A DNA stretch of 64,000 nucleotides from Planctomycetota bacterium (GTDB lineage: Bacteria > Planctomycetota > UBA1135 > JAKEFM01). The position numbers and the translations under genes were made by a program. Shown here piece by piece: positions 1 to 64,000 of this stretch; position 1 is the stretch's first letter, and every line of letters starts with the position of its first letter. The stretch lies in assembly GCA_035695825.1 (NCBI GenBank), contig DASRRH010000010.1, forward strand, positions 3,806-67,805, in the 5' to 3' direction. Under the pieces are notes generated by a model that made no database searches, had not been told where the DNA came from, and saw only the letters and a list, made by a program, of their open reading frames with translations.

Positions 1-920
1 AGCGCCTCGCCGAGGAGGAAGCCGAGGTCCTCGACCCGAGCAAGCGGCGTCGAGGGGCGGGGGCGCGTGCCGAGGGAGGCGAACGCCCCTTCCGCCACGG
101 CGGTAGCGAGGAGCCCCGCCCCGCCGAAGCGGTGCGGGGAGGCCGCCCCCTCGAGGTGGAGGTCCCCCGCGAGGTGGCGGTCCACGGCGGCGGCGGGGAA
201 GACCTCCTCGAGGGCGAAGCGGCCGAGGACGGAGGCCGCGACCGTGCGCTCCGCCTCTCCCCCCGGGGCGCGGAGGACCCCGTCGTCGCTCGAGAAGCCC
301 GTCCGGAGGAACTGCGCGAGGTCGTACTTCGGCACCCCGACGAGGGTCTGGCGGCGGAGCTTCGCGCCGAGGCCGAGCGAGAAGAGCTCGTTGTCGACGA
401 GCTCGCGCACGAGGGCGGTCGAGATCCGCGTGAGACCGGAGGCAAAGACGCGGTCCTCGACGCGCGAGGCGACGGTCTCCGCGACCTCCCGCGGGAGGTC
501 GGCCTCGATCATCAGGGCGGCGACGATCTTCCCCTTGCTCCAGCGTTCGAGGGCCTTCCCCGTCGGCGGGTGGACGGCCGGGGCGGCCCCCGGGCGCGCC
601 TCCCCCTCCTTCCGCACCGCGAGCGCATCCCGGACCTGGGCGCGCTTGTCGCGGTAGAGGATGTAGGCCTTCGCGACGGCGCCGTGCCCCGTCTCCATCA
701 GGACCCGCTCGACCAGGTCCTGGATCTCCTCGATGTGGGGGGAGGTCGCGACGGGACGGCGGGAGAGGGCGAGGACGACGACCTCGGAGAGCTCGGTGGC
801 GAGGCGCCGGTCCTCCCCTCCCGTCGCGCGGATCGCCTTGAAGATAGCCTCTCCGATCTTCCGGGCGTCGAAGGGGACCTCCCGGCCGTCGCGCTTGCGG
901 ACTCGCTTCGGGGCACTCAC
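1..920 (-). CDS. nrdD: ribonucleotide reductase, N-terminal ~306 codons (gene runs off the left edge); class III (NrdD)-like
   Basis: Absent from the ORF track because it has no stop in the window. My minus-strand translation from the GTG at 918-920 gives [30 protein letters not shown] (ATP-cone). A second ATP-cone-like segment follows ([55 protein letters not shown]), then [10 protein letters not shown]. The GTG overlaps the nrdR stop (GTGA). Confidence 0.6.
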
Positions 921-1375
921 GGGCGCCGTTCGAGCATCGGGCGCAGCTCCTGGAGGAACTGCGTGACGTCCTTGAACTCCCGGTAGACGGAGGCGAAGCG
1001 CACGTACGCGACCTGGTCGAGGGTGCGCAGTTCCTGCATGACGAGGTCCCCGATGAAGGAGGTCGGGACCTCGCGGTCGAACCTCTCCGAGCAGGCGCGC
1101 TCGATCCGGGTCACGATCTCCTCGAGCTTCTCCTCGCTCACGGGACGCTTCTCGCACGCCCGGCGCAAGCCCGCCAGGATCTTCCCCCGGTCGAACGGCT
1201 CCCGCCGGCCGTCCTTCTTGACGACCCGGAGGGGGGACTCTTCCAGCCGCTCGTAGGTGGTGTAGCGGCGGGAGCACTCGAGGCACTCCCGCCGCCGGCG
1301 GATGGCGAATCCGTCGTTCGACGCGCGCGAGTCGATGACGCGGTCGTTGTCCTGCTTGCAGAAGGGACAGCGCAC
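917..1375 (-). CDS. nrdR: transcriptional repressor NrdR (zinc ribbon + ATP-cone)
   Basis: 152 aa: [17 protein letters not shown]...[16 protein letters not shown]...[16 protein letters not shown]. Sits directly upstream of, and overlaps, the reductase gene. Confidence 0.95.
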
Positions 1376-1455
1376 GCGGAAAGGGCCCGGGAAGGGGGGG
1401 AACCCCGATAAAGCACCCGCCGGGGGGTGTCAAACCAAAACCGCCGCGCGGGCCG

Positions 1456-3219
1456 CTACCCCGTCGGGGAGGGGGAGCGGACGGGAAGACCCGCCTGCCG
1501 GCGGATGATCTTCGACTCGACGATCCCGAGCGAACTCGAGGCGAGCCAGTAGAGGGAGAGGCCGGCGGCGTAGTTGTAGAACATGAACCCGAAGAGGAAG
1601 GGCATGAACTGGAGGACCTTCATCTGCGCGGCTTGCTGCGGGTCGGCGGGCTTCGGGGCCATCCGCTGCTGGAGCCACCAGACGACCATCATCGCGAGCG
1701 GAAGCAGGTTGAGGTGCGTCCATCCGAGGAAGGGGATCGCGCTCCCGAAGGAGAGCGTCTGGTCGGGGCGGGAGAGGTCCTCGATCCATAGGAAGGGGGC
1801 GTGGCGGAGCTCGTAGGAGACGCGCAGCGCGGAGAAGAGGCCCCACCAGACCGGGAGCTGGAAGAACATCGTGAGGCATCCGAAGGCGGGGAACCGCAGC
1901 CCGTGCTCGCGGAAGAGCTGCCCCTGCGCCTGCTGGAGCTTCCGGAAGTCGTTCTTGTACTTGCGCTTGATCTCCTCGACCTGGGGCTGGAGCTTGCGCG
2001 CCCGCTCCTGAAAGCGGGCCATGGCGACCTGCTGGTGGCGGTTGAGGGGGAAGAGCGCGCCCCGGACGACGAGGGTGAGGAGGAGGATCGAGACCCCCCA
2101 CGAACCGGTGAGGGAGTGGAAGAGGCCGAGGATCCAGAGGAGGGGCCGGCTGACCCACCCGGCCCAGCCGTAGTCCAACCGGAACGCCCGGTCGTAGGTC
2201 GGCTCGGCGGCGCGGAGGACTCCGGGCCGCTTGGGCCCGACGAAGACCTCGAGGCGCTTCTCCTCGACCTGACCCGCGGGCTGGAGGTGGAAGGAGAGGC
2301 CGCACTCCGCCGCGAGGAGGCGCCAGCGCGCCGTCGGCGGCGCCCCCGGATCGGCGAGCGGGACGGCCCTCGCGAAGGCGAATCGGGCGGGCGGGAGGGG
2401 CCTCGCGAGGGCCGCGAAGTACTTGTTCATCGATCCCCCCCAGGCGATCTCCCCGGCGGGGAAGGGGCGGGGCTCGCCGTTCCCCGTCGGGTTCGCAACG
2501 ACGTTTTCCGTCTCGAGGGAGTACCCCTTCCGGCACCCGGCGAGGGCGACCGGATCCTTGTAGAAGGAGTCCCCGTACGGAAAGATCGAGCTCGTCGGCG
2601 AGAAGGCGAGGAGGAGGTCGCGCCCGACCGCATCCGGGTCCTCGTTCGTGACGCGCAGGACGATCTCGAGGGTGAAGGGGTGGGCGCCGGGCCGGAACTC
2701 CTTTTCGAAGGTGAGCCGGTTCGAGAGGGGGCAGCGCGCGAGGAGCGCCCCGTCCGAGGAGAGGAGAGCGAACGCCCAGGGCGCCTGGTCGAGGTCGAAT
2801 CCGAGGGAGCCCGCGTGGTCGCGGAGGCCGAACGTCGCCGGGCCCCGCTCGGGCGCGCGCAGGAGCGCGAGCCAATCCTCGACCTTGTCGGACGCGCGCC
2901 GCTCCGAGGCCGCGTCGGGGTAGAAGCGCTTGAGGCGGATCTGCCTCGCGACGGCTCCCCGGCCCGAGAGGTCGATCCGCAACTCGTTCGTCTCGAAGAC
3001 GAAGTCCTCGGAGGGGCCGGCGAGGAGGCCCGCGACGCCCGGGACCCTCGGCGCGGGCGCGGACTCCGCGGGAACGCTCCGGGAGGGAGGGGCCTCCTCC
3101 GCCGCGGTGGGCGCGGCGGACGAGGGAGCCGGTCTCCGGGGGGCCGGGAAGAGGATCGCCCAGAGGACGAGGACCGCGACCGAGAGGACGATCGCGAGGA
3201 GGAAGCGCGGCTTGTCCAA
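1456..3219 (-). CDS. yidC: membrane protein insertase YidC
   Basis: 587 aa with an N-terminal TM (FLLAIVLSVAVLVLWAILF), a large periplasmic domain and a C-terminal core (LGLFHSLTGSWGVSILLLTLVVRGALFPLN...MKVLQFMPFLFGFMFYNYAAGLSLYW). Confidence 0.9.
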   Translation of the reverse strand: MDKPRFLLAIVLSVAVLVLWAILFPAPRRPAPSSAAPTAAEEAPPSRSVPAESAPAPRVPGVAGLLAGPSEDFVFETNELRIDLSGRGAVARQIRLKRFYPDAASERRASDKVEDWLALLRAPERGPATFGLRDHAGSLGFDLDQAPWAFALLSSDGALLARCPLSNRLTFEKEFRPGAHPFTLEIVLRVTNEDPDAVGRDLLLAFSPTSSIFPYGDSFYKDPVALAGCRKGYSLETENVVANPTGNGEPRPFPAGEIAWGGSMNKYFAALARPLPPARFAFARAVPLADPGAPPTARWRLLAAECGLSFHLQPAGQVEEKRLEVFVGPKRPGVLRAAEPTYDRAFRLDYGWAGWVSRPLLWILGLFHSLTGSWGVSILLLTLVVRGALFPLNRHQQVAMARFQERARKLQPQVEEIKRKYKNDFRKLQQAQGQLFREHGLRFPAFGCLTMFFQLPVWWGLFSALRVSYELRHAPFLWIEDLSRPDQTLSFGSAIPFLGWTHLNLLPLAMMVVWWLQQRMAPKPADPQQAAQMKVLQFMPFLFGFMFYNYAAGLSLYWLASSSLGIVESKIIRRQAGLPVRSPSPTG

Positions 3220-3228
3220 CCGGGGGGC

Positions 3229-3990
3229 CTAGCGCCCCGCGAGGAGCCGGCTCGCGAGGAACTCGGGGAGCACCCCCGTCGCCCGGATCCGCGCGGCCGC
3301 CCTCTCCATGTCGTAGTCGAGGCGCACGAACTCGACGCTCTCCCCGTCGTAGATCGCGTATCCGAGGCGCGGGTCGCCGTCGCGGGGCTGCCCGACCGAC
3401 CCGACGTTGACGAGCGTCTTCCCCTCCTTCGGGAACCGCCAGGGACCCTCGAGCGAGCGCGGGGAGAGGAATCGGCCCTCCTCCGTGAAGATCCCGGGGA
3501 CGTGGGAGTGCCCGATCATCGCGACGGGCCGGTCGAACGCCGCGAAGACCGGGGCCATCTTCGCCGCGTTCCTCGCGTCGCGGGGGAGGATGTACTCCCG
3601 GAGCGGATCGCGCGGGGAACCGTGGGAGTAGAAGGTCCGATCGTCCCGGACGACCTCGGGAAGCTCGCCGATGAACCCCCAGAGCTTGAAGTTCTCCTCC
3701 CGGGATCGCTCGGGGGCGTTGAGCGTCGCCCTCGTCCAGTCGATCGCCGCGCGGGCCTTCGGGTTGAAGTCCTCGGCGTAGTGCATCGCCGCCTGCTCGT
3801 GGTTCCCGAGGATCGTGAAGCGGCAGCGGTCCATGACCCGGGAGAGGCACTCGCGGGGGCTCGCCCCGTAGCCGATCACGTCCCCGAGGCAGACGACGTC
3901 CTCGATCCGCCGCATGTCGATGTCGGCGAACGCGACGGTCAGCGCTTCAACGTTCGAGTGGACGTCGGAGAGGATCGCCGTCCGGCCCAA
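3229..3990 (-). CDS. metallophosphoesterase family protein
   Basis: 253 aa: ILSDVHSNVEAL, VCLGDVIGYG, GNHE, GHSH. These are the classic calcineurin-like phosphoesterase motifs. Confidence 0.85.
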   Translation of the reverse strand: MGRTAILSDVHSNVEALTVAFADIDMRRIEDVVCLGDVIGYGASPRECLSRVMDRCRFTILGNHEQAAMHYAEDFNPKARAAIDWTRATLNAPERSREENFKLWGFIGELPEVVRDDRTFYSHGSPRDPLREYILPRDARNAAKMAPVFAAFDRPVAMIGHSHVPGIFTEEGRFLSPRSLEGPWRFPKEGKTLVNVGSVGQPRDGDPRLGYAIYDGESVEFVRLDYDMERAAARIRATGVLPEFLASRLLAGR

Positions 3991-3993
3991 GGC

Positions 3994-4203
3994 TCAGGCG
4001 CTCCCTTTCCCCGACGCGCCGCCCTCCGCGCTCCGCTTCGGCGGGGGGCCTCTCTCCGCCTCCTCCTCGAGCATGACGGGGATCTCGTCGCGGATCGGGT
4101 AGCGCCGCCCGCACTGACCGCACACGAGCCGGTCCCCCTCGAGCGTCACCGCCGTCTTGCAGACGGGGCAGGCGAGGATCCGGAGCAGCTCTTCGTCGAT
4201 CAT
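3994..4203 (-). CDS. Trm112/UPF0434-family small zinc-ribbon protein
   Basis: MIDEELLRILACPVCKTAVTLEGDRLVCGQCGRRYPIRDEIPVMLEEEA. I chose the internal ATG at 4203 rather than the track start at 4254. Confidence 0.75.
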   Translation of the reverse strand: MIDEELLRILACPVCKTAVTLEGDRLVCGQCGRRYPIRDEIPVMLEEEAERGPPPKRSAEGGASGKGSA

Positions 4204-4291
4204 GCGGCCAGGGGGAGGCGGGCGGATTATTCCCGGCCCTCCTCCGCCGGGCAACGTCGGCTCGAACGCGCGCGCGTCCCTCTCCCCTACG

Positions 4292-7200
4292 ATGAGGCTC
4301 TCCGTGGTCCCCGCCGCGAGAGGTTTTCTGCGGTCGCCCCTTCCGATCGCGCTCCTCCTCGCCCTCTCGGGAGCGAGCGCCCTCGTCGACGAGGTCGCCT
4401 GGGTCCGGCTCCTCGCCCTCCTCCTCGGGGCGGGCGCTCCCGCCGTCGGGACGGTGCTCTCGGTCTTCTTCCTCGGGATGGCGGGGGGCGCGCGGCTCGC
4501 GGGAGCGCTCGCCCCCCGATCGCGCGACCCGCTCCGGGTCTACGCGGTCCTCGAGCTCGCGATCGGGGCCTTCGCCGCGGGGAGCCCCTTCCTCGCCTCG
4601 GCCGGGGAGTCCCTCTACCTCGGGCTCGGTCCCGGAGCGCTCCTCCCGCGCGTCCTCGTCGCCTCGCTCCTCCTCGTGCCGCCGACCCTCGCGATGGGAG
4701 CGACGCTCCCTTTCGCGCTGCGGGCCTGCGCGGGCGGGCGCGACGAGGCTCGACGGGGAAGCCTCCTCTACGGCGCCAACACGCTGGGAGGGGTCGCGGG
4801 CTGCCTGCTCGCGGGCTTCCTCCTCCTCGAACGCCTGGGCCTCCGAGGGACCCTCCTCGCCTCGGCCGCCGGCAACGTCGTCGCCGCGGCGGGGGCGCTC
4901 CTCCTGCGACGCGGGTGGGCCGACCTGACCTCGCCCCCCTCCGTCCCCGCCCGGCTCCGGGCGCCGCTCCCGCTCCTCCTCGGGGCCGGGGCCGGATTCC
5001 TCGCCGTGGCGGCGGAGGTCCTCTACACCCGCCTCCTCTCCCGGATCCTGGGGGGAACCGTCTACGCGTTCGCCGCGATGCTCGCCTGCTTCCTCGCAGG
5101 GATCGCGGGAGGGGCGGCGGCGGCAGGAACTCTCCTCCCCCGCGTCCGGCGACCCGCCTCCCTCTTCGCCTGGCTCTCCATCCTCTCCGCGGCCGCGCTC
5201 GTGGGGAGCCCGCCGCTCCTCCTCGCGCTCTCGGAGCGATTCGCCGTCGGACACGGGGAGTGGAGCGGCTTCGGCGTGGTCCTCGCGCGCTCGTTCGCCG
5301 CCTGCGCGATCGTCCTCCTCCCGGTCGGGGCGCTCTCGGGCGCGGCCTTCGCCGCCCTCCTCCGCCTCGCGATCGGGGAAGGGAACGGGCGGGCGGGCCC
5401 CGAGGCGACGGGGCAGCTCTACGCGTGGAACACCCTCGGCTCGGTCCTCGGGTCCCTCGTCGGAACCTTCGGGCTCCTCCCCCTCGCGGGGAGCGGGACC
5501 GGCCTCGCGTGGGTCGCCGGGGGGCAGGTCCTCCTCGCGATCGGGGCCTGGGCCTTTGACCGGGGATGGAGGACCGCGCTCCTCCTCCTTCCGGCGCTGC
5601 CGGTCGTCGCGGTCCTCCCCTCCCGTTTCGACCTCCGGTCGCTTCGTCTTGCGATCAACGTCGCCGACGACGCCCGCTACGGGGGAAGGCCGGCGACGAT
5701 GCTCCTCGCCGTCGAGGGGCCCGGAGCGAGCGTCGCCGTCTTCGAGGAGGAATGGGGAAGGACGCTCCGGCTGAACGGCAAGGTCGTCGCCTCGACCGCC
5801 TTCATCGACGCGCGCAACCAGCTCCTCCTCGGCCACCTCCCGGCGCTCCTCCACCCCGGCCCCCGCGACGGGCTCGTCGTCGGCCTCGGGACGGGGATGA
5901 CCGCGGGGGCCCTCGCCATCCACGCGGGGATCGAGGTCGAGGTCGTCGAGCTCGCGCCCGAGGTCGCCCGGGCGGCGGAGAAGTTCGCCGACCACAATCA
6001 CGGCCTTCTCCAACGACCCAACGTACGGGTCGTCTTCGACGACGGCCGCCACCTCCTCCTCTCGACCGGGCGGCGCTTCGACGTGATCACCTCCGACCCG
6101 GTGCACCCCTGGGTCTCGGGGGGGGCCAACCTCTACTCCCTCGACTACTTCCGGCTCGTCCGCGCCCGGCTCCGGCCCGGTGGGATCGCGGCGCAGTGGC
6201 TGCCGCTCTACGAGATGCGCCCGGAGGAGATGCGCTCCATCGTCGCGACCTTCGCCGGGGCCTTCGAGCACGCCGCCCTCTGGATCGCCTTCCAGGACGC
6301 GATCCTCCTCGGCTCGGACGCCTCCCTCCTGCCGCGCCCGGCGGAGCTCGCGCGGCGGATGCGAGCGCCCGAGGTGCTCGAGGACCTCGCCTCGGTCGAC
6401 CTCGCCGACCCCGACCGTCTCGCCTCCCTCCTCGTCGCCGTCGACGACGACCTCCGCTTCCTCGGCGCGGGGAGCCCGCTGGTGACGGACGACCGCCAGA
6501 CCCTCGAGTTCCGGGCTGCGCGCTCCCAGTACGCCCTCACGATCGGGAGGAACCTCCTCGACCTCTGCGCCGCGCGGGGGGGAGCCCTCGAGCTCCTCCT
6601 CCCCTCCCTCCCCGAGCGCGGCGCCCTCTTTGCGCGGGTCTTCCGTTCGACGAGCGCGACCTTCCGCGCCTACGGCGCCCTCGCGGAAGGGGCGTTGCGA
6701 GAGGGGACCGCGGCGATCGTCGAGTCCTGGGTCGAGGACCCCGACGGACCGCACGTCCCGTGGGGGCGCTTCCTCCCCTCCCTCGCGCGCGCCTTCGCGG
6801 AGGGGGAGAGGGACCCCGTCTCTCTCTACGGGAGGGGGGTCCTCCTCTGGCAGGAGGCGAAGGTCCGACTTCGCCGGGGCGGGGACGCCTCCCCCGTTCT
6901 CGAGGAGGCGGCCCGCCTCCTCGCGGAGGCCGCGCGACTCGCGCCGGACGCCCGTCTCGCGGTCGCCTCCCTCCGGGAGCGAGCGAAGGTGCTCGGCGAG
7001 CTCGGCCGGTTCGCAGAATGCCTTGCAGGCGCCGACGCCGCGCTGCGGGCGGAGGCGGGTCTTCCCGTCCTCCACCGGATCCGGGCGCTCGCGCTGCTCG
7101 GCTTCGGCCGGGTCGAGGACTCGCTCCGAGCCGCGGAGGAGGCGGCGTCGCTCGACGGAGGGAGCGCCGACTCTTGGAGCCTCCGCGGCGCCGTGCTCGC

Positions 7201-7297
7201 GGCCCTGGGACGGCGCGAAGAGGCCGCCGCCGCGTACCGGGAGGCGCTCGCCCGCGACCCCCGCGACGCGCGCGCGCGGGCGTTCCTCGCCCGGTGA
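4292..7297 (+). CDS. polytopic membrane protein fused to a spermidine-synthase-like methyltransferase domain and C-terminal TPR repeats
   Basis: Start moved to the ATG at 4292 (MRLSVVPAARGF...). Multiple TM helices, then GLVVGLGTGMTAG...VVELAPEV...FDVITSDPVHPWVSGGANLYSLDYF (spermidine-synthase fold), then TPR-like ALRAEAG...AAAAYREALARDPRDARARAFLAR. Confidence 0.8.
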   Translation: MRLSVVPAARGFLRSPLPIALLLALSGASALVDEVAWVRLLALLLGAGAPAVGTVLSVFFLGMAGGARLAGALAPRSRDPLRVYAVLELAIGAFAAGSPFLASAGESLYLGLGPGALLPRVLVASLLLVPPTLAMGATLPFALRACAGGRDEARRGSLLYGANTLGGVAGCLLAGFLLLERLGLRGTLLASAAGNVVAAAGALLLRRGWADLTSPPSVPARLRAPLPLLLGAGAGFLAVAAEVLYTRLLSRILGGTVYAFAAMLACFLAGIAGGAAAAGTLLPRVRRPASLFAWLSILSAAALVGSPPLLLALSERFAVGHGEWSGFGVVLARSFAACAIVLLPVGALSGAAFAALLRLAIGEGNGRAGPEATGQLYAWNTLGSVLGSLVGTFGLLPLAGSGTGLAWVAGGQVLLAIGAWAFDRGWRTALLLLPALPVVAVLPSRFDLRSLRLAINVADDARYGGRPATMLLAVEGPGASVAVFEEEWGRTLRLNGKVVASTAFIDARNQLLLGHLPALLHPGPRDGLVVGLGTGMTAGALAIHAGIEVEVVELAPEVARAAEKFADHNHGLLQRPNVRVVFDDGRHLLLSTGRRFDVITSDPVHPWVSGGANLYSLDYFRLVRARLRPGGIAAQWLPLYEMRPEEMRSIVATFAGAFEHAALWIAFQDAILLGSDASLLPRPAELARRMRAPEVLEDLASVDLADPDRLASLLVAVDDDLRFLGAGSPLVTDDRQTLEFRAARSQYALTIGRNLLDLCAARGGALELLLPSLPERGALFARVFRSTSATFRAYGALAEGALREGTAAIVESWVEDPDGPHVPWGRFLPSLARAFAEGERDPVSLYGRGVLLWQEAKVRLRRGGDASPVLEEAARLLAEAARLAPDARLAVASLRERAKVLGELGRFAECLAGADAALRAEAGLPVLHRIRALALLGFGRVEDSLRAAEEAASLDGGSADSWSLRGAVLAALGRREEAAAAYREALARDPRDARARAFLAR

Positions 7298-7371
7298 GCC
7301 CCTCCCCTTCCGCCCCCGGAACCCGGATCGTAGAGTGCTTCGCCCTTCCAGGCTCGTTCCCTCGATCCCCC

Positions 7372-8385
7372 ATGTGGACCCCGTCGCTCCTCCTCCTCGC
7401 TCTCCCCGGCCTCCTCCCGACCCAGGGGGAGAAGCCCCCGCAGCCCCCCGCGCCGGCTCCCCCCGCCGCCGCGCCGACGCAGGAGCCCCCCCCCCTCACC
7501 CTCCCTCCCGGCGTCGCGGCGACGATCAACGGGACGCCCCTCTCGATGGACGAGTACCGCGACTTCCTCTGGATGATCCACTGCAAGCAGAACATCCGGG
7601 ATCTGGTCGCCTTCAAGCTCCTCGAGGAGGAGGCGGCGAAGTACGGGATCACGGTGACCGAGGAGGAGGTGCGGGGGAAGATCGCGAAGTTCTGGGACGA
7701 CTTCCTGAACCGCCGCCACGGCGGGGACCGCGCCAAGGCGGAGAAGGAGCTCCGGGAGATGGGATTCACCTCGGAGATCTACGACCGCTACCAGGCCTTC
7801 CAGGCGAGGAAGGACCTCCTCCAGGACCGGATCGTCCAGCGCACGCGCGTCGTCACGGACGACGCGGTGAAGCGCCGGTTCGACCAGAAGTACGGGGTCG
7901 ACGGGGTCAAGGTCGAGGTCCGCCAGATCTTCCTCGGGAGGGCGGCCTTCATGAAGGAGGAGGTCGCGAAGGGGAAGAAGCCCTCCGAGGTCGACCAGAA
8001 GCTCCTCGACGACAAGGCGCGCGACGCCGCCTTCAAGGCCCACGAGCGGCTGAAGAAGGGGGAGGACTTCGGGGAGGTCGCGCGGGAGATCTCGCAGGAT
8101 CCCGCGGCGAAGCAGAGCGGGGGGGTGCTCCCGAACTACAACTACGACCGCTACGGGGAGGAGTTCTCGAAGGTCGTCCGCGCGCTGAAGGAGGGGGAGT
8201 TCTCGGATCCCTTCCCGGTCGGCAACAACTGGCACCTTGTCCAGGTCCTCCGGCGGACGACGACCCCCCTCGAGAAGGTGCGCGAGACGATCTTCAAGGA
8301 GCTGACGGAGGAGGCGCCGGGCTTCGCCGAGAAGAACGAGCTCTACAAGCGCGTCTACGAGTCGGCGACGGTCGTCCTCTGGTAG
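7372..8385 (+). CDS. secreted parvulin-type peptidyl-prolyl isomerase (SurA/PrsA-like)
   Basis: ATG at 7372 inside a longer artefactual ORF. Signal peptide MWTPSLLLLALPGLLP. PPIC-type segment VRQIFL...GEDFGEVAREISQDPAAKQSGGVLPNY...EGEFSDPFPVGNNWHLVQV. Confidence 0.8.
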   Translation: MWTPSLLLLALPGLLPTQGEKPPQPPAPAPPAAAPTQEPPPLTLPPGVAATINGTPLSMDEYRDFLWMIHCKQNIRDLVAFKLLEEEAAKYGITVTEEEVRGKIAKFWDDFLNRRHGGDRAKAEKELREMGFTSEIYDRYQAFQARKDLLQDRIVQRTRVVTDDAVKRRFDQKYGVDGVKVEVRQIFLGRAAFMKEEVAKGKKPSEVDQKLLDDKARDAAFKAHERLKKGEDFGEVAREISQDPAAKQSGGVLPNYNYDRYGEEFSKVVRALKEGEFSDPFPVGNNWHLVQVLRRTTTPLEKVRETIFKELTEEAPGFAEKNELYKRVYESATVVLW

Positions 8386-9335
8386 GGGCGGGCCCCCCAC
8401 CGGGCGAGCGCAGCGAAGGCCGCGAGCGCGCCCCCCTCCGCGATCCGCGCCGCGCGCGCCCCTCGTCCCGACGCAGCGAGCGCGGCGCCGCCGCAGGCGG
8501 CGGCGAGTCCCCAGAGGAGCAGGACGGCGCGCACGCGGCCGAGACCCGCGGCGGCCACTCGATGAGAGAGGTGGAGGTGGTCGCCGACATGGGGGAGCCG
8601 GCGCAGGCGCAGGCGGAGGAGGACCACCCGGACAAGGTCGAGGAGGGGCACCGCGAGGGCGAGAAGGGGTAGAGCCCTCTCCGGGAGCGAGCCCTCCGCG
8701 CGCGCGCACGCGCCGAGGGCGGCGGCCGCGACGGCGAAGCCGACGGCGTGGCTCCCGGCGTCGCCGGCGAAGACCCGGGCTCGGGGAAAGTTCCAGGGGA
8801 GGAAGCCGAGGCAGGCCCCGAGGAGCGGCCCGGCCGAGGCGGTCTCGCCGAGGAGGAGGAGCGTCCCCGCCGCCGCCGCCCCGAGCCCTGCGGCGAGGCC
8901 GTTCATGTTGTCGAGGAAGTTCCACGCGTTCGTCGCGCCGACGAGGAAGAGGCCGGCAAGGGCGAGGTCGAGCGGCTCCGGAGAGAACCGCGGGGTGCGG
9001 AGCCCCGAGGCGAGCGCCGCGGCGGCCGCGGTGCACTGGCCCGCGAGCTTCCCCCACGCCGGGAAGCGGCGCTTGGCGGAGTCGTCGAGGAGGCCGACGG
9101 CGAAGGCGATCCCCGTCCCCTCGAGGAGTGCGACCCCTCCTCCGTCGAGCGATCCCGGCCACGCCACCCCCGCGGCGAGGCCCGCGAACAGCCCGGCCCC
9201 GCCGAGGAGGGGGGTCGGCGCCCCATGGTCCTTGCGCCCTTCCGGCCGGTCGAGGAGGCCGAGCCTCCTCGCGAGGACGGCGAAGAGCGGGGTCGCGCCG
9301 AGGGCGACGAGGAAGCCGACCCCGGCCCCGATCAA
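8355..9335 (-). CDS. glycosyltransferase family 4 (MraY/WecA-like polyprenyl-phosphate sugar-1-phosphate transferase)
   Basis: The only plausible part of the 572-aa ORF. A TTG at 9335 overlaps the nadD stop (TTGA). Motifs: LDRPEGRKDHGAPTPLLGG, GLLDD, NAWNFLDNMNGLAAG, FAGDAGSH. Confidence 0.7.
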   Translation of the reverse strand: MIGAGVGFLVALGATPLFAVLARRLGLLDRPEGRKDHGAPTPLLGGAGLFAGLAAGVAWPGSLDGGGVALLEGTGIAFAVGLLDDSAKRRFPAWGKLAGQCTAAAAALASGLRTPRFSPEPLDLALAGLFLVGATNAWNFLDNMNGLAAGLGAAAAGTLLLLGETASAGPLLGACLGFLPWNFPRARVFAGDAGSHAVGFAVAAAALGACARAEGSLPERALPLLALAVPLLDLVRVVLLRLRLRRLPHVGDHLHLSHRVAAAGLGRVRAVLLLWGLAAACGGAALAASGRGARAARIAEGGALAAFAALARWGARPYQRTTVADS

Positions 9336-9949
9336 GGGTCGCTCCGGTAAAGCCCGTGGCGCGCGATGTAGGCGGCGACGGCCGGAGGGAGGAGGTCGTC
9401 GACTCGGAGCCCTCGCCGCAGCCGCTCCCGGACCTCCGTCGCCGAAACGTCGACCGGCTCGATCTCGAGGAATCCGGCGGCGAGGGCTCCGACCTCCTCG
9501 GCCGTGAAACTCCCCCGGAGTCCCTCGACCGCGGAGCGCGCGAAGCCCCGGCGCACGATCGTGAGCACGCGGGTGCGAGCGAGGATCCCGTGGATGTCCT
9601 TCCACTGCGGGAGGTCGGGGAGCGTGTCCGAGCCGATCACGAGGAGGACCTCGGCGCCGGGAGGCGAGAGGGCGCGGACCTCCTCGAGCGTGTCGACCGT
9701 GTAGGAGCGCCCCCCGCGACGGATCTCGAGGTCGCTTGCCTCGAGGCCCGGCCGCCCCTCGACGGCGAGGACGACCATCGCGAGCCGGTGTTCGGCGGGG
9801 GCGAGGACCCGCCCCTCCTTGTGGGGCGGCGCCGCGGCGGGGACGAGGAGGACCTGCGCGAGCCCCCCCCGGTCCCGCGCGGCCGACGCGACCGCGACGT
9901 GGCCGTTGTGGATCGGGTCGAAAGAGCCCCCGTAGACTCCGACCCTCAT
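9332..9949 (-). CDS. nadD: nicotinate-nucleotide adenylyltransferase
   Basis: MRVGVYGGSFDPIHNGHVAVA...PPHK...SYTVDTL...IGSDTL. The ATG at 9949 overlaps the hisS stop (ATGA). Confidence 0.9.
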   Translation of the reverse strand: MRVGVYGGSFDPIHNGHVAVASAARDRGGLAQVLLVPAAAPPHKEGRVLAPAEHRLAMVVLAVEGRPGLEASDLEIRRGGRSYTVDTLEEVRALSPPGAEVLLVIGSDTLPDLPQWKDIHGILARTRVLTIVRRGFARSAVEGLRGSFTAEEVGALAAGFLEIEPVDVSATEVRERLRRGLRVDDLLPPAVAAYIARHGLYRSDP

Positions 9950-11223
9950 GACGGGGCCGCCGCCTCGCGGGCGCGGCGGGCGATCCCGGCGGCGTCGGCG
10001 AGGTCGACCTCGACCTCCTCCCCCTTGGAGAGGTCCCGGAGCCGTCCCCGGCCCCGCGCGACCTCCTCTCCACCGAGGACGAGGAGTGCGCGGGCTCCGA
10101 GACGGTTCGCGAGGCGCAGCTGCCCCTTCAGGCTCTTCCCCTCGTGATCGAGGTCGGAGGCGATCCCCTCGCGGCGGACGCGATCGACGAGGGCGAACGC
10201 GGCCTCCCGCGTCTCCTCCCCCGCGCAGGCGACGAAGAGGTCGAGCTCCCGCGCCGGCCCGGGGGGGGTCCCGGCCCTCTCCCGGACCGCGAGGAGGGTC
10301 GGGCTCACCCCGATCGCGAAGCCGACCGCGCCGAGCGAGGGCCCGCCGAGCTCCTCGATCAGGTGGTCGTAGCGCCCCCCGCCGCACAGGGCCGAGCGGG
10401 CGCCGAGCGAGGGAAGGTGGACCTCGAAGACGGTGCGCGTGTAGTAGTCGAAGCCGCGGACGATCTGTGGATCGATCGCCGCCTTCCTCCCGACCGCGTC
10501 GAGGCCGCGCCGCACCGATTCGAAGTGGCGGAGGTTCTCGGGGGAGAGCGAGTCGAGGATCGCCGGGGCCTTCGAGGAGATCGCGCGGCAGCGCTCGTTC
10601 TTGCAGTCGAGGACGCGGAAGACGTTCCGCTCGAACCGCGACCGGCAGGTCTCGCAATACTCCTCGAGCCGCGCGGCGACGAAGGCCCGCAGCTTCTCTC
10701 GATAGGAGTCGCGGTCGGCGCCGTCCCCCATCGAATTGATGCGCACCTCGACCTCGGGGAGGCCCACCCGCTCGAAGAAAGAGGCGGCGAGGTGGATCGC
10801 CTCGGCGTCGAGGAGGGGATCGAGGGAGCCGAGGGCCTCGATCCCGACCTGGTCGAACTGGCGCTCCCGCCCCTTCTGCGGGCGCTCGTAGCGGAACATC
10901 GGTCCGACGTAGAAGAACTTCCGCAGCGGCCGGTCCTTCGGGAGGCTCGCCTCGAGGTAGGCGCGGACGACGCCGGCGGTCCCCTCCGGCCGGAACGTGT
11001 AGGAGTCCCCCTCCCGGACGACCGTGAACATCTCCTTCTCGACGATGTCGGTCGCCTCCCCGATCGAACGCGCGAAGAGGGCCGTCTCCTCGAAGAGGGG
11101 GGGACGGATCTCGCGGTAGCCCGCCGTCCGGAAGAGATCCCGGGCGGCGCGTTCGACCCCCTCGTGCTCGAGGACCTCGTCGGGAAGGAGGTCGCGGGCC
11201 CCCCGCGGCGCGCGGCATCGCAT
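9946..11223 (-). CDS. hisS: histidine--tRNA ligase
   Basis: 425 aa: PRGARDLLPDE, FRPEGTAGVVRAY, YVGPMFRYERPQKGRERQFDQVGIE, GGGRYD. Confidence 0.95.
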   Translation of the reverse strand: MRCRAPRGARDLLPDEVLEHEGVERAARDLFRTAGYREIRPPLFEETALFARSIGEATDIVEKEMFTVVREGDSYTFRPEGTAGVVRAYLEASLPKDRPLRKFFYVGPMFRYERPQKGRERQFDQVGIEALGSLDPLLDAEAIHLAASFFERVGLPEVEVRINSMGDGADRDSYREKLRAFVAARLEEYCETCRSRFERNVFRVLDCKNERCRAISSKAPAILDSLSPENLRHFESVRRGLDAVGRKAAIDPQIVRGFDYYTRTVFEVHLPSLGARSALCGGGRYDHLIEELGGPSLGAVGFAIGVSPTLLAVRERAGTPPGPARELDLFVACAGEETREAAFALVDRVRREGIASDLDHEGKSLKGQLRLANRLGARALLVLGGEEVARGRGRLRDLSKGEEVEVDLADAAGIARRAREAAAPS

Positions 11224-11382
11224 GGCGCGGGGTTATAGCCCTGGCGGCGCCCCCCCCGCCAACCGGAGGGGGACGCCGGCGCCTGCCGCCCGTGCACGAG
11301 GACGATCGGCCGGGGGAGGAGGGCCGCGGCGAGCGCCCCCGACCGGAGGATCGACCGGGCCATCCGTCTCGCGCAAGCAAAG

Positions 11383-11548
11383 GAGGCTGCCCGTTCCCGA
11401 CGCTCCCGGAGAGGCGCGCCTCCCCCTGACGGAAAGGCCTCGCCCGGAACGGCCCTACGAAAGGTGAGCCCGCCGCTCGGCGAGAAGGCAGGTAAGCCTT
11501 GATGCGAGGACGCGCCAAGAGAGAGAGGCCGGGATGCGGGCAGCCTCC
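11383..11548. other. candidate structured RNA element (long-range helix) in a 485-bp gene-free gap; identity and strand unknown
   Basis: ggaggctgcccg (11383-11394) is the exact reverse complement of cgggcagcctcc (11537-11548). Further imperfect pairings lie inside (tcccgg/ccggga, ggcgcgcctc/gaggacgcgcc, ctcgcc/ggcgag). Confidence 0.2.
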
Positions 11549-11708
11549 GTTCGAACGACCAGGGATGCGCTCGGTCCGCGCTTTATCGAGCGCCCCTTCA
11601 TACGGAGAGGGAGGAGGAATGATGGGCACCGGGAAGCGCGATTGACCCCCTCGGCGGGCGCCGCTAGCCTGCTCGAATCCGCCTCCCCCGCCCCTTCAGG
11701 AGAGCCCG

Positions 11709-11897
11709 ATGAGACGAATCCTCGCCGCCGCCGTCCTCGCCCTCCTCGCCTTCGGCGCGGCCGGCTGCCGCACGATCGGCTTCTGGGTTGAGGACGTGAG
11801 CAATCACGTGACGGTCATGCGCCGGGACCTCAACTCCGTGCACCGGACCTTCGACCGGTACTTCCTGAACTACGACTGGGAGGATCCCTACCTCTAG
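11709..11897 (+). CDS. small predicted lipoprotein
   Basis: 62 aa: MRRILAAAVLALLAFGAAGC (signal peptide + lipobox Cys), preceded by aggagag. The non-repetitive sequence ends ...YDWEDPYL. Confidence 0.55.
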   Translation: MRRILAAAVLALLAFGAAGCRTIGFWVEDVSNHVTVMRRDLNSVHRTFDRYFLNYDWEDPYL

Positions 11898-12892
11898 CCC
11901 GCCGTTCCCCCGGGGGAGGAGCCCGGGGAGGAAGACGCCTCGCCCCCTCGAGGGAGGGGAGGGATCTCGAGCTTGACGGCCACCCGCGCCGCGACATCGC
12001 GGGGATCGTCGTCCTCTCCGACGTCGATCCACCGCAGGTCCGGGTAGCTCCGGAACCAGGTCCTCTGGCGGCGGGCGAACGCGCGGGTCGCCTTGATCAC
12101 GGCGAGCCGGCACTCCTCGAGGGAGAGCCTCCCGTCGAGGTGATCGAGGACCTCCCGGTAGCCGAGGGCCTGGGCGGACTGGGGACCGAAACCCCCGCCG
12201 TCCCGGATCCGGGCGACTTCCACCACGAGCCCCCGGGCGAACATCGCCTCGACGCGCCGCGCGATCCGCCGGTGGAGTGCGTCGAGATCCATCCGGAGGC
12301 CGACGAGGACGCGGTCGCGCTCCGTTCGGGGGTTCGCCCAGTCGCTCTGGAGCTCCGAGATCGGGCAGCCCGTCAGTCGCCACACCTCGAGGGCGCGGAC
12401 GACCCGCTTGACGTCGTTCGGGTGGAGGCGGGAAGCCGCGACCGGATCGACCGCGGCGAGCTCCCGGTGGAGCGCGAGACCTCCCTCCTCTCTCGCACGG
12501 CGGTGGAGCTCTTCCCGGAGACGGGCGTCGGGGGGCGCGCCCGTGAGGAGGCCGTGCGTGAGCGCGCGGAGGTAGAGGCCCGTCCCTCCCACGAAGAGGG
12601 GAAGGGCACCCCGAGCCTCGACCGCCGCGGCCGCCGACTCCGCGAGGGCGAGGTAACGGGCGACGTTGAACGACTCGGCCGGGGTGACCAGGTCGATCCC
12701 GTGGTGCGGGAGGACCGCGCGCTCCGCGGCCGTCGGCTTCGCCGTCCCGATGTCCATCCCCCGGAAGACCTGCATCGAGTCCATCGAGATCGCCTCGATC
12801 GGGGCGAACCGGGCGAGCGCGAGAGCCACCGCCGTCTTCCCCGAGGCGGTCGGGCCGACGAGGAAGCGGTAGCGAAGGTAGCCGCGCGGCAA
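11894..12892 (-). CDS. miaA: tRNA dimethylallyltransferase
   Basis: 332 aa: LVGPTASGKTAVAL, MDSMQVFRGMDIGTAKP, HHGIDL, VGGTGLYLRAL. Confidence 0.93.
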   Translation of the reverse strand: MPRGYLRYRFLVGPTASGKTAVALALARFAPIEAISMDSMQVFRGMDIGTAKPTAAERAVLPHHGIDLVTPAESFNVARYLALAESAAAAVEARGALPLFVGGTGLYLRALTHGLLTGAPPDARLREELHRRAREEGGLALHRELAAVDPVAASRLHPNDVKRVVRALEVWRLTGCPISELQSDWANPRTERDRVLVGLRMDLDALHRRIARRVEAMFARGLVVEVARIRDGGGFGPQSAQALGYREVLDHLDGRLSLEECRLAVIKATRAFARRQRTWFRSYPDLRWIDVGEDDDPRDVAARVAVKLEIPPLPRGGEASSSPGSSPGGTAG

Positions 12893-12904
12893 CGCGGAGC
12901 CCGC

Positions 12905-14185
12905 TCAGGCGGGGAGGAGGACCGAGACCGCGAGCCGATCCGGCCGGAAGAGGCGCCGGAGCCACTCCTGCGCCTCCTCGAGTCGCGCCTCCTCCAGGGC
13001 GCGCACGTGGGCGAAGGGAGGAAGCCCGCGCAGGGCCTCCCGCAGGTGACCCATGGCCGTCGACTCGGAGGACTGGTAGCGGCGGACCGCCGAGCCGACA
13101 TGGCGACGCCGGACGCGCTCGAAGTCCTCCGGCCGGATCCCCTCGCGCTTCGCGCGCTCGAGCGTGACGAGGAGCTCCTCCCGGAACCGGGCGGGCTCGC
13201 TCGTCTCCCCGCCGAGGACGGTGAAGGCGAAGTCGGTCTCGACGGTCGCGGAGGCGGAGAAGGACTCGTCGATCACCCCCCGGCGGTAGAGGTCCTGGAA
13301 GACCTCGCTCGAGCGCCCGAAGAGCGCCTCGAGCGCGAAGCCCCCGGCGAGATCCTCCCGGATCAACGCCTCCCCGGGGCCGGGCCCGCCGTCGGATCGG
13401 AAGCCGAGGAGGACGCGGGGCCGGGAGATCGTCATCTTCTCTTCCACCTCGCGGGTCCGGACCTCTCCTTCCTCCGACACGGGGAGCGCCGCCCCCTCCG
13501 GTCCCTCCCATCCCGCGACCCACCCCTCGATCCGGGAGAGGAGCGCCTCCGGGTCGAAGTCCCCCGCGGCGACGAGGACGAGGTTCCCCGGCCGATAGAA
13601 GGCGCGGTGGCATCGCAGGCAGTCCTCCGCCGTGATCGACCGGACGGAATCGACCGTCCCGCCGGGAGGATTGCGGACCGGATGGCGCTCGTAGAGGGCT
13701 CCGAGCAGGTTGAAGAAGACCCGCCAGCCGGGGTTGTCGAGATACATCCGGATCTCCTGCTCGATGATCCCCTTCTCCTTCTCGACGCGCTCGGGCGTGA
13801 TCGAGGGGTTCTGGACGAAATCGAGGAGGAAGGCGAGGCAGGTCTCGAAGTGGTCCGTGCAGGTGAAGTAGTAGTGCGTCGTCCGGAATGAGGTCGCCGC
13901 GTTGCAGGCCGCCCCGAGCTCGGCGTAACGCTGGAAGACGGGGACGGTCCGACCCTCGAAGAGCTTGTGCTCGAGGAAGTGGGCGACTCCGTCGGGCACC
14001 CGGGTGGGCGCCCCGCCAGGCCCCTCGACGAACTCCCGGTCGCAGGAGCCGAACCGCACCCCGAGGACGCCCGTCGCCCGAACCTGCCCGGGCTTGCGCG
14101 CGAGGAGGACGGGGAGGCCCCGCACCCGCGCCCGGCGCGCCTCTTCCCCGATGCGCGCCTCGACGATCCGGTCCGAGGGAATCAC
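12905..14185 (-). CDS. M16 (pitrilysin) family zinc peptidase, catalytic-type subunit
   Basis: A GTG at 14185 overlaps the upstream stop (GTGA). Contains the inverted zinc motif HFLEHKLF and downstream EKEKGIIEQEI. Confidence 0.85.
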   Translation of the reverse strand: MIPSDRIVEARIGEEARRARVRGLPVLLARKPGQVRATGVLGVRFGSCDREFVEGPGGAPTRVPDGVAHFLEHKLFEGRTVPVFQRYAELGAACNAATSFRTTHYYFTCTDHFETCLAFLLDFVQNPSITPERVEKEKGIIEQEIRMYLDNPGWRVFFNLLGALYERHPVRNPPGGTVDSVRSITAEDCLRCHRAFYRPGNLVLVAAGDFDPEALLSRIEGWVAGWEGPEGAALPVSEEGEVRTREVEEKMTISRPRVLLGFRSDGGPGPGEALIREDLAGGFALEALFGRSSEVFQDLYRRGVIDESFSASATVETDFAFTVLGGETSEPARFREELLVTLERAKREGIRPEDFERVRRRHVGSAVRRYQSSESTAMGHLREALRGLPPFAHVRALEEARLEEAQEWLRRLFRPDRLAVSVLLPA

Positions 14186-15462
14186 GCCTTCCTCTTCCCT
14201 CCCGGATGCAGGAGGAACACCGTGTCGAGCCAGACCCGGCCCGCCGCCTCGACGACGGCCCCCGGGCCCGCCGCGGCGACGGCCGCCTCCTCGTCGGAGG
14301 GAAGGGGGGAGCGGCCGAGCAGGGCCCGCTCGACCGCGTAGGCGATCAGGCCCGAAGGGCTGTCGTCGAGGCCGCGCAGCCGGGTCCGGAGCGCGCGCTT
14401 CCCGGCGACCATCTCGGCGTCGTCGATCTCCCCCCGGCGAAGGGCCTCGACCTGCGCGAGGCAGAGCTCCGTCACCTCCTCCTCTTTCCCGGGGTCGATG
14501 CCGGCCTGGACGACGAGGAGCCCCTTCGGGCGCTCGAGGGAGGCCGAGGCGTAGTAGGCAAGCGAGCGCTCCTCCCGGACCTTCCGGAAGAGCTTCGAGA
14601 AGGGTCCACCGCCGAGGAGGGTCGTGAAGAGCGCGAGCCCGGGGTCCTCCTCGGGTCCCGAGCGCCTCGCCACGCGGAACCCGAGGACGAGCTTCGCCTG
14701 GTCGATGTCCATCTCCTCGTCGAAGCGCCGCCGGGGACGGTCCGGGGGGGGGACCGGCTCGGGCGGAGTCTCGACCCGGCGCGTCCCGAGCGCCTCGGCG
14801 AGCGTCCGCGCCTGCGCCTCGACCACCGCCGGCTCGGCCGGCCCGACGACGAACATGTCGGCCGGAGCCGACCGGAGGATCGAGCGGTGGCGCGCGACGA
14901 CCGCCTCGTTCCCCGCCGCACGGATCGTCTCGGGAGTGCCGTAGGGGTAGTTCGCGTAAGGCTCTCCCTCGCACATCCGGGCGAGGCAGCGCTCGGTCGC
15001 GTACGAGATCCGGTCGTCGAGGAGCCCCTCGACGACCCGCGCGAGGTTCTCCCGCTCCTGCTCGAACACGTCGGCCGGGAACCGGCCGTCCTCGAGGCGC
15101 GGCTCGAGCAAAAGCTCGCGCAGGAACTCGAGCCCCTCCGCGAGAACGTCCGCGCGCTCGGGGAGGTGGCGAGGGGCGACGACGTCGACCGCGAGGTCGA
15201 GCACCTGGCGCTCCCCGACCCGCGAGACGTCCCCGTCGAGCGCCGCGCCGTAGAGGTCGTCGAGACGCCGGCCGATCGACACGAGGTCGGGGTGGAAGCG
15301 CGTCCCCCGGCGGAGCAGCGGGGGAAGCAGGGCCGCCTCGGCCGCCCGCGGGGTGAGCGGGAGGTGGAAGACGACGCGGCAGGTGACCGACTTGAAGCGG
15401 TCGACGGGGAGACGGTGGAGGAAGATCCCCTCCCCCACTCGGAGCCTCTCGAACGCGGGCAT
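14182..15462 (-). CDS. M16 family peptidase-like protein lacking HxxEH (non-catalytic partner)
   Basis: 426 aa of M16-like length and layout (FEQERENLARVVEGLLDDRISYATE...), with no HxxEH motif. Translationally coupled to the downstream M16 gene. Confidence 0.8.
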   Translation of the reverse strand: MPAFERLRVGEGIFLHRLPVDRFKSVTCRVVFHLPLTPRAAEAALLPPLLRRGTRFHPDLVSIGRRLDDLYGAALDGDVSRVGERQVLDLAVDVVAPRHLPERADVLAEGLEFLRELLLEPRLEDGRFPADVFEQERENLARVVEGLLDDRISYATERCLARMCEGEPYANYPYGTPETIRAAGNEAVVARHRSILRSAPADMFVVGPAEPAVVEAQARTLAEALGTRRVETPPEPVPPPDRPRRRFDEEMDIDQAKLVLGFRVARRSGPEEDPGLALFTTLLGGGPFSKLFRKVREERSLAYYASASLERPKGLLVVQAGIDPGKEEEVTELCLAQVEALRRGEIDDAEMVAGKRALRTRLRGLDDSPSGLIAYAVERALLGRSPLPSDEEAAVAAAGPGAVVEAAGRVWLDTVFLLHPGGKRKA

Positions 15463-15468
15463 TGGTAG

Positions 15469-16056
15469 TTACTGGCGCGGCATCCTCGAGTCGAGGAGCC
15501 GGTTCCAGCCACCCCTTTCAAACCGTGCGTGCGGGTTTCCCGCACACGGCTTACCGAGAGTCTTCGCAGACGTGGCGTTCACGGGGTAGCACACGGTACC
15601 GCGCAGGCGATGGAGTCCCAGGGCGTGGAGCCGGGCAGCGGGCCAGCGATCGAAGCGAAAGCTCGTCCGCTGACCGCCCCGCCTCCACATCCAGCGGGCG
15701 AGCCGGTCGCGCACGTACTCGTCGAGCTGGGTGAACTTCAAGGCGGCGTTGCCGGTCTTGAAGTAGTTCCCCCAGCCGCGAAGGACGGGGTTCAGCGTCG
15801 CGATGACCGCCTTCACGTCCTTCGCTCCGCCCCGACTCGCGTCCGTCAGGTCATGGACGCGCTCGCGCACCCGCCTCCACGCTTCCCGCAGGACGTCACC
15901 CCTGCAGATCCGGTCGTAAAGCGCGTGGAAGCGCCGTGTCCTGCTCCGCTTGGCACACCTGTAAAGCGTGCGCTGGAGTTCTCGCACTTTTTCGTCGGGG
16001 TTGTTGGGCCTCACGGCCATGCCCTCGCGCTTACCCCCAGCGCACGCACGACCCAA
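15469..16056 (-). CDS. group II intron-encoded protein remnant: N-terminal segment joined in frame to the maturase (X) domain, RT core deleted
   Basis: VRELQRTLYRCAKRSRTRRFHALYDRICRGDVLREAWRRVRE is joined directly to RVHDLTDASRGG..VIATLNPVLRGWGNYFK...LDEYVRDRLARWMW. The likelier start is MAVRPN at 16020. The tail GKPCAGNPHARFERGGWNRLLDSRMPRQ is a read-through of DV/DVI RNA. Confidence 0.75.
   Translation of the reverse strand: MGRACAGGKREGMAVRPNNPDEKVRELQRTLYRCAKRSRTRRFHALYDRICRGDVLREAWRRVRERVHDLTDASRGGAKDVKAVIATLNPVLRGWGNYFKTGNAALKFTQLDEYVRDRLARWMWRRGGQRTSFRFDRWPAARLHALGLHRLRGTVCYPVNATSAKTLGKPCAGNPHARFERGGWNRLLDSRMPRQ
15520..15552 (-). other. group II intron domain V
   Basis: The minus strand reads AAGCCGUGUGCGGGAAACCCGCACGCACGGUUU. 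It has an AGC triad in the lower stem, a 2-nt bulge on the 3' strand and a GAAA-type apical loop. Confidence 0.85.
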
Positions 16057-16596
16057 GCAGGGCTCCTTCCCTCCGGCGGCTTGTGCGGACCGCCTTCACC
16101 GGTACTACGAGCCCCTCGGACTCCCTCCCGGCTCCGGTCGCTTTCGGCCTCCGGCGTTATGCGCCCGGTCTTCGCCCGACGTGGCCGCCGGGGAGGGTCT
16201 CTCCTGTTCCGCTCCTCACTACTACTTTCGCTACGTCCCGCGCCCTCTACCCCGGGGAGGGCCAGCGACCCATCCGAATGAAGATCGCTGTCCATGGCCT
16301 TCGCCGCGAGATGCCCGGCTCGGCCCTCCCAAACGCCTTTCGGCTGATAATCTGACGAGGCGGCAGGCTTCACTTGATGTTGCGGGCCGCAGCTTCGCTC
16401 CCTCCACGGCCGGAGGCTTTCGATGCCCCGCTCGGCCTCCGACCTCTCGGCCGGGGGCTGGGGCCTGCTACCGGGCGCTTCGGCGCCTACCCGGGCGGGA
16501 CTCTCACCCGCAAGCGAGGGGCAGTTCTCAGGACGCACCACCGGCGGATTTTAGGGGTGCCCCTCGCCCGGCCCGCATCCTTTCCCTCTCCGCCGT

Positions 16597-17433
16597 ATGC
16601 TCCCCGGCCCCATGGATCCGCGCGCGCTCCTTCTCCTCCTCGCCCAGGACTCGGCTCCCGCTTCGCGCCCGGACCCTCCCCTTCCCCCCGAAGTTGCCGA
16701 GATCGTCGAGAAGGCCGCCCGCGCGCAGTTTCCCGACGGCCGCGAAGCCGGAGAGGTCCGCGACTTTTCCCTCACGTTCGACTTCATCGTCCGCGACGAG
16801 GAGAGGAGCAACGAAGTCACCGCGGAGCACGCCTTCGCCCTCCCGAACCGCGTCCGGACGCAGGTGAGGGACGCCGCGACCCGCGTCACCGTGGCGACCG
16901 GATTCGACGGCCGGCGCTACTGGGTCCGGGACGACAAGGGGACGACGATCCTCGAGGGGCGGGAGCACCGCGACGCGCGCCAGGAGATCGACGAGCGCGT
17001 GCGCCTCTCGCGGGACCTCGCGGCCGTGTTCTCCATCCGGCGCCTCGTCGAGCGGCTCGGGGGGGTGCGGCGCCTCGCCGACGAGACGGAGGAAGGGCAT
17101 CCCCTCGCCGTCCTCGAAGGGGAGAGCGCCGCCTTCGGTCCGGTCCGGCGCGCGGGGGTCGAGCGCGTGCGCCTTCGGGTCCGAATCGACCGGGAGACCG
17201 GAGACCTCTTCGACGTCCTCGCCACGCCCCTCCCAGCGGGCGAGGACGGACCGCGCGCCGAGCCCGAGCGATTCCAGTTCTTCGAGTTCCGCGTCCAGGC
17301 CGGCGTCCGCCTGCCGGGGCGGATCACGGTCACGATCGGCGCCGCGGAGCGGCCGAACTACGTGATCGGCCGGATCCGGGGGCTCCGGCTCAACCCCGGG
17401 CTTCCGGACGAGACCTTCGCTCCGCCCGGGTGA
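16597..17433 (+). CDS. hypothetical secreted protein
   Basis: 278 aa of non-repetitive, balanced composition (FSLTFDFIVRDEERSNEVTAEHAFALPNRVRTQV...RYWVRDDKGTTILEG...). The N-terminus is hydrophobic (ALLLLLAQ). I recognise no family. Confidence 0.6.
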   Translation: MLPGPMDPRALLLLLAQDSAPASRPDPPLPPEVAEIVEKAARAQFPDGREAGEVRDFSLTFDFIVRDEERSNEVTAEHAFALPNRVRTQVRDAATRVTVATGFDGRRYWVRDDKGTTILEGREHRDARQEIDERVRLSRDLAAVFSIRRLVERLGGVRRLADETEEGHPLAVLEGESAAFGPVRRAGVERVRLRVRIDRETGDLFDVLATPLPAGEDGPRAEPERFQFFEFRVQAGVRLPGRITVTIGAAERPNYVIGRIRGLRLNPGLPDETFAPPG

Positions 17434-17461
17434 GGCGGGACGCCCGGTCGGTCGGCGCGCC

Positions 17462-19189
17462 CTACCTCCTCCGGAACGCCTTCTCGAGGTCGGCGAGCGT
17501 GAAGCGAACCCGGGTCGGCCGCGCGTGCGCGCACGTCGCGTCGTGGGGGAGGGCCGCGCCACGGCGGATCAGGCTTTCGATCTCCTGGGGCTCGAGGCGA
17601 TCCCCCGCCATGACCGAGGCGCGGCAGGCCATCTTCTCGAGCGCCCCCTCGAGGATCCGCTCGGGGTCCGGGGCCTCCCCCTCGCTCGCGAGCGCGCAGA
17701 GGTCGGCGACCACGCCCTTCGCGTCGAACCGGCGGAGGCAGGCCGGCACGGCGCGGATCGCGACTTCCCCCTCGCCGAAGGGAGCGACGTCGAGGCCCGC
17801 GCGCGCGAGGGCAGGCGCGATCGACTCGATCAAGGCCGCCTCCGCCCGCGTCGTCTCGACGAACTCCGGGACGAGGAGGCGCTGGCTCTCGACCGCGCCG
17901 CGACGGAACTGCGCGCGGAGTTCTTCCAGCGTGACCCGCTCGTGGAGGGCGTGCTGGTCGAGGATCTCGAACCCTTCCTCCGTCTCCCGGACGAGGTAGG
18001 TGTCGTGGACCTGGAGGTACCGGGCCGGGACGTCGCGCGTCGGCGCGGTCGGCGGAGAGGCGGCATCGGGGACGAAGGTCGGAAGCGGAGGTTTGCGGAA
18101 CGCCGGGGCCTCGACGTCCGAGAAGTCGAAAGGGGTCGGCTCCGCGACCCGGTCGGGAGCCTCCCCCCGCGCGAGAGGCCCGACGGCGTTCCCCGGAGTC
18201 GCGGCGCCCGCCTTCCGGAGGCCCTCGAGGAGGGCGCGGTGGACGAGGGAAAAAACGCCCCTCGCGTCGCGGAACCGGACCTCGATCTTGGTCGGATGCA
18301 CGTTCGGGTCGACGGTCGCCGGATCGACGGCGAGGAAGAGGAACGCGACCGGGTGGCGCCCCTCCGGGAGGAACTCGCGGTAGGCCTCCCGCACCGCCCG
18401 CCCGAGCGCGCGGTCGCGGACGAAGCGGCCGTTCACGAAGAGGTAGAGGCGGGAGGCGTCCGGGCGCGAGAGACGCGGGGAGGCGCCGAAGCCCTCGACG
18501 CGGCTCGACCCCGCCTCGCCGGCGACCGGGAAGAGGGCCTCCGCCGTCTCGCGTCCGAACGCCTCCCGGATCCTCTCGCGCCGCGGGAGCCCGGCGGGGA
18601 GGCGGACCAGGACCTTCCCCTCGTGGCGGAGCACGAATTCCACTTCCTCCTCGGGGAGCGCGAGGCGGAGCAGCGCCTCGACGCCGTGGCCGAGCTCCGT
18701 TCCCTGCCCGCGGAGGAACTTCCGACGTGCCGGGTGAAAGGCGAAGAGGTCGCGCACCTCGACGACGGTCCCGGGGGGCGAGGCCGCCGGGCGGGGCTCG
18801 CCCGCCTTTCCGGCCTCCGCGACGATTTCCCCTCCCGTCTCGGCCCCCGCCGGGCGCGAAAGGATCCGCAACCGGCCGACCGCCGCCATCGAGGCGAGCG
18901 CCTCCCCCCGGAAGCCGAAGCTCGCGAGGTGCTCGAGGTCCCCGACGTCCGCGATCTTCGAGGTCGCGTGGCTCGCGAGGGCGAGGGACAACTCCTCGAA
19001 GGGGATCCCCGTCCCGTCGTCCGCGACGCGGAGGAGATCCGTTCCCCCCTTCTCGAGGTCGACCTCGATCCGGCGCGCGCGCGCGTCGAGGGCGTTCTCG
19101 ACGAGCTCCTTGACGAGGGAGGCGGGGCGCTCGATCACCTCCCCCGCCGCGATGCGGTCGACGATCTCCCGAGGGAGGCGGCGGATCAT
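17462..19189 (-). CDS. mutL: DNA mismatch repair protein MutL
   Basis: Start moved to the ATG at 19189: MIRRLPREIVDRIAAGEVIERPASLVKELVENALDA...DDGTGI...GFRGEAL. Confidence 0.92.
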   Translation of the reverse strand: MIRRLPREIVDRIAAGEVIERPASLVKELVENALDARARRIEVDLEKGGTDLLRVADDGTGIPFEELSLALASHATSKIADVGDLEHLASFGFRGEALASMAAVGRLRILSRPAGAETGGEIVAEAGKAGEPRPAASPPGTVVEVRDLFAFHPARRKFLRGQGTELGHGVEALLRLALPEEEVEFVLRHEGKVLVRLPAGLPRRERIREAFGRETAEALFPVAGEAGSSRVEGFGASPRLSRPDASRLYLFVNGRFVRDRALGRAVREAYREFLPEGRHPVAFLFLAVDPATVDPNVHPTKIEVRFRDARGVFSLVHRALLEGLRKAGAATPGNAVGPLARGEAPDRVAEPTPFDFSDVEAPAFRKPPLPTFVPDAASPPTAPTRDVPARYLQVHDTYLVRETEEGFEILDQHALHERVTLEELRAQFRRGAVESQRLLVPEFVETTRAEAALIESIAPALARAGLDVAPFGEGEVAIRAVPACLRRFDAKGVVADLCALASEGEAPDPERILEGALEKMACRASVMAGDRLEPQEIESLIRRGAALPHDATCAHARPTRVRFTLADLEKAFRRR

Positions 19190-20154
19190 CCCGGGCCTCC
19201 TCCGAACGCGGCCGCCAGCCGCCCGATCGCCGCGAGGGCGTCGGGCTCGCGCCCCGACTTCACCGCGACCTCGAGCGCGCGGAGGGCCCGGAGCAGGCGC
19301 TCGTGCCCGGCGGGGTTCCGCGCGCGGGCCGCCAAGTCGAGGTCGGATCCCGGCCACCCCTTCGAGCCGACGGACGCCGCGGCCTCCCGGATCGGGACTC
19401 CCCCGTCGAGGAGGCGGCGGACCTCCGCCGCACGGCGCGCGGACTCGTACATCCGCGCGAAGAGGATCGCGTAGAGCGCGCGGGGGTCGCGCTCGCGCCG
19501 GCCGGGGGCGAGCGCGAGGCCGTCTCGCCGGATCGTCTCGAGGATCCGGAGCGCCTGGGGAGACTTCCCCTCGACGAGGGCGGAGGCGAGGGCGAAGCCG
19601 TTCGCCTCCTCCCCCTCCGGGCCGGGGCACACGACGACGATTCCCCCCTTCCCGAGGAGGTCGGCGGCGAGGGGGTCCTTCTCGGTCTTCGTCGGGAGGG
19701 AGACGAGAAGGAGGGAGCCGTCGCGCTCTCCCTCGAGGAAGCGGAGACTGGCCGCCTCGAACTCCGTCCGCTCCCCCTGTTTCCGGGTCCGGCCTGCGAA
19801 CTTGCAGAGGCGCTCGGCGCGGCGCACGGCGATCGCGCGCGCGGGGGCGAAGAGAGGCGCCGCGACGAGGTCCGCGAAGAGGGCCCTCTCGTCGAACCCG
19901 TCCCCCTCGGCGTCGTGGGAGAAGAACGCGTGGGTCTCCCCTTCCGTCCCCCGGAGCATCTCGAGCGCGCGGTCGAAGGGGGAGGGATCGAAGCCGTGGG
20001 CGGGAAAGCGGTATTCGCCGACGAAGAGGACCACCGCGCTCCCCCTCCCCCCCCTCCGTTCCTCGAGGATCCGCGGGAGGGACTCCGGGCGGACGGTTCG
20101 CCCCGCCGGAGACGCGCCCCGCCGGGGGGCGGGGGTCGCGCGCGCCGGACTCAC
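19186..20154 (-). CDS. holA: DNA polymerase III delta subunit-like protein
   Basis: A GTG at 20154 overlaps the ubiA-like stop (GTGA). HolA-like layout: VVLFVGEY, LFADLVAAPLFAPARAIAVRRAE, and a C-terminal helical domain ...LRALEVAVKSG. The match is weaker than for the other calls. Confidence 0.65.
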   Translation of the reverse strand: MSPARATPAPRRGASPAGRTVRPESLPRILEERRGGRGSAVVLFVGEYRFPAHGFDPSPFDRALEMLRGTEGETHAFFSHDAEGDGFDERALFADLVAAPLFAPARAIAVRRAERLCKFAGRTRKQGERTEFEAASLRFLEGERDGSLLLVSLPTKTEKDPLAADLLGKGGIVVVCPGPEGEEANGFALASALVEGKSPQALRILETIRRDGLALAPGRRERDPRALYAILFARMYESARRAAEVRRLLDGGVPIREAAASVGSKGWPGSDLDLAARARNPAGHERLLRALRALEVAVKSGREPDALAAIGRLAAAFGGGPG

Positions 20155-21029
20155 GCCTTCCCCCGGAACGCGAAGTCGGCCCAGACGGCGAGGAAGAAGG
20201 CGACCGAGATCCACCCGTTCACCGTGAAGAAGGCGGCGTTCACTCGGGAGAGGTCTCTCGGCCGCACCAGGAGGTGCTCGACGAGGAGGAGGGCCGCGAC
20301 GAGTCCGATCCCGGCGTAGGTCGGCGCCCCGAGCCCGGCGCGCGCCGCGACGGCGAGGAGGAGCGGGACGACCGCCGCGTGGAGCGCGGAGGAAAGCCGC
20401 AGCGCCCCGGCGACGCCGAGGCGCGCCGGGATCGAACGCAGCCCCTCCCGCCGGTCGAAGGCGACGTCTTGGCAGGCGTAGATCAGGTCGAAGCCGGCGA
20501 CCCAGAGGGCGACCGCGAGCGCGAGGAGGAGGGGGGAAGCGAGGTCTCCCTCGAAGGAGCCGCGCACGGCGAGCCAGGCGCCGAGGGGCGCGACCCCGAG
20601 CGCCGCCCCGAGGACGAAGTGCGTCCCCGCGACGCGGCGCTTCAAGTGGCTGTACCCGAGCAGGAGGCCGAGCACGGGGAGGGCGAGCGCGCCGCAGAGC
20701 GGGGAGAGGGCGGAGGCGAGGAGGAGGAAGGCGAGCGCGTTCCCCGCGACGAAGAGCCGCACGAATCGGGGGGAGATCCTCCCCGCCGGCAGGGCCCGGG
20801 AGGCGGTCCGCGGGTTCCGGGCGTCGAGCTCGCGGTCGGCGAGCCGGTTCCACCCCATCGCCGCGCTCCGCGCCGCCACCACGCACGCGACGAGGAGGAG
20901 GAGGGTGCGCCCGTCGGGCCACCCGCGCGCGGCGAGGAGGGCGCCGACGAGGGCGAAGGGGAGGGCGAAGATCGAGTGGGAGAAGCGGATCGTCTCGAGG
21001 ACGACGGGGATCGGGGCGAGCGCTCTCAT
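20151..21029 (-). CDS. UbiA-family polyprenyltransferase (4-hydroxybenzoate/quinone prenyltransferase type)
   Basis: 292 aa with about 8 TM helices: NRLADRELDARNPRT and YACQDVAFDRREGLRS (the two Asp-rich UbiA motifs). The ATG overlaps the ubiX stop. Confidence 0.85.
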   Translation of the reverse strand: MRALAPIPVVLETIRFSHSIFALPFALVGALLAARGWPDGRTLLLLVACVVAARSAAMGWNRLADRELDARNPRTASRALPAGRISPRFVRLFVAGNALAFLLLASALSPLCGALALPVLGLLLGYSHLKRRVAGTHFVLGAALGVAPLGAWLAVRGSFEGDLASPLLLALAVALWVAGFDLIYACQDVAFDRREGLRSIPARLGVAGALRLSSALHAAVVPLLLAVAARAGLGAPTYAGIGLVAALLLVEHLLVRPRDLSRVNAAFFTVNGWISVAFFLAVWADFAFRGKA

Positions 21030-21661
21030 CCCCGGCGCGGCGCGTGCGGGAAGAAATCCTCCTCCCCCGCCGGCTCCTCCCCCCAGCGGCGGACGAGGTC
21101 GTGGTCGACCCCGAGGCGGTCGAGGATCTTGCCGACGACGTGGTCGACGAGGTCCTCGACCGTCCGGGGGCGGTGGTAGAAGCCCGGCATCGCCGGGAGG
21201 ATCGTCGCCCCCGCCCAAGCGAGGCGGACGAGATTGTCGAGGTGGACGCGGTTCAAGGGGGTCTCCCTCGGCACGAGGACGAGCGTCCGCCCCTCCTTCA
21301 GCGCGACGTCGCAGACACGCTCGACCAGGTTCGAGGAGAGCCCCGCCGCGACGCGGGCGGCCGTGCCCATCGAGCAGGGGACGACGACGGCCCCCCGGAC
21401 GGGGTGCGTCCCGCTCGAGGGAGGGGCCTCGATCGCCCCGATCGGGTGGTAGAGGACCTCTCCCTCCGAACCCCTCCGGAAGGAGGCGAGGTCGGGCGCC
21501 GAAGGGTCGAGCCGGAGCCCGCACTCGAGGGAGAGGACCTTGAGGCCCGACTCGGTGATCGAGAGGTGGACCCTGCGACCCGCCGCGGCGAGCGCCCGGA
21601 CGAGGGAGAGCGCGTAGGGAGCGCCGCTCCCCCCCGTGATCCCGACGAAGAAGGCCTCCAC
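21026..21661 (-). CDS. ubiX: flavin prenyltransferase UbiX
   Basis: 211 aa: FFVGITGGSGAPYAL...VVVPCSMGTAARVAAGLSSNLVERVCDVALKEGRTLVLVPRETPL. Confidence 0.9.
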   Translation of the reverse strand: MEAFFVGITGGSGAPYALSLVRALAAAGRRVHLSITESGLKVLSLECGLRLDPSAPDLASFRRGSEGEVLYHPIGAIEAPPSSGTHPVRGAVVVPCSMGTAARVAAGLSSNLVERVCDVALKEGRTLVLVPRETPLNRVHLDNLVRLAWAGATILPAMPGFYHRPRTVEDLVDHVVGKILDRLGVDHDLVRRWGEEPAGEEDFFPHAPRRG

Positions 21662-21664
21662 CGG

Positions 21665-22378
21665 TCACCCCGCGAGGTAGAGGAGGTCGTAGAAGGCGTG
21701 GGTGTAGATCGCCACGCCGATCCCCCGTCCGAGGAAGAGTCCGCCGAGGATCGCGCCGGCGATCGTTCGGAAGGCGAACGCGTTCCCGTCGAAGGGGGCG
21801 CCAAAGACTCCGAGGTGGTGGAACCCCGCGAACGCGAGGGAGGAGAGGGCGATCGCGACCCCGAGCGCCGTGCCCCTCCCGCTCCCGAGCGGCTCGAGGA
21901 GCCGGAGGGCGATCACGTAGAGGGCGGGGAGGAGGAGGAGGCGGAAGGCGATCTCCTCGTAGACGCCCGCTCCGACGGCGAGGACCCCCCCGAGGAGGGG
22001 GGAAGGGGCGGGGGCCGCGAGCGTGATGGCCGCCTCCCCGAGGCGGCTCTTGAGGAGGAGCACCGCCGGCCCGAGGAGCGCAGCGTAGAGGAGCCCTTCG
22101 AGCGCGAGGGGGAAGGCATAGCGGTGGGCCGGCAGCTTCTCCCGCGCGGCGTGGAGGGCGGCGGCCACCACCGCGCCGAGGAGGAGCGCGCCGAAGACGA
22201 ACCTCCCCGCCGGTCCGAACCCGGCGAGGAAGGCCCGGCGGAGGACGGCGTCGGCGCCGTTGCGCACGGGGCTCCCGGAGAGGAGGACCCCCGCCTCGTA
22301 GATCGCGAGGAGCGGAGAGGCGGCGAGGATCCCCACTTCCAGGCGCCGGCTGCGGTCGAGGTACTCCCGCGCGCGCAT
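21665..22378 (-). CDS. CPBP-family intramembrane glutamic endopeptidase
   Basis: ATG at 22378; multi-TM. Motifs: VYEEIAFRLLLLP and FAGFHH, ending ...THAFYDL. Confidence 0.8.
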   Translation of the reverse strand: MRAREYLDRSRRLEVGILAASPLLAIYEAGVLLSGSPVRNGADAVLRRAFLAGFGPAGRFVFGALLLGAVVAAALHAAREKLPAHRYAFPLALEGLLYAALLGPAVLLLKSRLGEAAITLAAPAPSPLLGGVLAVGAGVYEEIAFRLLLLPALYVIALRLLEPLGSGRGTALGVAIALSSLAFAGFHHLGVFGAPFDGNAFAFRTIAGAILGGLFLGRGIGVAIYTHAFYDLLYLAG

Positions 22379-22389
22379 GGCGCGCCATC

Positions 22390-23121
22390 TTAAGGCCGGC
22401 GAACCCCCTCGACGCAGGCGACGATCCCTCCGGTCAGCGTCCGGCAGCGCACGGCTTCGCACCCCGCCTCCCCGACGGCCCGCGCCAGGGCCGCCGGATC
22501 GCCGAAACGCAAGACGGTGCGCGGGAGATACTCGTAGGCCTCCCGCCGCCCGGTGATCCATCCACCGATGGCGGGAAGGACGCGCCGGGCGTACGCGCGG
22601 TAGAGGGCGGCGAAGGGGCCCCGACCGGGACGGACGAACTCGAGCACGACGAGCCTCCCGCCGGGCGCCAGGAGCCGGGCCATCTCCGCGAGCCCCGCCT
22701 GAGGGTCTGCGAGGTTCCGCAGGCCGAAGGCGACGGCCACCGCGTCGAAGGCACCCGACTGGAAGGGGAGCGAGAGCGCGTCGCCCGTGACGAAGCGGAC
22801 CGTGGAGCGGCGCGCGCGGGCCTTCGCGACCCCGAGCCGGACCATCTCGGGACAGAAGTCGAGGGCGAAGACCGCCCCGCCCCGACGCTCGATGGCGAAG
22901 GCGAGGTCCCCCGTCCCCGCGCAGACGTCGAGCGCGCGCGCCCCCGCGCGGAGACCCGCCGCGCGCGCCGCAACCCGCCTCCACGCGCGATCGCGGCCGA
23001 AGGAGAGGAGGAGATTCCCGAGGTCGTACCGGGGGGCGATGCGACCGAACATCGCCCGCACCCCCTCCGGAGGGACGCCGGGGGAGGCGAGGCCCCGCGC
23101 GGGGGGAGGGGCAGCGCTCAC
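22390..23121 (-). CDS. ubiE: demethylmenaquinone/ubiquinone C-methyltransferase (UbiE/MenG)
   Basis: MFGRIAPRYDLGNLLLSFGRDRAWRR...LDVCAGTGDLA...FGLRNLADP...PGGRLVVLEF. Start ambiguous: GTG at 23121 or ATG at 23052. Confidence 0.85.
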   Translation of the reverse strand: MSAAPPPARGLASPGVPPEGVRAMFGRIAPRYDLGNLLLSFGRDRAWRRVAARAAGLRAGARALDVCAGTGDLAFAIERRGGAVFALDFCPEMVRLGVAKARARRSTVRFVTGDALSLPFQSGAFDAVAVAFGLRNLADPQAGLAEMARLLAPGGRLVVLEFVRPGRGPFAALYRAYARRVLPAIGGWITGRREAYEYLPRTVLRFGDPAALARAVGEAGCEAVRCRTLTGGIVACVEGVRRP

Positions 23122-23204
23122 GGGCCCCTCCGGAGACGGAACGGGGAGTCCCGTCGGAGGGCGGAACTCCCCGCGCAAGTGGAGAGAGCCTCGGAGGCGG
23201 ACCG

Positions 23205-26200
23205 CTACATCCGCCAGTAGTTGCAGACGACGGCGGCCCCGGGCGCCTGGATCGACTGGACGCCCGGCGTCACGGGGTCGACGTCGACGCGGAGCATCGA
23301 GGTCGCGTCGATCACGTCGATCGTCCCCGAGCTCGGGTTGCTGACGAAGAGGTAGGTGTAGAAGTTGACGTTGCTCAGCCCCCCCGGCACCGGACGGACC
23401 TGCTGCTTCGAGTCCTGGGAGATCGTGGGCGCCGGGGCGAACGCGAAGGCGATCTGCGGGCCCGCGCCGATGTTCACGACGTCGTCGAAGGCGATGTCGG
23501 TCGGGAAGCCGGTGAGCTGCGCCGGCGCGACGACGCGGTCGACCGTCCACTCCTTGTCGCGGAAGCTCGGCGAGACGGTCACGTTGAACTGGGCCGTCGG
23601 GTTGAGGGGGAGGGCACCCGCGGGACCGTTGTGGAGGTGGATGTGGGAGACGGTCGGCTGGCCCTGCGCGGTCCGGTGGGTGACCCACGCCCCGCTCATC
23701 AGGTCCCGGAGGTCGGGCTGGATCGCCGTCGGGTTGGGGAAGTCGAACGGGAGGATCCCGATCACGTTGTCGAACCCGATCCCGTTCGTGCCGTCCGGCC
23801 CGGACTCGAAGGTGGCGACCGTGCCCGTCTGGTTCAGGATGTAGGCGTAGTAGAGCTGGCTGTTGAGGCCGATGCCGAGCTGGCGGGTCGTGATGGCGAT
23901 GTCGATGGGATTGACGATCTGGTTCGCGATGGTCTTGCGCACCGTGAGGGTGAACCCGGCGATGATCGACACGTTGCTCGAGAGGTTGTTGCAGACGAAG
24001 AGGTCCTCGTTGTCGGGCTCCCAGGCGATCCCGAGCGGGCCGTTGCCGACGACGATCGTCGCGACGATCTGGTGGAAAGTCGGGGAGGTCGGGTCGATGT
24101 CGATCATGGAGACCGTGTCGGTGGCGAAGTTCGAGACCGCGAGGCGCTTGAGGTTGGGCTCGAGGGCGAGGCGCGTCGGATCGGGGAGGGCGATCGTGTC
24201 GATCAGGGTCATCCGGTTGCTGTTGAGGACGACGATCTTGTCCTGCACCGGATCGACGACGTAGAGGAAGTGCCCGACCTGCTGGCGAAGGAACCACGGG
24301 ATCCCCGCGCACGCCGTCGGGTCCCCTCCCGCCGCGGCGGCGTCGACGGGGCCGAGGAATCCGGGCGCGCCGTTGTTGATCGAGTGGTAGTAGCCCGTCG
24401 GGGGCGTCGGGACACCGAACTGGGGGGCCGGGTTCCCGAAGAAGCTCCCCTGCCCCATGACGTTCGTGATGCCGGGGGGCTGGGCCACCGACGTCACCTC
24501 CTTGCCGAGGATCAACGGGGAGACGCACAGCGGCGAGGCGAGGGGGATCAGGAACTGGGGGGGGTTCGGCTCGGGCTCGACCTGGATCGTGTTCTCGAAG
24601 AAATTCGTCGTCGTGGAGCGGAACCCGTCGTTCGCGCAGATGTTCCCCCCGCCGACCGCGCAGACCGCCTGCGAGTTGTTGACGACGGTGTCGAGGGCGC
24701 GGCCGATCGCGATGTCCGCGACGGAGGTGAGGATCGGCGGGCGGACGACCCGGTCGGAGAGGGCCGAGTCGCGCGCGAGGGAGAAGACCCCGCCCGATCC
24801 CCCGTTGAGGGAGTCGTTCCCCTGGGTGATCGGGGGGACCAGTCCGGAGCCCCAAGCCTGAAGGTTCGCGTTGTACTTGAACTTCGAGGTCGGGATGTGG
24901 GGCTTCGTCGGGTCGATCTGGTCCCAGAACCACTCGATCACCTGCGGCGTGTTCGGGTCGTCCGTGACGTGGAGCCCGGTCCCCGCGCCGAAGCCGTTCA
25001 GGTCGATCACGGAGAGGCCGGGCTCGGAGCCGTTCCTCCCGACGTAGAGGGCGCCCGGGGAGACGACGGCATTCACGAGGCCCGGGCCCTCCCCCGTCTC
25101 GAAGAAGGTCGCCGCCGCCTGGGTGTTCAGGTTGATCGGAGAGGGGTTGGGGTTGAGGAAGTTATAGCGGAGGTCGGCGATCGTCCCGGGGGCGACGGAG
25201 ACGTTGACCGTGTTGAACTCCCCGGGCCCGTTCACGGGGTCGGAGCCGGGAAAGTTGAAGGACGGCTGCAGCCGGTAGCGCGCGAGGTTGTAGGGGCTGA
25301 CGGGCGCGGCCGTGAAGGTGACCGCGATCTGCGAGGTGGGAGGGCCGAAGGAGACGGACGTGCTCGGCGACAGCCCCGGCGGAACCGGCGAGGGGAGCTG
25401 CCCCACGCGACCGGGCTGGACGGGCTCCGTGAACTCGACGTCGATCGGCGTGAGCGGGCTCACCCCCGTCTGGTTAGCGGCGAGGACCATCTGTCCGTTG
25501 ACCTCGACGAACACGGCGGGCGCGGTGGTCGTCGGATCGCGCAGGACCTCGGGAGCGAGCGAGTCGGGGCCGACCGTCGAGGAGGCATGCGCCTCCCGGA
25601 TCAGCAGGTCTCCCCCCTTCGCCTTGACGCCCGTCGCGCACTTGACCTGGATCTGCTTTCCCGCGGGGAACGTCTCGAAGGTCGAGAGGTTGCCGTCGGC
25701 GTCGGGGACGAAAACGAAGGACTGCGGCTGCACCAGGCGCGCCGCGTCAGGGAAGCTCGAGAGGACGCCGGGGAAGCCGAGCCCCTGGGGCTGGAGGGCG
25801 ACCGGCTGCCCCGAGGCGGCGGCGCCGACCCAGCGGACGAGCGAGCCGGGGTTCGCCGGGTCGGGGGTGAAGCCGTCGACGAACGCCCGGCCCGGGATCG
25901 GCGTCGAGACCCCCGTCAGCGGATCGAGGGCGGTCACCGTGATCGCCCCGGTCAGCCCGAAGTTCACCCCCCCGGCCGCCGAGAGGTCGATCACCGAGTC
26001 GGTCCTGATCGGTCGCGTGAACTCGACGAGGACAAAGTGGTTCCCCGGGTCGCCGCTCGGGAGGGTCGCGCCCGTCGGCCAGTTCGGGACCGGGAGGACC
26101 GGGTTGAGGTCCGGGTTCGTGCGGTGGACGTTCGCGATGAGATCCTCGATTTGGCGGATCTCGATCACGGCGCTCGTCGGCTGCTGCGCGCTGTTGAGCG

Positions 26201-26363
26201 TGTGGATCTGGTACGGGAGGAGCTGGCCGGGAAACCCGTTCGAGACGACGACGATGTCCATCGGGCCGGAGTTGATCCCGCCCCCCCCTCCGCCGCCGCA
26301 CGCCGCGATCGGGAGAGCCACAGCCGCGAGGAACGCGAAGCGAACGCCCGGAAGGTTTCTCAT
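23205..26363 (-). CDS. large (1052 aa) surface lipoprotein with Ig-like N-terminal domains and YVTN-type beta-propeller repeats
   Basis: ATG at 26363: MRNLPGVRFAFLAAVALPIAAC (lipobox) followed by a Gly run. The N/T/P/V-rich body contains repeats such as YVVDPVQDKIVVLNSN...LAVSNFATDTVSMIDID...GIAWEPDNEDLFVCNNLSSNVSII. Confidence 0.8.
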   Translation of the reverse strand: MRNLPGVRFAFLAAVALPIAACGGGGGGGINSGPMDIVVVSNGFPGQLLPYQIHTLNSAQQPTSAVIEIRQIEDLIANVHRTNPDLNPVLPVPNWPTGATLPSGDPGNHFVLVEFTRPIRTDSVIDLSAAGGVNFGLTGAITVTALDPLTGVSTPIPGRAFVDGFTPDPANPGSLVRWVGAAASGQPVALQPQGLGFPGVLSSFPDAARLVQPQSFVFVPDADGNLSTFETFPAGKQIQVKCATGVKAKGGDLLIREAHASSTVGPDSLAPEVLRDPTTTAPAVFVEVNGQMVLAANQTGVSPLTPIDVEFTEPVQPGRVGQLPSPVPPGLSPSTSVSFGPPTSQIAVTFTAAPVSPYNLARYRLQPSFNFPGSDPVNGPGEFNTVNVSVAPGTIADLRYNFLNPNPSPINLNTQAAATFFETGEGPGLVNAVVSPGALYVGRNGSEPGLSVIDLNGFGAGTGLHVTDDPNTPQVIEWFWDQIDPTKPHIPTSKFKYNANLQAWGSGLVPPITQGNDSLNGGSGGVFSLARDSALSDRVVRPPILTSVADIAIGRALDTVVNNSQAVCAVGGGNICANDGFRSTTTNFFENTIQVEPEPNPPQFLIPLASPLCVSPLILGKEVTSVAQPPGITNVMGQGSFFGNPAPQFGVPTPPTGYYHSINNGAPGFLGPVDAAAAGGDPTACAGIPWFLRQQVGHFLYVVDPVQDKIVVLNSNRMTLIDTIALPDPTRLALEPNLKRLAVSNFATDTVSMIDIDPTSPTFHQIVATIVVGNGPLGIAWEPDNEDLFVCNNLSSNVSIIAGFTLTVRKTIANQIVNPIDIAITTRQLGIGLNSQLYYAYILNQTGTVATFESGPDGTNGIGFDNVIGILPFDFPNPTAIQPDLRDLMSGAWVTHRTAQGQPTVSHIHLHNGPAGALPLNPTAQFNVTVSPSFRDKEWTVDRVVAPAQLTGFPTDIAFDDVVNIGAGPQIAFAFAPAPTISQDSKQQVRPVPGGLSNVNFYTYLFVSNPSSGTIDVIDATSMLRVDVDPVTPGVQSIQAPGAAVVCNYWRM

Positions 26364-26656
26364 CGCTCTTCTCCGACGAAGGCCGGTCGTGCCGGCGCGG
26401 GATGGGCCGCAGGGCCCGGCCCGCGGGCGCCAGGAACGGGGGGTCCGGGGCAATCGGCATGCCCGGGATCCCGCTCCCGGAAGGGGCCTCCGCGAGCCCG
26501 TGCGCGTCGAGAGCCCGCACGCAGCCCGTGCGACCCCGCACCCCGCCGACGGGTAGGGATTGTATCGGCCGCCTCCCGGGGGGGGAAGCAAGGGAGGGCT
26601 CGCGCGTTGCCTCCGCGTTCGCGCAGGCGATAGATTACGCCGTGACCGAAACCAGG

Positions 26657-27673
26657 ATGTCAGGGATCGCACAGGGGCGGCCCGTCTTCGACCCGGCCGG
26701 CGAAGACGAGCTCGATCGGACGCTGCGACCGCGCAGCTTCGCCGACTTCGTCGGCCAGGCCCGAGTCGTCGGGAACCTCCGCGTCCACCTCGAGGCGGCC
26801 CGGGCGCGGAGCGAGCCGCCCGACCACGTCCTTCTCACGGGGCTTCCGGGCCTCGGGAAGACGACCCTCGCCCACCTCCTCGCGACCGAGCCGGGCGCGG
26901 GGCTGCGCATCACGACGGGCCCAGCCCTCGAGCGCGCACGCGACCTCGTGGGGATCCTCTCGAACCTTCAGCCCGGGGACGTCCTCTTCATCGACGAGAT
27001 CCACCGCATCCCTCCCGCCGTGGAGGAGATCCTCTATCCGGCCATGGAGGACTTTCGGGTCGACCTGACGATCGACCAGGGTCCGAACGCCCGCGTCCTG
27101 AACCTCCGCCTGGCGCGCTTCACCCTTGTCGGGGCGACGACGCGCGAGGGGCTCCTCTCCCCTCCGTTCCGATCCCGCTTCGGAGTCGTCGAGAGGCTCG
27201 AGCCCTATCCCCCCGAGGACATCGCCGCGATCGTGCGCCGCGGGGCCGAGCGGCTCGACGTCTCGCTCGATCCGAAGGCCGAGGAGCTCCTCGCGCGCCG
27301 TTCGCGCGGGATCCCGCGGATCGGCATCCGGCTCCTGCGCCGGGTCCGGGACCTCGCCCAGGTCCGCGGAAGCGCGCGCCTCACCGTGGCGCTCGCCGAG
27401 GAGGGGCTGGCGATGCTCGGCGTCGACGAGGCGGGCCTCGAGGAGCTCGACCGCCGCATCCTCGGGGCGATCCTCCGGCTCGGGGGGGGGCCCGTCGGCC
27501 TCAAGACGATCGCCATGGCCGTCGGGGAAGAGCCCGACACGATCGAGTCGGTCTACGAGCCCTTCCTGGTCCGCGAGGGGTACCTCGAGAAATCCCCGCG
27601 CGGCCGGAGCGCGACCCCTCTCGCCCGGCGGGCCGTGAGGGCGGTTCGCAACGCGGATCGATCCCTGTTCTGA
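26657..27673 (+). CDS. ruvB: Holliday junction branch migration helicase RuvB
   Basis: ATG at 26657: LRPRSFADFVGQ, LLTGLPGLGKTTLA, LFIDEIHR, RIGIRLLRRVRD. Confidence 0.95.
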   Translation: MSGIAQGRPVFDPAGEDELDRTLRPRSFADFVGQARVVGNLRVHLEAARARSEPPDHVLLTGLPGLGKTTLAHLLATEPGAGLRITTGPALERARDLVGILSNLQPGDVLFIDEIHRIPPAVEEILYPAMEDFRVDLTIDQGPNARVLNLRLARFTLVGATTREGLLSPPFRSRFGVVERLEPYPPEDIAAIVRRGAERLDVSLDPKAEELLARRSRGIPRIGIRLLRRVRDLAQVRGSARLTVALAEEGLAMLGVDEAGLEELDRRILGAILRLGGGPVGLKTIAMAVGEEPDTIESVYEPFLVREGYLEKSPRGRSATPLARRAVRAVRNADRSLF

Positions 27674-27679
27674 CCGGGG

Positions 27680-28897
27680 ATGGGGCCCCGCGCATCCCTG
27701 CGGTGGGCCGGCGCCCTCCCCCAGGTCCTCGCGTGGACGCTCCTCGGCGCGGCCGCCGGCCTCTTCATCGTCTTCCTCGAGCGCGCCCCCGGCCGGCACC
27801 GGCCCTGGAGCGAGCCCAACCCCCTCGTCGCGGTCTACTTCGAGAGGCTCGAGGGGCGCGGGGAGGTCGAGATCGCTCTCGCGGGTCCCTACGAAGCGCG
27901 CGTCCGGATCCACGGCGGGGGGGGGCCCTCCGGCCGAGGCCGCGACTTCCGCGGCCTGCTGCGGCGCGAGGAGGACGAGGTCATCTTCCCTCCCGGGGAG
28001 CTCCGCGGTCGGTCGCTCGAGGTGGTCTCCCTCGAGGGCGCGCCGATCCTCGTCGACGGCCGCCGCTACCGGGGCGCGATCCGGATCCGCATCCTCCCGC
28101 GCGGAGGGATCCGGGTCGTCAACCTCCTCCCCCTCGAGGACTACCTGCGCGGGGTCGTCGGGGCCGAGATCGGCCCCTCCTCTCCTCCCGCCGCGCTCGA
28201 CGCCCAGGCGATCGCGGCCCGCACGTACGCGCTCGCCTCGATCCGGCATGGACCCCTCGCCGACGGGACCACGGCCCAGGTCTACGGGGGGATCGGCCGC
28301 GAGGACCCCCGGGTGGACGAGGCGGTCGAGCGCACGCGGGGCCGGGCGCTCCTCTGGCGCGGGAGTCCCTTCTCCGCCTACTACCACTCGACCTGCGGCG
28401 GCCGGACCTCCGACGCGCGGGACGTCTTCGAGACGAAGAGGATCCCCCCCCTCGGAGGCGCGGAGTGCGGCTTCTGCGGCGAGGGGAGGTTCTTCCGCTG
28501 GGAGGCGCGCCTGCCGGAGACGGCGGCGGCGCGGCTCGCCGAGGAGATCGGAGCGGGCGCGCGGCTCTTCGGCGTGCGCCCGCTCGATCCCGACGGCGCG
28601 GGGCGCTCCCGCCAGGTGGAGGTCTCGGGGGACCGCGCGACCGTCCGGCGCGCCGCCCGGGAGTTCCGCGCGGCCGTGAACCGCCTCGCCGGGCGCGAGA
28701 TCCTACGGAGCACGCTGTTCGAGGACATCCGCGTGGAAGGGGGGGCCGTCCTCTTCTCCGGCCGGGGCTGGGGCCACGGCGTGGGTCTCTGCCAGACGGG
28801 CGCGATCGCCATGGCGAGGTCCGGGCGCGACGCGGAATCGATCCTCGCCCTTTACTACCCGGGGGCCACCCTCGCGCCCCTCTTCCTCCTTCCGTGA
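27680..28897 (+). CDS. SpoIID/LytB-domain protein
   Basis: 405 aa: N-terminal TM, then LEDYLRGVVGAEIG...ALDAQAIAARTYA...YYHSTCGGRT...GHGVGLCQTGA. Confidence 0.85.
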   Translation: MGPRASLRWAGALPQVLAWTLLGAAAGLFIVFLERAPGRHRPWSEPNPLVAVYFERLEGRGEVEIALAGPYEARVRIHGGGGPSGRGRDFRGLLRREEDEVIFPPGELRGRSLEVVSLEGAPILVDGRRYRGAIRIRILPRGGIRVVNLLPLEDYLRGVVGAEIGPSSPPAALDAQAIAARTYALASIRHGPLADGTTAQVYGGIGREDPRVDEAVERTRGRALLWRGSPFSAYYHSTCGGRTSDARDVFETKRIPPLGGAECGFCGEGRFFRWEARLPETAAARLAEEIGAGARLFGVRPLDPDGAGRSRQVEVSGDRATVRRAAREFRAAVNRLAGREILRSTLFEDIRVEGGAVLFSGRGWGHGVGLCQTGAIAMARSGRDAESILALYYPGATLAPLFLLP

Positions 28898-30027
28898 TCC
28901 GATTCGAGGCGCACGCGCGGGACGGCCGGGCCCGCCTCGGGCTCCTGCGGACAGGCCACGGGACCGTCGCCACCCCTGCCCTCCTCCCCGTCGGGACCCA
29001 GGGGACGGTGAAGGGCGTACTCCCGACGGCGCTCCGCGCGCTCGGGTTCGAGATGCTCCTTGCGAACACCTACCACCTGCACCTGCGACCGGGGGAGGAG
29101 ACGATCGCCGCGGTCGGGGGACTCCACGCCTTCATGGGATGGGACGGTCCCATTCTCACCGACTCGGGGGGCTATCAGGTCTTCTCCCTCGCGAAGACGT
29201 GCCGCGTCGACGAGGAGGGGGTCGAGTTCCGCTCCCACGTGGACGGCGCCCTCGTCGGGCTCACGCCGGAGAAGGCGCTCGCGATCCAGCGCGCGCTCGG
29301 CAGCGACGTCGCGATGGTCCTCGACGAGTGCCCTCCCGATCCGGCCGATCGGGCGGCCGTCGCGGCGGCGGTCGAGCGCACGCTCCGCTGGGCGGAGCGG
29401 AGCGCCCGCGCGCGCAGCGCCGTCCCCGACTCCGCCCTCTTCGGCATCGTCCAGGGGGGCGTCCACGAGGACCTTCGACGGTCGTGCGCCGAGGCGCTCG
29501 CCGGGATCGGTTTCGACGGGTACGCAATCGGCGGAGTGAGCGTCGGGGAGGGGAAGGAGGCGCTCCGCGCGGGGATCGAGGCCTCGGCGCGACACCTCCC
29601 GGGGGAGAAGCCGCGCTACCTGATGGGGGTCGGGCTCCCGGAGGACCTCGCCTTCGCGATCGCGGAGGGGATCGACCTCTTCGACTGCGTCGCGCCGACG
29701 AGGAACGGCCGGAACGGCCTCGCCTACACGCTCTCGGGGGTGCTCCATCTGCGCAACGCCGAGCACGCGCGCGACGGCGGTCCGATCGAGGAGGGGTGCG
29801 ACTGCCCGGCCTGCGAGCGCTTCTCGCGCGCCTACGTCCGCCACCTCTTCCAGTGCGGCGAGATGCTGGGGGCCATCCTCGCGACCCTCCACAACCTCCG
29901 CTTCTTCGCGCGCTGGATGGAGGGGGCGCGCCGCGCGATCGCCGAGGGTCGGTACGCGCCCTTCGCGCGCGCGTTCCTCGAGGGGTACGAGAAGGGGGCC
30001 CCTCCCGAACCGGAGGGCGCGCCCTAG
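28894..30027 (+). CDS. tgt: queuine tRNA-ribosyltransferase
   Basis: A GTG at 28894 overlaps the upstream stop (GTGA): TPALLPVGTQGTVKG, LANTYHL, ILTDSGGYQVFSL, GIVQGG, YAIGG, CDCPAC. Confidence 0.93.
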   Translation: MIRFEAHARDGRARLGLLRTGHGTVATPALLPVGTQGTVKGVLPTALRALGFEMLLANTYHLHLRPGEETIAAVGGLHAFMGWDGPILTDSGGYQVFSLAKTCRVDEEGVEFRSHVDGALVGLTPEKALAIQRALGSDVAMVLDECPPDPADRAAVAAAVERTLRWAERSARARSAVPDSALFGIVQGGVHEDLRRSCAEALAGIGFDGYAIGGVSVGEGKEALRAGIEASARHLPGEKPRYLMGVGLPEDLAFAIAEGIDLFDCVAPTRNGRNGLAYTLSGVLHLRNAEHARDGGPIEEGCDCPACERFSRAYVRHLFQCGEMLGAILATLHNLRFFARWMEGARRAIAEGRYAPFARAFLEGYEKGAPPEPEGAP

Positions 30028-31199
30028 TTCGAGAGGACTTCGAGCCTCTCGATGACCAGCATCTTCGGGACGCGCCCCTCGTTCTCGAGGATCTTCCCCT
30101 TGATCCCGACCTCCTTCCCCTGGAAGGAGCCGAGGTCGTAGCGTCCCGAGGGGCAGGAGAGGGCGAAGTAGACGATCCCCCCCTTCTCGAGCCGGAACTC
30201 GGGGCTCGCGGGGGCCGCGCTCGCGCGCTGGATCCATCCGATCGACTCGAAGCGCCTGCGAATGTCGGGAGGCGGGGAGGAGGCCTCCGCGGCGCGGCGC
30301 AGGTCGTCGGCCTTCCGGCTGATCTCCTCGGCCGCCCGCCGCTCGGCCTCGGCCTGCTTCTCGCGCAACAGCCGCGCCGCCTCTTTCTCACGCTCGAGGG
30401 CCTCGAGGGCCTCGAGTCGGGAAAGGCGGTCCTTGACCGCCGCCTTCACGGAATCCTCCCCGGTCCTCTTCGCGACCTCCTCGAAGGCGGCCCGCGCTTC
30501 GCCTGCGCCCTCCGGGCTCCACTTCGCCGCGAGGCCCGTCAGGACGCGGTCCCCCTTCGCGAGGACCTCGGCCGCCTCCTTCTCCTTCTCCCGCGACTCC
30601 TGCTCCTTCGCGAGTCGGTCGGCGAGGGGTTTCCACTCCGCCTCGACCGCCGCCGCGGCCGCCTCGATCCGCGCGCGGTGCCCTTCGGGGGACCCGAGGA
30701 GCTTCACGCTCGCGGAGGGAACCCACGCGAGGAAGTCCGGAGGGGAAAGGACGCGGTTCCAGCGGTCCGCGCGCGCCTCGAGGAGGCGGAGGACGGTCCC
30801 CTTCCCGACCTGTCCGATCGGGTAGGGCGCCCCGGGGCCCGAGGAAGGGGTGGCCCGGAGGTTCACGCCGCTCCCCGTGACCACGATCGTTCCCGACTTC
30901 TCCCCCTGCGCCGTGAAGTCGGAGTGGACGAAGCAGGGGAACCCACCCGGAACCTCCACGCGGTACCAGTCCCGTCCCTGCTGCTCCCGCACGACCACGA
31001 TCTCGCCCGCCTTGAGCTCGCGGAGGACCTTTTCGTTTTCCGAGAACAGATTGAAGACCCGGGCTCCGTTCGGGCCCGCTTCCGCGGCCTGGGGGAGGGG
31101 GACGGCCGGGGCGGCGGCGGGGTCCTGGGCGGGGGCGGAGGACGCGGCCGCCGAGGCGAGCAGCGCCGTGAGGGCCGAGAGGGAAGGGCGGGCGAGCAT
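30024..31199 (-). CDS. secreted protein with two bacterial SH3 domains, a coiled-coil region and a C-terminal beta domain
   Basis: 391 aa with a signal peptide (ALTALLASAAASSAPA). SH3b-like segments GEIVVVREQQGRDWYRVEV and GTVLRLLEARADRWNRVLSP. E/K/A/R-rich heptad-like stretch. Confidence 0.7.
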   Translation of the reverse strand: MLARPSLSALTALLASAAASSAPAQDPAAAPAVPLPQAAEAGPNGARVFNLFSENEKVLRELKAGEIVVVREQQGRDWYRVEVPGGFPCFVHSDFTAQGEKSGTIVVTGSGVNLRATPSSGPGAPYPIGQVGKGTVLRLLEARADRWNRVLSPPDFLAWVPSASVKLLGSPEGHRARIEAAAAAVEAEWKPLADRLAKEQESREKEKEAAEVLAKGDRVLTGLAAKWSPEGAGEARAAFEEVAKRTGEDSVKAAVKDRLSRLEALEALEREKEAARLLREKQAEAERRAAEEISRKADDLRRAAEASSPPPDIRRRFESIGWIQRASAAPASPEFRLEKGGIVYFALSCPSGRYDLGSFQGKEVGIKGKILENEGRVPKMLVIERLEVLSN

Positions 31200-31303
31200 C
31201 TTCGACCTCCGAGGGGGTGGACGGACCGCGCGTCGCTAGACTGGCCGGCGGGAACGGGCGCGGAATATAGCCGGCGCGCGCGCGCGCGCAATCGAGGACG
31301 CGA

Positions 31304-32389
31304 ATGCGCTTCGCACCCTTCACGCACATGGCCTGGGCGAAGTCCCCTGCTCCCGGCATCGAGATCGATCTCTCCCGCAGCGGCTTGCCCCCCTGCTCCG
31401 TGGCCGACCTCGCCGCGGAGCCGACCGACCTCGACCCCGCGGAGGACGATGGCTACGGCCCCTGGCCCCTGCGCGAGGCCCTCGCCGCGCGCTACGGCGT
31501 GACGCCCGAGGAGGTCCTCGTCTCCGTCTCCTGCACGCACGCCCTCTTCCTCGCGGGCGCCTGCCTGATCGAGCCGGGGGACCGCGTCGGCGTCGAGACC
31601 CCCGGCTACCAGGCGATCCGCCACCTGCCGACGCTGTTCGGCGCCGAGCCGGTCCCCCTCCCCCGCCGGCTCGAGGAGGGGTGGCGCGCCGATCCGGGGC
31701 GGGCCGCCGAGGTCTTGCGGTCGGGCGCGCGGCTCCTCGTCCTCTCCGACCTCCACAATCCGACGGGGGCGGCCCTCCGCCCGGAGGAGGTCGTTGCGCT
31801 CGGCGAGGAGGCCGATCGCTTCGGCGCGCGCCTCCTCGTCGACGAGATCTACAACGAGTTCCTTCCGCGCGGGGGCCGGCCCGTCGCCCACCGGCTCCAT
31901 CCGAGGGCGCTCACGGTCTCCGGGGCGACGAAGGCGTTCGGGTTCGGCGGCGTCCGGATCGGCTGGATGATCGCCGAGCCCGAGTTCGTGCGCCGCGCCT
32001 ACGCCTTCAACGACTACGTGACCGTCCTCGTCCCCTCCCCGAGCGCGCGCCTGGCGCTTCGGCTGCTCTCGAACCTGCCGCGGATCGAAGGGAAGGTGGC
32101 CTCGCGGGTGGCCGCTGGGCGAGAGGTCTTCGACGCTTGGCTCGCCTCCGAGCCTCGGGTGCGCTGCACCCCGCCCGCGGGGGGGATCGTCGCGTTCCCG
32201 CGGCTTCCGGAGGGGACCGGGGAGGCGGCCTTTGTCGAGGGGCTCGCCTCCCGCGGGAGGGTCCGCGTGACTCCGGGGGAGTTCTTCGGCCTCCCGGGTC
32301 ACGTGCGCGTCGGCTTCGGCGGGGAGCCGGACCGCGTCCGCGAGGGCCTGCGACGCCTCTCGGAGGCGCTCGACGAGGGAGGCCGATAG
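31304..32389 (+). CDS. PLP-dependent aminotransferase, class I/II
   Basis: 361 aa: PGYQAI, LSDLHNPTG, VDEIYNEF, SGATKAFGFGGVRIGW (PLP-lysine context). Confidence 0.85.
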   Translation: MRFAPFTHMAWAKSPAPGIEIDLSRSGLPPCSVADLAAEPTDLDPAEDDGYGPWPLREALAARYGVTPEEVLVSVSCTHALFLAGACLIEPGDRVGVETPGYQAIRHLPTLFGAEPVPLPRRLEEGWRADPGRAAEVLRSGARLLVLSDLHNPTGAALRPEEVVALGEEADRFGARLLVDEIYNEFLPRGGRPVAHRLHPRALTVSGATKAFGFGGVRIGWMIAEPEFVRRAYAFNDYVTVLVPSPSARLALRLLSNLPRIEGKVASRVAAGREVFDAWLASEPRVRCTPPAGGIVAFPRLPEGTGEAAFVEGLASRGRVRVTPGEFFGLPGHVRVGFGGEPDRVREGLRRLSEALDEGGR

Positions 32390-33552
32390 AGGCGGCGCGC
32401 CTCCTCCTCGAGCCGTCGCATCGCCTCGAGGAGCGAGATCTCCCGGGCCGCGGCGAGCCTCCGCGCCTCCTCGTACTCGACCGCGAGCCGCCGGTTCCCC
32501 CGGCCGTCGCCAACCTCCTTGAACCGGACGCGACCGAAGACGGTCTTGAGCTCGAGCGCTCGCCGGGGAAGCGTCGTGCGCGACGCCGTCCACCGCCGAA
32601 CCCCGAGGGTTCCCGTCTCGCGGAAGAGCGCGGCCTCGACCTCGCGGCGCCGGCCGAAGGGGACGATCGCGGTCACCACGACTCCTGGGCGGTTCTTCTT
32701 CATGAAGACGGGCGTGACGAAGGCGTCCAGGGCCCCCGCCTCGAGGAGCCGCTCGAGCGCGTGGCCGACGACCTGGCCCGGGACGTCGTCGAGGTTCGTC
32801 TCGAGCAGCTCCACGGTCTCCGCCCCCCCGTCCCCCTCGCTTTCCCCGACGACGACGCGGAGCAGGTTCGGACCGTCCCCGAAGTCGCGCGAGCCCGCCC
32901 CGTAGCCGACGGCCTCGATCCGGAGCCGGACCTCCTCCGCGAAGGCCGCCCGGAGACCCGTCAGGATCGCGGCTCCGGTGGGGGTCGTCCGCTCCCCCGG
33001 GCCTCCGCCGAGGCGCACCTCGGAGCCTCGCAGCAGCTCGAGCGTTCCCGGCGCCGGGACCGGGATCGTCCCGTGCTCGCTGCTCGTCCGTCCCGTCCCG
33101 AGGCGGGGAGGCGAGGCGGCGACGGCGTCGGCCTGGAGCGACTCGAGCGCGAGGCAGGCCCCGACCACGTCGGCGATCGCGTCCGAAGCCCCGACCTCGT
33201 GGAAGTGGACCCGCTCGAGGGTGGTTCCGTGCACGGCCGCCTCGGCGCCCGCAAGCCGCCGGAAGACGGCGAGGGCCCTCTCCCGGACGCGCCCGGGGAG
33301 GGGGGCGGCGGCCACGATCCGCTCGATGTCGCGCAGGCTCCGGTGCTCCTCGCGCGGGGGCCTCTGGACCTCGAATCGGGTGGCCCGGAAGCCTCCGAAG
33401 ACCGCGCGCCGGGCGCGGACCCGGACTCCGCGGAGCCCGAGCGACTCGATCCCCTCCCGGACGGCGGAAAACTTCGCGCCCGCGTCGAGGAGGGCGCCAA
33501 CGATCATGTCTCCGGCCGCTCCCGCCCAGCAGTCGAAATAAGCTGTCCGCAT
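32299..33552 (-). CDS. larC: LarC-family nickel insertion protein (DUF111)
   Basis: 417 aa: YFDCWAGAAGDMIVGALLDAG, HFHEVGASDAIADVVG, TNLDDVPGQ, VFMKKNRPG. The 3' end overlaps the convergent aminotransferase by about 90 nt. Confidence 0.85.
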   Translation of the reverse strand: MRTAYFDCWAGAAGDMIVGALLDAGAKFSAVREGIESLGLRGVRVRARRAVFGGFRATRFEVQRPPREEHRSLRDIERIVAAAPLPGRVRERALAVFRRLAGAEAAVHGTTLERVHFHEVGASDAIADVVGACLALESLQADAVAASPPRLGTGRTSSEHGTIPVPAPGTLELLRGSEVRLGGGPGERTTPTGAAILTGLRAAFAEEVRLRIEAVGYGAGSRDFGDGPNLLRVVVGESEGDGGAETVELLETNLDDVPGQVVGHALERLLEAGALDAFVTPVFMKKNRPGVVVTAIVPFGRRREVEAALFRETGTLGVRRWTASRTTLPRRALELKTVFGRVRFKEVGDGRGNRRLAVEYEEARRLAAAREISLLEAMRRLEEEARRLYRPPSSSASERRRRPSRTRSGSPPKPTRT

Positions 33553-33640
33553 CCGGGGTCCCAGGGGCGACGGTCATTCTGCCGGAATCGGTCCGGGGAA
33601 CGACGGGGGTTTCCACGGCACGGCTCCGGCCTAGAGATAG

Positions 33641-35293
33641 ATGTCGAAGATGAACGCGGGACGAACCTTGCTCCTTTCGTGGATCGCCGCTCTGCTCGCG
33701 GCGGGCTCTTCCCCGGTGGAGGGGCAGGAGCCGGGCGCGATCCCCCCGGTCTCACCGGGCTCGGGTCCCACCGAGCAGGAGGGGCCCGACCTCACTTGGG
33801 AGAGTTGGTGGGCCCGGGAGAAGGGGCCGCTGCTCGACCTGCGGGCGCGCTTGTTCCCCGCCCCTCCCGCCGGGGCCGACCTCCCCGCGGGGTACGTCCC
33901 CCTCCCCCCTTCCGAGCGACGCGCGCGCGTCCGCCAGGCGCTCCTCGAGGCGCTGAAGGATCGCGTCCCGACGGTGCGCAGGGCCGCGGCGATCGGGCTC
34001 GGGAAAACACGGGACCCGGAGGCGCTCCCCTCCCTCCTCCAGACCGCGAAGGGAGACCCCGACCGAGCCGTACGCCACGGCTCGCTCCTCGGACTGGGCC
34101 TCCTCGCGGCGCCGGGCGCCGTTCCCCCCCTTCGCGAGTCCCTCGAGAACTTGAGGGGCGAGACCACGGCGCGCCTCTACTCGGCCGCCGCCCTCGGGTT
34201 CAGCGGGGGCGGGACGGCCTCCCTCCGGACCGTCTTCGGCGACGGCGGCGCTCGGCCGGCGGCGAGGGAGGTGAGGATCGTGGCCGCCTACGCGCTCGGG
34301 GCGTCGGGGGATCCCTCGGTCGTCCCGTTCCTCGTGCGCGCCCTCGCTCGACACGAGGAAGGGGATGCGATCGTCCAGGCGGCCCTGGTCGCCGCGCTCG
34401 GCCGGCTCGGGGACGCCTCCGCGCTCCCCCTGGTCGAGGCGAGCCTCGCCGCGGAGGATCCCCCGGTGCGGGCCGCGGCGTGCTCCGCCCTCGCTTCCCT
34501 CGTCCCCGCGGGAGACCCACGAGCCATTTCCCGCCTGACGAAGCTCGCGGGCGAAGACCCGGATCGCTACGCGCGGGCGCAGGCGCTCCTCTCCCTCGGG
34601 GCGATCGGAGGGGAGGAGGCGAGGTCCGCCCTTCGCCGCGCGCTCTCCGGGGAGGAGGGGCTCGACACGAATTTCCTCTCCCCCTACGCGGGCTTCGCGC
34701 TCTCGCTCGCGGGAACCGCCCAGGACGAGCCCGCCCTTCTCGGGGCCTTCCGGCGCGAGCGCGAGGTGCGCGTCCGGAGCGGCCTCTCCCTGGCGCTCGG
34801 GCTCCTCGGGGGTCCCGCCGCAGCCGCGGCCCTCCTTCCCGAAGTCGAACGCCTCGGGAATCCCGAGGTCTTCAAGGCCGCTTCGATCGCCCTCGGCCTC
34901 TTGCGGGCCGGCCCCGCCGCCCGGCCGCTCGACGCGGTCCTCGCCCGGGAACGGCGGCCGGACGTCCTGCGCGCGGCGGCCGTCGGCCGCGGGCTCCTCG
35001 GGGACGCCGGAGTGCTGGACGCCCTCGGGGAGCGGTTGCACCGGGAGAACTCCGCGGCGATGGTCGGGGCGATCGCCGCCGCCCTCGGCGACCTCGGGGA
35101 TGCTCGCTCGCTCGACGCGCTCCTCGAGGCGTTGCGGCGGCCGGGCCTTCCCGACTCCGCCCGTGTCGAGGTGGTCGTCGCCCTCGGCAAACTCGCCGAC
35201 CCCTCCCCCCACCCCTCGATCAGCCGACTCTCCCGCGGCACGCTCGCCGCCGTCACGTCTCCGACGCTCGAAGAGATCCTCCGGACGGAGTGA
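33641..35293 (+). CDS. secreted HEAT-repeat protein
   Basis: 550 aa with a signal peptide, then many repeats of the form D.VR..AA.ALG.LGDP.ALP.L...L. Confidence 0.75.
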   Translation: MSKMNAGRTLLLSWIAALLAAGSSPVEGQEPGAIPPVSPGSGPTEQEGPDLTWESWWAREKGPLLDLRARLFPAPPAGADLPAGYVPLPPSERRARVRQALLEALKDRVPTVRRAAAIGLGKTRDPEALPSLLQTAKGDPDRAVRHGSLLGLGLLAAPGAVPPLRESLENLRGETTARLYSAAALGFSGGGTASLRTVFGDGGARPAAREVRIVAAYALGASGDPSVVPFLVRALARHEEGDAIVQAALVAALGRLGDASALPLVEASLAAEDPPVRAAACSALASLVPAGDPRAISRLTKLAGEDPDRYARAQALLSLGAIGGEEARSALRRALSGEEGLDTNFLSPYAGFALSLAGTAQDEPALLGAFRREREVRVRSGLSLALGLLGGPAAAAALLPEVERLGNPEVFKAASIALGLLRAGPAARPLDAVLARERRPDVLRAAAVGRGLLGDAGVLDALGERLHRENSAAMVGAIAAALGDLGDARSLDALLEALRRPGLPDSARVEVVVALGKLADPSPHPSISRLSRGTLAAVTSPTLEEILRTE

Positions 35294-36086
35294 GGTCCGA
35301 TCCGGGCACGCCGCCCCGGGCGGCGGCGAGGGCGTAGACGCGGCGCGCGCCCGCGCGGCGAAGGACCCGCGCGCACGCGGAGAGGGTGGCGCCGGAGGTC
35401 ATCACGTCGTCGACGAGGAGGACCGCGGCGCCTCGGAGCCGGGGAAGGCGGCGGCGCAGGCCGCGGGGGCGAAGCGCGAAGGCCCCCTCGACGTTCCGGG
35501 CGCGCGAGAGGGTCGTCGGGGACCCCTGCGGAGGCGTGTCGCGCGTCCGCAGGAGGAGGTCGCGGAAGGGGAGCCCGAGCTGCGTGGCGAGGTCCCGCGC
35601 GATCGCCTCGGACTGGTTGAACCCGCGCTCGCGCCGCTTGCGCGCGTGGAGAGGAACCGCCGCGACGAGCGTCGCCTCGCGGTCCCAGGCCTCCGCGCGG
35701 GCGACGCGAGCCATCGCGTCGACGAGGGGGTAGGCCGCGTGGGAGCGGCCTCCGAACTTGAGGGCGCGGACGAGCTCTCCGGCCGCCCCGGCGTAGAGGG
35801 CCGCCGCCCGGGCCCGGACGAACGCGGGGCGGACCGACCGGCAGTCGGGGCAGCGGGGGGGACGAGGGGCCTGCGGAGCCGCCGGCAGCAGGGCGCCGCA
35901 ACGGCCGCAGAGGACCCCCTCGAGTCCCTTCCACCGCGCGACGTGCTCCCGACAGAGCCAGGGACCCTCGTCCGGATCGAGGAGCCGCGCGCAGAGGGTA
36001 CATGCGGGAGGGTAGAGGAGGTCGAGCGCCGCCCGCGCGAGCGCGGACGCGAGGGGGGAGAGGAGCGAGACGACCCGGGCCCACAG
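35253..36086 (-). CDS. ComF/GntX-family phosphoribosyltransferase-like protein (start codon uncertain)
   Basis: C-terminal PRT domain (PLHARKRRERGFNQSE...VLLVDDVMTSGATL). The in-frame upstream extension encodes the expected Cys-rich N-terminus (LLYPPACTLC...CGRCG...RCPDC). The only start-like codon there is the CTG at 36086; the track's ATG is at 35714. Confidence 0.6.
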   Translation of the reverse strand: MWARVVSLLSPLASALARAALDLLYPPACTLCARLLDPDEGPWLCREHVARWKGLEGVLCGRCGALLPAAPQAPRPPRCPDCRSVRPAFVRARAAALYAGAAGELVRALKFGGRSHAAYPLVDAMARVARAEAWDREATLVAAVPLHARKRRERGFNQSEAIARDLATQLGLPFRDLLLRTRDTPPQGSPTTLSRARNVEGAFALRPRGLRRRLPRLRGAAVLLVDDVMTSGATLSACARVLRRAGARRVYALAAARGGVPGSDLTPSGGSLRASET

Positions 36087-36125
36087 GAGGAAAGACGCGC
36101 GCGGACGGAAGGGTTACAGCGCCGG

Positions 36126-36767
36126 TCAGAACCCGACGGCCGTCGGTCGGACGGGCGTCGGGATGGGGCGCGCGCCCCGGACCGCACGGGCCGAATCCTC
36201 GGGCACGCCGAGCGTGCGGCGGACCTTCGCGACGTACTCCTCCACCGTGTCCGCCTCGGAGCGGGGGATGCCGAAGACCTCCCCGATCTCCATCGTGAGG
36301 TCCAGCTGCCGCTCGAAGGGCCAGTCTCGCCTCTGCTGGAAGAAATCGCGGAGGTGGCGCTTGAAGGTCGACAGCGCCAGGCGGGAGGAGCCGACGGCGG
36401 CGGCCGCCGCGAGGAGGCCGACGAGGCCGAGGAGCGCCCCGAGCCACGCGGTCGGCGGGGAGGTCGGAGCGGCGAAGCCCGCGAAGTTCAGGCCGAACCC
36501 GGCGAAGAGGAAGCCGAAGCCGAAGAGCGAGTGGATCTTCCTCCGCTCCGTGTCCTGGCAGCCCGCCAGGGTCGTCGGCTTGTCGTCGAACGCGTCCTCG
36601 ATCGCGCGCCGCGGCCGCGAGAGGAGGGCCGCGTTCGCGAGGAACGCGAGGCCGATCCCCTGCGTTGCAGAGCCCGTGAGGAGGAGGTCGACGTTGAACA
36701 CCCCGATGCGCGCGCCGTTCGAGGCCCGGAGGAGCGCAAATGGTAAGGGCCCGGGCGAGGACCGCAA
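36126..36767 (-). CDS. hypothetical membrane protein
   Basis: Plausible C-terminal part of the 281-aa ORF, with TM segments (IHSLFGFGFLFAGFGLNFAGF, WLGALLGLVGLLAAAAAV) and a soluble tail. Start is either the TTG at 36767 or the GTG at 36701. Confidence 0.5.
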   Translation of the reverse strand: MRSSPGPLPFALLRASNGARIGVFNVDLLLTGSATQGIGLAFLANAALLSRPRRAIEDAFDDKPTTLAGCQDTERRKIHSLFGFGFLFAGFGLNFAGFAAPTSPPTAWLGALLGLVGLLAAAAAVGSSRLALSTFKRHLRDFFQQRRDWPFERQLDLTMEIGEVFGIPRSEADTVEEYVAKVRRTLGVPEDSARAVRGARPIPTPVRPTAVGF

Positions 36768-36803
36768 GGCGGAAGTCGATCCCCCCCCCTGCCCGCACCT
36801 AGA

Positions 36804-37100
36804 ATGCCCCGGATGGATCCGAGGGAAGCGATCGCCGGCGTCGCCCGCCTCGCCCGGCTCGACCTCGAGCCCGCCGAAGGCGAGCGCATCGCCGCCCAGC
36901 TCGGCGACATCCTCCGCCACTTCGAGTCGATCCGTGCCCTCCCGACCGAGGGGGTCGCCCCGATCGTGCACGCGACCCCCGGCGCGGATGTGTTCCGGCC
37001 GGACGAGCCCCTCCCCTCCCTCCCGCGCGAGGAGGTCCTCGGGAACGCGCCGGAGGCGGAGGGGGGATTCTTCGCCGTCCCGAAGGTGGTCGAGGCGTGA
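36804..37100 (+). CDS. gatC: Asp/Glu-tRNA amidotransferase subunit C
   Basis: 98 aa: VARLARLDLEPAEGERIAAQLGDILRHFE...VFRPDEP. Confidence 0.9.
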   Translation: MPRMDPREAIAGVARLARLDLEPAEGERIAAQLGDILRHFESIRALPTEGVAPIVHATPGADVFRPDEPLPSLPREEVLGNAPEAEGGFFAVPKVVEA

Positions 37101-38587
37101 ACGACCTCGCCTCGCTCTCCGCGACGGCGCTCCGCTCCGCCGCGGCGCGCGGCGAGGTCTCCGTCCGCGAGATCGTCGAGGCGCACCTCGCGCGGATCGC
37201 CTCCTTCGATCCCCTCCTCCACGCCTTCCTCGGCGTGGACGAGGCGGGGGCCCGCGCGGCGGCGGGCGCCCTCGACGCGGCCCGGGCGCGGGGGGAGCCC
37301 GCCGGTCCGCTCTTCGGCGTCCCGGTCGCCCTAAAGGACAACCTCTGCGTCCGGGGGTGGGAGACGACCTGCGGCTCGCGCATCCTCCGCGGCTTCCGCC
37401 CCCCGTACGAGGCGACGGCGGTGGCCCGGCTGCGGGCGGCCGGCGCCGTCCTCCTCGGCCGGACGAACCTCGACGAGTTCGCGATGGGATCCTCGACGGA
37501 GAACTCCGCCTTTGGCCCGACGCGCAACCCGTGGGATCCTTCGCGCGCCCCGGGGGGCTCGAGCGGAGGCTCGGCCGCGGCGGTCGCCGCCCGCCTCGCC
37601 GCCCTCGCCCTCGGCTCGGACACGGGGGGGTCGATCCGCCAGCCCGCCGCGCTCTGCGGGGTCGTCGGAGTGAAGCCCACCTACGGCCGCGTCTCTCGCT
37701 ACGGCCTCGTCGCGTTCGGCTCTTCCCTCGACCAGATCGGGCCCCTCGCCCGCACGGTCGAGGACGCCGCCGCGGCCCTCTCCGTGATCGCGGGGCGGGA
37801 CTCGAACGACTCGACGAGCGTGGCCGACGCGGTCCCCGACTACCTCTCCGCGCTCGGGCGGGGCGTCGAGGGGCTGCGCCTGGGGCTTCCCCGGGAGTAC
37901 TTTCCCCCCGACCTCGACCCGGAGATCCGCGGCGCTCTCGAGCGGTGCCTCGAGCGGCTCCGGGGGCTCGGCGCGACGGTCGAGGAGATCTCCCTCCCGC
38001 ATGCCTCCGCCGCGATCCCCACCTACTACATCGTCGCGACCTCGGAGGCCTCGAGCAACCTCGCCCGCTACGACGGGGTGAAGTACGGCCTGCGCGAGGG
38101 AGGGGACGGGGACCTGCGGGCGATGTACGGCCGGACCCGGGGCCGGGGGTTCGGGGCCGAGGTGAAGCGACGGATCCTCCTCGGGACCTTCGCCCTCTCG
38201 AGCGGCTACTACGAGGCCTACTACGGCCGGGCGCTGCGCGCGCGGGCGCTGCTCCGGCGCGATTTCGACGAGGCCTTCCGGCGCGTCGACCTCCTCCTCG
38301 CTCCGACCTCCCCGTTCCCGGCCTTCCGCCTGGGCGAGAAGCTCGACGACCCGATCCAGATGTATCTCTGCGACGTCTTCACGGTGACGGCGAACCTCGT
38401 CGGGCTCCCGGCCGTCTCGGTTCCCGCGGGATTCACGAGGGCGCGCCGCGACGCCCCCGAGCTCCCGATCGGCGTCCAGGTCTTCGGCCGCCCCCTCGCG
38501 GAGGCCGACTGCCTCCGCGCCGCCGCGGCGATCGAACGCGCCTGCCCGGTTGCGGATCGCGCCCCCGCGCTCGCGGCCGACCCCTAG
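37097..38587 (+). CDS. gatA: Asp/Glu-tRNA amidotransferase subunit A
   Basis: 496 aa with the amidase signature GGSSGGSAAAVAARLAALALGSDTGGSIRQPAA. Confidence 0.95.
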   Translation: MNDLASLSATALRSAAARGEVSVREIVEAHLARIASFDPLLHAFLGVDEAGARAAAGALDAARARGEPAGPLFGVPVALKDNLCVRGWETTCGSRILRGFRPPYEATAVARLRAAGAVLLGRTNLDEFAMGSSTENSAFGPTRNPWDPSRAPGGSSGGSAAAVAARLAALALGSDTGGSIRQPAALCGVVGVKPTYGRVSRYGLVAFGSSLDQIGPLARTVEDAAAALSVIAGRDSNDSTSVADAVPDYLSALGRGVEGLRLGLPREYFPPDLDPEIRGALERCLERLRGLGATVEEISLPHASAAIPTYYIVATSEASSNLARYDGVKYGLREGGDGDLRAMYGRTRGRGFGAEVKRRILLGTFALSSGYYEAYYGRALRARALLRRDFDEAFRRVDLLLAPTSPFPAFRLGEKLDDPIQMYLCDVFTVTANLVGLPAVSVPAGFTRARRDAPELPIGVQVFGRPLAEADCLRAAAAIERACPVADRAPALAADP

Positions 38588-38589
38588 CG

Positions 38590-40014
38590 ATGGTCGAGTA
38601 CGAGCCGACGATCGGCCTCGAGACCCACGTCCAGCTCCGGACCCGGACGAAGCTCTTCTGCGGGTGTGCGAGCGCGTTCGGGGCCCCGCCGAACACCCTC
38701 GTCTGTCCGATCTGCGCGGGCCTCCCCGGGACCCTTCCCGCCCTGAACCGCGCGGCGTTCGAGGCGGCCGTCCGCGCCTCCCTGGCGCTGCGCTGCGAGA
38801 TCGCCCCCGAGACGAAGTTCGACCGGAAGAACTACTTCTACCCCGACCTCCCGAAGGGCTACCAGATCTCGCAGTACGACGCCCCCCTCTCCCGGAACGG
38901 CCGGCTCCTCCTCGCGGACGGGAGCGTCGTCCACATCCGCCGCGCCCACCTCGAGGAGGACGCCGGGAAGGCGATCCACGACCGGGGAGACCGGACCCTC
39001 GTCGACTTCAACCGCTGCGGGATTCCCCTCCTCGAGGTCGTGACCGAGCCCGACTTCCACACCGCCGCGCAGGCGGTTGCTTACCTCGTCCTGCTCCGGC
39101 GCACGATGCGCTACGTCGGAGCCTCGGAGTGCGACATGGAGAAGGGGTCGCTCCGCTGCGACGTGAACGTCTCGCTCGCGCCGAGCGGCGCCCCGCCCGG
39201 CACGCGCGTCGAGGTGAAGAACCTGAACTCCTTCCGGATGGTCGGCCGCGCGATCGAGCACGAGACGGCCCGGCAGAGGGAGGTCCTCGCGCGGGGCGGG
39301 GCGGTCGAGCAGGAGACGCGCCTCTGGAGGGACGCGCAGGGAGTCACGGCCCCGATGCGGAGCAAGGAGGAGGCCCACGACTACCGCTACTTCCCCGAGC
39401 CCGATCTCCCACCGTTCCACGCCCCCGCGGCCTGGGTGGAGCGGCTGCGGTCGGAGCTGCCCGAGCTTCCCGCCGAACGCCGCGCACGCTTCGAGCGCGC
39501 GGTCGGCCTCCCCTCCGAAGCGGCCGAGACCCTGACGGCCGAGCGCGGCCTCGCCGACTACTTCGAGGCCCTCGCCGGGGCCTGCGGCGACGCGCGGGCG
39601 GCGGCGAACTGGGTCGCGGGGGAGGTCTGCCGGGAGCTGAACGAGCGCAAGATCGAGATCGAGGAGTTCCCCCTCGGCCCGCCGGCCCTCGCGCGCCTCC
39701 TCGCCCTCGTCCCCGACCGCGTCTCGGTCGGGGCCGCGCGCGCGATCTTCCGTAGGCTGGTCGAGTCCCCCGCCTCCGACCCCGCCGCGCTCGCCGCCTC
39801 GATGGGGCTCGAGCAGCTCTCCGATGTCTCCGCGATCGAGGCCGCGTGCCGCGAGGCGCTCGCGGCGGCGCCGCGCGCGGCGGAAGAGTTCCGCGCCGGC
39901 AAGGGGAAGGCCCTCGACAGCCTAGTCGGACGGGTCATGGGGGCGACGAAGGGGCGGGCGAACCCCCGGCTCGTCCAGGAGACGTTGCGCCGCCTCCTCG
40001 GGTCCCCCGCGTGA
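38590..40014 (+). CDS. gatB: Asp/Glu-tRNA amidotransferase subunit B
   Basis: ATG at 38590: YEPTIGLETHVQL...FDRKNYFYPDLPKGYQISQ...HLEEDAGK...NLNSF. Confidence 0.95.
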   Translation: MVEYEPTIGLETHVQLRTRTKLFCGCASAFGAPPNTLVCPICAGLPGTLPALNRAAFEAAVRASLALRCEIAPETKFDRKNYFYPDLPKGYQISQYDAPLSRNGRLLLADGSVVHIRRAHLEEDAGKAIHDRGDRTLVDFNRCGIPLLEVVTEPDFHTAAQAVAYLVLLRRTMRYVGASECDMEKGSLRCDVNVSLAPSGAPPGTRVEVKNLNSFRMVGRAIEHETARQREVLARGGAVEQETRLWRDAQGVTAPMRSKEEAHDYRYFPEPDLPPFHAPAAWVERLRSELPELPAERRARFERAVGLPSEAAETLTAERGLADYFEALAGACGDARAAANWVAGEVCRELNERKIEIEEFPLGPPALARLLALVPDRVSVGAARAIFRRLVESPASDPAALAASMGLEQLSDVSAIEAACREALAAAPRAAEEFRAGKGKALDSLVGRVMGATKGRANPRLVQETLRRLLGSPA

Positions 40015-40235
40015 ATCCCCCCGGCGCCGGCCGGCGCGTCGCCTACGGCGAGGGGTGGGTCCTTCTCGCAGGGATGGCCGTCGCTGCAGCCGCCCTCCTC
40101 GGCATGTGGGGGATCGGCTCGCGCGGGTCGCTGCGCGCGCTCGCCGGGATGGCTGCGGTCTACGCGGCCGTCCGCCTCGCGATCGCGCCCGCCGCCGCGG
40201 CCTTCACGCGCCGGCTGCGCAGGGGCGGGCGCTGA
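40011..40235 (+). CDS. small two-TM membrane protein (hypothetical)
   Basis: A GTG at 40011 overlaps the gatB stop. The 74-aa product has two hydrophobic helices (WVLLAGMAVAAAALLGMWGI; LAGMAAVYAAVRLAIAPAAAAF). Confidence 0.4.
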   Translation: MNPPGAGRRVAYGEGWVLLAGMAVAAAALLGMWGIGSRGSLRALAGMAAVYAAVRLAIAPAAAAFTRRLRRGGR

Positions 40236-40240
40236 GCCCC

Positions 40241-40900
40241 GTGGAAGGGGAACGGACGCGGGCCGCTCGGGAGCGGATGGTTCGCGACCAGCTCGCCGGC
40301 CGCGGGATCCGCGACGGACGGGTCCTCGCGACGATGCGGGTCGTGCCGCGCCACCTCTTCGTCGAGCCCTCGGAGGAAGGGCGCGCCTACGAGGACGGTC
40401 CGCTGCCGATCGGGTTCGGCGCGACGATTTCCCAGCCCTACGTCGTCGCCGCGATGACGGAGCTCCTCCGCCTGCGCGGGACGGAGAAGGTGCTCGAGAT
40501 CGGGAGCGGCTCGGGCTACCAGACGGCGGTCCTCGCGGAGCTCGCAGGAGAGGTCTACTCCGTCGAGATCGTCCCCGAGCTTCACGAGCGCGCGAAGCGC
40601 GTGCTCGAGGTCCTCGGCTACCGGAACGTCCACCTCCGCTGCGGCGACGGCGCGCGCGGCTGGCTCGAGGAAGCTCCGTTCGACGACATCCTCGTCACGG
40701 CCGCTCCCCCCGACGTCCCCTCCCCCCTCCTCGACCAGCTCGCCCTCGGCGGGCGGATGGTGATCCCGATCGGGAAGGAGCGGCAGACCCTTCACGTGTT
40801 CGAGAAGACGCCGAAGGGCATGGTGCGCGAGAAGTCCTTCGAGGTCCGGTTCGTGCCGCTCCAGGGGAAGGGGGAGAAGCCTCCCCCCGCGGCCCCCTAG
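40241..40900 (+). CDS. pcm: protein-L-isoaspartate O-methyltransferase
   Basis: GTG at 40241: VPRHLFV, ISQPYVVAAMTELL, VLEIGSGSGYQTAVLA, ILVTAA. Confidence 0.92.
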   Translation: MEGERTRAARERMVRDQLAGRGIRDGRVLATMRVVPRHLFVEPSEEGRAYEDGPLPIGFGATISQPYVVAAMTELLRLRGTEKVLEIGSGSGYQTAVLAELAGEVYSVEIVPELHERAKRVLEVLGYRNVHLRCGDGARGWLEEAPFDDILVTAAPPDVPSPLLDQLALGGRMVIPIGKERQTLHVFEKTPKGMVREKSFEVRFVPLQGKGEKPPPAAP

Positions 40901-41045
40901 CGATCGAGCCGGTCCCCCGATTCCCCGCCGCCCGGCTGGAGGTAGTCGCTCGGGGGCGCTAGCGTTCCTCCGCCGTTTCCCCATGAGAGCGAGTCGCGGT
41001 CTTCTAAGGCGATCGCCGGATTCGCGCGGACGAGGGCGCTGACGG

Positions 41046-42260
41046 ATGCCGGTCTTCGTCCGCGAGGTCGCGCTGCGCCACTACCGGAGCATCTCCCGGT
41101 GCAGGGTGCCGCTCTCTTCCCTCACCGTCCTCGTCGGACCGAATGGCTCCGGCAAGAGCAGCTTCCTCGACGCCCTCCACTTCGTTACGGACGCTCTGAA
41201 CACGACTCTCGAGAACGCCCTCCGCGACCGCGGAGGTATCGATTCCGTGCGGGGGCGGTCGGGCGGACGGCCGACGGACTTCGGCATCCAACTTTCCCTC
41301 AACCTGCGCGAGGGTGGAAGCGCGACCTACGGCTTCCTCGTCCGGGCGGAGAAGAATCGGGCGTTCTCCGTGAAGCACGAAGAGTGTCGCGTGGAAGGAG
41401 CGCCCCTGCGAGGGCCGGAACCTGCCCACTTCGTGGTCGAGAGAGGGAGGGTTCTCTCCATCCGCCCGGCCGTTCGCACGGCGGTCGAGCCCGACAGGCT
41501 CTTCCTGACGGCGGTCTCGGCGAGCCCCGAGTTTCGGCCCGTCTACGATGGGCTCTCGCGGATGGGCTTCTACAACCTGAATCCCGATCGGATCCGCGAT
41601 CTCCAGAACCCGGACCCGGGGAAACGGCTCGCCCGTGACGGCCACAACATTGCGTCGGTCCTCCGGGAGCTGAAGAGGACGACTCCGGCGGCGAAGGACA
41701 CGGTTTCCGAGTACCTCCGGAAGATCGTGCCGGGAGTCGAGTCGGTCGAACCGAAGACCCTGGGACCGAAGGAAACCCTCGAGTTCCGGCAGAGTCACGG
41801 AGACTCCCGTCCGTGGAAGTTCCTCGCGGGGGAGATGTCGGACGGAACGCTCCGCGCTCTCGGAGTCCTCGTCGCGGTCTTCCATGCGGAGGCAGACGCC
41901 GCACAGTCGGTCCCCCTCGTCGGAATCGAGGAACCCGAAGTTGCCATCCACCCCGGAGCCGCGGAGGTCCTCGCCGAGGCCCTGCTCGGAGCGTCGGAGA
42001 CCGTGCAGATCCTCCTCACGACCCACAGCCCCGATTTCCTCGATCACAAGGCGTTCGGCCCGGAGCACCTCCGGTCCGTCGACCTCCTCGAGGGATCGAC
42101 CATCATCACCTCGATCGACGAGGCGGCCCGGTCCGCCCTCCGCGACCGGCTCTACTCCGCGGGGGAACTCCTCCGCATGGGCCAGATCGAGACGAATCCG
42201 GAGGCATTCCGAACCGTGGCCCGCGAGCGGGACCTCTTCGAGGCGGGCCCGGACGGGTGA
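41046..42260 (+). CDS. ABC/SMC-type (AAA_15/AAA_21-like) ATPase, first gene of a two-gene cassette
   Basis: 404 aa: Walker A GPNGSGKSS, signature-like MSDGTLRAL, Walker B LVGIEEPEVAIHP, H-loop TTHSP. Spot-counted G+C is lower than in core genes. Confidence 0.85.
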   Translation: MPVFVREVALRHYRSISRCRVPLSSLTVLVGPNGSGKSSFLDALHFVTDALNTTLENALRDRGGIDSVRGRSGGRPTDFGIQLSLNLREGGSATYGFLVRAEKNRAFSVKHEECRVEGAPLRGPEPAHFVVERGRVLSIRPAVRTAVEPDRLFLTAVSASPEFRPVYDGLSRMGFYNLNPDRIRDLQNPDPGKRLARDGHNIASVLRELKRTTPAAKDTVSEYLRKIVPGVESVEPKTLGPKETLEFRQSHGDSRPWKFLAGEMSDGTLRALGVLVAVFHAEADAAQSVPLVGIEEPEVAIHPGAAEVLAEALLGASETVQILLTTHSPDFLDHKAFGPEHLRSVDLLEGSTIITSIDEAARSALRDRLYSAGELLRMGQIETNPEAFRTVARERDLFEAGPDG

Positions 42261-42920
42261 CCCTCCGGGTCGTCTGCATCGTCGAAGGCCACGCCGAGAC
42301 CGAGACGGTCCCGATCCTGCTCCGCCGGATCGCCCAGGAGGGCGCGCTCTACGACCTCGTGATCCCCCCCGCCCCTCCGGGTCCCGAAGTCAAGGCTTCT
42401 GAAGGAGGCGGAATTCAAGCGAGCCATCGATCTCGCCGGACGCAAGGCGGGACCGGGCGGCTCGGTCCTCGTGCTTCTCGACGCCGACGAGGACTGCCCG
42501 GCGGAACACGGACCGCGCCTCCTTGAGTGGGCGCATCGCGAGCGAGGCGACGTCGAAGGCGCGGTCGTCCTCGCCAAGCGTGAGATCGAAGCGTGGTTCG
42601 CCGCGTCGATCGAGTCCCTGAGGGGCCACCGTAGGGTCCGGCGGGATGCCTCGCCCCCCACCGAACCTGAGGCGATCGAGGACGCGAAGAGCTGGATGTC
42701 CGCGGCGATGGAGTACGGGGCGCGTTACGGGCCGGTCAAGGATCAGGCGGGACTCGCCCAGGCTTTCGACTTCTCGCTCGCGAGAAAGCGGTCTCCATCG
42801 TTCGAGAAGTTCCTTCGGGACGCTTCGCGGCTTCTTCAACTCCCGTCGTACCTGGACGGGGCGACCGCCTGGAGCGATCGACGGGACGTGCTCTCCCGTC
42901 CGACCGCGCGAGACGCTTGA
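42257..42920 (+). pseudogene. TOPRIM-like (DUF4276-type) protein gene, split by a 1-nt frameshift in a C7 run
   Basis: A GTG at 42257 overlaps the ATPase stop (GTGA). Frame A: VTLRVVCIVEGHAETETVPILLRRIAQEGALYDLVIPP. Frame B, open from 42363: PPLRVPKSRLLKEAEFKRAIDLAGRKAGPGGSVLVLLDADEDCPAEHGP...REIEAWFAAS. Removing one C from 42364-42370 gives a single 220-codon ORF. Confidence 0.8.
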
Positions 42921-43208
42921 CCGACGTCGAGAGGAGGACGCAGTCACGGCCCGAGGCTGATGGAGCCTCTCATCGGTGATTCGCCCCCGTAGGCCCGACA
43001 CAGGGAGTCACTTGCAGGGTTTGAAGACACACGTAGCAGAAGCCCGATCGTGACTTATGCAGGGCCTCCGCCCGAACATCGCAGACCAGGCCCCAGACCT
43101 CCCGCGGCGGCGGAGAGGTCGGGGATCGAGGGAGACCCCTTCGACCCCCGGAAGCACGGCCATCACTTCCTGAGGGGGGAATTGCTTCCCGTCGGCCCCC
43201 AGGGACGG

Positions 43209-43277
43209 TCCTACTCCCACTCGATCGTCGCGAGAGGCTTGCTCGAGACGTCGAGGACGACGCGTTCCACGCCGCGC
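43209..43277. repeat. direct repeat copy B (guaA 3'-end sequence, att-like)
   Basis: Shares two identical blocks with 43882-43950, of 23 nt (tcctactcccactcgatcgtcgc) and 26 nt (ggcttgctcgagacgtcgaggacgac), plus cacgccgcg. Confidence 0.85.
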
Positions 43278-43337
43278 AGCTCGGGGGCGATCCGGCACGA
43301 GATCCGCGCGGGGAGCTCCTCCGGCGGGCAGACCCCC
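43211..43337 (-). pseudogene. orphan, diverged copy of the last ~40 codons of guaA
   Basis: Minus-strand translation ...[36 protein letters not shown] compares with authentic guaA ...[36 protein letters not shown]. Confidence 0.8.
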
Positions 43338-43385
43338 TCCGCGGTTCTCCCGCCCCCGGTCGCGACGCGCCGCCGGTCCTTCTCC

Positions 43386-43859
43386 TCAGCGAACCCTTCG
43401 GTCCCTCCGGCTCCATTTCACGATGGGCCTCAGGCCGGCAGCGTTCGCCGCGTTCGTGTAGAGGTCCACGAGTTTGCGGCGGTAGAAGATCGTCCAGAGC
43501 CGGCGATCCCCCTTGTTCGGGAAGAAGGTCCGCAACCCTTCAAACCGTGGCACGCAGCTCTCCGGTTTCCCGGTTTCCCGGAGGAGCTCGCGGACCCACC
43601 CGCTCCACTGCTCCTCCGTGGGGAAGGGGATTTCCGCGAACGACTCCGGGTGGCGCTCGACTCTCTCGCGCGCTCGCCGGTTCGCGAGAACGGAATCGGC
43701 CAGGAGTTCGACCTCTATCGACTCGTCGTAGGTCAGCGTGGCGAGCTGGCCCGTGGTGCGGTCGAGGAAGACCCGCCACGGCGATCCGGCCTCCTCTCGG
43801 AGGACCGAATACACCAGCCACGCGGGAACCTCGACCGTTCCGTCGAGACCAGGATCCAC
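43386..43859 (-). CDS. hypothetical protein (157 aa), the sole gene between the two guaA 3'-end copies
   Basis: Balanced, non-repetitive sequence: ...[26 protein letters not shown]...[20 protein letters not shown]...[22 protein letters not shown]. The layout is reminiscent of UPF0158-type proteins, but I cannot verify this. Confidence 0.6.
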
Positions 43860-43881
43860 GGAATGCCCGGCTCGCGTGGGA

Positions 43882-43950
43882 TCCTACTCCCACTCGATCG
43901 TCGCCGGGGGCTTGCTCGAGACGTCGAGGACGACCCGGTTCACGCCGCGG
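43882..43950. repeat. direct repeat copy A (authentic guaA 3' end)
   Basis: See copy B. This copy is contiguous with the full-length guaA reading frame. Confidence 0.85.
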
Positions 43951-45434
43951 ACCTCGTTGATGATCCGGTTCGAGATCCTCCCGAGGAGCTCCCGCGGCAG
44001 ATAGACCCAGTCCGCCGTCATCCCGTCCTCGCTCGCGACGATCCGGAGCGCGATCACGTTCTCGTAGGTCCGTGCGTCCCCCATCACGCCGACCGTCGAG
44101 ACGGGAAGCAGGATCGCGAAGTACTGCCAAAGCCCCTCGTGGGCGCGGGCCCGCTCGACCTCCTCCACGACGATCGCGTCGGCCTCGCGGAGGATCGCGA
44201 GCCGCTCCTCGGTGACGGGGCCGAGGAGTCGCACGGCGAGCCCGGGCCCCGGGAAAGGCTGGCGAGCGACGATCGACGCGGGGAGCCCGAGCGCGCGGCC
44301 GACCTCCCGGACCTCGTCCTTGAAGAGGAAGCGCAGCGGCTCGACGAGGGCGAAGGGCATGTCCGGCGGGAGGCCCCCGACATTGTGGTGGCTCTTGATC
44401 ATCGAGGTCGCCCCGCCCCACGCCGCGACCGACTCGATCACGTCGGGGTAGAGCGTCCCCTGTCCGAGGAACTTCGCCCGGGGGAACCGCGAGGACGCCT
44501 CCCGGAAGACGGCGATGAACTCGGCTCCGATGCGCTTTCGCTTCTCCTCGGGATCGACGACGTCGCGGAGGCGCTCGAGGAAGCGCGCGCGGGCGTCGAG
44601 GACGGTGAGATCCATGTGGAAGTGGGCGCGGAACGTCCGTTCGACCTCCTCGCCTTCCCCCCTCCGGAGCAGGCCGTTGTCGACGAAGACGGCGTGGAGG
44701 CGCGGGCCGATGGCCTTGTGGAGGATCAACGAGGCGACGGCCGAGTCGACGCCCCCGGAGAGCCCCAACACGACCTCGCCGTCGCCGACCTTCGCGCGGA
44801 TCTCCTCGACGGCCTGCTCGATCACGGAGGAGGGCGTCCAGTCGCCAGCGAGGCCGCAGACGCGGAAGAGGAAGTTCCGGAGGACCTCCCGCCCCCGCTC
44901 CGTGTGGGTCACTTCCGGGTGGAACAGGACGCCGAAGATCCGACCCGTCGAGTCGACGACGGCGGCGTGGGCGCAATTGCCGGAGCGGGCGACGGTCCGG
45001 AACCCCTCGGGAAGGCGCTCCACCCTGTCGCCGTGGCTCATCCAGACGACGCTGCTCGTCGGGACTCCTTCGAAGAGAGGAGAAGTCCCGGTCACGTCGA
45101 GGGGGGAGCGACCGAACTCTCGGGCTTCCCCGGGGACCACCTTTCCGCCGAGGGCCCCCGTAAGCCACTGCATCCCGTAGCAGATGCCGAGGACCGGGAC
45201 GCGCAGGCCGAGCACCGACTCCCGGTCGAGGGCCGGGGCGTCGGTCTCGTACACGCTCGCGGGACCGCCGGAGAGGATCACCCCCTTCGGCCGGAGGCGC
45301 GCGGCCGCCTCGGCGAAGCGCGCGGGGGGGTGGATCTCGCAGTAGACGAGCGCCTCGCGGACGCGCCGGGCGATCAACTGGGCGGTCTGGGAGCCGAAGT
45401 CGACGACGAGGACCGCCTCGTGCGGCGCGCTCAT
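43884..45434 (-). CDS. guaA: GMP synthase (glutamine-hydrolysing)
   Basis: The ATG at 45434 overlaps the guaB stop (ATGA): VLVVDFGSQTAQLIARRVRE, GICYGMQ, LGLSGGVDSAV, SHHNVGGLP, ending ...KPPATIEWE. Confidence 0.95.
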   Translation of the reverse strand: MSAPHEAVLVVDFGSQTAQLIARRVREALVYCEIHPPARFAEAAARLRPKGVILSGGPASVYETDAPALDRESVLGLRVPVLGICYGMQWLTGALGGKVVPGEAREFGRSPLDVTGTSPLFEGVPTSSVVWMSHGDRVERLPEGFRTVARSGNCAHAAVVDSTGRIFGVLFHPEVTHTERGREVLRNFLFRVCGLAGDWTPSSVIEQAVEEIRAKVGDGEVVLGLSGGVDSAVASLILHKAIGPRLHAVFVDNGLLRRGEGEEVERTFRAHFHMDLTVLDARARFLERLRDVVDPEEKRKRIGAEFIAVFREASSRFPRAKFLGQGTLYPDVIESVAAWGGATSMIKSHHNVGGLPPDMPFALVEPLRFLFKDEVREVGRALGLPASIVARQPFPGPGLAVRLLGPVTEERLAILREADAIVVEEVERARAHEGLWQYFAILLPVSTVGVMGDARTYENVIALRIVASEDGMTADWVYLPRELLGRISNRIINEVRGVNRVVLDVSSKPPATIEWE

Positions 45435-46903
45435 TCCGCGACCCAGTAGTTCGCCGCCTCCTTCGTGATCGTGACGTCGTGGGGGTGGCTCTCGCGGACC
45501 GCGGCCGGCGTCACGCGGAGGAACCGCGCCTTCTCCTGGAGCTCCTCGATCGTGCGGGCGCCCACGTAGCCCATCCCCGCGCAGACCCCGCCGACGAGCT
45601 GGTGGAGAAACGAGGAGAGCGGGCCCTTGTAGGGGACCATTCCCTCGATCCCCTCGGGGACGAGCTTCGAGGACTCCCGGACGCCCCCTTGTCCGTAGCG
45701 CTCCTTCCCTCCCTCGACCATCGCCCCGAGCGAGCCCATCCCGCGCACGGCCTTGAAGGCGCGCCCGCGGTGGAGGAACTGCTCGCCGGGGCTCTCGTCG
45801 ACCCCGGCGAGGAGCGAGCCGATCATCACGCAGGAGGCGCCGGCGGCGAGCGCCTTCACGACGTCCCCCGAGAGCCGGATGCCCCCGTCGGCGATCACGG
45901 GAACGCCGGAGGGCCCGGCCTCCCGCGCGCAGGCGAAGATCGCGGAGAGCTGCGGGACCCCGACCCCCGCGACGACGCGGGTCGTGCAGATCGAGCCGGG
46001 GCCGATCCCGACCTTGACGCCGTCCGCGCCCGCCTCGACGAGCTCGCGGGTGGCCTCGGGCGTCGCGACGTTTCCGGCGACGACGTCGACGTCGTGGGCC
46101 TTCTTGATCCGCCGGACGGCCTGGATCACTCCCTCGGAGTGGCCGTGGGCGGTGTCGACGACGAGGACGTCGACCCCCGCTCGGATCAACCCCTCGACGC
46201 GCTCCTCGTCGGCGACGCCGACGGCCGCCCCGACCCGCAGGCGCCCCCGGGCGTCGACGGCCGCGCGGGGGAAGCGCTCGAGCCGGTCCAGGTCGCGGAT
46301 CGTGATCAGCCCGCGCACCCGCCGCTCGCGGTCGACGAGGATCAGCTTCTCGACCTTGCTCCGCCGGAGGCACTCGCGCGCCTGCTCGAGGGTCGTCTCG
46401 GGGGGGGCCGTGACGAGGTTCTCCTTCGTCATGACCTCCCGGACGGGAATCTCCGGGCCGCCGTGGAAGCGGAGATCGCGCTTGGTCAGGATCCCGCAGA
46501 GCCTCCCCTCGCGGACGACCGGCAGGCCGGAGATGTTGTTCTCCCGCATGATCTCCAAGGCCTCGCCGACCTTCGCGTCGTCGCGCAGCGTGATCGGGTC
46601 CTGGATCACGCCGTTCGCCGACCGCTTGACGAGGTCGACCTGCCGGACCTGGGCGGCGGGAGGGAGGTTCCTGTGGACGACCCCGATCCCCCCCTCGAGC
46701 GCGAGGGCGATCGCCAGCCGCGCCTCCGTCACCGTGTCCATCGCGGCGGAGGAGATCGGAATCCGGAGCCCGACGCGGCGCGAGAAGCGGCCCGAAGGGT
46801 CGGCGTCCTTCGGCAGGACCGCGGAGCGGGCCGGAACGAGGAGGACGTCGTCGAAGGTGATCGCCTCGCCGACGACCCTTTCCGAGACGAAGTTCCCTGA
46901 CAT
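45431..46903 (-). CDS. guaB: IMP dehydrogenase
   Basis: 490 aa: [13 protein letters not shown] pair, [24 protein letters not shown]. Confidence 0.95.
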
Positions 46904-46927
46904 GGAGCGATTGTAGGGAAGTCCCTT

Positions 46928-48679
46928 CTAGGGCGGAAGCGCCTCGAGCGCCCGGGCCCCCGCCGCCGCCAGGAGGCGCAGCGCGAGGCCGCCGAGGGCG
47001 ATCCCGAGGAGCGCGCCCGTCGGGTCGACCCGGCGGCCGGGGCCTTCGGGGACCGTCCCGCTCCAGCCGCTCGGGAGGTGGATCGAGAGATCGGACTCGT
47101 CGGGGTCGAGGAAGTTCGCGAACCCCGCCTCTCCCGGGAGGGGCCCCGACCTACGGCGGAGCTCCTCCCCTCCCCAGGCCGCGAGGGGGATCCCCGGAGG
47201 CGGGGCGCCGGTCCTCCGGAGCGGGCGCCGGGGCGAGGCGGCGAGGGAGGCGAACGCGCGCCGCGCGAAGACGGGGAACGCCGGGAGGAGGGGGAGGTTC
47301 GAGTCCTCGAGGGGAAACGTCGAGCCGATGACCCGGGCGCTTCCGAGGGTCGCTTCGTAGAGGAGCGCGACCCCTCCGGCGCCGGCGAGCGACCGCGCGC
47401 CGGGCGGTGCGGCGCCCTCCCTCGCGACCGCGAGGGAATCGAGCGGGAGCCCCGCGAGGAGCGGCGAGGAGGGGTCGACCCGGTCGAGGGAGCGGCGGTC
47501 TACGGTCTCTCCCCTCGCGACGCCAGGAAGGCGCGTCCCGAAGAGGAGCCACGCCCCCGCCGCGAGCGGGACGTCGATCGCCTCGTCCCCCGCGATCGCC
47601 AGGCTCGGAGACCCGCTCGCGCGCGCGGCTCCCTCGAGCGCGACGAGCGCCACTCCGGCCTCCTCGGCGAGGAGGCCGCCGATGGCGGAGAGCACGGGGT
47701 CTCCCGAGGCCCCCCGCGAGAGGGCGACGGGGCCGCCCGGCCCCTTCCCGACGAAGGCGCCCACCTCGTCGTCGGGGGAGAATCCGTCCCCGGGCTCGAG
47801 CCGAAGGCGCAGGAGCCCTCCCCCTCGGCGTGGGACGCGGAGCTCCCCCTCGCCTTCCGCCCCGGGACCGACGGCGAGATCGATCGACGCGACGCGATCC
47901 TCCCCGAGACGGGCTTCAATCCGGAGGGGGGGGGGGCGCCCTCCGAAGTTGCGCACCGCGAAGCGCGCGAGGACCCACGGGCGCAGGCCGTCGTCCTCGA
48001 TCTCGAATCCGACAAAGCCCGCGTTCGAGCAGGGATCCGCGTGGACGAACCTCGCGGCCCACCCCTCCGCTGCGCGCGCCTCGGTCCCTCCGTCCGTGAA
48101 GAACAGGGGAACCCGTCCCGCCCGGACCGCCTCCGCGAGGGCGAGCGCGGGCCTCCCGGGGGCGTCCTCCGACGCGACTTGGGCGAGGGCGTCGAGGAGG
48201 GCGCCCCGGTCCGGATCCTCGCCGGCGATCCAGGTCGGCTCGACCCCCGCCGCCAGGACCGCGACGCGGTCGTCCGAGTGGCGCTCCGCGATCCACTCCG
48301 CCGCCTCCTCTCGAAGGCGTTCGAGACGCGGGGCACCGCCCGCCCCTCTCGCCTGCGTCGAGGCCGAGACGTCCAGGACGAGGGCGTAGCGCCCCCCGCC
48401 CGGGAGGACGAGACGCGCTCCCGCAGCCGCGAGGACCGCCGCGAGGAAGGAGACCCCGGCCGCCGCAGTCCCGATCCTCCGCAGAATGAGGGCGACCCTC
48501 TCCCTCCGGCTCGCCTCGTCCCGCGCTCGTCTCCAGAGGTCGAAATGACGGACGGAGTGGCGGCTCTCGCGGGCGAAGAGGGGTCGGAGTAGGAGGAAGA
48601 TGGGGAGGGCCGCGAGGAGAAGGAGGGCGCCGGGCTCCTCGAACGCCGTACGCGCGCCGGGAATCTCGAACCCGGTCAT
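46928..48679 (-). CDS. BatA-like membrane protein with a VWA domain
   Basis: The ATG at 48679 overlaps the upstream stop. N-terminal TM LLLLAALPIFLLL, MIDAS-like LVLDVSAST, C-terminal TM ALLGIALGGLALRLL. Confidence 0.75.
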   Translation of the reverse strand: MTGFEIPGARTAFEEPGALLLLAALPIFLLLRPLFARESRHSVRHFDLWRRARDEASRRERVALILRRIGTAAAGVSFLAAVLAAAGARLVLPGGGRYALVLDVSASTQARGAGGAPRLERLREEAAEWIAERHSDDRVAVLAAGVEPTWIAGEDPDRGALLDALAQVASEDAPGRPALALAEAVRAGRVPLFFTDGGTEARAAEGWAARFVHADPCSNAGFVGFEIEDDGLRPWVLARFAVRNFGGRPPPLRIEARLGEDRVASIDLAVGPGAEGEGELRVPRRGGGLLRLRLEPGDGFSPDDEVGAFVGKGPGGPVALSRGASGDPVLSAIGGLLAEEAGVALVALEGAARASGSPSLAIAGDEAIDVPLAAGAWLLFGTRLPGVARGETVDRRSLDRVDPSSPLLAGLPLDSLAVAREGAAPPGARSLAGAGGVALLYEATLGSARVIGSTFPLEDSNLPLLPAFPVFARRAFASLAASPRRPLRRTGAPPPGIPLAAWGGEELRRRSGPLPGEAGFANFLDPDESDLSIHLPSGWSGTVPEGPGRRVDPTGALLGIALGGLALRLLAAAGARALEALPP

Positions 48680-49542
48680 CGACCCCCTCTCCGCCCCGCA
48701 CGCTCGATCAGGGCGAGGACGGCGGCTTCGAATGGCTCCTCCGCGAACGCACGGGCGAACGACGCTCCGCGGCGGCGCGCGACGGCCTCGACCTCTTCGA
48801 CCCGGACGCGGGCGAGCCGGCGATACCGGGCGAGGAGCGCCCCCGTCGGCCGGATCGCCAGACGCCGGCCCCGCTCCGGGTCGACGAGGGAGAGTTCCCC
48901 TTCGAGCGCGGGATGGAGATCGCCTCGGGAGAGAACCTGGACGCAGAGCGTCTTCCCCCTCGGGAGGAAGGCGAGCGCGCGATCGACCTCCTCCGGCGGC
49001 TCCCCGTCCGTCACGAGGAGTCCGTGGCCCGGCGCGAACCCCTCGAGCCTTCGCGCCGCTCCCGGCAGGCTCTCCCCGCGGCTCGGGAGGACCGCAGAAA
49101 GGCGGGCGAGCATCCCTTCGACGCCGGGGGGCCCGCGGTAAACGTCGAGGCGGCCGTCCGTCGCCGCGAGAGCGACCGCGCCGCCTCGCCGCTCGAGCAC
49201 GATGTAGCCGAGGGCGGCGGCGATCCGGACCGCCGACTCGAGGGCCTCCCCCACCTCCATCGACGGCGTGACGTCGAGGACGACCCCGAGAGAGCCCCCT
49301 CCCTCGGGTTCGAAGACCTTGACGAAGGGCTCCCCCAGCCGCGCGAAGACGTTCCAGTCGATCGTGCGCGGCTCGTCTCCCGGCACGTAGCGGCGGTGCT
49401 CTCGAAACGAGGAGCCTCCGCCGGGAAGCCTCCCCCTCCCCCCGGCGCGACCGCCCCGCGCGAAGTCCCCCTTCGCGCGACGCGCGATCCGAGCGAGGAG
49501 CGCGAGGAAGGCCGGGTCGCGGAGGTTGCGCACGGCGCTCAA
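48676..49542 (-). CDS. DUF58-family protein
   Basis: FREHRRYVPGDEPRTIDWNVFARLGEPFVKVFEPE. A TTG at 49542 overlaps the upstream stop (TTGA); a GTG at 49533 is the alternative start. Confidence 0.8.
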   Translation of the reverse strand: MSAVRNLRDPAFLALLARIARRAKGDFARGGRAGGRGRLPGGGSSFREHRRYVPGDEPRTIDWNVFARLGEPFVKVFEPEGGGSLGVVLDVTPSMEVGEALESAVRIAAALGYIVLERRGGAVALAATDGRLDVYRGPPGVEGMLARLSAVLPSRGESLPGAARRLEGFAPGHGLLVTDGEPPEEVDRALAFLPRGKTLCVQVLSRGDLHPALEGELSLVDPERGRRLAIRPTGALLARYRRLARVRVEEVEAVARRRGASFARAFAEEPFEAAVLALIERAGRRGGR

Positions 49543-50477
49543 GGAGGAAGTCTCTCGAAGTAGCGGCCGGCGAACGCGGTCTCTTCGGAGGAACCGAGCG
49601 ACCGGCGGAAAGCCGCCCACGCCCGTTCCCTCGCTCGAGGGACAGCCTCCCGGAGCGGAATGCGCCGCGCTCCTGCGGCCTCGTCGTAGAACTCGAGGAC
49701 GAAGGCCTCCCGGGCTCTCCTCGGCCCCTCCGGCGGCTCGATCGCCACGGGCTTCGGGACTCGCTCCCCCGGACCAGGCTTCTCCTCGGCACGCGAGCCC
49801 GCGCTCCCTGGGCCGGCCCCCGATGGGAGCGGACCGGACCCGCCGGCGGCCCTCGCCCCGTCGACTCCCGCGTTCCCCGCGGGAAGGGCGCTCTCCGCGG
49901 TCTCTCGACCCGGGGCGGCCTGATCGGAGAGGGTGCCGGGCCCGTCCGAGGAAACGCGCTCGGGGGGATCGTGGACCGGGGCTCGAGGCTCGGCGATCGC
50001 GGGCCCCTTCGCGCCGTCCATGGAAGGGAAGAAGCCTGCCGGGCCGGGAACCGTCGCTGTCGAAGAGGCGAGCAGGGAGGCCGCGGCGATCGCGAGAACG
50101 CGGAGCCACCCCCCCGGCCTCCGCGGACGGAGCCGGGGGAACTCGAGGAGCGACCCCGTCGCATCGCGGAGGAGGAGGCGCTCGACACCGCTCCGAGGGC
50201 CGCGTCGCGCGACGCTCTCGGCGCTCGGGAGTCGATCGGCGAGAGCGAGGGTGCCGTCGAGCGCGCGGGCACCGACGGGCGCCAGGGCGAACGCGACGAG
50301 CGGAGTCGCGAGCGCGAGGGCCGACGCGAGGGAAACCGGGAGCCCGAGGAAGAGCGCGGTCGCGGCGGCGGCGGCGGCCGCCGAGGCCCCGAGCGGGAGC
50401 GACTCGACGGCGGCGAGGAGACGCGCGCGCCGGCGCGCGACCGCGAGGGCGCAGAGGAACGACTGCGCCGGATCCAC
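49539..50477 (-). CDS. hypothetical membrane protein, first gene of the Bat-like cluster
   Basis: GTG at 50477. Two hydrophobic segments, a P/G/A-rich linker and a conserved-looking tail FVLEFYDEAAG...AFAGRYFERL. Confidence 0.5.
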   Translation of the reverse strand: MDPAQSFLCALAVARRRARLLAAVESLPLGASAAAAAAATALFLGLPVSLASALALATPLVAFALAPVGARALDGTLALADRLPSAESVARRGPRSGVERLLLRDATGSLLEFPRLRPRRPGGWLRVLAIAAASLLASSTATVPGPAGFFPSMDGAKGPAIAEPRAPVHDPPERVSSDGPGTLSDQAAPGRETAESALPAGNAGVDGARAAGGSGPLPSGAGPGSAGSRAEEKPGPGERVPKPVAIEPPEGPRRAREAFVLEFYDEAAGARRIPLREAVPRARERAWAAFRRSLGSSEETAFAGRYFERLPP

Positions 50478-50666
50478 GCGCCGCAACCTAGCGGCGGGGC
50501 GAGCCCGGGTCGACGCCCCCCGCCGCGCATCGCCATGGAGGACGAAAAGGGCCGGAGGCTCACGGACACCCGCAAGACCCCCGGCCCCAAGAAGGAGGAG
50601 ATGGCCCCCTTTTCGGCCGGGAGCGCCCGGCGCTTGAGGGGGGGGGTCCCTAGAATCCCGGCCTCC

Positions 50667-51338
50667 ATGCCGGGCCCCTACCGCACCCTCCGGGTCGAGC
50701 GCCTCTACGCGAGCGAGCACTGCGTTCTCCGCCGCGACCGCGTCGCCTTCCCGGGGGGGGGGCGGGGCGTCCACCACGTGATCGAGATCCCCGACGCGGC
50801 CGTGGTCGTGCCGGTCCTCGACGACGGCAGGGTCGTCCTCCTCCGCCAGTACCGGTACGCCCCGGCCCGCTACCTCTGGGAGGTTCCCGCGGGACGGATC
50901 GGGCCCGGCGAGACGGCCCGGGAGGCGGCGCGGCGCGAGTGCGAGGAGGAGGCGGGGTGGAGGCCGCGGAGGCTCGAGGGGGGGGATCTCTACTACCCCC
51001 TCGCCGGGATCTCGTCCCACCGCGCCTTCACCTTCGTCGGCCGCCGTCTCGTCCGCGGCCGCACGGACCACGAGCGGACGGAGGCGATCGAGGTCCACGC
51101 CTTCGCGCCGCGGGTGGTCCGCCGGATGATCCGGATCGGGGAGATCCGGGAGGGCTTCTCGATCGCCGCCCTTGCCCGATTCTTCCTCGGCGAGGGGACG
51201 GGGCCTCCTACCTCGGCCGCGTCGCGGGGGGCTCGGAGGGTGCCGAAGCCGGGGCGGAGGCGGGCTGCGAGGCGGGGGGCTCGCGGAAGTCGTCGAGCTT
51301 CTTCAGGAGGTTCTTCTCGACCGTCCAGTCGTCCATGA
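50667..51338 (+). CDS. NUDIX hydrolase (ADP-ribose pyrophosphatase-like)
   Basis: ATG at 50667. Nudix box GRIGPGETAREAARRECEEEAG. The last ~45 codons are R/G/S-rich and antisense to the convergent gene, so they are probably not functional sequence. Confidence 0.85.
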   Translation: MPGPYRTLRVERLYASEHCVLRRDRVAFPGGGRGVHHVIEIPDAAVVVPVLDDGRVVLLRQYRYAPARYLWEVPAGRIGPGETAREAARRECEEEAGWRPRRLEGGDLYYPLAGISSHRAFTFVGRRLVRGRTDHERTEAIEVHAFAPRVVRRMIRIGEIREGFSIAALARFFLGEGTGPPTSAASRGARRVPKPGRRRAARRGARGSRRASSGGSSRPSSRP

Positions 51339-52263
51339 CGAAGACCCAGGGGTCCCCCTCCCCCTTCGACCCGTAGTAGGTCTTTCCGTCCGGGCCCTTC
51401 GCGAAGCGCGCCGAGTGCTCCTTCCCGTCCGAGGTCTTCGCCCGGACGACCAGGAGGGGCTTGTCGAGGTTGAACTTCGAGGGGTCATCCCCCTTCCCCG
51501 CGACGTCCCGGAAGACCGAGTACGCGATCGCCGCGATCCACGCGTCCACGGCCTCCTTCTTCGCCGGCCCCCCCTCCGGCCCGGCGATCGTCCACGCGTC
51601 CCCCTGCTTCACGACGTGGACCCTCGGTCCGACGAGGTCCGCGTCCCCCTCGATCGTGAACTCCGTCGTGGCCGTCGGCTCGAAGCGGACGAACGAGGTG
51701 TCGATCCAGTCCGTGGGCTTCATCCCCATCGGCAGGAACTGACCGACGAGGTAGACCTCCGAGGAGTCGCTGCGCCGGACGAAGGTCGCGAGGTTGAATT
51801 TCGTCTCGAAGTCGGGGTCGCTCGTGTTGATGTCGAAGCGGCCCTGCACGAACTCGGCGAGCGCCTCCCCCTTCTCGTCGGACACGCGCACGAGGGTCCC
51901 CTGCTCCCCCACGCTGAACCTGTCGCGGTTCTCGGGGCGATCCGAGACCGGCTCGCGGACCTTCAGTCGGAGGATCCGCTCGAAGAATCCGGGGACCGAG
52001 TCCTCCCCCTGCATCTTCGCGCGGTAGCCGAGGGCGGCGGGGACGACCCAGGTCCCGTCGGGGGCGCGCTCGACGACGACCCCCTTCTCCCTCGAGCGAA
52101 TCTCGAGCTTGGCCGCCCTCGCCCCGTCGAACCCGGGAAAGAGGGGACGCTCCCGCTCCCTCGCCCTCTCGTAGGGGTTCCCCGCGAAGGGCTTCTCGAC
52201 GACGAGGACGACGCCGGTGAGGGCGACGAAGATCGCCAGCAGAACGGAGTTGAGCCGGTTCAC
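51208..52263 (-). CDS. DUF4340-like protein, accessory to the GldG-type ABC system
   Basis: A GTG at 52263 overlaps the gldG-like stop. N-terminal TM LNSVLLAIFVALTGVVLVV, then a beta-rich body and a P/A/S tail. Confidence 0.7.
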   Translation of the reverse strand: MNRLNSVLLAIFVALTGVVLVVEKPFAGNPYERARERERPLFPGFDGARAAKLEIRSREKGVVVERAPDGTWVVPAALGYRAKMQGEDSVPGFFERILRLKVREPVSDRPENRDRFSVGEQGTLVRVSDEKGEALAEFVQGRFDINTSDPDFETKFNLATFVRRSDSSEVYLVGQFLPMGMKPTDWIDTSFVRFEPTATTEFTIEGDADLVGPRVHVVKQGDAWTIAGPEGGPAKKEAVDAWIAAIAYSVFRDVAGKGDDPSKFNLDKPLLVVRAKTSDGKEHSARFAKGPDGKTYYGSKGEGDPWVFVMDDWTVEKNLLKKLDDFREPPASQPASAPASAPSEPPATRPR

Positions 52264-54152
52264 GCCGTCCTCCCCGCAGCGGGCTGGGCCGCGGGCGCCG
52301 TCCCCTTCGCCGGGGCGGCCGCGTAGCGTTGCAGGTAGGCCCGCTTCTCGCGCGCCTGGAGGAACGTCCGGGCCACGCCGAAGAGGACGACGAGGAGGGG
52401 GAGACCGACCAGGTGAGCGTACTTGATCCGATCCTTGAACCGCTGGAGCTCCTCCTCGACCTTCTCCTGCTTCCCCTGCAGCTCCTCCCGGGTGATCGCG
52501 GCCCCGGGCCGCACGCCGAGCTCCTCGAAGGTGCGCTCGCGGCGCTCCCGCAGTCCCGCGAGCCCGCGGTCGCGCGCCCCGCGCGAGCGGATCGCGATCA
52601 GGTCGGGGTCGAGGGCGAGCCAGTCGATCAGGTTCGCGAGGAAGAGGAAGTTCTTGCTCTGGCCCGGCTGGCGCCCGAGCGCGTAGTCCGCGGCGAAGTC
52701 GGCGTCCCCGACGACGACGACGCGCGTCTCCGGGCTCTTGGTCAAGACGTCCGGGGCCGGACGGCTCTCCGGGTCCTTGTCGGTCGGGCGCTCCTTCTCG
52801 GGCGCGGGGGCCTCCTTCCCCTCGAAGAAGGACGAGAAGGATCCCGAGATGGAGAGAGCGATCGTCGTCCGCGACGGCTCCTGCTTCACGAGCTCGAGCT
52901 CGAGGGACCCGAGGGTGCGCTCGTCGGGGAGGGTCTGGTCGACCTTCTCCGTCCGCCAGGAGCGGGGCGAGGATCGGACGAGCCACTCCGAGGTCAGGCC
53001 CGACGCGGCGAGCCGGTCCGGGATCGCCTCGACGGGGGAGGCCCAGAGGAAGACCGCCTCGCTCAGGCGGGCCGTCGCCGGGTTCTCCTTCGAGAAGCCT
53101 TCCCACTGGTCGGAGGCGACCGCCCAGAAGGGATAGGGGATCGCCTGGGTGACGGGGAGTTGGCCCGCCCCGATCTTGATCACGCTGCGGCGCGGCATCG
53201 CCGCGCAGGCCTGCGCGTTCTCGAAGACGAGCGCGTTCGGCGCGCGGATCCCCCAGTGCTCGAGGAGATCGTCGAGGCCGGTCTGGATCTCCTTGCGGCG
53301 GAAGTTCTCCGCGCCGGGGTACTCCGCCCGGTCGAGGAGGACGAGGAGGCGCCCCCCGCGCATCAGGTACTGGTCGATCGCGAACCTCTCGTGCGCGCTC
53401 ACCTCCTTCGGCCGCGGGCAGACGAGGACGTCGACGTCCTTCGGGACCAGGTCCTTCTTGAGCTTCACGTCGAGGACCTCGACCCGCTCGGCGAGGGCGT
53501 CGCGGAGGGCCTGGAAGATCCGCTCCGGCGGGGTCGGCAGCTCGAACCCCTTCATCTTCGGGGGCTTCTCGGGCTCCCGGGAAAAGAAGGCGATCCTCGG
53601 GTTCTTCTCGGCCACGAGCGACTTGATCGCCGTCGTGATCTGGTACTCGATCGAGGCGACCTCCCCCGGCCGGATCACGGGGATCGTCCTGTTCCTCTCC
53701 TGGTAGCGCAGAACGAGCCCCATGTAGATCGCCTGCTGGGAGACCTTCTCCCGCTCGAGGGCGGTCACGGGGAAGGCGCGCACCCCCATCCGCTCGGCGT
53801 CCGCACGTGCCTCGGTCTGCTCGGCCGGGTCGATGAACTCGACGAAGAGCCTCCCTCTCGAGTAGGCGCGGTATTCCTCGAGGAGGTCCGCGATCCGCCT
53901 CCAGGCCGGGACGAAGTGGCCCGGGACCTTGTCCCGGGGCGTGAAGTAGGCGGTGACGACGAGGCGGTCCTGGAGGCCCTCGACGAGCCGGCGGCTCGCC
54001 TCCGCGATCGTGTACTCCCGGTCCTCCGTTAGGTCGACCCGCCCGACGAGGAACCGGCGCGCCAGGAGGTTCGCCTCGACAAGGAGGCCGAGGAGAAGGA
54101 GGACCGTGAGAACGGAGTTCCGAGTGAAGAAGGTCTTCGGGGTGGCGCTCAC
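52260..54152 (-). CDS. GldG-family ABC-transporter auxiliary protein
   Basis: A GTG at 54152 overlaps the permease stop. N- and C-terminal TM helices flank a large domain (RVDLTEDREYTIAEASRRLVEGL...VVVGDADFAAD...NLIDWL). Confidence 0.8.
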   Translation of the reverse strand: MSATPKTFFTRNSVLTVLLLLGLLVEANLLARRFLVGRVDLTEDREYTIAEASRRLVEGLQDRLVVTAYFTPRDKVPGHFVPAWRRIADLLEEYRAYSRGRLFVEFIDPAEQTEARADAERMGVRAFPVTALEREKVSQQAIYMGLVLRYQERNRTIPVIRPGEVASIEYQITTAIKSLVAEKNPRIAFFSREPEKPPKMKGFELPTPPERIFQALRDALAERVEVLDVKLKKDLVPKDVDVLVCPRPKEVSAHERFAIDQYLMRGGRLLVLLDRAEYPGAENFRRKEIQTGLDDLLEHWGIRAPNALVFENAQACAAMPRRSVIKIGAGQLPVTQAIPYPFWAVASDQWEGFSKENPATARLSEAVFLWASPVEAIPDRLAASGLTSEWLVRSSPRSWRTEKVDQTLPDERTLGSLELELVKQEPSRTTIALSISGSFSSFFEGKEAPAPEKERPTDKDPESRPAPDVLTKSPETRVVVVGDADFAADYALGRQPGQSKNFLFLANLIDWLALDPDLIAIRSRGARDRGLAGLRERRERTFEELGVRPGAAITREELQGKQEKVEEELQRFKDRIKYAHLVGLPLLVVLFGVARTFLQAREKRAYLQRYAAAPAKGTAPAAQPAAGRTA

Positions 54153-54874
54153 CGCCAGCGCCTCCACGCGAGGGCCGCCGCGTTCAGGTAGAGGAAGAAG
54201 CCGATGAAGGAGAGGTAGAAGAAGAGGTCGCGCAGGTCGGGCACGCCCCGGGCGATCGCCTTGAAGTGGGACTCGAGGTCGACCGCCTCGAGGAACGGGG
54301 CGAGGGCGGAGGGGGCACGCGCGAGGACGAGAGTGCTCCCGACGGTGACGAGGACGAGGAGGCCGACGAGGGTCAGGATGAACGCGACGATCTGGTTGCG
54401 CGTCAGGCTCGAGACGAACATCCCGAAGGCGAGGTAGGAGGCCCCGAGGAGCGCGCCCCCGAGCAGGCCGCCGACGACCGGCCCCCAGTCGAGGGGTCCG
54501 AGCGAGGCGACCGTGAAGGCGAGCGGGAGGGAGAGGAGGAGGGTCAGGGCGACGAGGGCGAAGGCGGCGAGGAACTTCCCCGCGACGACCTCGAGGGGGC
54601 GGAGGGGGAAGGTGAGGAGCAACTCCTCCGTCCCCGCCCGCCGCTCCTCCGCCCACAGGCGCATCGTGAGAGCCGGGACGACGAGGAGGAGGAGGTAGGG
54701 GAGGATCTCGAAGTAGATCCGCATCGTCGCCTGGCCGACGAAGAAGAACCCCTGGATCTGGAAGAAGAAGAAGTAGGAGGAGAGGGCGAGGAAGACGACG
54801 AGGAAGATGTAGGCGATCGGAGAATCGAAGTACGCCCGCAGCTCCCGACGCGCCAGGACGAGGGCCCGCCGCAC
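54149..54874 (-). CDS. ABC-2 type transporter permease (GldF-like)
   Basis: 241 aa with six hydrophobic helices: RELRAYFDSPIAYIFLVVF...EERRAGTEELLLT. Confidence 0.85.
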   Translation of the reverse strand: MRRALVLARRELRAYFDSPIAYIFLVVFLALSSYFFFFQIQGFFFVGQATMRIYFEILPYLLLLVVPALTMRLWAEERRAGTEELLLTFPLRPLEVVAGKFLAAFALVALTLLLSLPLAFTVASLGPLDWGPVVGGLLGGALLGASYLAFGMFVSSLTRNQIVAFILTLVGLLVLVTVGSTLVLARAPSALAPFLEAVDLESHFKAIARGVPDLRDLFFYLSFIGFFLYLNAAALAWRRWR

Positions 54875-54876
54875 TT

Positions 54877-55806
54877 CTACCCCTCCGTCGTCAGCCGCCG
54901 GAAGACGTCCTCGAGCGTCTTCGTCTCGCGACGGAGCTCGAGGAGCTTCCAGCCCCGAGCGACCGTCGCGTCGAAGATCCGCTCCTCGACCGCCTCGCCC
55001 GAGGGCACGAGGACCCGGAACCTCTCGCGCCCGTCCTCCTTTCCGAGGGGATCGACCCCCCGGACGCCCGGGAGGGAGGCGAGGAGCGCCTGCGCTCCGT
55101 TCGCCCCGCGCAGCGTCACGAAGAGGGCGACCTCCCCCGCCTCCCCCGCCGCCAGCGATTCGGGGGAGCCGTCCGCGACGATCCGGCCGCGGTGGAGGAT
55201 CAGGACGCGCCGGCAGGTGTCCCGGACCTCGGGGAGGATGTGGGTCGAGAGGAGGATCGTCTTCTCGCGCCCGAGCCGGGCGATCAGGCCCCGGATCTCG
55301 ACGATCTGGTTCGGGTCGAGCCCCGAGGTCGGCTCGTCGAGGACGAGGATCGGCGGGTCGTGGAGGAGGGCTTGCGCGAGCCCCACGCGCTGGCGGTAGC
55401 CTCGCGACAGCTCCCCGACCGCCTTCTTCAGGACCCCCTCGAGCGCGCAGGTCCCCGCGACCCGCTCGATCGCTCCCCGGCGCTCCCCCCGGGGCATCCC
55501 GCGCACCGCCCCCGCGAAGTCGAGGTAGTGGTCGACCCGCATCTCCGCATAGAGGGGAGTGTTCTCCGGGAGGTAGCCGATCTGGCGCTTGACCGCGAGG
55601 GGCTCGCGGAGCACGGAGTGCCCCGCCACTTCCGCCCCTCCCCGGTCCGGGTAGAGGTAGCCCGTCAGGATCTTCATCGTCGTCGTCTTCCCGGCCCCGT
55701 TGGGCCCGAGGAAGCCGACGACCTCCCCGCGCCCGATCTCGAAGGAGACCTCCTCGAGGGCGACGACGGGTCCGTAGCGCTTCGTGAGGCCTTGGACGCG
55801 GATCAT
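54877..55806 (-). CDS. ABC transporter ATP-binding protein (GldA-like)
   Basis: 309 aa: GPNGAGKTTT, LSRGYRQRVGLA, LVLDEPTSGLD, STHIL. Confidence 0.92.
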   Translation of the reverse strand: MIRVQGLTKRYGPVVALEEVSFEIGRGEVVGFLGPNGAGKTTTMKILTGYLYPDRGGAEVAGHSVLREPLAVKRQIGYLPENTPLYAEMRVDHYLDFAGAVRGMPRGERRGAIERVAGTCALEGVLKKAVGELSRGYRQRVGLAQALLHDPPILVLDEPTSGLDPNQIVEIRGLIARLGREKTILLSTHILPEVRDTCRRVLILHRGRIVADGSPESLAAGEAGEVALFVTLRGANGAQALLASLPGVRGVDPLGKEDGRERFRVLVPSGEAVEERIFDATVARGWKLLELRRETKTLEDVFRRLTTEG

Positions 55807-55880
55807 CGGCGGGGGCTCGACCGCCCGAAGACGGCGGGGAGCGGGGGATTCTCGAAAGATCGCCCCCCCCCGGTCAATGC

Positions 55881-55904
55881 GGCTCCCCTACGGAGAGGGG
55901 AGCC
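55881..55904 (-). terminator. candidate hairpin terminator downstream of rho (no U-tract)
   Basis: A 9-bp perfect stem ggctcccct/aggggagcc with the 6-nt loop acggag, lying 25 nt after the rho stop. Confidence 0.3.
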
Positions 55905-55928
55905 CCCGCGTTGGCCGCCGGGGAGGGC

Positions 55929-57221
55929 CTAGGCGACGTCGGCCAGCTCGAAGGCCTTCAGGAACTCGTCGTTGTCCTTCGACTTCGAGAGTTTCTGGAT
56001 GAGGAGCTCCATCGCCTCGATCGGCTTCAGGCGGTTCAGGACCCGCCGCAGGGTCGCGACCCGCTTGAGCCGGGTCGAGGAGAAGAGCTTCTCCTCCTTG
56101 CGCGTCCCCGACATCGAGATGTCGAAGGCGGGGAAGATCCGCCGGTCGGCGAGCGCCCGGGAGAGGTGGAGCTCCATGTTCCCGGTTCCCTTGAATTCCT
56201 CGTAGATCACCTGGTCCATCCGGCTCCCCGTGTCGACGAGGGCCGTCCCGAGGATCGTCAGCGCCCCTCCCTCCTCCGTGTTCCGCGCGGAGCCGAAGAG
56301 CTGCTTCGGCCGCTCCATCGTCCTTGCGTCGATCCCCCCCGACATGATCCGGCCCGAATTCACCTCGTGGTTGTAGGCGCGCGCGAGGCGCGTGATCGAG
56401 TCGAGGAGGACCATGACCTCCTTGCCCCGCTCGACGAGGTGGCGCGCCCGCCGCCAGACCGCCTCCGCGATGGCGATGTGGTTCTTCGTCGGCTGGTCGA
56501 GCGTCGAGAGGAAGACCTCCCCCTTCGTCGCCCGCCGCCAGTAGGTCCCCTCCTCCGGGCGCTCGTCGACGAGGAGGATCATCAGGTGGACGTCGGGGTA
56601 CTTCCGCTCCATCACCTGGGCGATCTTCTGGAGGAGGATCGTCTTGCCCGCGCGGGGCGGGGAGACGATGAGGCCCCGCTGCCCGCGGCCGATCGGGGTG
56701 AGGAGGTCGAGGACGCGCAGCGAGATGTCCCCTTCGGGTTCCCCCTCCTCGAGCGGCGCGTCCCCGAGCTCGTACTGGAAGTCGGGGTCGATCGAAGTGA
56801 GCTTCTTGAACTCGAGGCACTCCCTCGCGGCTTCCGGGTCGAGGCCGTCGACCCGCGTGACGTCGAGGAGGGTCGTCCTCTGTCCGGGCCGGCGCGGGGG
56901 CCCGACGTGTCCGGCGATGTCGGACCCGTCGCGGAGGCTGTAGCGGCGCACGAGCTGGACGGGGACGAACAGGTCCCGGTCCGTCGGCAAGAAGTTGAAG
57001 CGCTGCCAGCGGAGCACGCCGAACCCCTCCGGCTGGACCTCGAGCATCCCGGAGACCAACTCCCCCCCCGCGAGCGGGGGCGCGGAGGTGTCGACGAGGG
57101 CGACCTCCGACCTCCCCCCCGACCCCCGGAAGCCCGAGGGGAAGGGGGGCCGGCCACCGGGGGCGCCTCCCCGGAACGGGCGGCGGCGACGCCGGAACGG
57201 ACGGTTGCGAGGCTTCTGCAC
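55929..57221 (-). CDS. rho: transcription termination factor Rho with an R/G/P-rich N-terminal tail
   Basis: 430 aa: [14 protein letters not shown] (CSD-like RNA-binding domain), [45 protein letters not shown]. Confidence 0.95.
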
Positions 57222-57406
57222 GGACGAACCTCCACGCCGCGAAGCCGCGGCGGACGGAACCCGCTCGAGGGTTCAGGGGACGGTGCCCCCCGACCCACGC
57301 TCGGACGGGCGCCCGCGTCGCGGAACCGAAAAAAGGCGTCCCGCGGACGCCGGGGGAGCGGGAAAGGCGGTCTAGGGCCCGCGCAAGCCGCGGCGGGCTA
57401 CGGGTC

Positions 57407-57484
57407 TGGTCGGGGCGACTGGATTTGAACCAGCGACCTCAGCGTCCCGAACGCTGCGCTCTAGCCAAGCTGAGCCACGCCCCG
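57407..57484 (-). tRNA. tRNA-Pro (anticodon CGG), CCA encoded
   Basis: The minus strand reads CGGGGCGTGGCTCAGCTTGGCTAGAGCGCAGCGTTCGGGACGCTGAGGTCGCTGGTTCAAATCCAGTCGCCCCGACCA. It folds into a complete cloverleaf, and anticodon loop UUCGGGA gives CGG. Confidence 0.92.
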
Positions 57485-57557
57485 GTCGCGAATGCCGCAG
57501 GCTTGTGCCTGGTGCCCCTCCATCTCTATCCGATCCTCGGGGGCCGGTCAAGGCGCG

Positions 57558-59099
57558 CTATCGCCCGAGGTCGACGAACTGCCCCCCGTTCTCCTTCGCG
57601 AGCCGTTCCATCCACCCGCGCTGGAACTCTCCGATCGCCAGCACGTGGACCACGATCTTCCGGCGCCGGTTGATCTCGGTCACGATCGCGAGGATGTCGT
57701 CGGTGTCGACGTACTCCCCGACGCTCGGCCTCCCGTCGGAGAGGTAGAAGACGGTGTCGACGGGGGAGGGCTCGTCGATCGCGGGGTCGCTCGGCCCGCT
57801 CACGCCGAGCGCCGCGAGGAGCGCGGCGTAGCTGTTCGTCCGCCCCTCCTCGAGGCTCGCCGACCCGCCGAGCCCCGCCGTCGCGAGCCCCTCCGCCGAG
57901 CTTCCCCCGATCGGCTCGAGGCTGTCGGCCCAGTCGACGGCGGCCGTCTTGTTCAGCGTGTTCGCCCCGACGAGGGTCTTCCTCCAGGGCTTCACCTTCG
58001 TCGCGAACGACAGGATGTTGAAGAGCACGTGGGGCTCGAGGTTTCGGATCGTGCGGGCGAGCTCCTCCCGCACGATGTCGATCTTGCGGAACTTCGTGAA
58101 CCCCCGCTCCTTGAACCGCTCCCGCTCGACGACGAAGTCCTCCATCGAGCCCGAGATGTCGACGACGAAGAGGACCCGCTTCGACGGGGTCTGGATCCCG
58201 TGGTAGACGACGACGTCCTTTCGGGCTCCGTACTGCGCGGAGGCCTCGATCCGCTTCTCCTCGAGCTTCGCGATCTCCTCGAGGGTCGGGGGCTGGAAGA
58301 CGGCGCCGAGCCGATCCCACCACGCCTTCCAGAGGGCGTAGTCCGCCCCGAAGTCGGTCGCCGTCAGGCTCTTCAGCGACCGGCCGGCGTCGTCGGCGAG
58401 CCGCCCCTCCTCCTTCCGCAGCTTCTCGATCAGGATCGGGATCGCCTCCCTCGTGCGCAATCGTGCCACGGCGGCGATCGCGGCCGCGCGCACCGGCCAC
58501 TCCCGGTCCGCGAGGAGCTTCAAGGCGGCCGGGCCACCGGCGGGATCCGCGATCGCGCCGAGGGCGTCCACCGCCGCGCGACGGACCCCCGCCTCGCGGT
58601 CCTCGGCGAGGCGCGCGAGGGGGGGAACCCCCTCCTTGTCCCCGATGCGCCCGAGCGCCTCGGCCGCGGCGATCCGGACCCGATCGTCGGCGTCGCCGGC
58701 CGCGGCGGTCACGGCCCCGAGCGCTTCCTTCCTCTTCCCGAGCCCGAGCGCGCGGACGGCCCCCTCGCGGCCGAGGGAGGACTTCGCGAAAGGCTCCTTC
58801 TGCTTGTTCCTCTCCTGGGCGATCCCCGCGAGACGGTCGATGCACTCCTTCGGCTCGAGCTTCGAGTAGACGCGGACGATCGCGTCCCGCACCTCGGCCT
58901 CCGTCCGCGGGTCGACGAGCAAGGGGAGGGTCGCCTCGAGGACCTCGGTCGTCTGGAGCCCCTCGAGGTCGCGGACCGCGGCGACGCGGCTCGCCGGGTC
59001 CTTGAAGGTCGGCCAGTACTTCCGGAAGGCGGCGACCGTCTCGTCCCCCTGAAGGGGCGGGGCGAGGGTCGCGGCGAGGAGGGCGAGGAGCCCGAACAT
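57558..59099 (-). CDS. secreted HEAT-repeat + VWA-domain protein
   Basis: 513 aa: signal peptide, HEAT repeats (D.RVR.AAAEALGRIGD...), then a VWA domain with MIDAS FVVDISGSM and ...FYLSDG. Confidence 0.8.
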   Translation of the reverse strand: MFGLLALLAATLAPPLQGDETVAAFRKYWPTFKDPASRVAAVRDLEGLQTTEVLEATLPLLVDPRTEAEVRDAIVRVYSKLEPKECIDRLAGIAQERNKQKEPFAKSSLGREGAVRALGLGKRKEALGAVTAAAGDADDRVRIAAAEALGRIGDKEGVPPLARLAEDREAGVRRAAVDALGAIADPAGGPAALKLLADREWPVRAAAIAAVARLRTREAIPILIEKLRKEEGRLADDAGRSLKSLTATDFGADYALWKAWWDRLGAVFQPPTLEEIAKLEEKRIEASAQYGARKDVVVYHGIQTPSKRVLFVVDISGSMEDFVVERERFKERGFTKFRKIDIVREELARTIRNLEPHVLFNILSFATKVKPWRKTLVGANTLNKTAAVDWADSLEPIGGSSAEGLATAGLGGSASLEEGRTNSYAALLAALGVSGPSDPAIDEPSPVDTVFYLSDGRPSVGEYVDTDDILAIVTEINRRRKIVVHVLAIGEFQRGWMERLAKENGGQFVDLGR

Positions 59100-59259
59100 G
59101 GCGCACGCAGATCCTCGAGTCTAGGTGCGCCTGCGCGGGAAGTCACTTTCCCCTTGCGCGCGCTCCAGGGCGCATCCTAAATCCGCGCCTCGCGGATTCC
59201 CGTCGCGCCTTGAGCCTCCCTGGGCCCTCGTTCTGCCGCGCCGATCCCCACGCTCCTCG

Positions 59260-60264
59260 GTGAAGGCCTCCTCGACCGCCCTCCTCCCCCGCGATCCCCG
59301 GGAGGCGCTCGCCCTCGCGCGCGAGGGGACGCTCCCCTGCGAGAGGCTCGCGGGCGACGCCTCCGACCGCACCTTCTGGAGGATCCGCTTCGCGGGAGAG
59401 GCGAGGACGGCGATCCTCGTCCGGGGCGCCGAGTTCCCGTTCGTCGAGACCGCGCGCCTGCTCCGCGGGGCGGGCGTCCCGGCTCCGGAAATCCACGCCG
59501 AGGACCCGGTCTGCGGCCTCGTCGTCGAGGAGGACTTCGGCGACACCCTCCTCGAAGAGGCGGCGACGGGCCAGCCCCGCGAGGTCCCGAGCCGCTACCG
59601 CGCTCTCGTCGACCTCCTCCACGCCATGCAAGCGCGATTCCCCCGGAGGTCCGAGGCCGAGGCCGCCCCCCTCGCCCTGCGCCGGGCTTTCGACGCCGCC
59701 ACGTTCGAGCGGGAGCTCCGGATCTTCGAGGAGCACCTTTGGAAGGGGCACCTCGGGGCCCGCCCGACGGAGGAGGAGACCTGTGCCTTCCGGGCGCACG
59801 CCCGCCGGCTCGCGGAGACGGTGGCGGCCCTCCCCCCGCGATTCGCCCACCGCGACTTCCACGCCCGCAACATCCTCGTCCGCCCGGACGGGTCCTTCGG
59901 GATCGTCGACTTCCAGGACGCACGGTTCGGCCCCCCCCACTACGACCTCGCCTCCCTCCTCTTCGACGGGTACGTGCGGCTCGAGCCGGACCTCGTGGAG
60001 GAGCTCTTCCAGCGCTTCGAGGAGGCGAGCCCCTCCTTCCCCGACCCCCCGAGCGCCCGCGCGGCCTTCGAACTGACCGCCGCGCAGCGCGTCCTCAAGG
60101 CCCTCGGCTCGTTCGGGTACCTCGCCCGCATCAAGGGGAAGACGCGCTTCCTCGACTACGTGCCGAAGGCCCTCGAAGACGCCGTCTGCCTCCTCGGCTG
60201 CCGCCGAGAGCTCGCCCCCCTCCACGCGATCCTCGCCGCCGGGCACGCGGCCTTCGCCGGATGA
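59260..60264 (+). CDS. aminoglycoside-phosphotransferase-fold sugar kinase (AmgK-like MurNAc/GlcNAc kinase)
   Basis: LAGDASDRTFWRI, AHRDFHARNILV, IVDFQDARFGPPHYDLASLLFD. Start uncertain; I chose the GTG at 59260. Confidence 0.75.
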   Translation: MKASSTALLPRDPREALALAREGTLPCERLAGDASDRTFWRIRFAGEARTAILVRGAEFPFVETARLLRGAGVPAPEIHAEDPVCGLVVEEDFGDTLLEEAATGQPREVPSRYRALVDLLHAMQARFPRRSEAEAAPLALRRAFDAATFERELRIFEEHLWKGHLGARPTEEETCAFRAHARRLAETVAALPPRFAHRDFHARNILVRPDGSFGIVDFQDARFGPPHYDLASLLFDGYVRLEPDLVEELFQRFEEASPSFPDPPSARAAFELTAAQRVLKALGSFGYLARIKGKTRFLDYVPKALEDAVCLLGCRRELAPLHAILAAGHAAFAG

Positions 60265-61274
60265 GGAGCGATCGGCCCCAGGCTTTCCTGCTCGCCGCGG
60301 GTCTCGGGACCCGCGCCCGGCCCCTCACCGACTTCCGTCCCAAGGTCCTTTTCCCCGTCGCGGGGGTCGCCGCCCTCCACCTCCACCTCGCCTCGATCCG
60401 CGCGGCGGGGATCCCCGAGATCGGCATCAACCTCCACCACCTCGCGGAGGACGTCGAGCGCGCGCTCGCCTCCCTCGCCGACCGCGGCCTCCGCGTCGCG
60501 GCGTTCCGCGAGGAGCGCCTCCTCGGGACCGGAGGGGGCCTCCTCCACGCGCGCCCCTTCCTCGGCCGCTCCCCCCTGCTCGTCCGCAACGCCGACGTCG
60601 TCCTCGGGGAGGACCTGCGCGTTCTCCTCCGCGCGCACGAGGCGCACCGCCGTCGCGGCGGCCTCGCGACCCTGCTCCTCTCCGCCACGGCCCCCCTCGA
60701 GGTCTTCGGAGGCTTCGCGGTGAATCCGGACGGGTCCGTCCTCGCCCACGTGCGCCGGGACTCCGCGCCCCCCCCGGGGACCCGCGCGTACGTCTACGCG
60801 AGCGCCGCCGTCGTCGAGCCTCGCCTGCTCGATCGGCTCGAGTCCGCCGGTCCCGCGCCCGACCTCGTCCGGGACGGTCTCCTCCCCGCCCTGCGCGACG
60901 GAGAGGCCCTGCGCGCCGTCCTCACCTCTCGCCTCTTCGGCCATATCGGCCGACCCGAGGACTACCTCGCGACCGTCGTCGGAGTGCTGCTCGGCGGGCT
61001 CCCCCCCCGCATCCTCCGGGACGCCCGCGCCCTCGCGGGAGCCGGTTCCGCCCGCGTCCTTCCCCCCTCCGGGCGTTGGATCGCCCCCGACTCCCGAGTC
61101 CACCCGACCGCGAGGCTCGGGCACTTCGTCGCGATCGAGTCGAGGGCGCGCGTCCCGCGCGGGGCCATCCTGCACCGCGCCGTCGTCTGGGAGGGGGTCC
61201 GCCTGCGGGAGGGGGAGCGGCTCGAGGGGGCCGTCGCCTGCGACAACGCGCGCGTCGGCGCGGCGGGGGCGTAG
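60261..61274 (+). CDS. sugar-1-phosphate nucleotidyltransferase (MurU-like) with a C-terminal hexapeptide-repeat extension
   Basis: The ATG at 60261 overlaps the kinase stop (ATGA). LLAAGLGTRARPLTDFRPKVLFPV, with a left-handed beta-helix-like tail (VHPTARLGHFVAIESRARVPRGAILHRAVVWEGVRL...). Confidence 0.75.
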   Translation: MRSDRPQAFLLAAGLGTRARPLTDFRPKVLFPVAGVAALHLHLASIRAAGIPEIGINLHHLAEDVERALASLADRGLRVAAFREERLLGTGGGLLHARPFLGRSPLLVRNADVVLGEDLRVLLRAHEAHRRRGGLATLLLSATAPLEVFGGFAVNPDGSVLAHVRRDSAPPPGTRAYVYASAAVVEPRLLDRLESAGPAPDLVRDGLLPALRDGEALRAVLTSRLFGHIGRPEDYLATVVGVLLGGLPPRILRDARALAGAGSARVLPPSGRWIAPDSRVHPTARLGHFVAIESRARVPRGAILHRAVVWEGVRLREGERLEGAVACDNARVGAAGA

Positions 61275-61330
61275 AAGAAGGGGTTCTTCCGGGTTTTGCG
61301 TGGGTAGCCCGGGGTAGTTCCCGCCCTTTC

Positions 61331-61361
61331 GCCGAGGCCCCCTGTCGGTGAGGGCCTCGGC
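61331..61361. other. perfect 10-bp GC-rich hairpin inside the IS left end
   Basis: gccgaggccc (61331-40) pairs with gggcctcggc (61352-61) around an 11-nt loop. It lies between the left inverted repeat and the transposase start. Confidence 0.5.
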
Positions 61362-61463
61362 TTCAGGGCGAAGAATGTCGCTGATGCGGAGAGTCAGAGC
61401 CTCGAGGGGGCGGTCGCCGGGGGGCCCCGGGACGGGAAGAATGCCGTCCCCGACCTCCCCCTC

Positions 61464-62708
61464 ATGCGCGACATCGAGCTCTACCGCCATCTCCTCGGAC
61501 TCGAGCAGCCCTGGACCGTGACGAAGGTCGCCCTCGACGTGAAGGAGCAACGCGTCGACGTCTGGGTCGACCACGCCGAGGGCCTGAAGTGGCCCTGCCC
61601 GGCCTGCGCCCAGGAGCTGCCTCTCTACGATCACTCCGAGGAGCGCGCCTGGCGTCACCTCGACAGCTGCCAGTTCCAGACTCTCCTCCACGCCCGTCCT
61701 CCGCGCGTGGAGTGCTCCGAGCACGGGGTCCGGCAGGTCGCGCTTCCCTGGGCGGAGCCCCGAGCACGGTTCACGGCGCTCTTCGAGCGGCTCGCGATCG
61801 ACGTGCTCCTGGAGACCAGCATCGAGGCGGCGACTCGGATCCTGCGTATCAGCTGGGACGAGGCCTGGTACCTGCTCGAGCGCGCGGTCCGCCGGGGCCT
61901 GCTCGCCCGAAAGCCGCGGGTCCGGGCCCACCTCGGCGTCGACGAGAAGTCCTTCGCCAAGCGGTACCGCTACGCCACCATCGTGAGCGACCTCGAGGAG
62001 GGCGAGGTCGTCTACGTCGAGAGGGATCGGAAGAAGGAGAGCCTGGACGGCTACTTCTTCTCCCTCACCCCCGAGGAGCGGGAGGGGATCGAAGCGGTCG
62101 CGATGGACATGTGGGAGCCCTACGTCCAGTCCGTCCGCCGGCACGTTCCTCGAGGCGAGGAGCGCGTGGTCTTCGATCGCTTCCACGTCATGGGTCACAT
62201 GAACAAGGCCGTCGACCAGGTGCGCCGGCGGGAGAACGAGGAGCTTCGGGAGACCGGGGACGGCACGCTCACCGGGACCAAGCACCTGTGGCTCTACGCG
62301 CGGGAGAACCTCCCCGCCCGCCACGAGGAGAGATTCACCGAGTTGCGCCGTGCGGACCTCAAGACCGCACGGGCATGGGGGCTGAAGGAAAACTTGCGCC
62401 GGCTCTGGGAGTTCATGCACCCGAGCTCGGCCTGGCGGCACTGGAGGGAGTGGTTCGGCTGGGCGATCCGCTCCAAGCTCGAACCGGTCCTGCAGGTCGC
62501 CCGGATGATCCGAAGCCATCTCCGCGGCGTGATGAACTTCTACGACCACCCGATCACGAACGCCGTGAGCGAGGGGCTCAACTCCAAGATCCAGAAGTTC
62601 AAGCAGGTGGCGTGCGGGTTCCGCAACTTCGATCACTTCCGCACCGCCATCTACTTCCACTGCGGCGGCCTACAGCTCTACCCGGTCACCCACGGAATTC
62701 CCGGATGA
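61464..62708 (+). CDS. ISL3-family transposase
   Basis: 414 aa: N-terminal zinc-finger region (WPCPACAQELPLYDHSEERAWRHLD), then GVDEKSFAKRYRYATIVSDLE...AVAMDMWEPY...FHVMGHMNKAVDQVRR...TNAVSEGLNSKIQ. Confidence 0.9.
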   Translation: MRDIELYRHLLGLEQPWTVTKVALDVKEQRVDVWVDHAEGLKWPCPACAQELPLYDHSEERAWRHLDSCQFQTLLHARPPRVECSEHGVRQVALPWAEPRARFTALFERLAIDVLLETSIEAATRILRISWDEAWYLLERAVRRGLLARKPRVRAHLGVDEKSFAKRYRYATIVSDLEEGEVVYVERDRKKESLDGYFFSLTPEEREGIEAVAMDMWEPYVQSVRRHVPRGEERVVFDRFHVMGHMNKAVDQVRRRENEELRETGDGTLTGTKHLWLYARENLPARHEERFTELRRADLKTARAWGLKENLRRLWEFMHPSSAWRHWREWFGWAIRSKLEPVLQVARMIRSHLRGVMNFYDHPITNAVSEGLNSKIQKFKQVACGFRNFDHFRTAIYFHCGGLQLYPVTHGIPG

Positions 62709-62796
62709 CCCGAAGAAGGCAACCCCTCTCCCGGTCTTCCGACGACGGGGGAAGGTCGGGAGCGTTCTCGGCTCCCTGAGGACGCGGCTCCTCCGT

Positions 62797-64000
62797 CTAA
62801 AAGATCAGCTCGACCGTGTTCGACCCGTCGTTGATGGTAAGGGTCGAGAGATTGAAGTAGAAGGCGGCCGCGTAGAGGACTGCGCCGGCCAGGCCCGGCG
62901 GAATCGAGATCGACGCGGTCGTGGCCTGCATGTCCGTGAACACACTCGGAATGCCGCTCGCCATGCAGGCGACGTCGCCGGCGAAGTGGCAGTTCAACCC
63001 CGCACCGACCGTCGCGGAGAAGGAAAGGGACGCGCTCGTCGCGGCCGTCGAGTAAATGCCGAGGACGCCCGTCGAGCCCGGGACGAACATGCTCCCCGCG
63101 AGGAAGCCCGGCGGGTTGCCCGGAGGCGCCAGCCCGAGCGGGCTGCCGGCCGTGCTGTCGGAGATCATCACCGCGGCGAGCCGGTCCTGGCCCGCCATAG
63201 CCGCCGACCCGGCCTCCCAGTCCTCCGAACGGAGGAAAAAGGCGTCCCCAGAGACGAGCTCGCGCGCGCCCGAGCCCCGCGTCGGGGCCGCAAAGCCCGC
63301 CGTCAGCCGGTAGGACTCGAGCGTCGGCTCGTAAAAGGCCATCTCCGCGAAGAGCTCCTGGTTGATCGCGTAGTGCGTCACGACCCCGAGGAGCGCGTCG
63401 AACGATCCCGAATAGCTGTACCCCGCCGGCCCGGGCGGGACCGAGGGGTTGGAAACCGTGTTGACCTCGGTCGTCAGCTGGACGTTCCGGTAATAGTTGG
63501 CCTGGGTCGCAACCTCGCCCGGCGTGTAGAGGAGCAGCATCGCGACGTCGGCGTTCGAGAGCACCGGGAGCCCCGCCGTGGTCGGGCAGGAACCGGGGAG
63601 CGCCACGGCCGGGCCGACGGGCGAAACGTTGATTCGGAACCCGCCCATCGGAAGAGGGATCCCTCCGACGACTGCGACGTAGTTGGGAACGGCCGTCCTG
63701 TCGGGCTCCCTCACTCCACCCACGAGGACGACGGGCCGAAGCTCGAGGTCGGGGATGTCGAAGGACTGGGTTCCTGGTGTCAGGCTCCAGACCCCGATCT
63801 CCCAGCTCGTGAACGTGGCGAGCCCGCTCCCGCGGGTCATCCCGTTCTCGACCCCCCAGATCTTCCACTCGGCGTCCCCGAGGACGTTCCCGGTCGCGCC
63901 GTTCGGGCCGGCGAGCGCCGTGGCGGGACCGCCGCGGTGGTTGCGGATCCCGTTCTGGTGGTGGCAGACGATCTGCGTGCCGTTGCACGCCACCGCGCAC
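62797..64000 (-). CDS. hypothetical secreted/surface protein, C-terminal >=400 codons (gene continues past the right edge)
   Basis: The frame is open to the window edge (...CAVACNGTQIVCHH...). G/S/T/A/N-rich beta-type composition, ending ...LTINDGSNTVELIF*. G+C is lower than in core genes. Confidence 0.6.
   Translation of the reverse strand, partial: CAVACNGTQIVCHHQNGIRNHRGGPATALAGPNGATGNVLGDAEWKIWGVENGMTRGSGLATFTSWEIGVWSLTPGTQSFDIPDLELRPVVLVGGVREPDRTAVPNYVAVVGGIPLPMGGFRINVSPVGPAVALPGSCPTTAGLPVLSNADVAMLLLYTPGEVATQANYYRNVQLTTEVNTVSNPSVPPGPAGYSYSGSFDALLGVVTHYAINQELFAEMAFYEPTLESYRLTAGFAAPTRGSGARELVSGDAFFLRSEDWEAGSAAMAGQDRLAAVMISDSTAGSPLGLAPPGNPPGFLAGSMFVPGSTGVLGIYSTAATSASLSFSATVGAGLNCHFAGDVACMASGIPSVFTDMQATTASISIPPGLAGAVLYAAAFYFNLSTLTINDGSNTVELIF

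What the first reader, a model, noticed from the sequence alone, without database searches (positions are those of the whole stretch)
41046..42920. Coupled ABC/SMC-type ATPase + TOPRIM-like (DUF4276-type) pair: a candidate split-OLD / PARIS-like defence module
Seen in sequence. Gene 1 has a complete ABC-type ATPase motif set: GPNGSGKSS, MSDGTLRAL, LVGIEEPE, TTHSP. Gene 2 starts at a GTG overlapping the gene 1 stop (GTGA). It carries an N-terminal IVEGHAETE, a central VLVLLDADEDCP and then EIEAWF. A conserved Glu in a beta-strand-EG context plus a DxD is the TOPRIM catalytic signature. Established knowledge: an ABC ATPase combined with a TOPRIM nuclease is the architecture of OLD-family nucleases, Gabija GajA and the PARIS AriA/AriB pair. 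Inference: this cassette is a two-polypeptide relative of those systems using a different TOPRIM-like family. To my knowledge that family has not been experimentally characterised as a named defence system. It sits in a lower-GC patch next to an att-like scar, which fits horizontal acquisition.
Basis: partly seen in the sequence, partly recalled or inferred. Interest (0 to 1): 0.7.

Follow-up and report, generated by a model that had tools for sequence, protein, structure and literature searches.

The report
Known HEC-01 defence pair, nuclease frameshifted
This is an ordinary copy of an already catalogued two-gene candidate anti-phage module (PADLOC "HEC-01": an ABC ATPase plus a TOPRIM-like DUF4276 nuclease), and here the nuclease gene is broken by a one-base insertion, so it is probably inactive.

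Summary
Gene 1 (41046-42260, 404 aa) is an intact ABC ATPase with all four quoted motifs. Gene 2 starts at the overlapping GTG (42257) and is a DUF4276 protein. It is split by a +1 frameshift in a C7 run (42364-42370).

The reading [quoted passage not shown] holds. E10, D75xD77 and E109/E111 are conserved. A confident model of the intact orthologue matches only the OLD TOPRIM region in the PDB.

The novelty claim does not hold. PADLOC-DB v2 recognises both proteins full length as HEC-01A (4.8e-148) and HEC-01B (3.1e-66). Payne et al. 2024 described this pair as ATPase + TOPRIM and found no defence in E. coli. A cold-seep study reported protection by one HEC-01 representative. A 2025 paper places DUF4276 in the TOPRIM superfamily.

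The pair is widespread (at least 475 loci in species-representative genomes). It is almost always an intact, solitary two-gene cassette among housekeeping genes.

Here it looks foreign (GC3 0.79-0.85 against 0.93-0.96 for neighbours). The "att-like scar" is a duplicated guaA 3' end that flanks a different small insertion (orphan ORF157), not this cassette.

Verdict: already known, locally degenerate, low interest.

The parts
41046..42260 (+). HEC-01A: intact ABC (SMC/Rad50/PtuA-like) ATPase, 404 aa. Motifs: Walker A 41136-41162, signature 41835-41861, Walker B 41916-41939, H-loop 42018-42032.
   Evidence: PADLOC PDLC04178 HEC-01A 4.8e-148, profile 7-394/399. Pfam AAA_21/AAA_15/SMC_N. AF2 pLDDT 92.4; best PDB folds are PtuA, SMC head and Rad50. 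Motif residues invariant in 53 homologues.
42257..42920 (+). HEC-01B: DUF4276 / TOPRIM-like nuclease gene, disrupted by a +1 frameshift. The N-terminal 37 codons (with catalytic E10) are in frame 1. The rest (DADED, EIEAWF, helical C-terminal part) is in frame 2. As it stands, frame 1 stops at 42524-42526. The longest remaining ORF is 42471-42920 (149 aa), which lacks strand 1 and E10.
   Evidence: Repaired protein: PADLOC PDLC04196 HEC-01B 3.1e-66, profile 1-193/197, and Pfam DUF4276 1-189/192. The 149-aa fragment covers only profile 73-193/197.
42364..42370 (+). C7 homopolymer holding the extra base that breaks HEC-01B.
   Evidence: DNA alignment with two relatives that carry one base fewer here (CCCACCT-CC, CCCTCCT-CC). 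The same C7 is present in the JGI contig and in an independent Logan assembly. No intact 100%-identical protein exists in the 5.8-billion-protein collection, although the ATPase is recorded from NCBI, JGI and Logan.
41035..42835 (+). Extent of the mobile two-gene cassette, judged by where homology with related loci begins and ends.
   Evidence: L012 homology starts at 41035. L010 and L011 homology ends at 42835 and 42821. The flanks differ between genomes (pcm vs DUF642 on the left; guaA vs an unrelated ORF on the right).
43211..43372 (-). Pseudo-fragment of the guaA 3' end (last 53 codons plus stop; 81% nt and 66% aa identity to the real guaA end at 43884-44045). This is the 'att-like scar'.
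   Evidence: Absent from the related MAG locus L011, where HEC-01B is about 90 bp from the guaA stop.
43386..43859 (-). ORF157: orphan gene lying between the two guaA-3' copies. Probably the remnant cargo of a separate guaA-targeted insertion; not part of HEC-01.
   Evidence: Coding-like GC1/2/3 of 0.66/0.49/0.83. No Pfam, PHROG or PADLOC match. Only itself in the word-indexed search. Seven weak unannotated relatives in the exhaustive search.

Best explanation
The locus is a horizontally acquired copy of the PADLOC candidate defence system HEC-01. It is a translationally coupled two-gene cassette: HEC-01A, an ABC ATPase of the OLD/Gabija/Septu/PARIS kind, and HEC-01B, a DUF4276 protein with a TOPRIM-like nuclease fold.

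How intact cassettes most likely work is inferred by analogy with PARIS, Septu and OLD. It has not been shown for HEC-01. The ATPase would oligomerise and hold or gate the nuclease. A phage-derived trigger, or loss of ATP control, would release or activate the TOPRIM domain. Its E...DxD (plus ExE) metal site would then cut nucleic acid and stop the infected cell or the phage.

In this window the effector gene carries a one-base insertion in a C7 run. That separates the catalytic Glu strand from the DxD core. The most likely state is therefore a decaying, inactive module: an intact ATPase beside a nuclease pseudogene. It lies between pcm and guaA, next to an unrelated small guaA-3'-targeted insertion.
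For: Family assignment:
- HEC-01A 4.8e-148 and HEC-01B 3.1e-66, both full length.
- HEC-01 is described in the literature as ABC ATPase + TOPRIM, and DUF4276 as a member of the TOPRIM superfamily.

Fold and active site:
- HEC-01B orthologue model: pLDDT 94.9. The only four PDB matches with E at or below about 2e-3 are OLD C-terminal regions.
- E10 is invariant in the 88-sequence alignment and at least 90% in the 25-sequence one. D75, E109, E111 and W113 are invariant in both. D77 is invariant in 25 and at least 90% in 88.
- ATPase model: pLDDT 92.4. Best folds are PtuA, SMC and Rad50.

Operon conservation:
- The ATPase lies immediately upstream in 78 of 80 genome loci; the other two are at contig ends.
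- The same holds in 9 of 9 annotated contexts, usually with a 4-nt overlap.

Frameshift:
- locate it. It is identical in two assemblies.
- No intact identical protein is known in any source.
- Intactness is the norm elsewhere: 79 of 80 loci.

Foreign origin:
- GC3 0.79-0.85 against 0.93-0.96 for neighbours.
- Flanks differ among close relatives.
Against: - The defence function of HEC-01 is weakly established. There is one negative test in E. coli against the BASEL phages and one positive spot assay with a different representative.
- No biochemical data exist for any DUF4276 protein. The nuclease target and the ATPase-nuclease interaction are pure analogy.
- The fold match to OLD is modest (TM about 0.42, E about 1e-3). 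The profile finds no PDB sequence.
- None of the 9 annotated contexts shows defence or mobile-element neighbours.
- I could not inspect reads. The frameshift could still be an assembly artefact shared by assemblers, or a variable tract.
Confidence: 0.75

Rival explanations
1. The module is functional. The C7 run is either a consensus or sequencing error, or a reversible on/off switch: slipped-strand phase variation, or +1 ribosomal or transcriptional slippage on CCC-CCC-C. Such a switch would gate expression of a potentially toxic nuclease.
For: - The break sits exactly in a homopolymer.
- Gene 2 shows no other lesion; one base restores a full-length, well-conserved protein.
- The ATPase is intact.
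- CCC-C sites are known +1-prone sites (my own knowledge, not tested here).
Against: - The same C7 is in two independently built assemblies.
- No intact identical product is recorded from any source, although the ATPase is recorded from NCBI, JGI and Logan.
- The tract is not conserved as a homopolymer in the two closest relatives or implied by the 79 of 80 intact single-frame loci. There is therefore no sign of an evolved switch.
- Neighbouring housekeeping genes are all full length, so the assembly is not indel-prone.
Confidence: 0.15
2. The pair is not an immune system. It is a selfish addiction or toxin-control cassette, or a DNA-repair accessory of the RecF/OLD-like kind, that spreads as a solitary two-gene unit.
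For: - All 9 annotated contexts are solitary insertions among housekeeping genes, with no defence neighbours.
- Payne et al. saw no defence for HEC-01 and note that most of their shortlisted candidates are not enriched near defence systems.
- AAA_21 is Pfam's 'putative AbiEii toxin, type IV TA' family.
Against: - HEC-01 was found because it is repeatedly embedded inside Hma systems.
- One representative protected E. coli B against at least one of T4, T5 and T7.
- The closest relatives of both parts are defence proteins: OLD, GajA, PtuA, AriA, MAD3/Mad4.
- Patchy distribution and foreign composition argue against a housekeeping repair role.
Confidence: 0.1

Closest known systems
HEC-01 (Hma-embedded candidate 01; PADLOC-DB v2.0.0; Payne, Hughes, Fineran & Jackson, bioRxiv 10.1101/2024.01.29.577857)
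   Same: - Both proteins match its HMMs over their full length (4.8e-148 and 3.1e-66).
- Same gene order, strand and coupling.
- Same description: ABC ATPase + TOPRIM-like protein with an OLD-like metal site.
   Different: - This copy is not embedded in an Hma system or any other defence system.
- Its HEC-01B gene is frameshifted.
PARIS (AriA ABC ATPase + AriB DUF4435 TOPRIM nuclease)
   Same: - Split two-polypeptide ATPase + TOPRIM architecture.
- AriA models hit gene 1 partially (5.5e-27).
- DUF4276-containing systems are placed in the same AAA15/21 tree in PMC11464382, Fig. 6c.
   Different: - The effector is DUF4276, not DUF4435. No AriB or DUF4435 hit for gene 2.
- The ATPase is far closer to HEC-01A.
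- A tRNA-cleaving mechanism and Ocr-type triggering are shown for PARIS only.
OLD-family nucleases (class 1 P2 Old / Thermus scotoductus 6P74; class 2 Burkholderia and Xanthomonas 6NK8/6NJV) and Gabija GajA
   Same: - Best sequence match of gene 1 in the PDB is class 1 OLD (4.7e-10), followed by GajA.
- Best and only significant fold matches of HEC-01B are class 2 OLD C-terminal regions.
- The E/DxD metal-site logic is shared.
   Different: - OLD and GajA fuse ATPase and TOPRIM in one chain; here they are two genes.
- No GajB/UvrD helicase partner.
- TM-score is only about 0.42.
MADS (methylation-associated defence system) Mad3 ATPase / Mad4 DUF4276
   Same: - Mad3 models hit gene 1 (PADLOC mad3 3.1e-20, NCBIfam MAD3 6.1e-30).
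- Mad4 is reported as a DUF4276 homologue (PMC12065111).
   Different: - The NCBIfam score of 104.7 is far below the 420 cut-off.
- No mad4 model hit for gene 2.
- No methyltransferase or other mad genes within 10 kb.
Septu / retron Ec78-Eco7 PtuA-PtuB
   Same: - The gene 1 model's top structural matches are PtuA chains (E about 1e-14).
- Same logic of an ABC ATPase partnered with a small nuclease.
   Different: The partner nuclease there is HNH (PtuB), not TOPRIM/DUF4276. No retron RT or msr-msd here.

Membership tests
HEC-01 (PADLOC candidate system) | Protein matching an HEC-01A HMM | tested here: met
   PDLC04178, 4.8e-148, residues 3-398 on profile 7-394/399.
HEC-01 (PADLOC candidate system) | Adjacent same-strand protein matching an HEC-01B HMM | tested here: met
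   Repaired product: PDLC04196, 3.1e-66, profile 1-193/197. The 149-aa ORF as it stands: 3.9e-41, covering only profile 73-193/197. GTGA overlap with gene 1.
HEC-01 (PADLOC candidate system) | Both genes intact (a functional system) | tested here: not met
   +1 frameshift in the C7 run at 42364-42370 separates E10 from the DxD core. Identical in two assemblies.
HEC-01 (PADLOC candidate system) | Anti-phage phenotype | not testable with these tools
   Literature only: negative in Payne et al.; positive for one representative in the cold-seep study.
TOPRIM superfamily | Conserved Glu after strand 1 and DxD after strand 3 | tested here: met
   E10 is invariant in the 88-sequence alignment. D75 is invariant and D77 at least 90%. 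In the model E10 follows strand 3-9 and D75/D77 end strand 69-75.
TOPRIM superfamily | TOPRIM-like three-layer alpha/beta fold | tested here: met
PARIS | AriB: DUF4435-type TOPRIM effector | tested here: not met
   Gene 2 hits only HEC-01B models in PADLOC (E up to 1) and only DUF4276 in Pfam (E up to 10).
PARIS | AriA-type ATPase as best match | tested here: not met
   AriA models score 5.5e-27 and 2e-21 over partial stretches, against 4.8e-148 for HEC-01A.
OLD family / Gabija GajA | ATPase and TOPRIM fused in one polypeptide (for Gabija, also a GajB helicase neighbour) | tested here: not met
   Two separate genes. Gene 1 ends at 404 aa with no TOPRIM. No UvrD-like neighbour within 10 kb.
MADS | Mad3 equivalog-level match, Mad4, and the accompanying methyltransferase and other mad genes | tested here: not met
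   NCBIfam MAD3 scores 104.7 bits against a cut-off of 420. No mad4 hit. Neighbours are gatCAB, pcm, guaA and guaB.
ABC ATPase (SMC/Rad50/OLD clade) | Walker A, signature, Walker B and H-loop motifs, plus the ABC head fold | tested here: met
   Motifs located and invariant in homologues. The model matches PtuA, SMC heads and Rad50 at E about 1e-13 to 1e-14.

The most novel reading that the evidence does not exclude
The C7 tract in HEC-01B could be a contingency switch rather than a dead end. Slipped-strand or +1 translational slippage would toggle a toxic TOPRIM effector on and off in a Planctomycetota population. The intact ATPase would be kept as the standing sensor. This would be phase-variable control of an ABC-ATPase/TOPRIM defence module. 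The independent frameshift in the related MAG (L011) would then reflect recurrent selection to silence the effector.
Probability: 0.06. Interest if true: 0.5.

Novelty: already known. Interest (0 to 1): 0.15.

Why it matters
It matters little beyond annotation. The locus should be labelled "HEC-01 (PADLOC candidate), HEC-01B pseudogene", not reported as a new defence architecture.

The broader family remains worth study. DUF4276 nucleases have no biochemistry, and HEC-01 has conflicting phenotype data. It occurs in at least 475 species-representative genomes as a strikingly solitary, well-conserved cassette. That case rests on the family, which is already in the literature, not on this broken copy.

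Tried and rejected
- A profile of 88 HEC-01B homologues found no PDB sequence even at E = 10. The TOPRIM link rests on fold and motifs only.
- Rfam at a permissive threshold over 40850-44000 found nothing meaningful. No sigma-70-like promoter or intrinsic terminator pattern was found in 40700-44000.
- The only tRNA in the window is 14 kb away, so there is no tRNA-att explanation.
- I considered the guaA-3' duplication as the boundary of an island carrying HEC-01 and rejected it. The two copies flank only ORF157, a 673-bp unit. A related MAG has HEC-01 about 90 bp from guaA without the duplication. guaA adjacency is also not a family trait: 1 of 80 loci has guaA within 10 kb.
- I tested ORF157 as a possible third component and rejected it. 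It is on the opposite strand, is an orphan, is unrelated to the 156-aa ORF downstream of HEC-01B in L003, and has no family hits.
- A literature search for Mad3/Mad4 returned only irrelevant papers.
- I did not attempt a statistical defence-island enrichment. No offline HMM library or reliable gene caller for high-GC DNA was available. The claim of solitary context rests on 9 pre-annotated contexts.
Full report
**What is in the sequence**

Gene 1 runs from 41046 to 42260 (+) and encodes 404 aa.
- Walker A GPNGSGKSS, aa 31-39
- ABC signature MSDGTLRAL, aa 264-272
- Walker B LVGIEEPE, aa 291-298
- H-loop TTHSP, aa 325-329

Pfam gives AAA_21 (2.4e-26, full length), AAA_15 and SMC_N. In an alignment of 53 homologues at 51-60% identity these residues are invariant: G31, N33, G36, K37, S38, S265, D266, G267, E295-E298, H327, S328, P329.

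Gene 2 begins at GTG 42257, inside a GTGA overlap with the gene 1 stop. IVEGHAETE is read in that frame. VLVLLDADEDCP and EIEAWF are in the next frame. The break is a run of seven C at 42364-42370. Deleting one C gives a 220-aa protein with a full-length DUF4276 match (2e-12, profile 1-189/192). Without the repair only profile positions 40-189 are matched.

The repair is not arbitrary:
- The DNA alignment shows the window has exactly one extra base relative to two relatives.

**Is the frameshift real?**

The window is part of JGI metagenome contig Ga0376049_0000057 (167 kb). An independent Logan assembly of SRR11742948 has the identical locus with the same C7.

The ATPase is on record with 100% identity from NCBI (a Planctomycetota MAG), JGI and Logan. 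The only 100%-identical gene 2 product on record is the 149-aa fragment, and no intact version exists in 5.8 billion clustered proteins. The neighbouring gatC/A/B, pcm, guaA and guaB genes are all full length, so the assembly is not generally indel-prone.

I could not look at reads. I therefore treat the frameshift as probably genuine (about 0.7-0.8), not proven.

As it stands, translation from GTG 42257 ends at 42524-42526 after an out-of-frame tail. The 149-aa ORF from 42471 lacks strand 1 and Glu10. Neither product can form a complete TOPRIM site.

**What it is**

PADLOC-DB v2.0.0 recognises both proteins over their full lengths:
- HEC-01A: PDLC04178, 4.8e-148, profile 7-394/399.
- HEC-01B: PDLC04196, 3.1e-66, profile 1-193/197.

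Every other system scores far lower: AriA 5.5e-27 (partial), mad3 3.1e-20, Old 2.3e-20, GajA about 1e-16. Gene 2 hits no model other than HEC-01B.

What the literature says about HEC-01 and DUF4276:
- HEC-01 is one of the "Hma-embedded candidates" of Payne et al. (bioRxiv 10.1101/2024.01.29.577857). They describe it as an ABC ATPase with a TOPRIM-domain partner that shares the metal-binding site of Burkholderia OLD.
- They tested one representative in E. coli against BASEL and classic phages and detected no defence.
- A later cold-seep metagenome study (10.1101/2024.09.26.614923, also PMC12881386) reports that one randomly chosen HEC-01 cluster protected E. coli B against at least one of T4, T5 and T7.
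- The Menshen analysis (PMC12065111) states that DUF4276 is a member of the TOPRIM superfamily with the Glu and DxD residues. It adds that Mad4 of the methylation-associated defence system is a DUF4276 homologue.

**Independent checks of the fold and active site**

For HEC-01B I modelled the intact orthologue with an 88-sequence alignment (pLDDT 94.9, pTM 0.90).
- Strand 1 (residues 3-9) is followed by E10-G11.
- Strand 3 (residues 69-75) ends in D75-x-D77.
- Strand 4 (residues 100-106) is followed by E109-x-E111-W113.
- A helical C-terminal half follows.

E10, G11, D75, E109, E111 and W113 are invariant, and D77 and D79 are at least 90% conserved.

Foldseek against the PDB returns four OLD C-terminal regions as the top hits (6njv, 6nk8, 6njx, 6njw; probability 0.99-1.0, E 9e-4 to 2e-3, TM 0.40-0.42). 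Nothing else falls below E 0.04. The match is specific but moderate. A sequence profile finds no PDB chain at all.

For HEC-01A the model (pLDDT 92.4) matches PtuA of Septu and retron Ec78/Eco7, SMC heads and Rad50 at E about 1e-13 to 1e-14. By sequence the nearest solved chains are class 1 OLD (4.7e-10), a retron-IA ATPase, PtuA and GajA.

**Distribution and context**

They are prominent in Poribacteria, Acidobacteriota, Gemmatimonadota, Actinomycetota, Chloroflexota and Planctomycetota.

In the best 80 loci:
- The ATPase lies immediately upstream in 78; the other two are at contig ends.
- HEC-01B is a single-frame, essentially full-length match in 79.

Disruption as seen here is therefore the exception.

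Nine distinct contexts carry precomputed Pfam annotation (the window plus L003, L005, L007, L008, L009, L013, L016 and L017). In all nine the pair is a solitary two-gene insertion among metabolic or housekeeping genes. None has an integrase, transposase, restriction-modification or other recognisable defence gene within 10 kb.

**Horizontal acquisition and the att-like scar**

The locus is 67.8% GC against 72.7% for the window, which is the 1.6th percentile for windows of the same size. GC3 is 0.85 (A) and 0.79 (B) against 0.93-0.96 for the five flanking housekeeping genes.

Close relatives place the cassette in different surroundings:
- In MAG GCA_050730375.1 (80-81% nt identity in the cassette, 92% in guaA) the left neighbour is a DUF642 gene rather than pcm. 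The right neighbour is guaA, about 90 bp away.
- In Logan contig L010 the right neighbour is an unrelated ORF.
- Homology with the window runs from 41035 to about 42821-42835, which delimits the mobile unit.

It is 81% nt and 66% aa identical to the true guaA end at 43884-44045. The two copies flank only ORF157 (43386-43859), which has a coding-like base pattern but essentially no relatives. Because the related MAG has HEC-01 beside guaA without this unit, the scar records a separate small insertion at the guaA 3' end. It is not the arrival of HEC-01. guaA adjacency is not a family trait: 1 of 80 loci has guaA within 10 kb.

**Mechanism: shown and inferred**

Shown here:
- An intact ABC ATPase with conserved catalytic motifs.
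- A partner with a TOPRIM-like fold and conserved acidic residues.
- Tight, conserved operon coupling.
- Foreign composition.
- A frameshift that splits the effector.

Inferred by analogy with PARIS, Septu, Gabija and OLD:
- The ATPase oligomer senses a phage cue and controls the nuclease.
- The nuclease then degrades DNA or RNA.

The substrate, the trigger and the stoichiometry are unknown for every HEC-01. For this copy the best reading is an inactive remnant (confidence about 0.75 for the whole statement). The family assignment itself is close to certain.

**Rivals**

(a) The gene is in fact intact or switchable, through an error, phase variation or +1 slippage on the C run. I give this about 0.15. 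Its main weakness is that the tract is not conserved in relatives and every assembly shows C7.

(b) The cassette is a selfish or repair module rather than an immune system. I give this about 0.1. The solitary contexts and the negative test support it. The Hma embedding, the positive test and the defence affiliation of every relative speak against it.

**A side observation**

The related MAG locus L011 has its own frameshift in HEC-01B, a 1-nt deletion about 15 codons downstream and not in a homopolymer. It has another in the ATPase. This could mean recurrent decay of the cassette in this lineage, or just a low-coverage assembly (contigs of 1.5-2.4 kb). I cannot tell which.

**Verdict**

The kind of system is already known, and this copy is probably dead. 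Interest is low (0.15).

Noticed in passing
window 43211-44045 (-): The last 53 codons of guaA are duplicated. The copy at 43211-43372 is 81% nt identical to the real guaA end at 43884-44045. The two copies flank a single orphan gene, ORF157 (43386-43859). This looks like the remnant of a small element that targeted the guaA 3' end; no integrase is present. A related MAG lacks it.
   Followed up: partly
L011 (GCA_050730375.1, JBOHNB010000837.1) about 240-700; L012: The closest related Planctomycetota MAG carries the same cassette next to guaA, with independent frameshifts in both HEC-01B (a 1-nt deletion, not in a homopolymer) and HEC-01A. Either the cassette is decaying repeatedly in this lineage, or the short contigs contain assembly errors.
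   Followed up: partly
window 15490-16513 (-): Rfam gathering-level matches to group II intron domains (RF02003 D1-D4, 73.8 bits, at 16375-16513; RF00029, 41.2 bits, at 15490-15554). These indicate a group II intron about 25 kb upstream of the locus.
   Followed up: no
L018-L097 (genome-contig loci): The HEC-01 subfamily occurs in at least 475 species-representative genomes and is especially frequent in sponge-associated Candidatus Poribacteria. About a quarter of the best 80 loci are from that group. The cassettes are nearly always intact.
   Followed up: partly
P0245 (1136 aa protein from the representative library): One of the few weak relatives of ORF157 is a large surface-type protein (Flg_new and Big_2 domains). 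It matches the ORF157 query in five separate stretches, which hints that ORF157 may derive from a repeat module.
   Followed up: no
window 62001-64000: A second low-GC stretch (67.7% against 72.7% for the window) at the right end of the window. Not examined.
   Followed up: no
window 42921-43210: About 290 bp of non-coding-looking sequence between the HEC-01B stop and the guaA' fragment. It contains a locally AT-richer segment (cacttgcagggtttgaagacacacgtagcagaag). It has no Rfam, promoter or terminator match and no homology in the related loci.
   Followed up: partly

Follow-up and report, generated by a model that had tools for sequence, protein, structure and literature searches.

When the end of a conserved gene is found twice, on either side of a small insert, is the duplication the footprint of site-specific integration, or can it be produced by recombination in which no integrase takes part? 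The guaA locus described here raises this question. In the 64-kb window (the whole stretch of DNA that was analysed, 64,000 nucleotides), which derives from a metagenome-assembled genome labelled Planctomycetota and belongs to a thinly sampled lineage for which six related loci were recovered, the 3' end of the GMP synthase gene recurs in direct orientation beyond a single small gene, orf157. The initial annotation of this DNA interpreted the arrangement as the mark of an integrative element inserted at guaA that has since lost its integrase. The case shows that an insert bracketed by two copies of a gene end is, on its own, insufficient for calling site-specific integration; the structure of the repeat, the ancestry of its two copies and the organization of the locus in related genomes were considered together.

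The repeat at the guaA 3' end

The features of the repeat region, all on the minus strand, are as follows.

43884-45437, minus strand: guaA (GMP synthase), intact, 517 codons, with Pfam domains GATase, NAD_synthase and GMP_synt_C
43882-44045, minus strand: functional repeat copy, the last 54 guaA codons and 2 nt past the stop, from the repeat search and alignments
43852-43884, minus strand: imperfect hairpin (GGATCCCACG ... CGTGGATCC), read directly from the sequence
43386-43859, minus strand: orf157, the sole inserted gene, with GC of 0.66/0.49/0.83 at codon positions 1/2/3
43367-43376, minus strand: novel junction, at which similarity to an orf157-like contig (L083) ends (43367) and guaA similarity begins (43372-43376)
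43209-43372, minus strand: orphan guaA' pseudogene fragment, 54 codons, a stop and 2 nt, in collinear, gapless alignment with guaA
43209-43264, minus strand: high-identity block at the distal end of the orphan, comprising the last 54 coding nt and 2 nt, with 93% identity to the functional copy

A repeat search recovered a direct repeat of 164 nt (43209-43372 and 43882-44045), the copies of which are 80% identical, gapless and in frame with a spacing of 673 nt; the insert between them is 511 nt. The duplication noticed in the initial annotation is therefore real, although its length, measured by alignment, is ~54 codons rather than the ~40 that had been given. The two blocks of perfect identity (23 nt and 26 nt) reported at the same time are also present, and they are unique in the 64-kb window. 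The 26-mer GGCTTGCTCGAGACGTCGAGGACGAC is restricted to 43236-43261 and 43909-43934, while the terminal 21-mer CTACTCCCACTCGATCGTCGC has exact matches only at 43211 and 43884, and dinucleotide shuffles yielded 0 matches for either. The in-frame translation of both copies ends in ...[10 protein letters not shown](P/L)ATIEWE*, the shared C-terminus that had been described. The stretch GTGAACCGGGTC is specific to guaA, and GGACCGTCCCTGG belongs to the downstream flank of the orphan. Between the copies orf157 is, as had been claimed, the sole credible gene, and its GC pattern across codon positions identifies it as a real coding gene. It starts 24 nt past the guaA stop and ends 13 nt ahead of the orphan homology. 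The hairpin listed above begins with the final base of the guaA stop, and its 3' arm contains the GTG start of orf157.

It might be argued that the structure was created by the metagenome assembler, which would have joined two strain variants of the guaA end in tandem; the source is a metagenome-assembled genome, and two Logan contigs end within the guaA 3' end (at 43913 and 43958). The junctions, however, are 100% identical in Logan contigs from two different runs (L001 and L002) and in a JGI contig (L089) that covers the whole structure, and this agreement between independent contigs rules out an assembly artefact as its source. In addition, the orphan, which has lost W and N residues, is more diverged and degenerate than an allele of a working guaA from another strain could be. 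The artefact explanation is thus scarcely credible. Two further arrangements were considered and rejected. A sensitive blastn search over the whole window returned only the orphan, and not a third guaA end or a tandem array, while a simple tandem duplication of a 673-nt unit is contradicted by the spacer that follows the orphan, which bears no similarity to the orf157 region. Elsewhere in the window, a 19-nt match to the guaA end at 20964-20982, on the opposite strand, looks like chance.

Ancestry and decay of the orphan copy

The intact guaA displays 88-90% nucleotide identity to its counterparts in five relatives (L003, L085, L087, L088 and L090), and this identity is flat along the gene, a profile that rules out an imported recombination tract within its 3' part. 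The last 165 nt were polarised against five relatives. Four derived states, at positions 58, 106, 112 and 114 from the 3' end, are common to the two copies and absent from all five relatives (5/5), and they yield S->P and D->E replacements. Convergence is unlikely, as three of the four are third-position C->G transversions. The four shared derived sites indicate that both copies descend from the same lineage, from the window lineage's own guaA, such that their divergence represents decay and not foreign ancestry. Consistent with this view is the distribution of copy-specific changes, which number 2-3 in the functional copy and 27 in the orphan. The proposal in the initial annotation that the copies had different origins, one in the host and the other in the element, is contradicted by the shared sites and by the concentration of changes in the orphan. 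With respect to which copy came first, six of the seven nucleotides of the post-stop flank of L003, L085 and L090 are retained by the orphan and not by the functional copy, a weak hint that the orphan may be the original gene end.

The orphan is a decaying pseudogene that arose from a partial duplication of guaA. It contains no usable start, its longest in-frame start-to-stop stretch being ~19 codons, and it differs from the functional copy by 19 nonsynonymous and 4 synonymous codon differences, among which W->G, N->C, Y->C and I->A changes hit residues that are invariant in the relatives. The orphan reading frame is closed upstream by a stop codon at 43418-43420 and guaA similarity ceases at 43372, so the fragment is not part of a longer functional paralogue, an outcome that would have undermined the initial interpretation. 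The substitutions in the orphan are directional (18 AT>GC vs 5 GC>AT), the GC content of its proximal part having risen from 67% to 80%, and this bias fits relaxed selection in a genome in which third positions are 94-96% GC.

Decay has not proceeded evenly along the fragment. There are 4 differences in the distal 54 nt (93% identity) vs 30 in the 111 nt upstream (73%; Fisher p = 0.004), and A/T -> G/C changes have affected 0 of 17 A/T sites in the distal 54 nt vs 18 of 37 in bases 55-165. Such two-level divergence is not predicted by uniform decay. Three explanations remain, namely ongoing gene conversion confined to the distal block, a true att-type repeat or a further constraint.

If the constraint were functional, the orphan as a whole, its distal 54 nt or its G/C-rich proximal part would have been co-opted and kept by selection, for example as a terminator or stabiliser of a guaBA-orf157 transcript, or as a barrier to read-through before the convergent HEC-01 genes that lie downstream. 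The conservation of the distal block indeed far exceeds what neutral decay of the remaining orphan sequence predicts, and the increase in GC of the proximal part is accompanied by a computed fold of -66.9 kcal/mol vs -49.8 kcal/mol for the functional copy. This energy, however, is no better than that of composition-matched shuffles (z = -0.54, or -1.3 for the wider region); the orphan region returned no Rfam match even at E <= 1 and contains no promoter-like or terminator-like site, and no homologous orphans were available elsewhere for covariation testing. We therefore regard co-option as very unlikely.

orf157 and the variable gap between guaA and pcm

The gene order around the insert is gatB, pcm, HEC-01A, HEC-01B/DUF4276, a 288-nt spacer, the orphan, orf157, guaA and guaB. 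The features on the far side of the orphan are listed here.

40055-40900, plus strand: pcm (protein-L-isoaspartate O-methyltransferase), Pfam PCMT 9.4e-62
41046-42260, plus strand: HEC-01A (ABC-type ATPase), PADLOC HEC-01A 4.8e-148, Pfam AAA_21 and AAA_15
42257-42920, plus strand: HEC-01B (DUF4276, TOPRIM-like), PADLOC HEC-01B 3.9e-41, Pfam DUF4276
42921-43208, no strand: non-coding spacer of 288 nt from the orphan to the convergent HEC-01B

The spacer displays no coding GC pattern in any frame, which excludes a hidden small gene, and it contains no Rfam match, promoter or terminator (RNA fold z-score -1.3). The two genes beyond it have the composition of the candidate defence system HEC-01, an ABC-type ATPase adjoining a DUF4276/TOPRIM-like protein. 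Frame analysis revealed that the HEC-01B reading frame is split in two by a frameshift at a C run (~42362-42376). In the preprint that describes HEC-01 no defence was detected (10.1101/2024.01.29.577857). A protein-domain scan of the 511-nt insert and of the 15 kb to each side of it identified no recombinase or mobility gene, and the nearest tRNA gene, the sole one, is 13.5 kb away, with none near the insert.

None of the six relatives (L003, L085, L086, L087, L088 and L090) contains orf157 or a second guaA end, although these genomes, which are ~10-12% diverged in guaA, do not represent empty sites of the same population. From the absence of both the gene and the duplicate in all six it follows that DNA was inserted at the guaA 3' end, and the orf157 insertion, together with the duplication, is specific to the window's lineage. 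In four of the relatives (L003, L085, L086 and L087) guaA is followed by a DUF642 gene, two small ORFs, one of which is weakly HEPN-like, and then pcm. The short contig L090 comprises guaA, the same downstream flank as the DUF642-bearing relatives and the start of a DUF642 gene. In L088, guaA is separated by 88 nt from a convergent HEC-01B gene that is 77% identical at the nucleotide level to that of the window. The conserved far flank of this gap is pcm, at which synteny with L003, L085 and L087 picks up. As alternative gene contents are located between conserved guaA and pcm flanks, the gap is, judging from these comparisons, a variable hot spot that lacks an integrase and holds at least two sets of cargo. 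The locus also draws attention to this gap of a poorly sampled, Planctomycetota-like lineage as a small site at which accessory and defence-type genes, namely HEC-01, the DUF642 and HEPN-like ORFs, and orf157, are swapped.

The initial annotation had proposed a search of related genomes for unoccupied guaA sites, and these were indeed found in the six relatives, with guaA in L088 facing HEC-01B directly. It had also envisaged larger islands that carry a recombinase at guaA; the guaA flanks read in the six relatives contained no integrase-bearing island. A duplication common to all related genomes, which would have spoken against the proposed integration footprint, was likewise not observed (0/6). 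Beyond these close relatives, 80 more distant guaA loci contained no duplicated guaA end (0/80). Another guaA-like stretch is present in one of them alone (L019), where it is a long paralogue.

GC3 is 0.79-0.85 in orf157 and the HEC-01 genes vs 0.94-0.96 in core genes, and this lower value suggests that orf157 and the HEC-01 genes were acquired. The orf157 product belongs to a small, uncharacterised family whose weak homologues, of 130-155 aa, were recovered only by an exhaustive HMMER search, and which has in common the motif R..G.....R..V...P......P.P.......W....L. The protein matched no entry in Pfam, PADLOC, PHROGs or NCBIfam, and its confident AlphaFold2 model (pLDDT 82.7) had no Foldseek match at E <= 0.001 in PDB or BFVD. 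No relatives were detected by tblastn in plasmid or phage collections, nor in viral contigs. Most contigs that encode distant homologues are too short to reveal gene context. In the sole informative contig, L092, the distant homologue P0008 is located directly upstream of a tyrosine integrase, an adjacency that constitutes a single lead towards mobile elements.

The other end of the insert, where orf157-bearing DNA meets the orphan, was examined through contig L083, a low-coverage contig of 592 nt that contains a fragment of the 3' part of an orf157-like gene (86% identical) in an unrelated setting. The two homologies abut within ~5-10 nt and overlap by only a few bases (CGG/CG). With one poor contig as the comparison, the novel junction looks like an illegitimate (microhomology) joint.

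Origin of the duplication

The explanation that we favour, with a probability of about 0.5, is an integrase-independent recombination scar in the variable guaA-pcm gap, followed by decay of the duplicate. Alternating cargo between conserved flanks would fit hot spots whose contents turn over through recombination in the flanking genes. We propose that the recombination machinery of the host itself joined orf157-bearing DNA to the guaA 3' end. This could have occurred through homology-facilitated illegitimate recombination, in which guaA would provide the homologous anchor and the second joint would have been formed by microhomology at ~43370. An equivalent route would be Campbell-type integration, through one crossover, of a small circle with a guaA 3' piece, the donor of which would have been the same or a sister strain. 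By either route the last 164 nt of guaA would be duplicated. One copy remains the working end of guaA, and the orphan beside HEC-01 is a pseudogene that has decayed under the strong G/C bias of the genome. For the near-identity of the last 54 nt of the orphan, the simplest explanation would be ongoing gene conversion with the working copy as donor.

Several observations do not sit easily with the scar explanation. The two levels of divergence run counter to uniform decay after one duplication, and the donor arrangement, in which orf157 directly follows guaA with no duplicate, was not found in any genome. The 54-nt block at the exact gene end, which contains GAGTGGGA, resembles the att repeats of guaA-targeting elements (PMC4701971, PMC9376610), and the distant homologue of orf157 in L092 adjoins a tyrosine integrase. 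Together with the known targeting of guaA, the block and the L092 contig are why a decayed, att-flanked element was kept as a rival explanation.

According to this rival, a tyrosine-recombinase island in the guaA 3' end lost its integrase and nearly all of its cargo, leaving a CIME-like remnant in which attL would be the functional end and attR the orphan, and which a related integrase acting in trans might mobilise. That the guaA 3' end is a documented integration target, as the initial annotation stated, is well supported by the literature (PMC9376610, PMC5704250, PMC4701971). It is a recurrent target of tyrosine-recombinase islands in several phyla (PMC5704250), and other guaA-targeting elements have been listed (PMC5704250, PMC4701971). 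GIsul2, the attB of which is 19 bp, uses the core GAGTGGGA (PMC9376610), and this core corresponds to the E-W-E codons of both copies here. Site-specific ICEs, among them those inserted at guaA, have direct repeats of 12-54 bp, which at guaA consist of the exact gene end (PMC4701971); the 93%-identical block, which comprises 54 nt and ends 2 nt past the stop, falls within this range. The absence of the insert from the relatives and the GC3 of orf157, below that of core genes, would also be expected of such an element. In contrast, no recombinase, excisionase or transfer gene is present in the insert, in the surrounding 30 kb or downstream of guaA in the six relatives. The segment bracketed by the repeats contains orf157 only, and the repeats are a mere 511 nt apart. 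A pattern scan of JGI metagenome contigs for the predicted deletion junction, and a scan of them for further orf157 contexts, gave no match, but these negatives carry little information, as the collection did not return even the JGI contig known to contain orf157. With sampling that is thin, no cognate element with an integrase and the same att site was found in the 30 kb around the site or at guaA in the six close relatives, and a duplicated guaA end is absent from the 80 other guaA loci. Furthermore, the 164-nt repeat is three times the longest direct repeat reported for guaA-targeting elements. Past the 54-nt block the homology runs a further 110 nt, in frame and gapless at 73% identity, and as this extension contains the lineage's own derived substitutions it is not an element arm, nor is the surrogate gene end of foreign ancestry. 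The orf157-like homology in L083, moreover, stops where the guaA-like sequence starts. Thus, of the site-specific integration footprint originally proposed, the insertion at the guaA end stands, as does the unoccupied site in six genomes, whereas the absence of a recombinase and of a cognate element, within the DNA and relatives covered, and the ancestry of the copies do not conform to it; the repeat, with a 54-nt block of att size inside a 164-nt homology, points both ways. We view a CIME-like remnant as possible but doubtful.

The orphan might instead have arrived with the HEC-01 cassette. A fragment of the L088 type from a sister strain would have recombined in through pcm, its far end, with the last 164 nt of the donor's guaA, being joined illegitimately downstream of a resident orf157. 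In this regard, guaA and HEC-01B are direct convergent neighbours in the related lineage L088, and the presence of HEC-01 in the window and L088, and of DUF642 in four other relatives, points to the exchange of cassettes. The orphan is also physically continuous with the spacer and the HEC-01 side, and a closely related donor fits the shared derived sites. This scenario, however, requires two accessory acquisitions rather than one, and no relative has orf157 directly after guaA as a resident state. Between the 288-nt spacer on the orphan side and the 88-nt one in L088 no similarity could be detected, and the two-level divergence is likewise left unaccounted for. We consider arrival with the HEC-01 cassette unlikely. 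Less likely still is the proposition that orf157 and the guaA' fragment form a minimal, recombinase-less mobile cassette that moves into and out of the guaA 3' end by way of the ~54-nt block. The block would then either be recognised as an att site by an integrase acting in trans or provide RecA with a stretch of homology, and selection for mobility would preserve it while the remainder of the orphan decays. Should the block prove to be a working recombination site, the locus would represent an unusually small (~0.7 kb) guaA-targeting cassette, an outcome that the evidence does not favour.

The duplicate around the insert is a further instance of a type of feature that is already known, and the systems to which it can be compared resemble it to different degrees. 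GIsul2, ATE-1, the Brucella suis IncP island and ICE_SmiB6_guaA have the same target, the extreme 3' end of guaA. As in these islands, a direct repeat stops where the gene does and relatives lack the insert, and the core GAGTGGGA is present here in both copies. GIsul2-type elements, however, carry int and are 10 kb or larger, in contrast to the 511-nt insert without an integrase described here, and their repeats are short (an 8-bp core and 19-bp attB in GIsul2, 12-54 bp in the ICEs), whereas the present one extends in frame over 164 nt and stems from the host lineage's own gene. A CIME is likewise a small segment that lacks a recombinase and is bracketed by direct repeats of the target gene end, but it is defined relative to a cognate integrase-bearing element at the same att site, none of which was found here, and the present repeats reach far beyond an att site. 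The locus shares with integrase-less hot spots and homology-facilitated illegitimate recombination its conserved guaA and pcm flanks, the alternating cargo, the lack of mobility genes and a single novel junction with microhomology only. With homology-facilitated illegitimate recombination, however, loss of recipient DNA is a more frequent outcome than a duplication such as the one of 164 nt seen here. Finally, the order of main gene end, small gene and orphan copy of the gene end recalls the orphan C-terminal modules that follow cdiA and rhs. In those systems a shared 5' part is joined to a new 3' toxin domain, which is followed by an immunity gene, whereas here it is the 3' end that is conserved, the gene encodes a housekeeping enzyme and the orphan is degenerate.

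Contents of the guaA-pcm gap

The gap between guaA and pcm, its conserved far flank, is a hot spot of variable content that lacks an integrase (window 40900-43884; L003 11552-14448; the related loci L085-L088). In the window and at L088, which lacks orf157 and the duplicated guaA end, it is occupied by HEC-01:

41046-42920, + strand, HEC-01 candidate defence pair (ABC ATPase and DUF4276/TOPRIM-like protein), between pcm and the orphan copy of the guaA 3' end

HEC-01B is split into two reading frames, with the break at a run of C at about 42362-42376. Because the same frameshift occurs in three further assemblies, it is probably real and would reflect either a pseudogene or a phase-variable tract. 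At L003, L085, L086 and L087, the gap contains a gene for a DUF642 protein (605-657 amino acids) and two small ORFs, one of them weakly HEPN-like, that are possibly a toxin-antitoxin pair.

The two guaA ends

At the end of the working copy begins a hairpin that reaches into orf157, the single gene inserted between the two guaA ends:

43852-43884, - strand, imperfect 9-bp hairpin (GGATCCCACG...CGTGGATCC), beginning on the final base of the guaA stop codon

Its 3' arm includes the GTG at which orf157 starts, and the hairpin might couple orf157 expression to the guaBA transcript or gate its expression from there. The stop codon of the orphan is followed by GACCGTC (43204-43210), which agrees at 6 of 7 nucleotides with GACGGTC, the post-stop guaA flank in L003, L085 and L090; the flank of the working copy displays no match to this motif. 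The resemblance of the orphan flank to that of the relatives is a weak signal, as the motif is nearly palindromic.

Substitutions in the proximal part of the orphan (43265-43372, - strand) are strongly biased towards GC, with per-site values of 0.49 for AT>GC versus 0.07 for GC>AT, and therefore imply an equilibrium GC of ~0.88. This value is near the genome GC3 and far above the neighbouring non-coding spacer (67% GC), and this segment could provide a small natural read-out of fixation bias in this high-GC lineage.

Relatives of orf157

A distant homologue of orf157, P0008 (~30% identical), is located at 524-943 of L092, a Logan contig of 2.1 kb, with a tyrosine integrase gene (PF00589, 8e-15; 1122-2123) directly downstream. 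This adjacency is the sole hint that mobile elements carry members of the orf157 family along with them. On L083, a low-coverage ENA contig of 592 nt, a relative of orf157 is represented by just its 63 C-terminal codons (350-560; 86% nucleotide identity), flanked on either side by unrelated sequence; either a remnant of the gene lies elsewhere, or the contig is chimeric.

Group II intron pieces

Rfam matches to pieces of a group II intron occur at 15490-15554 and 16375-16513 (- strand), scoring 73.8 bits for domains D1-D4 and 41.2 bits for Intron_gpII, alongside an ORF:

15469-16056, 195-aa ORF

Together these may represent a group II intron, or what is left of one.
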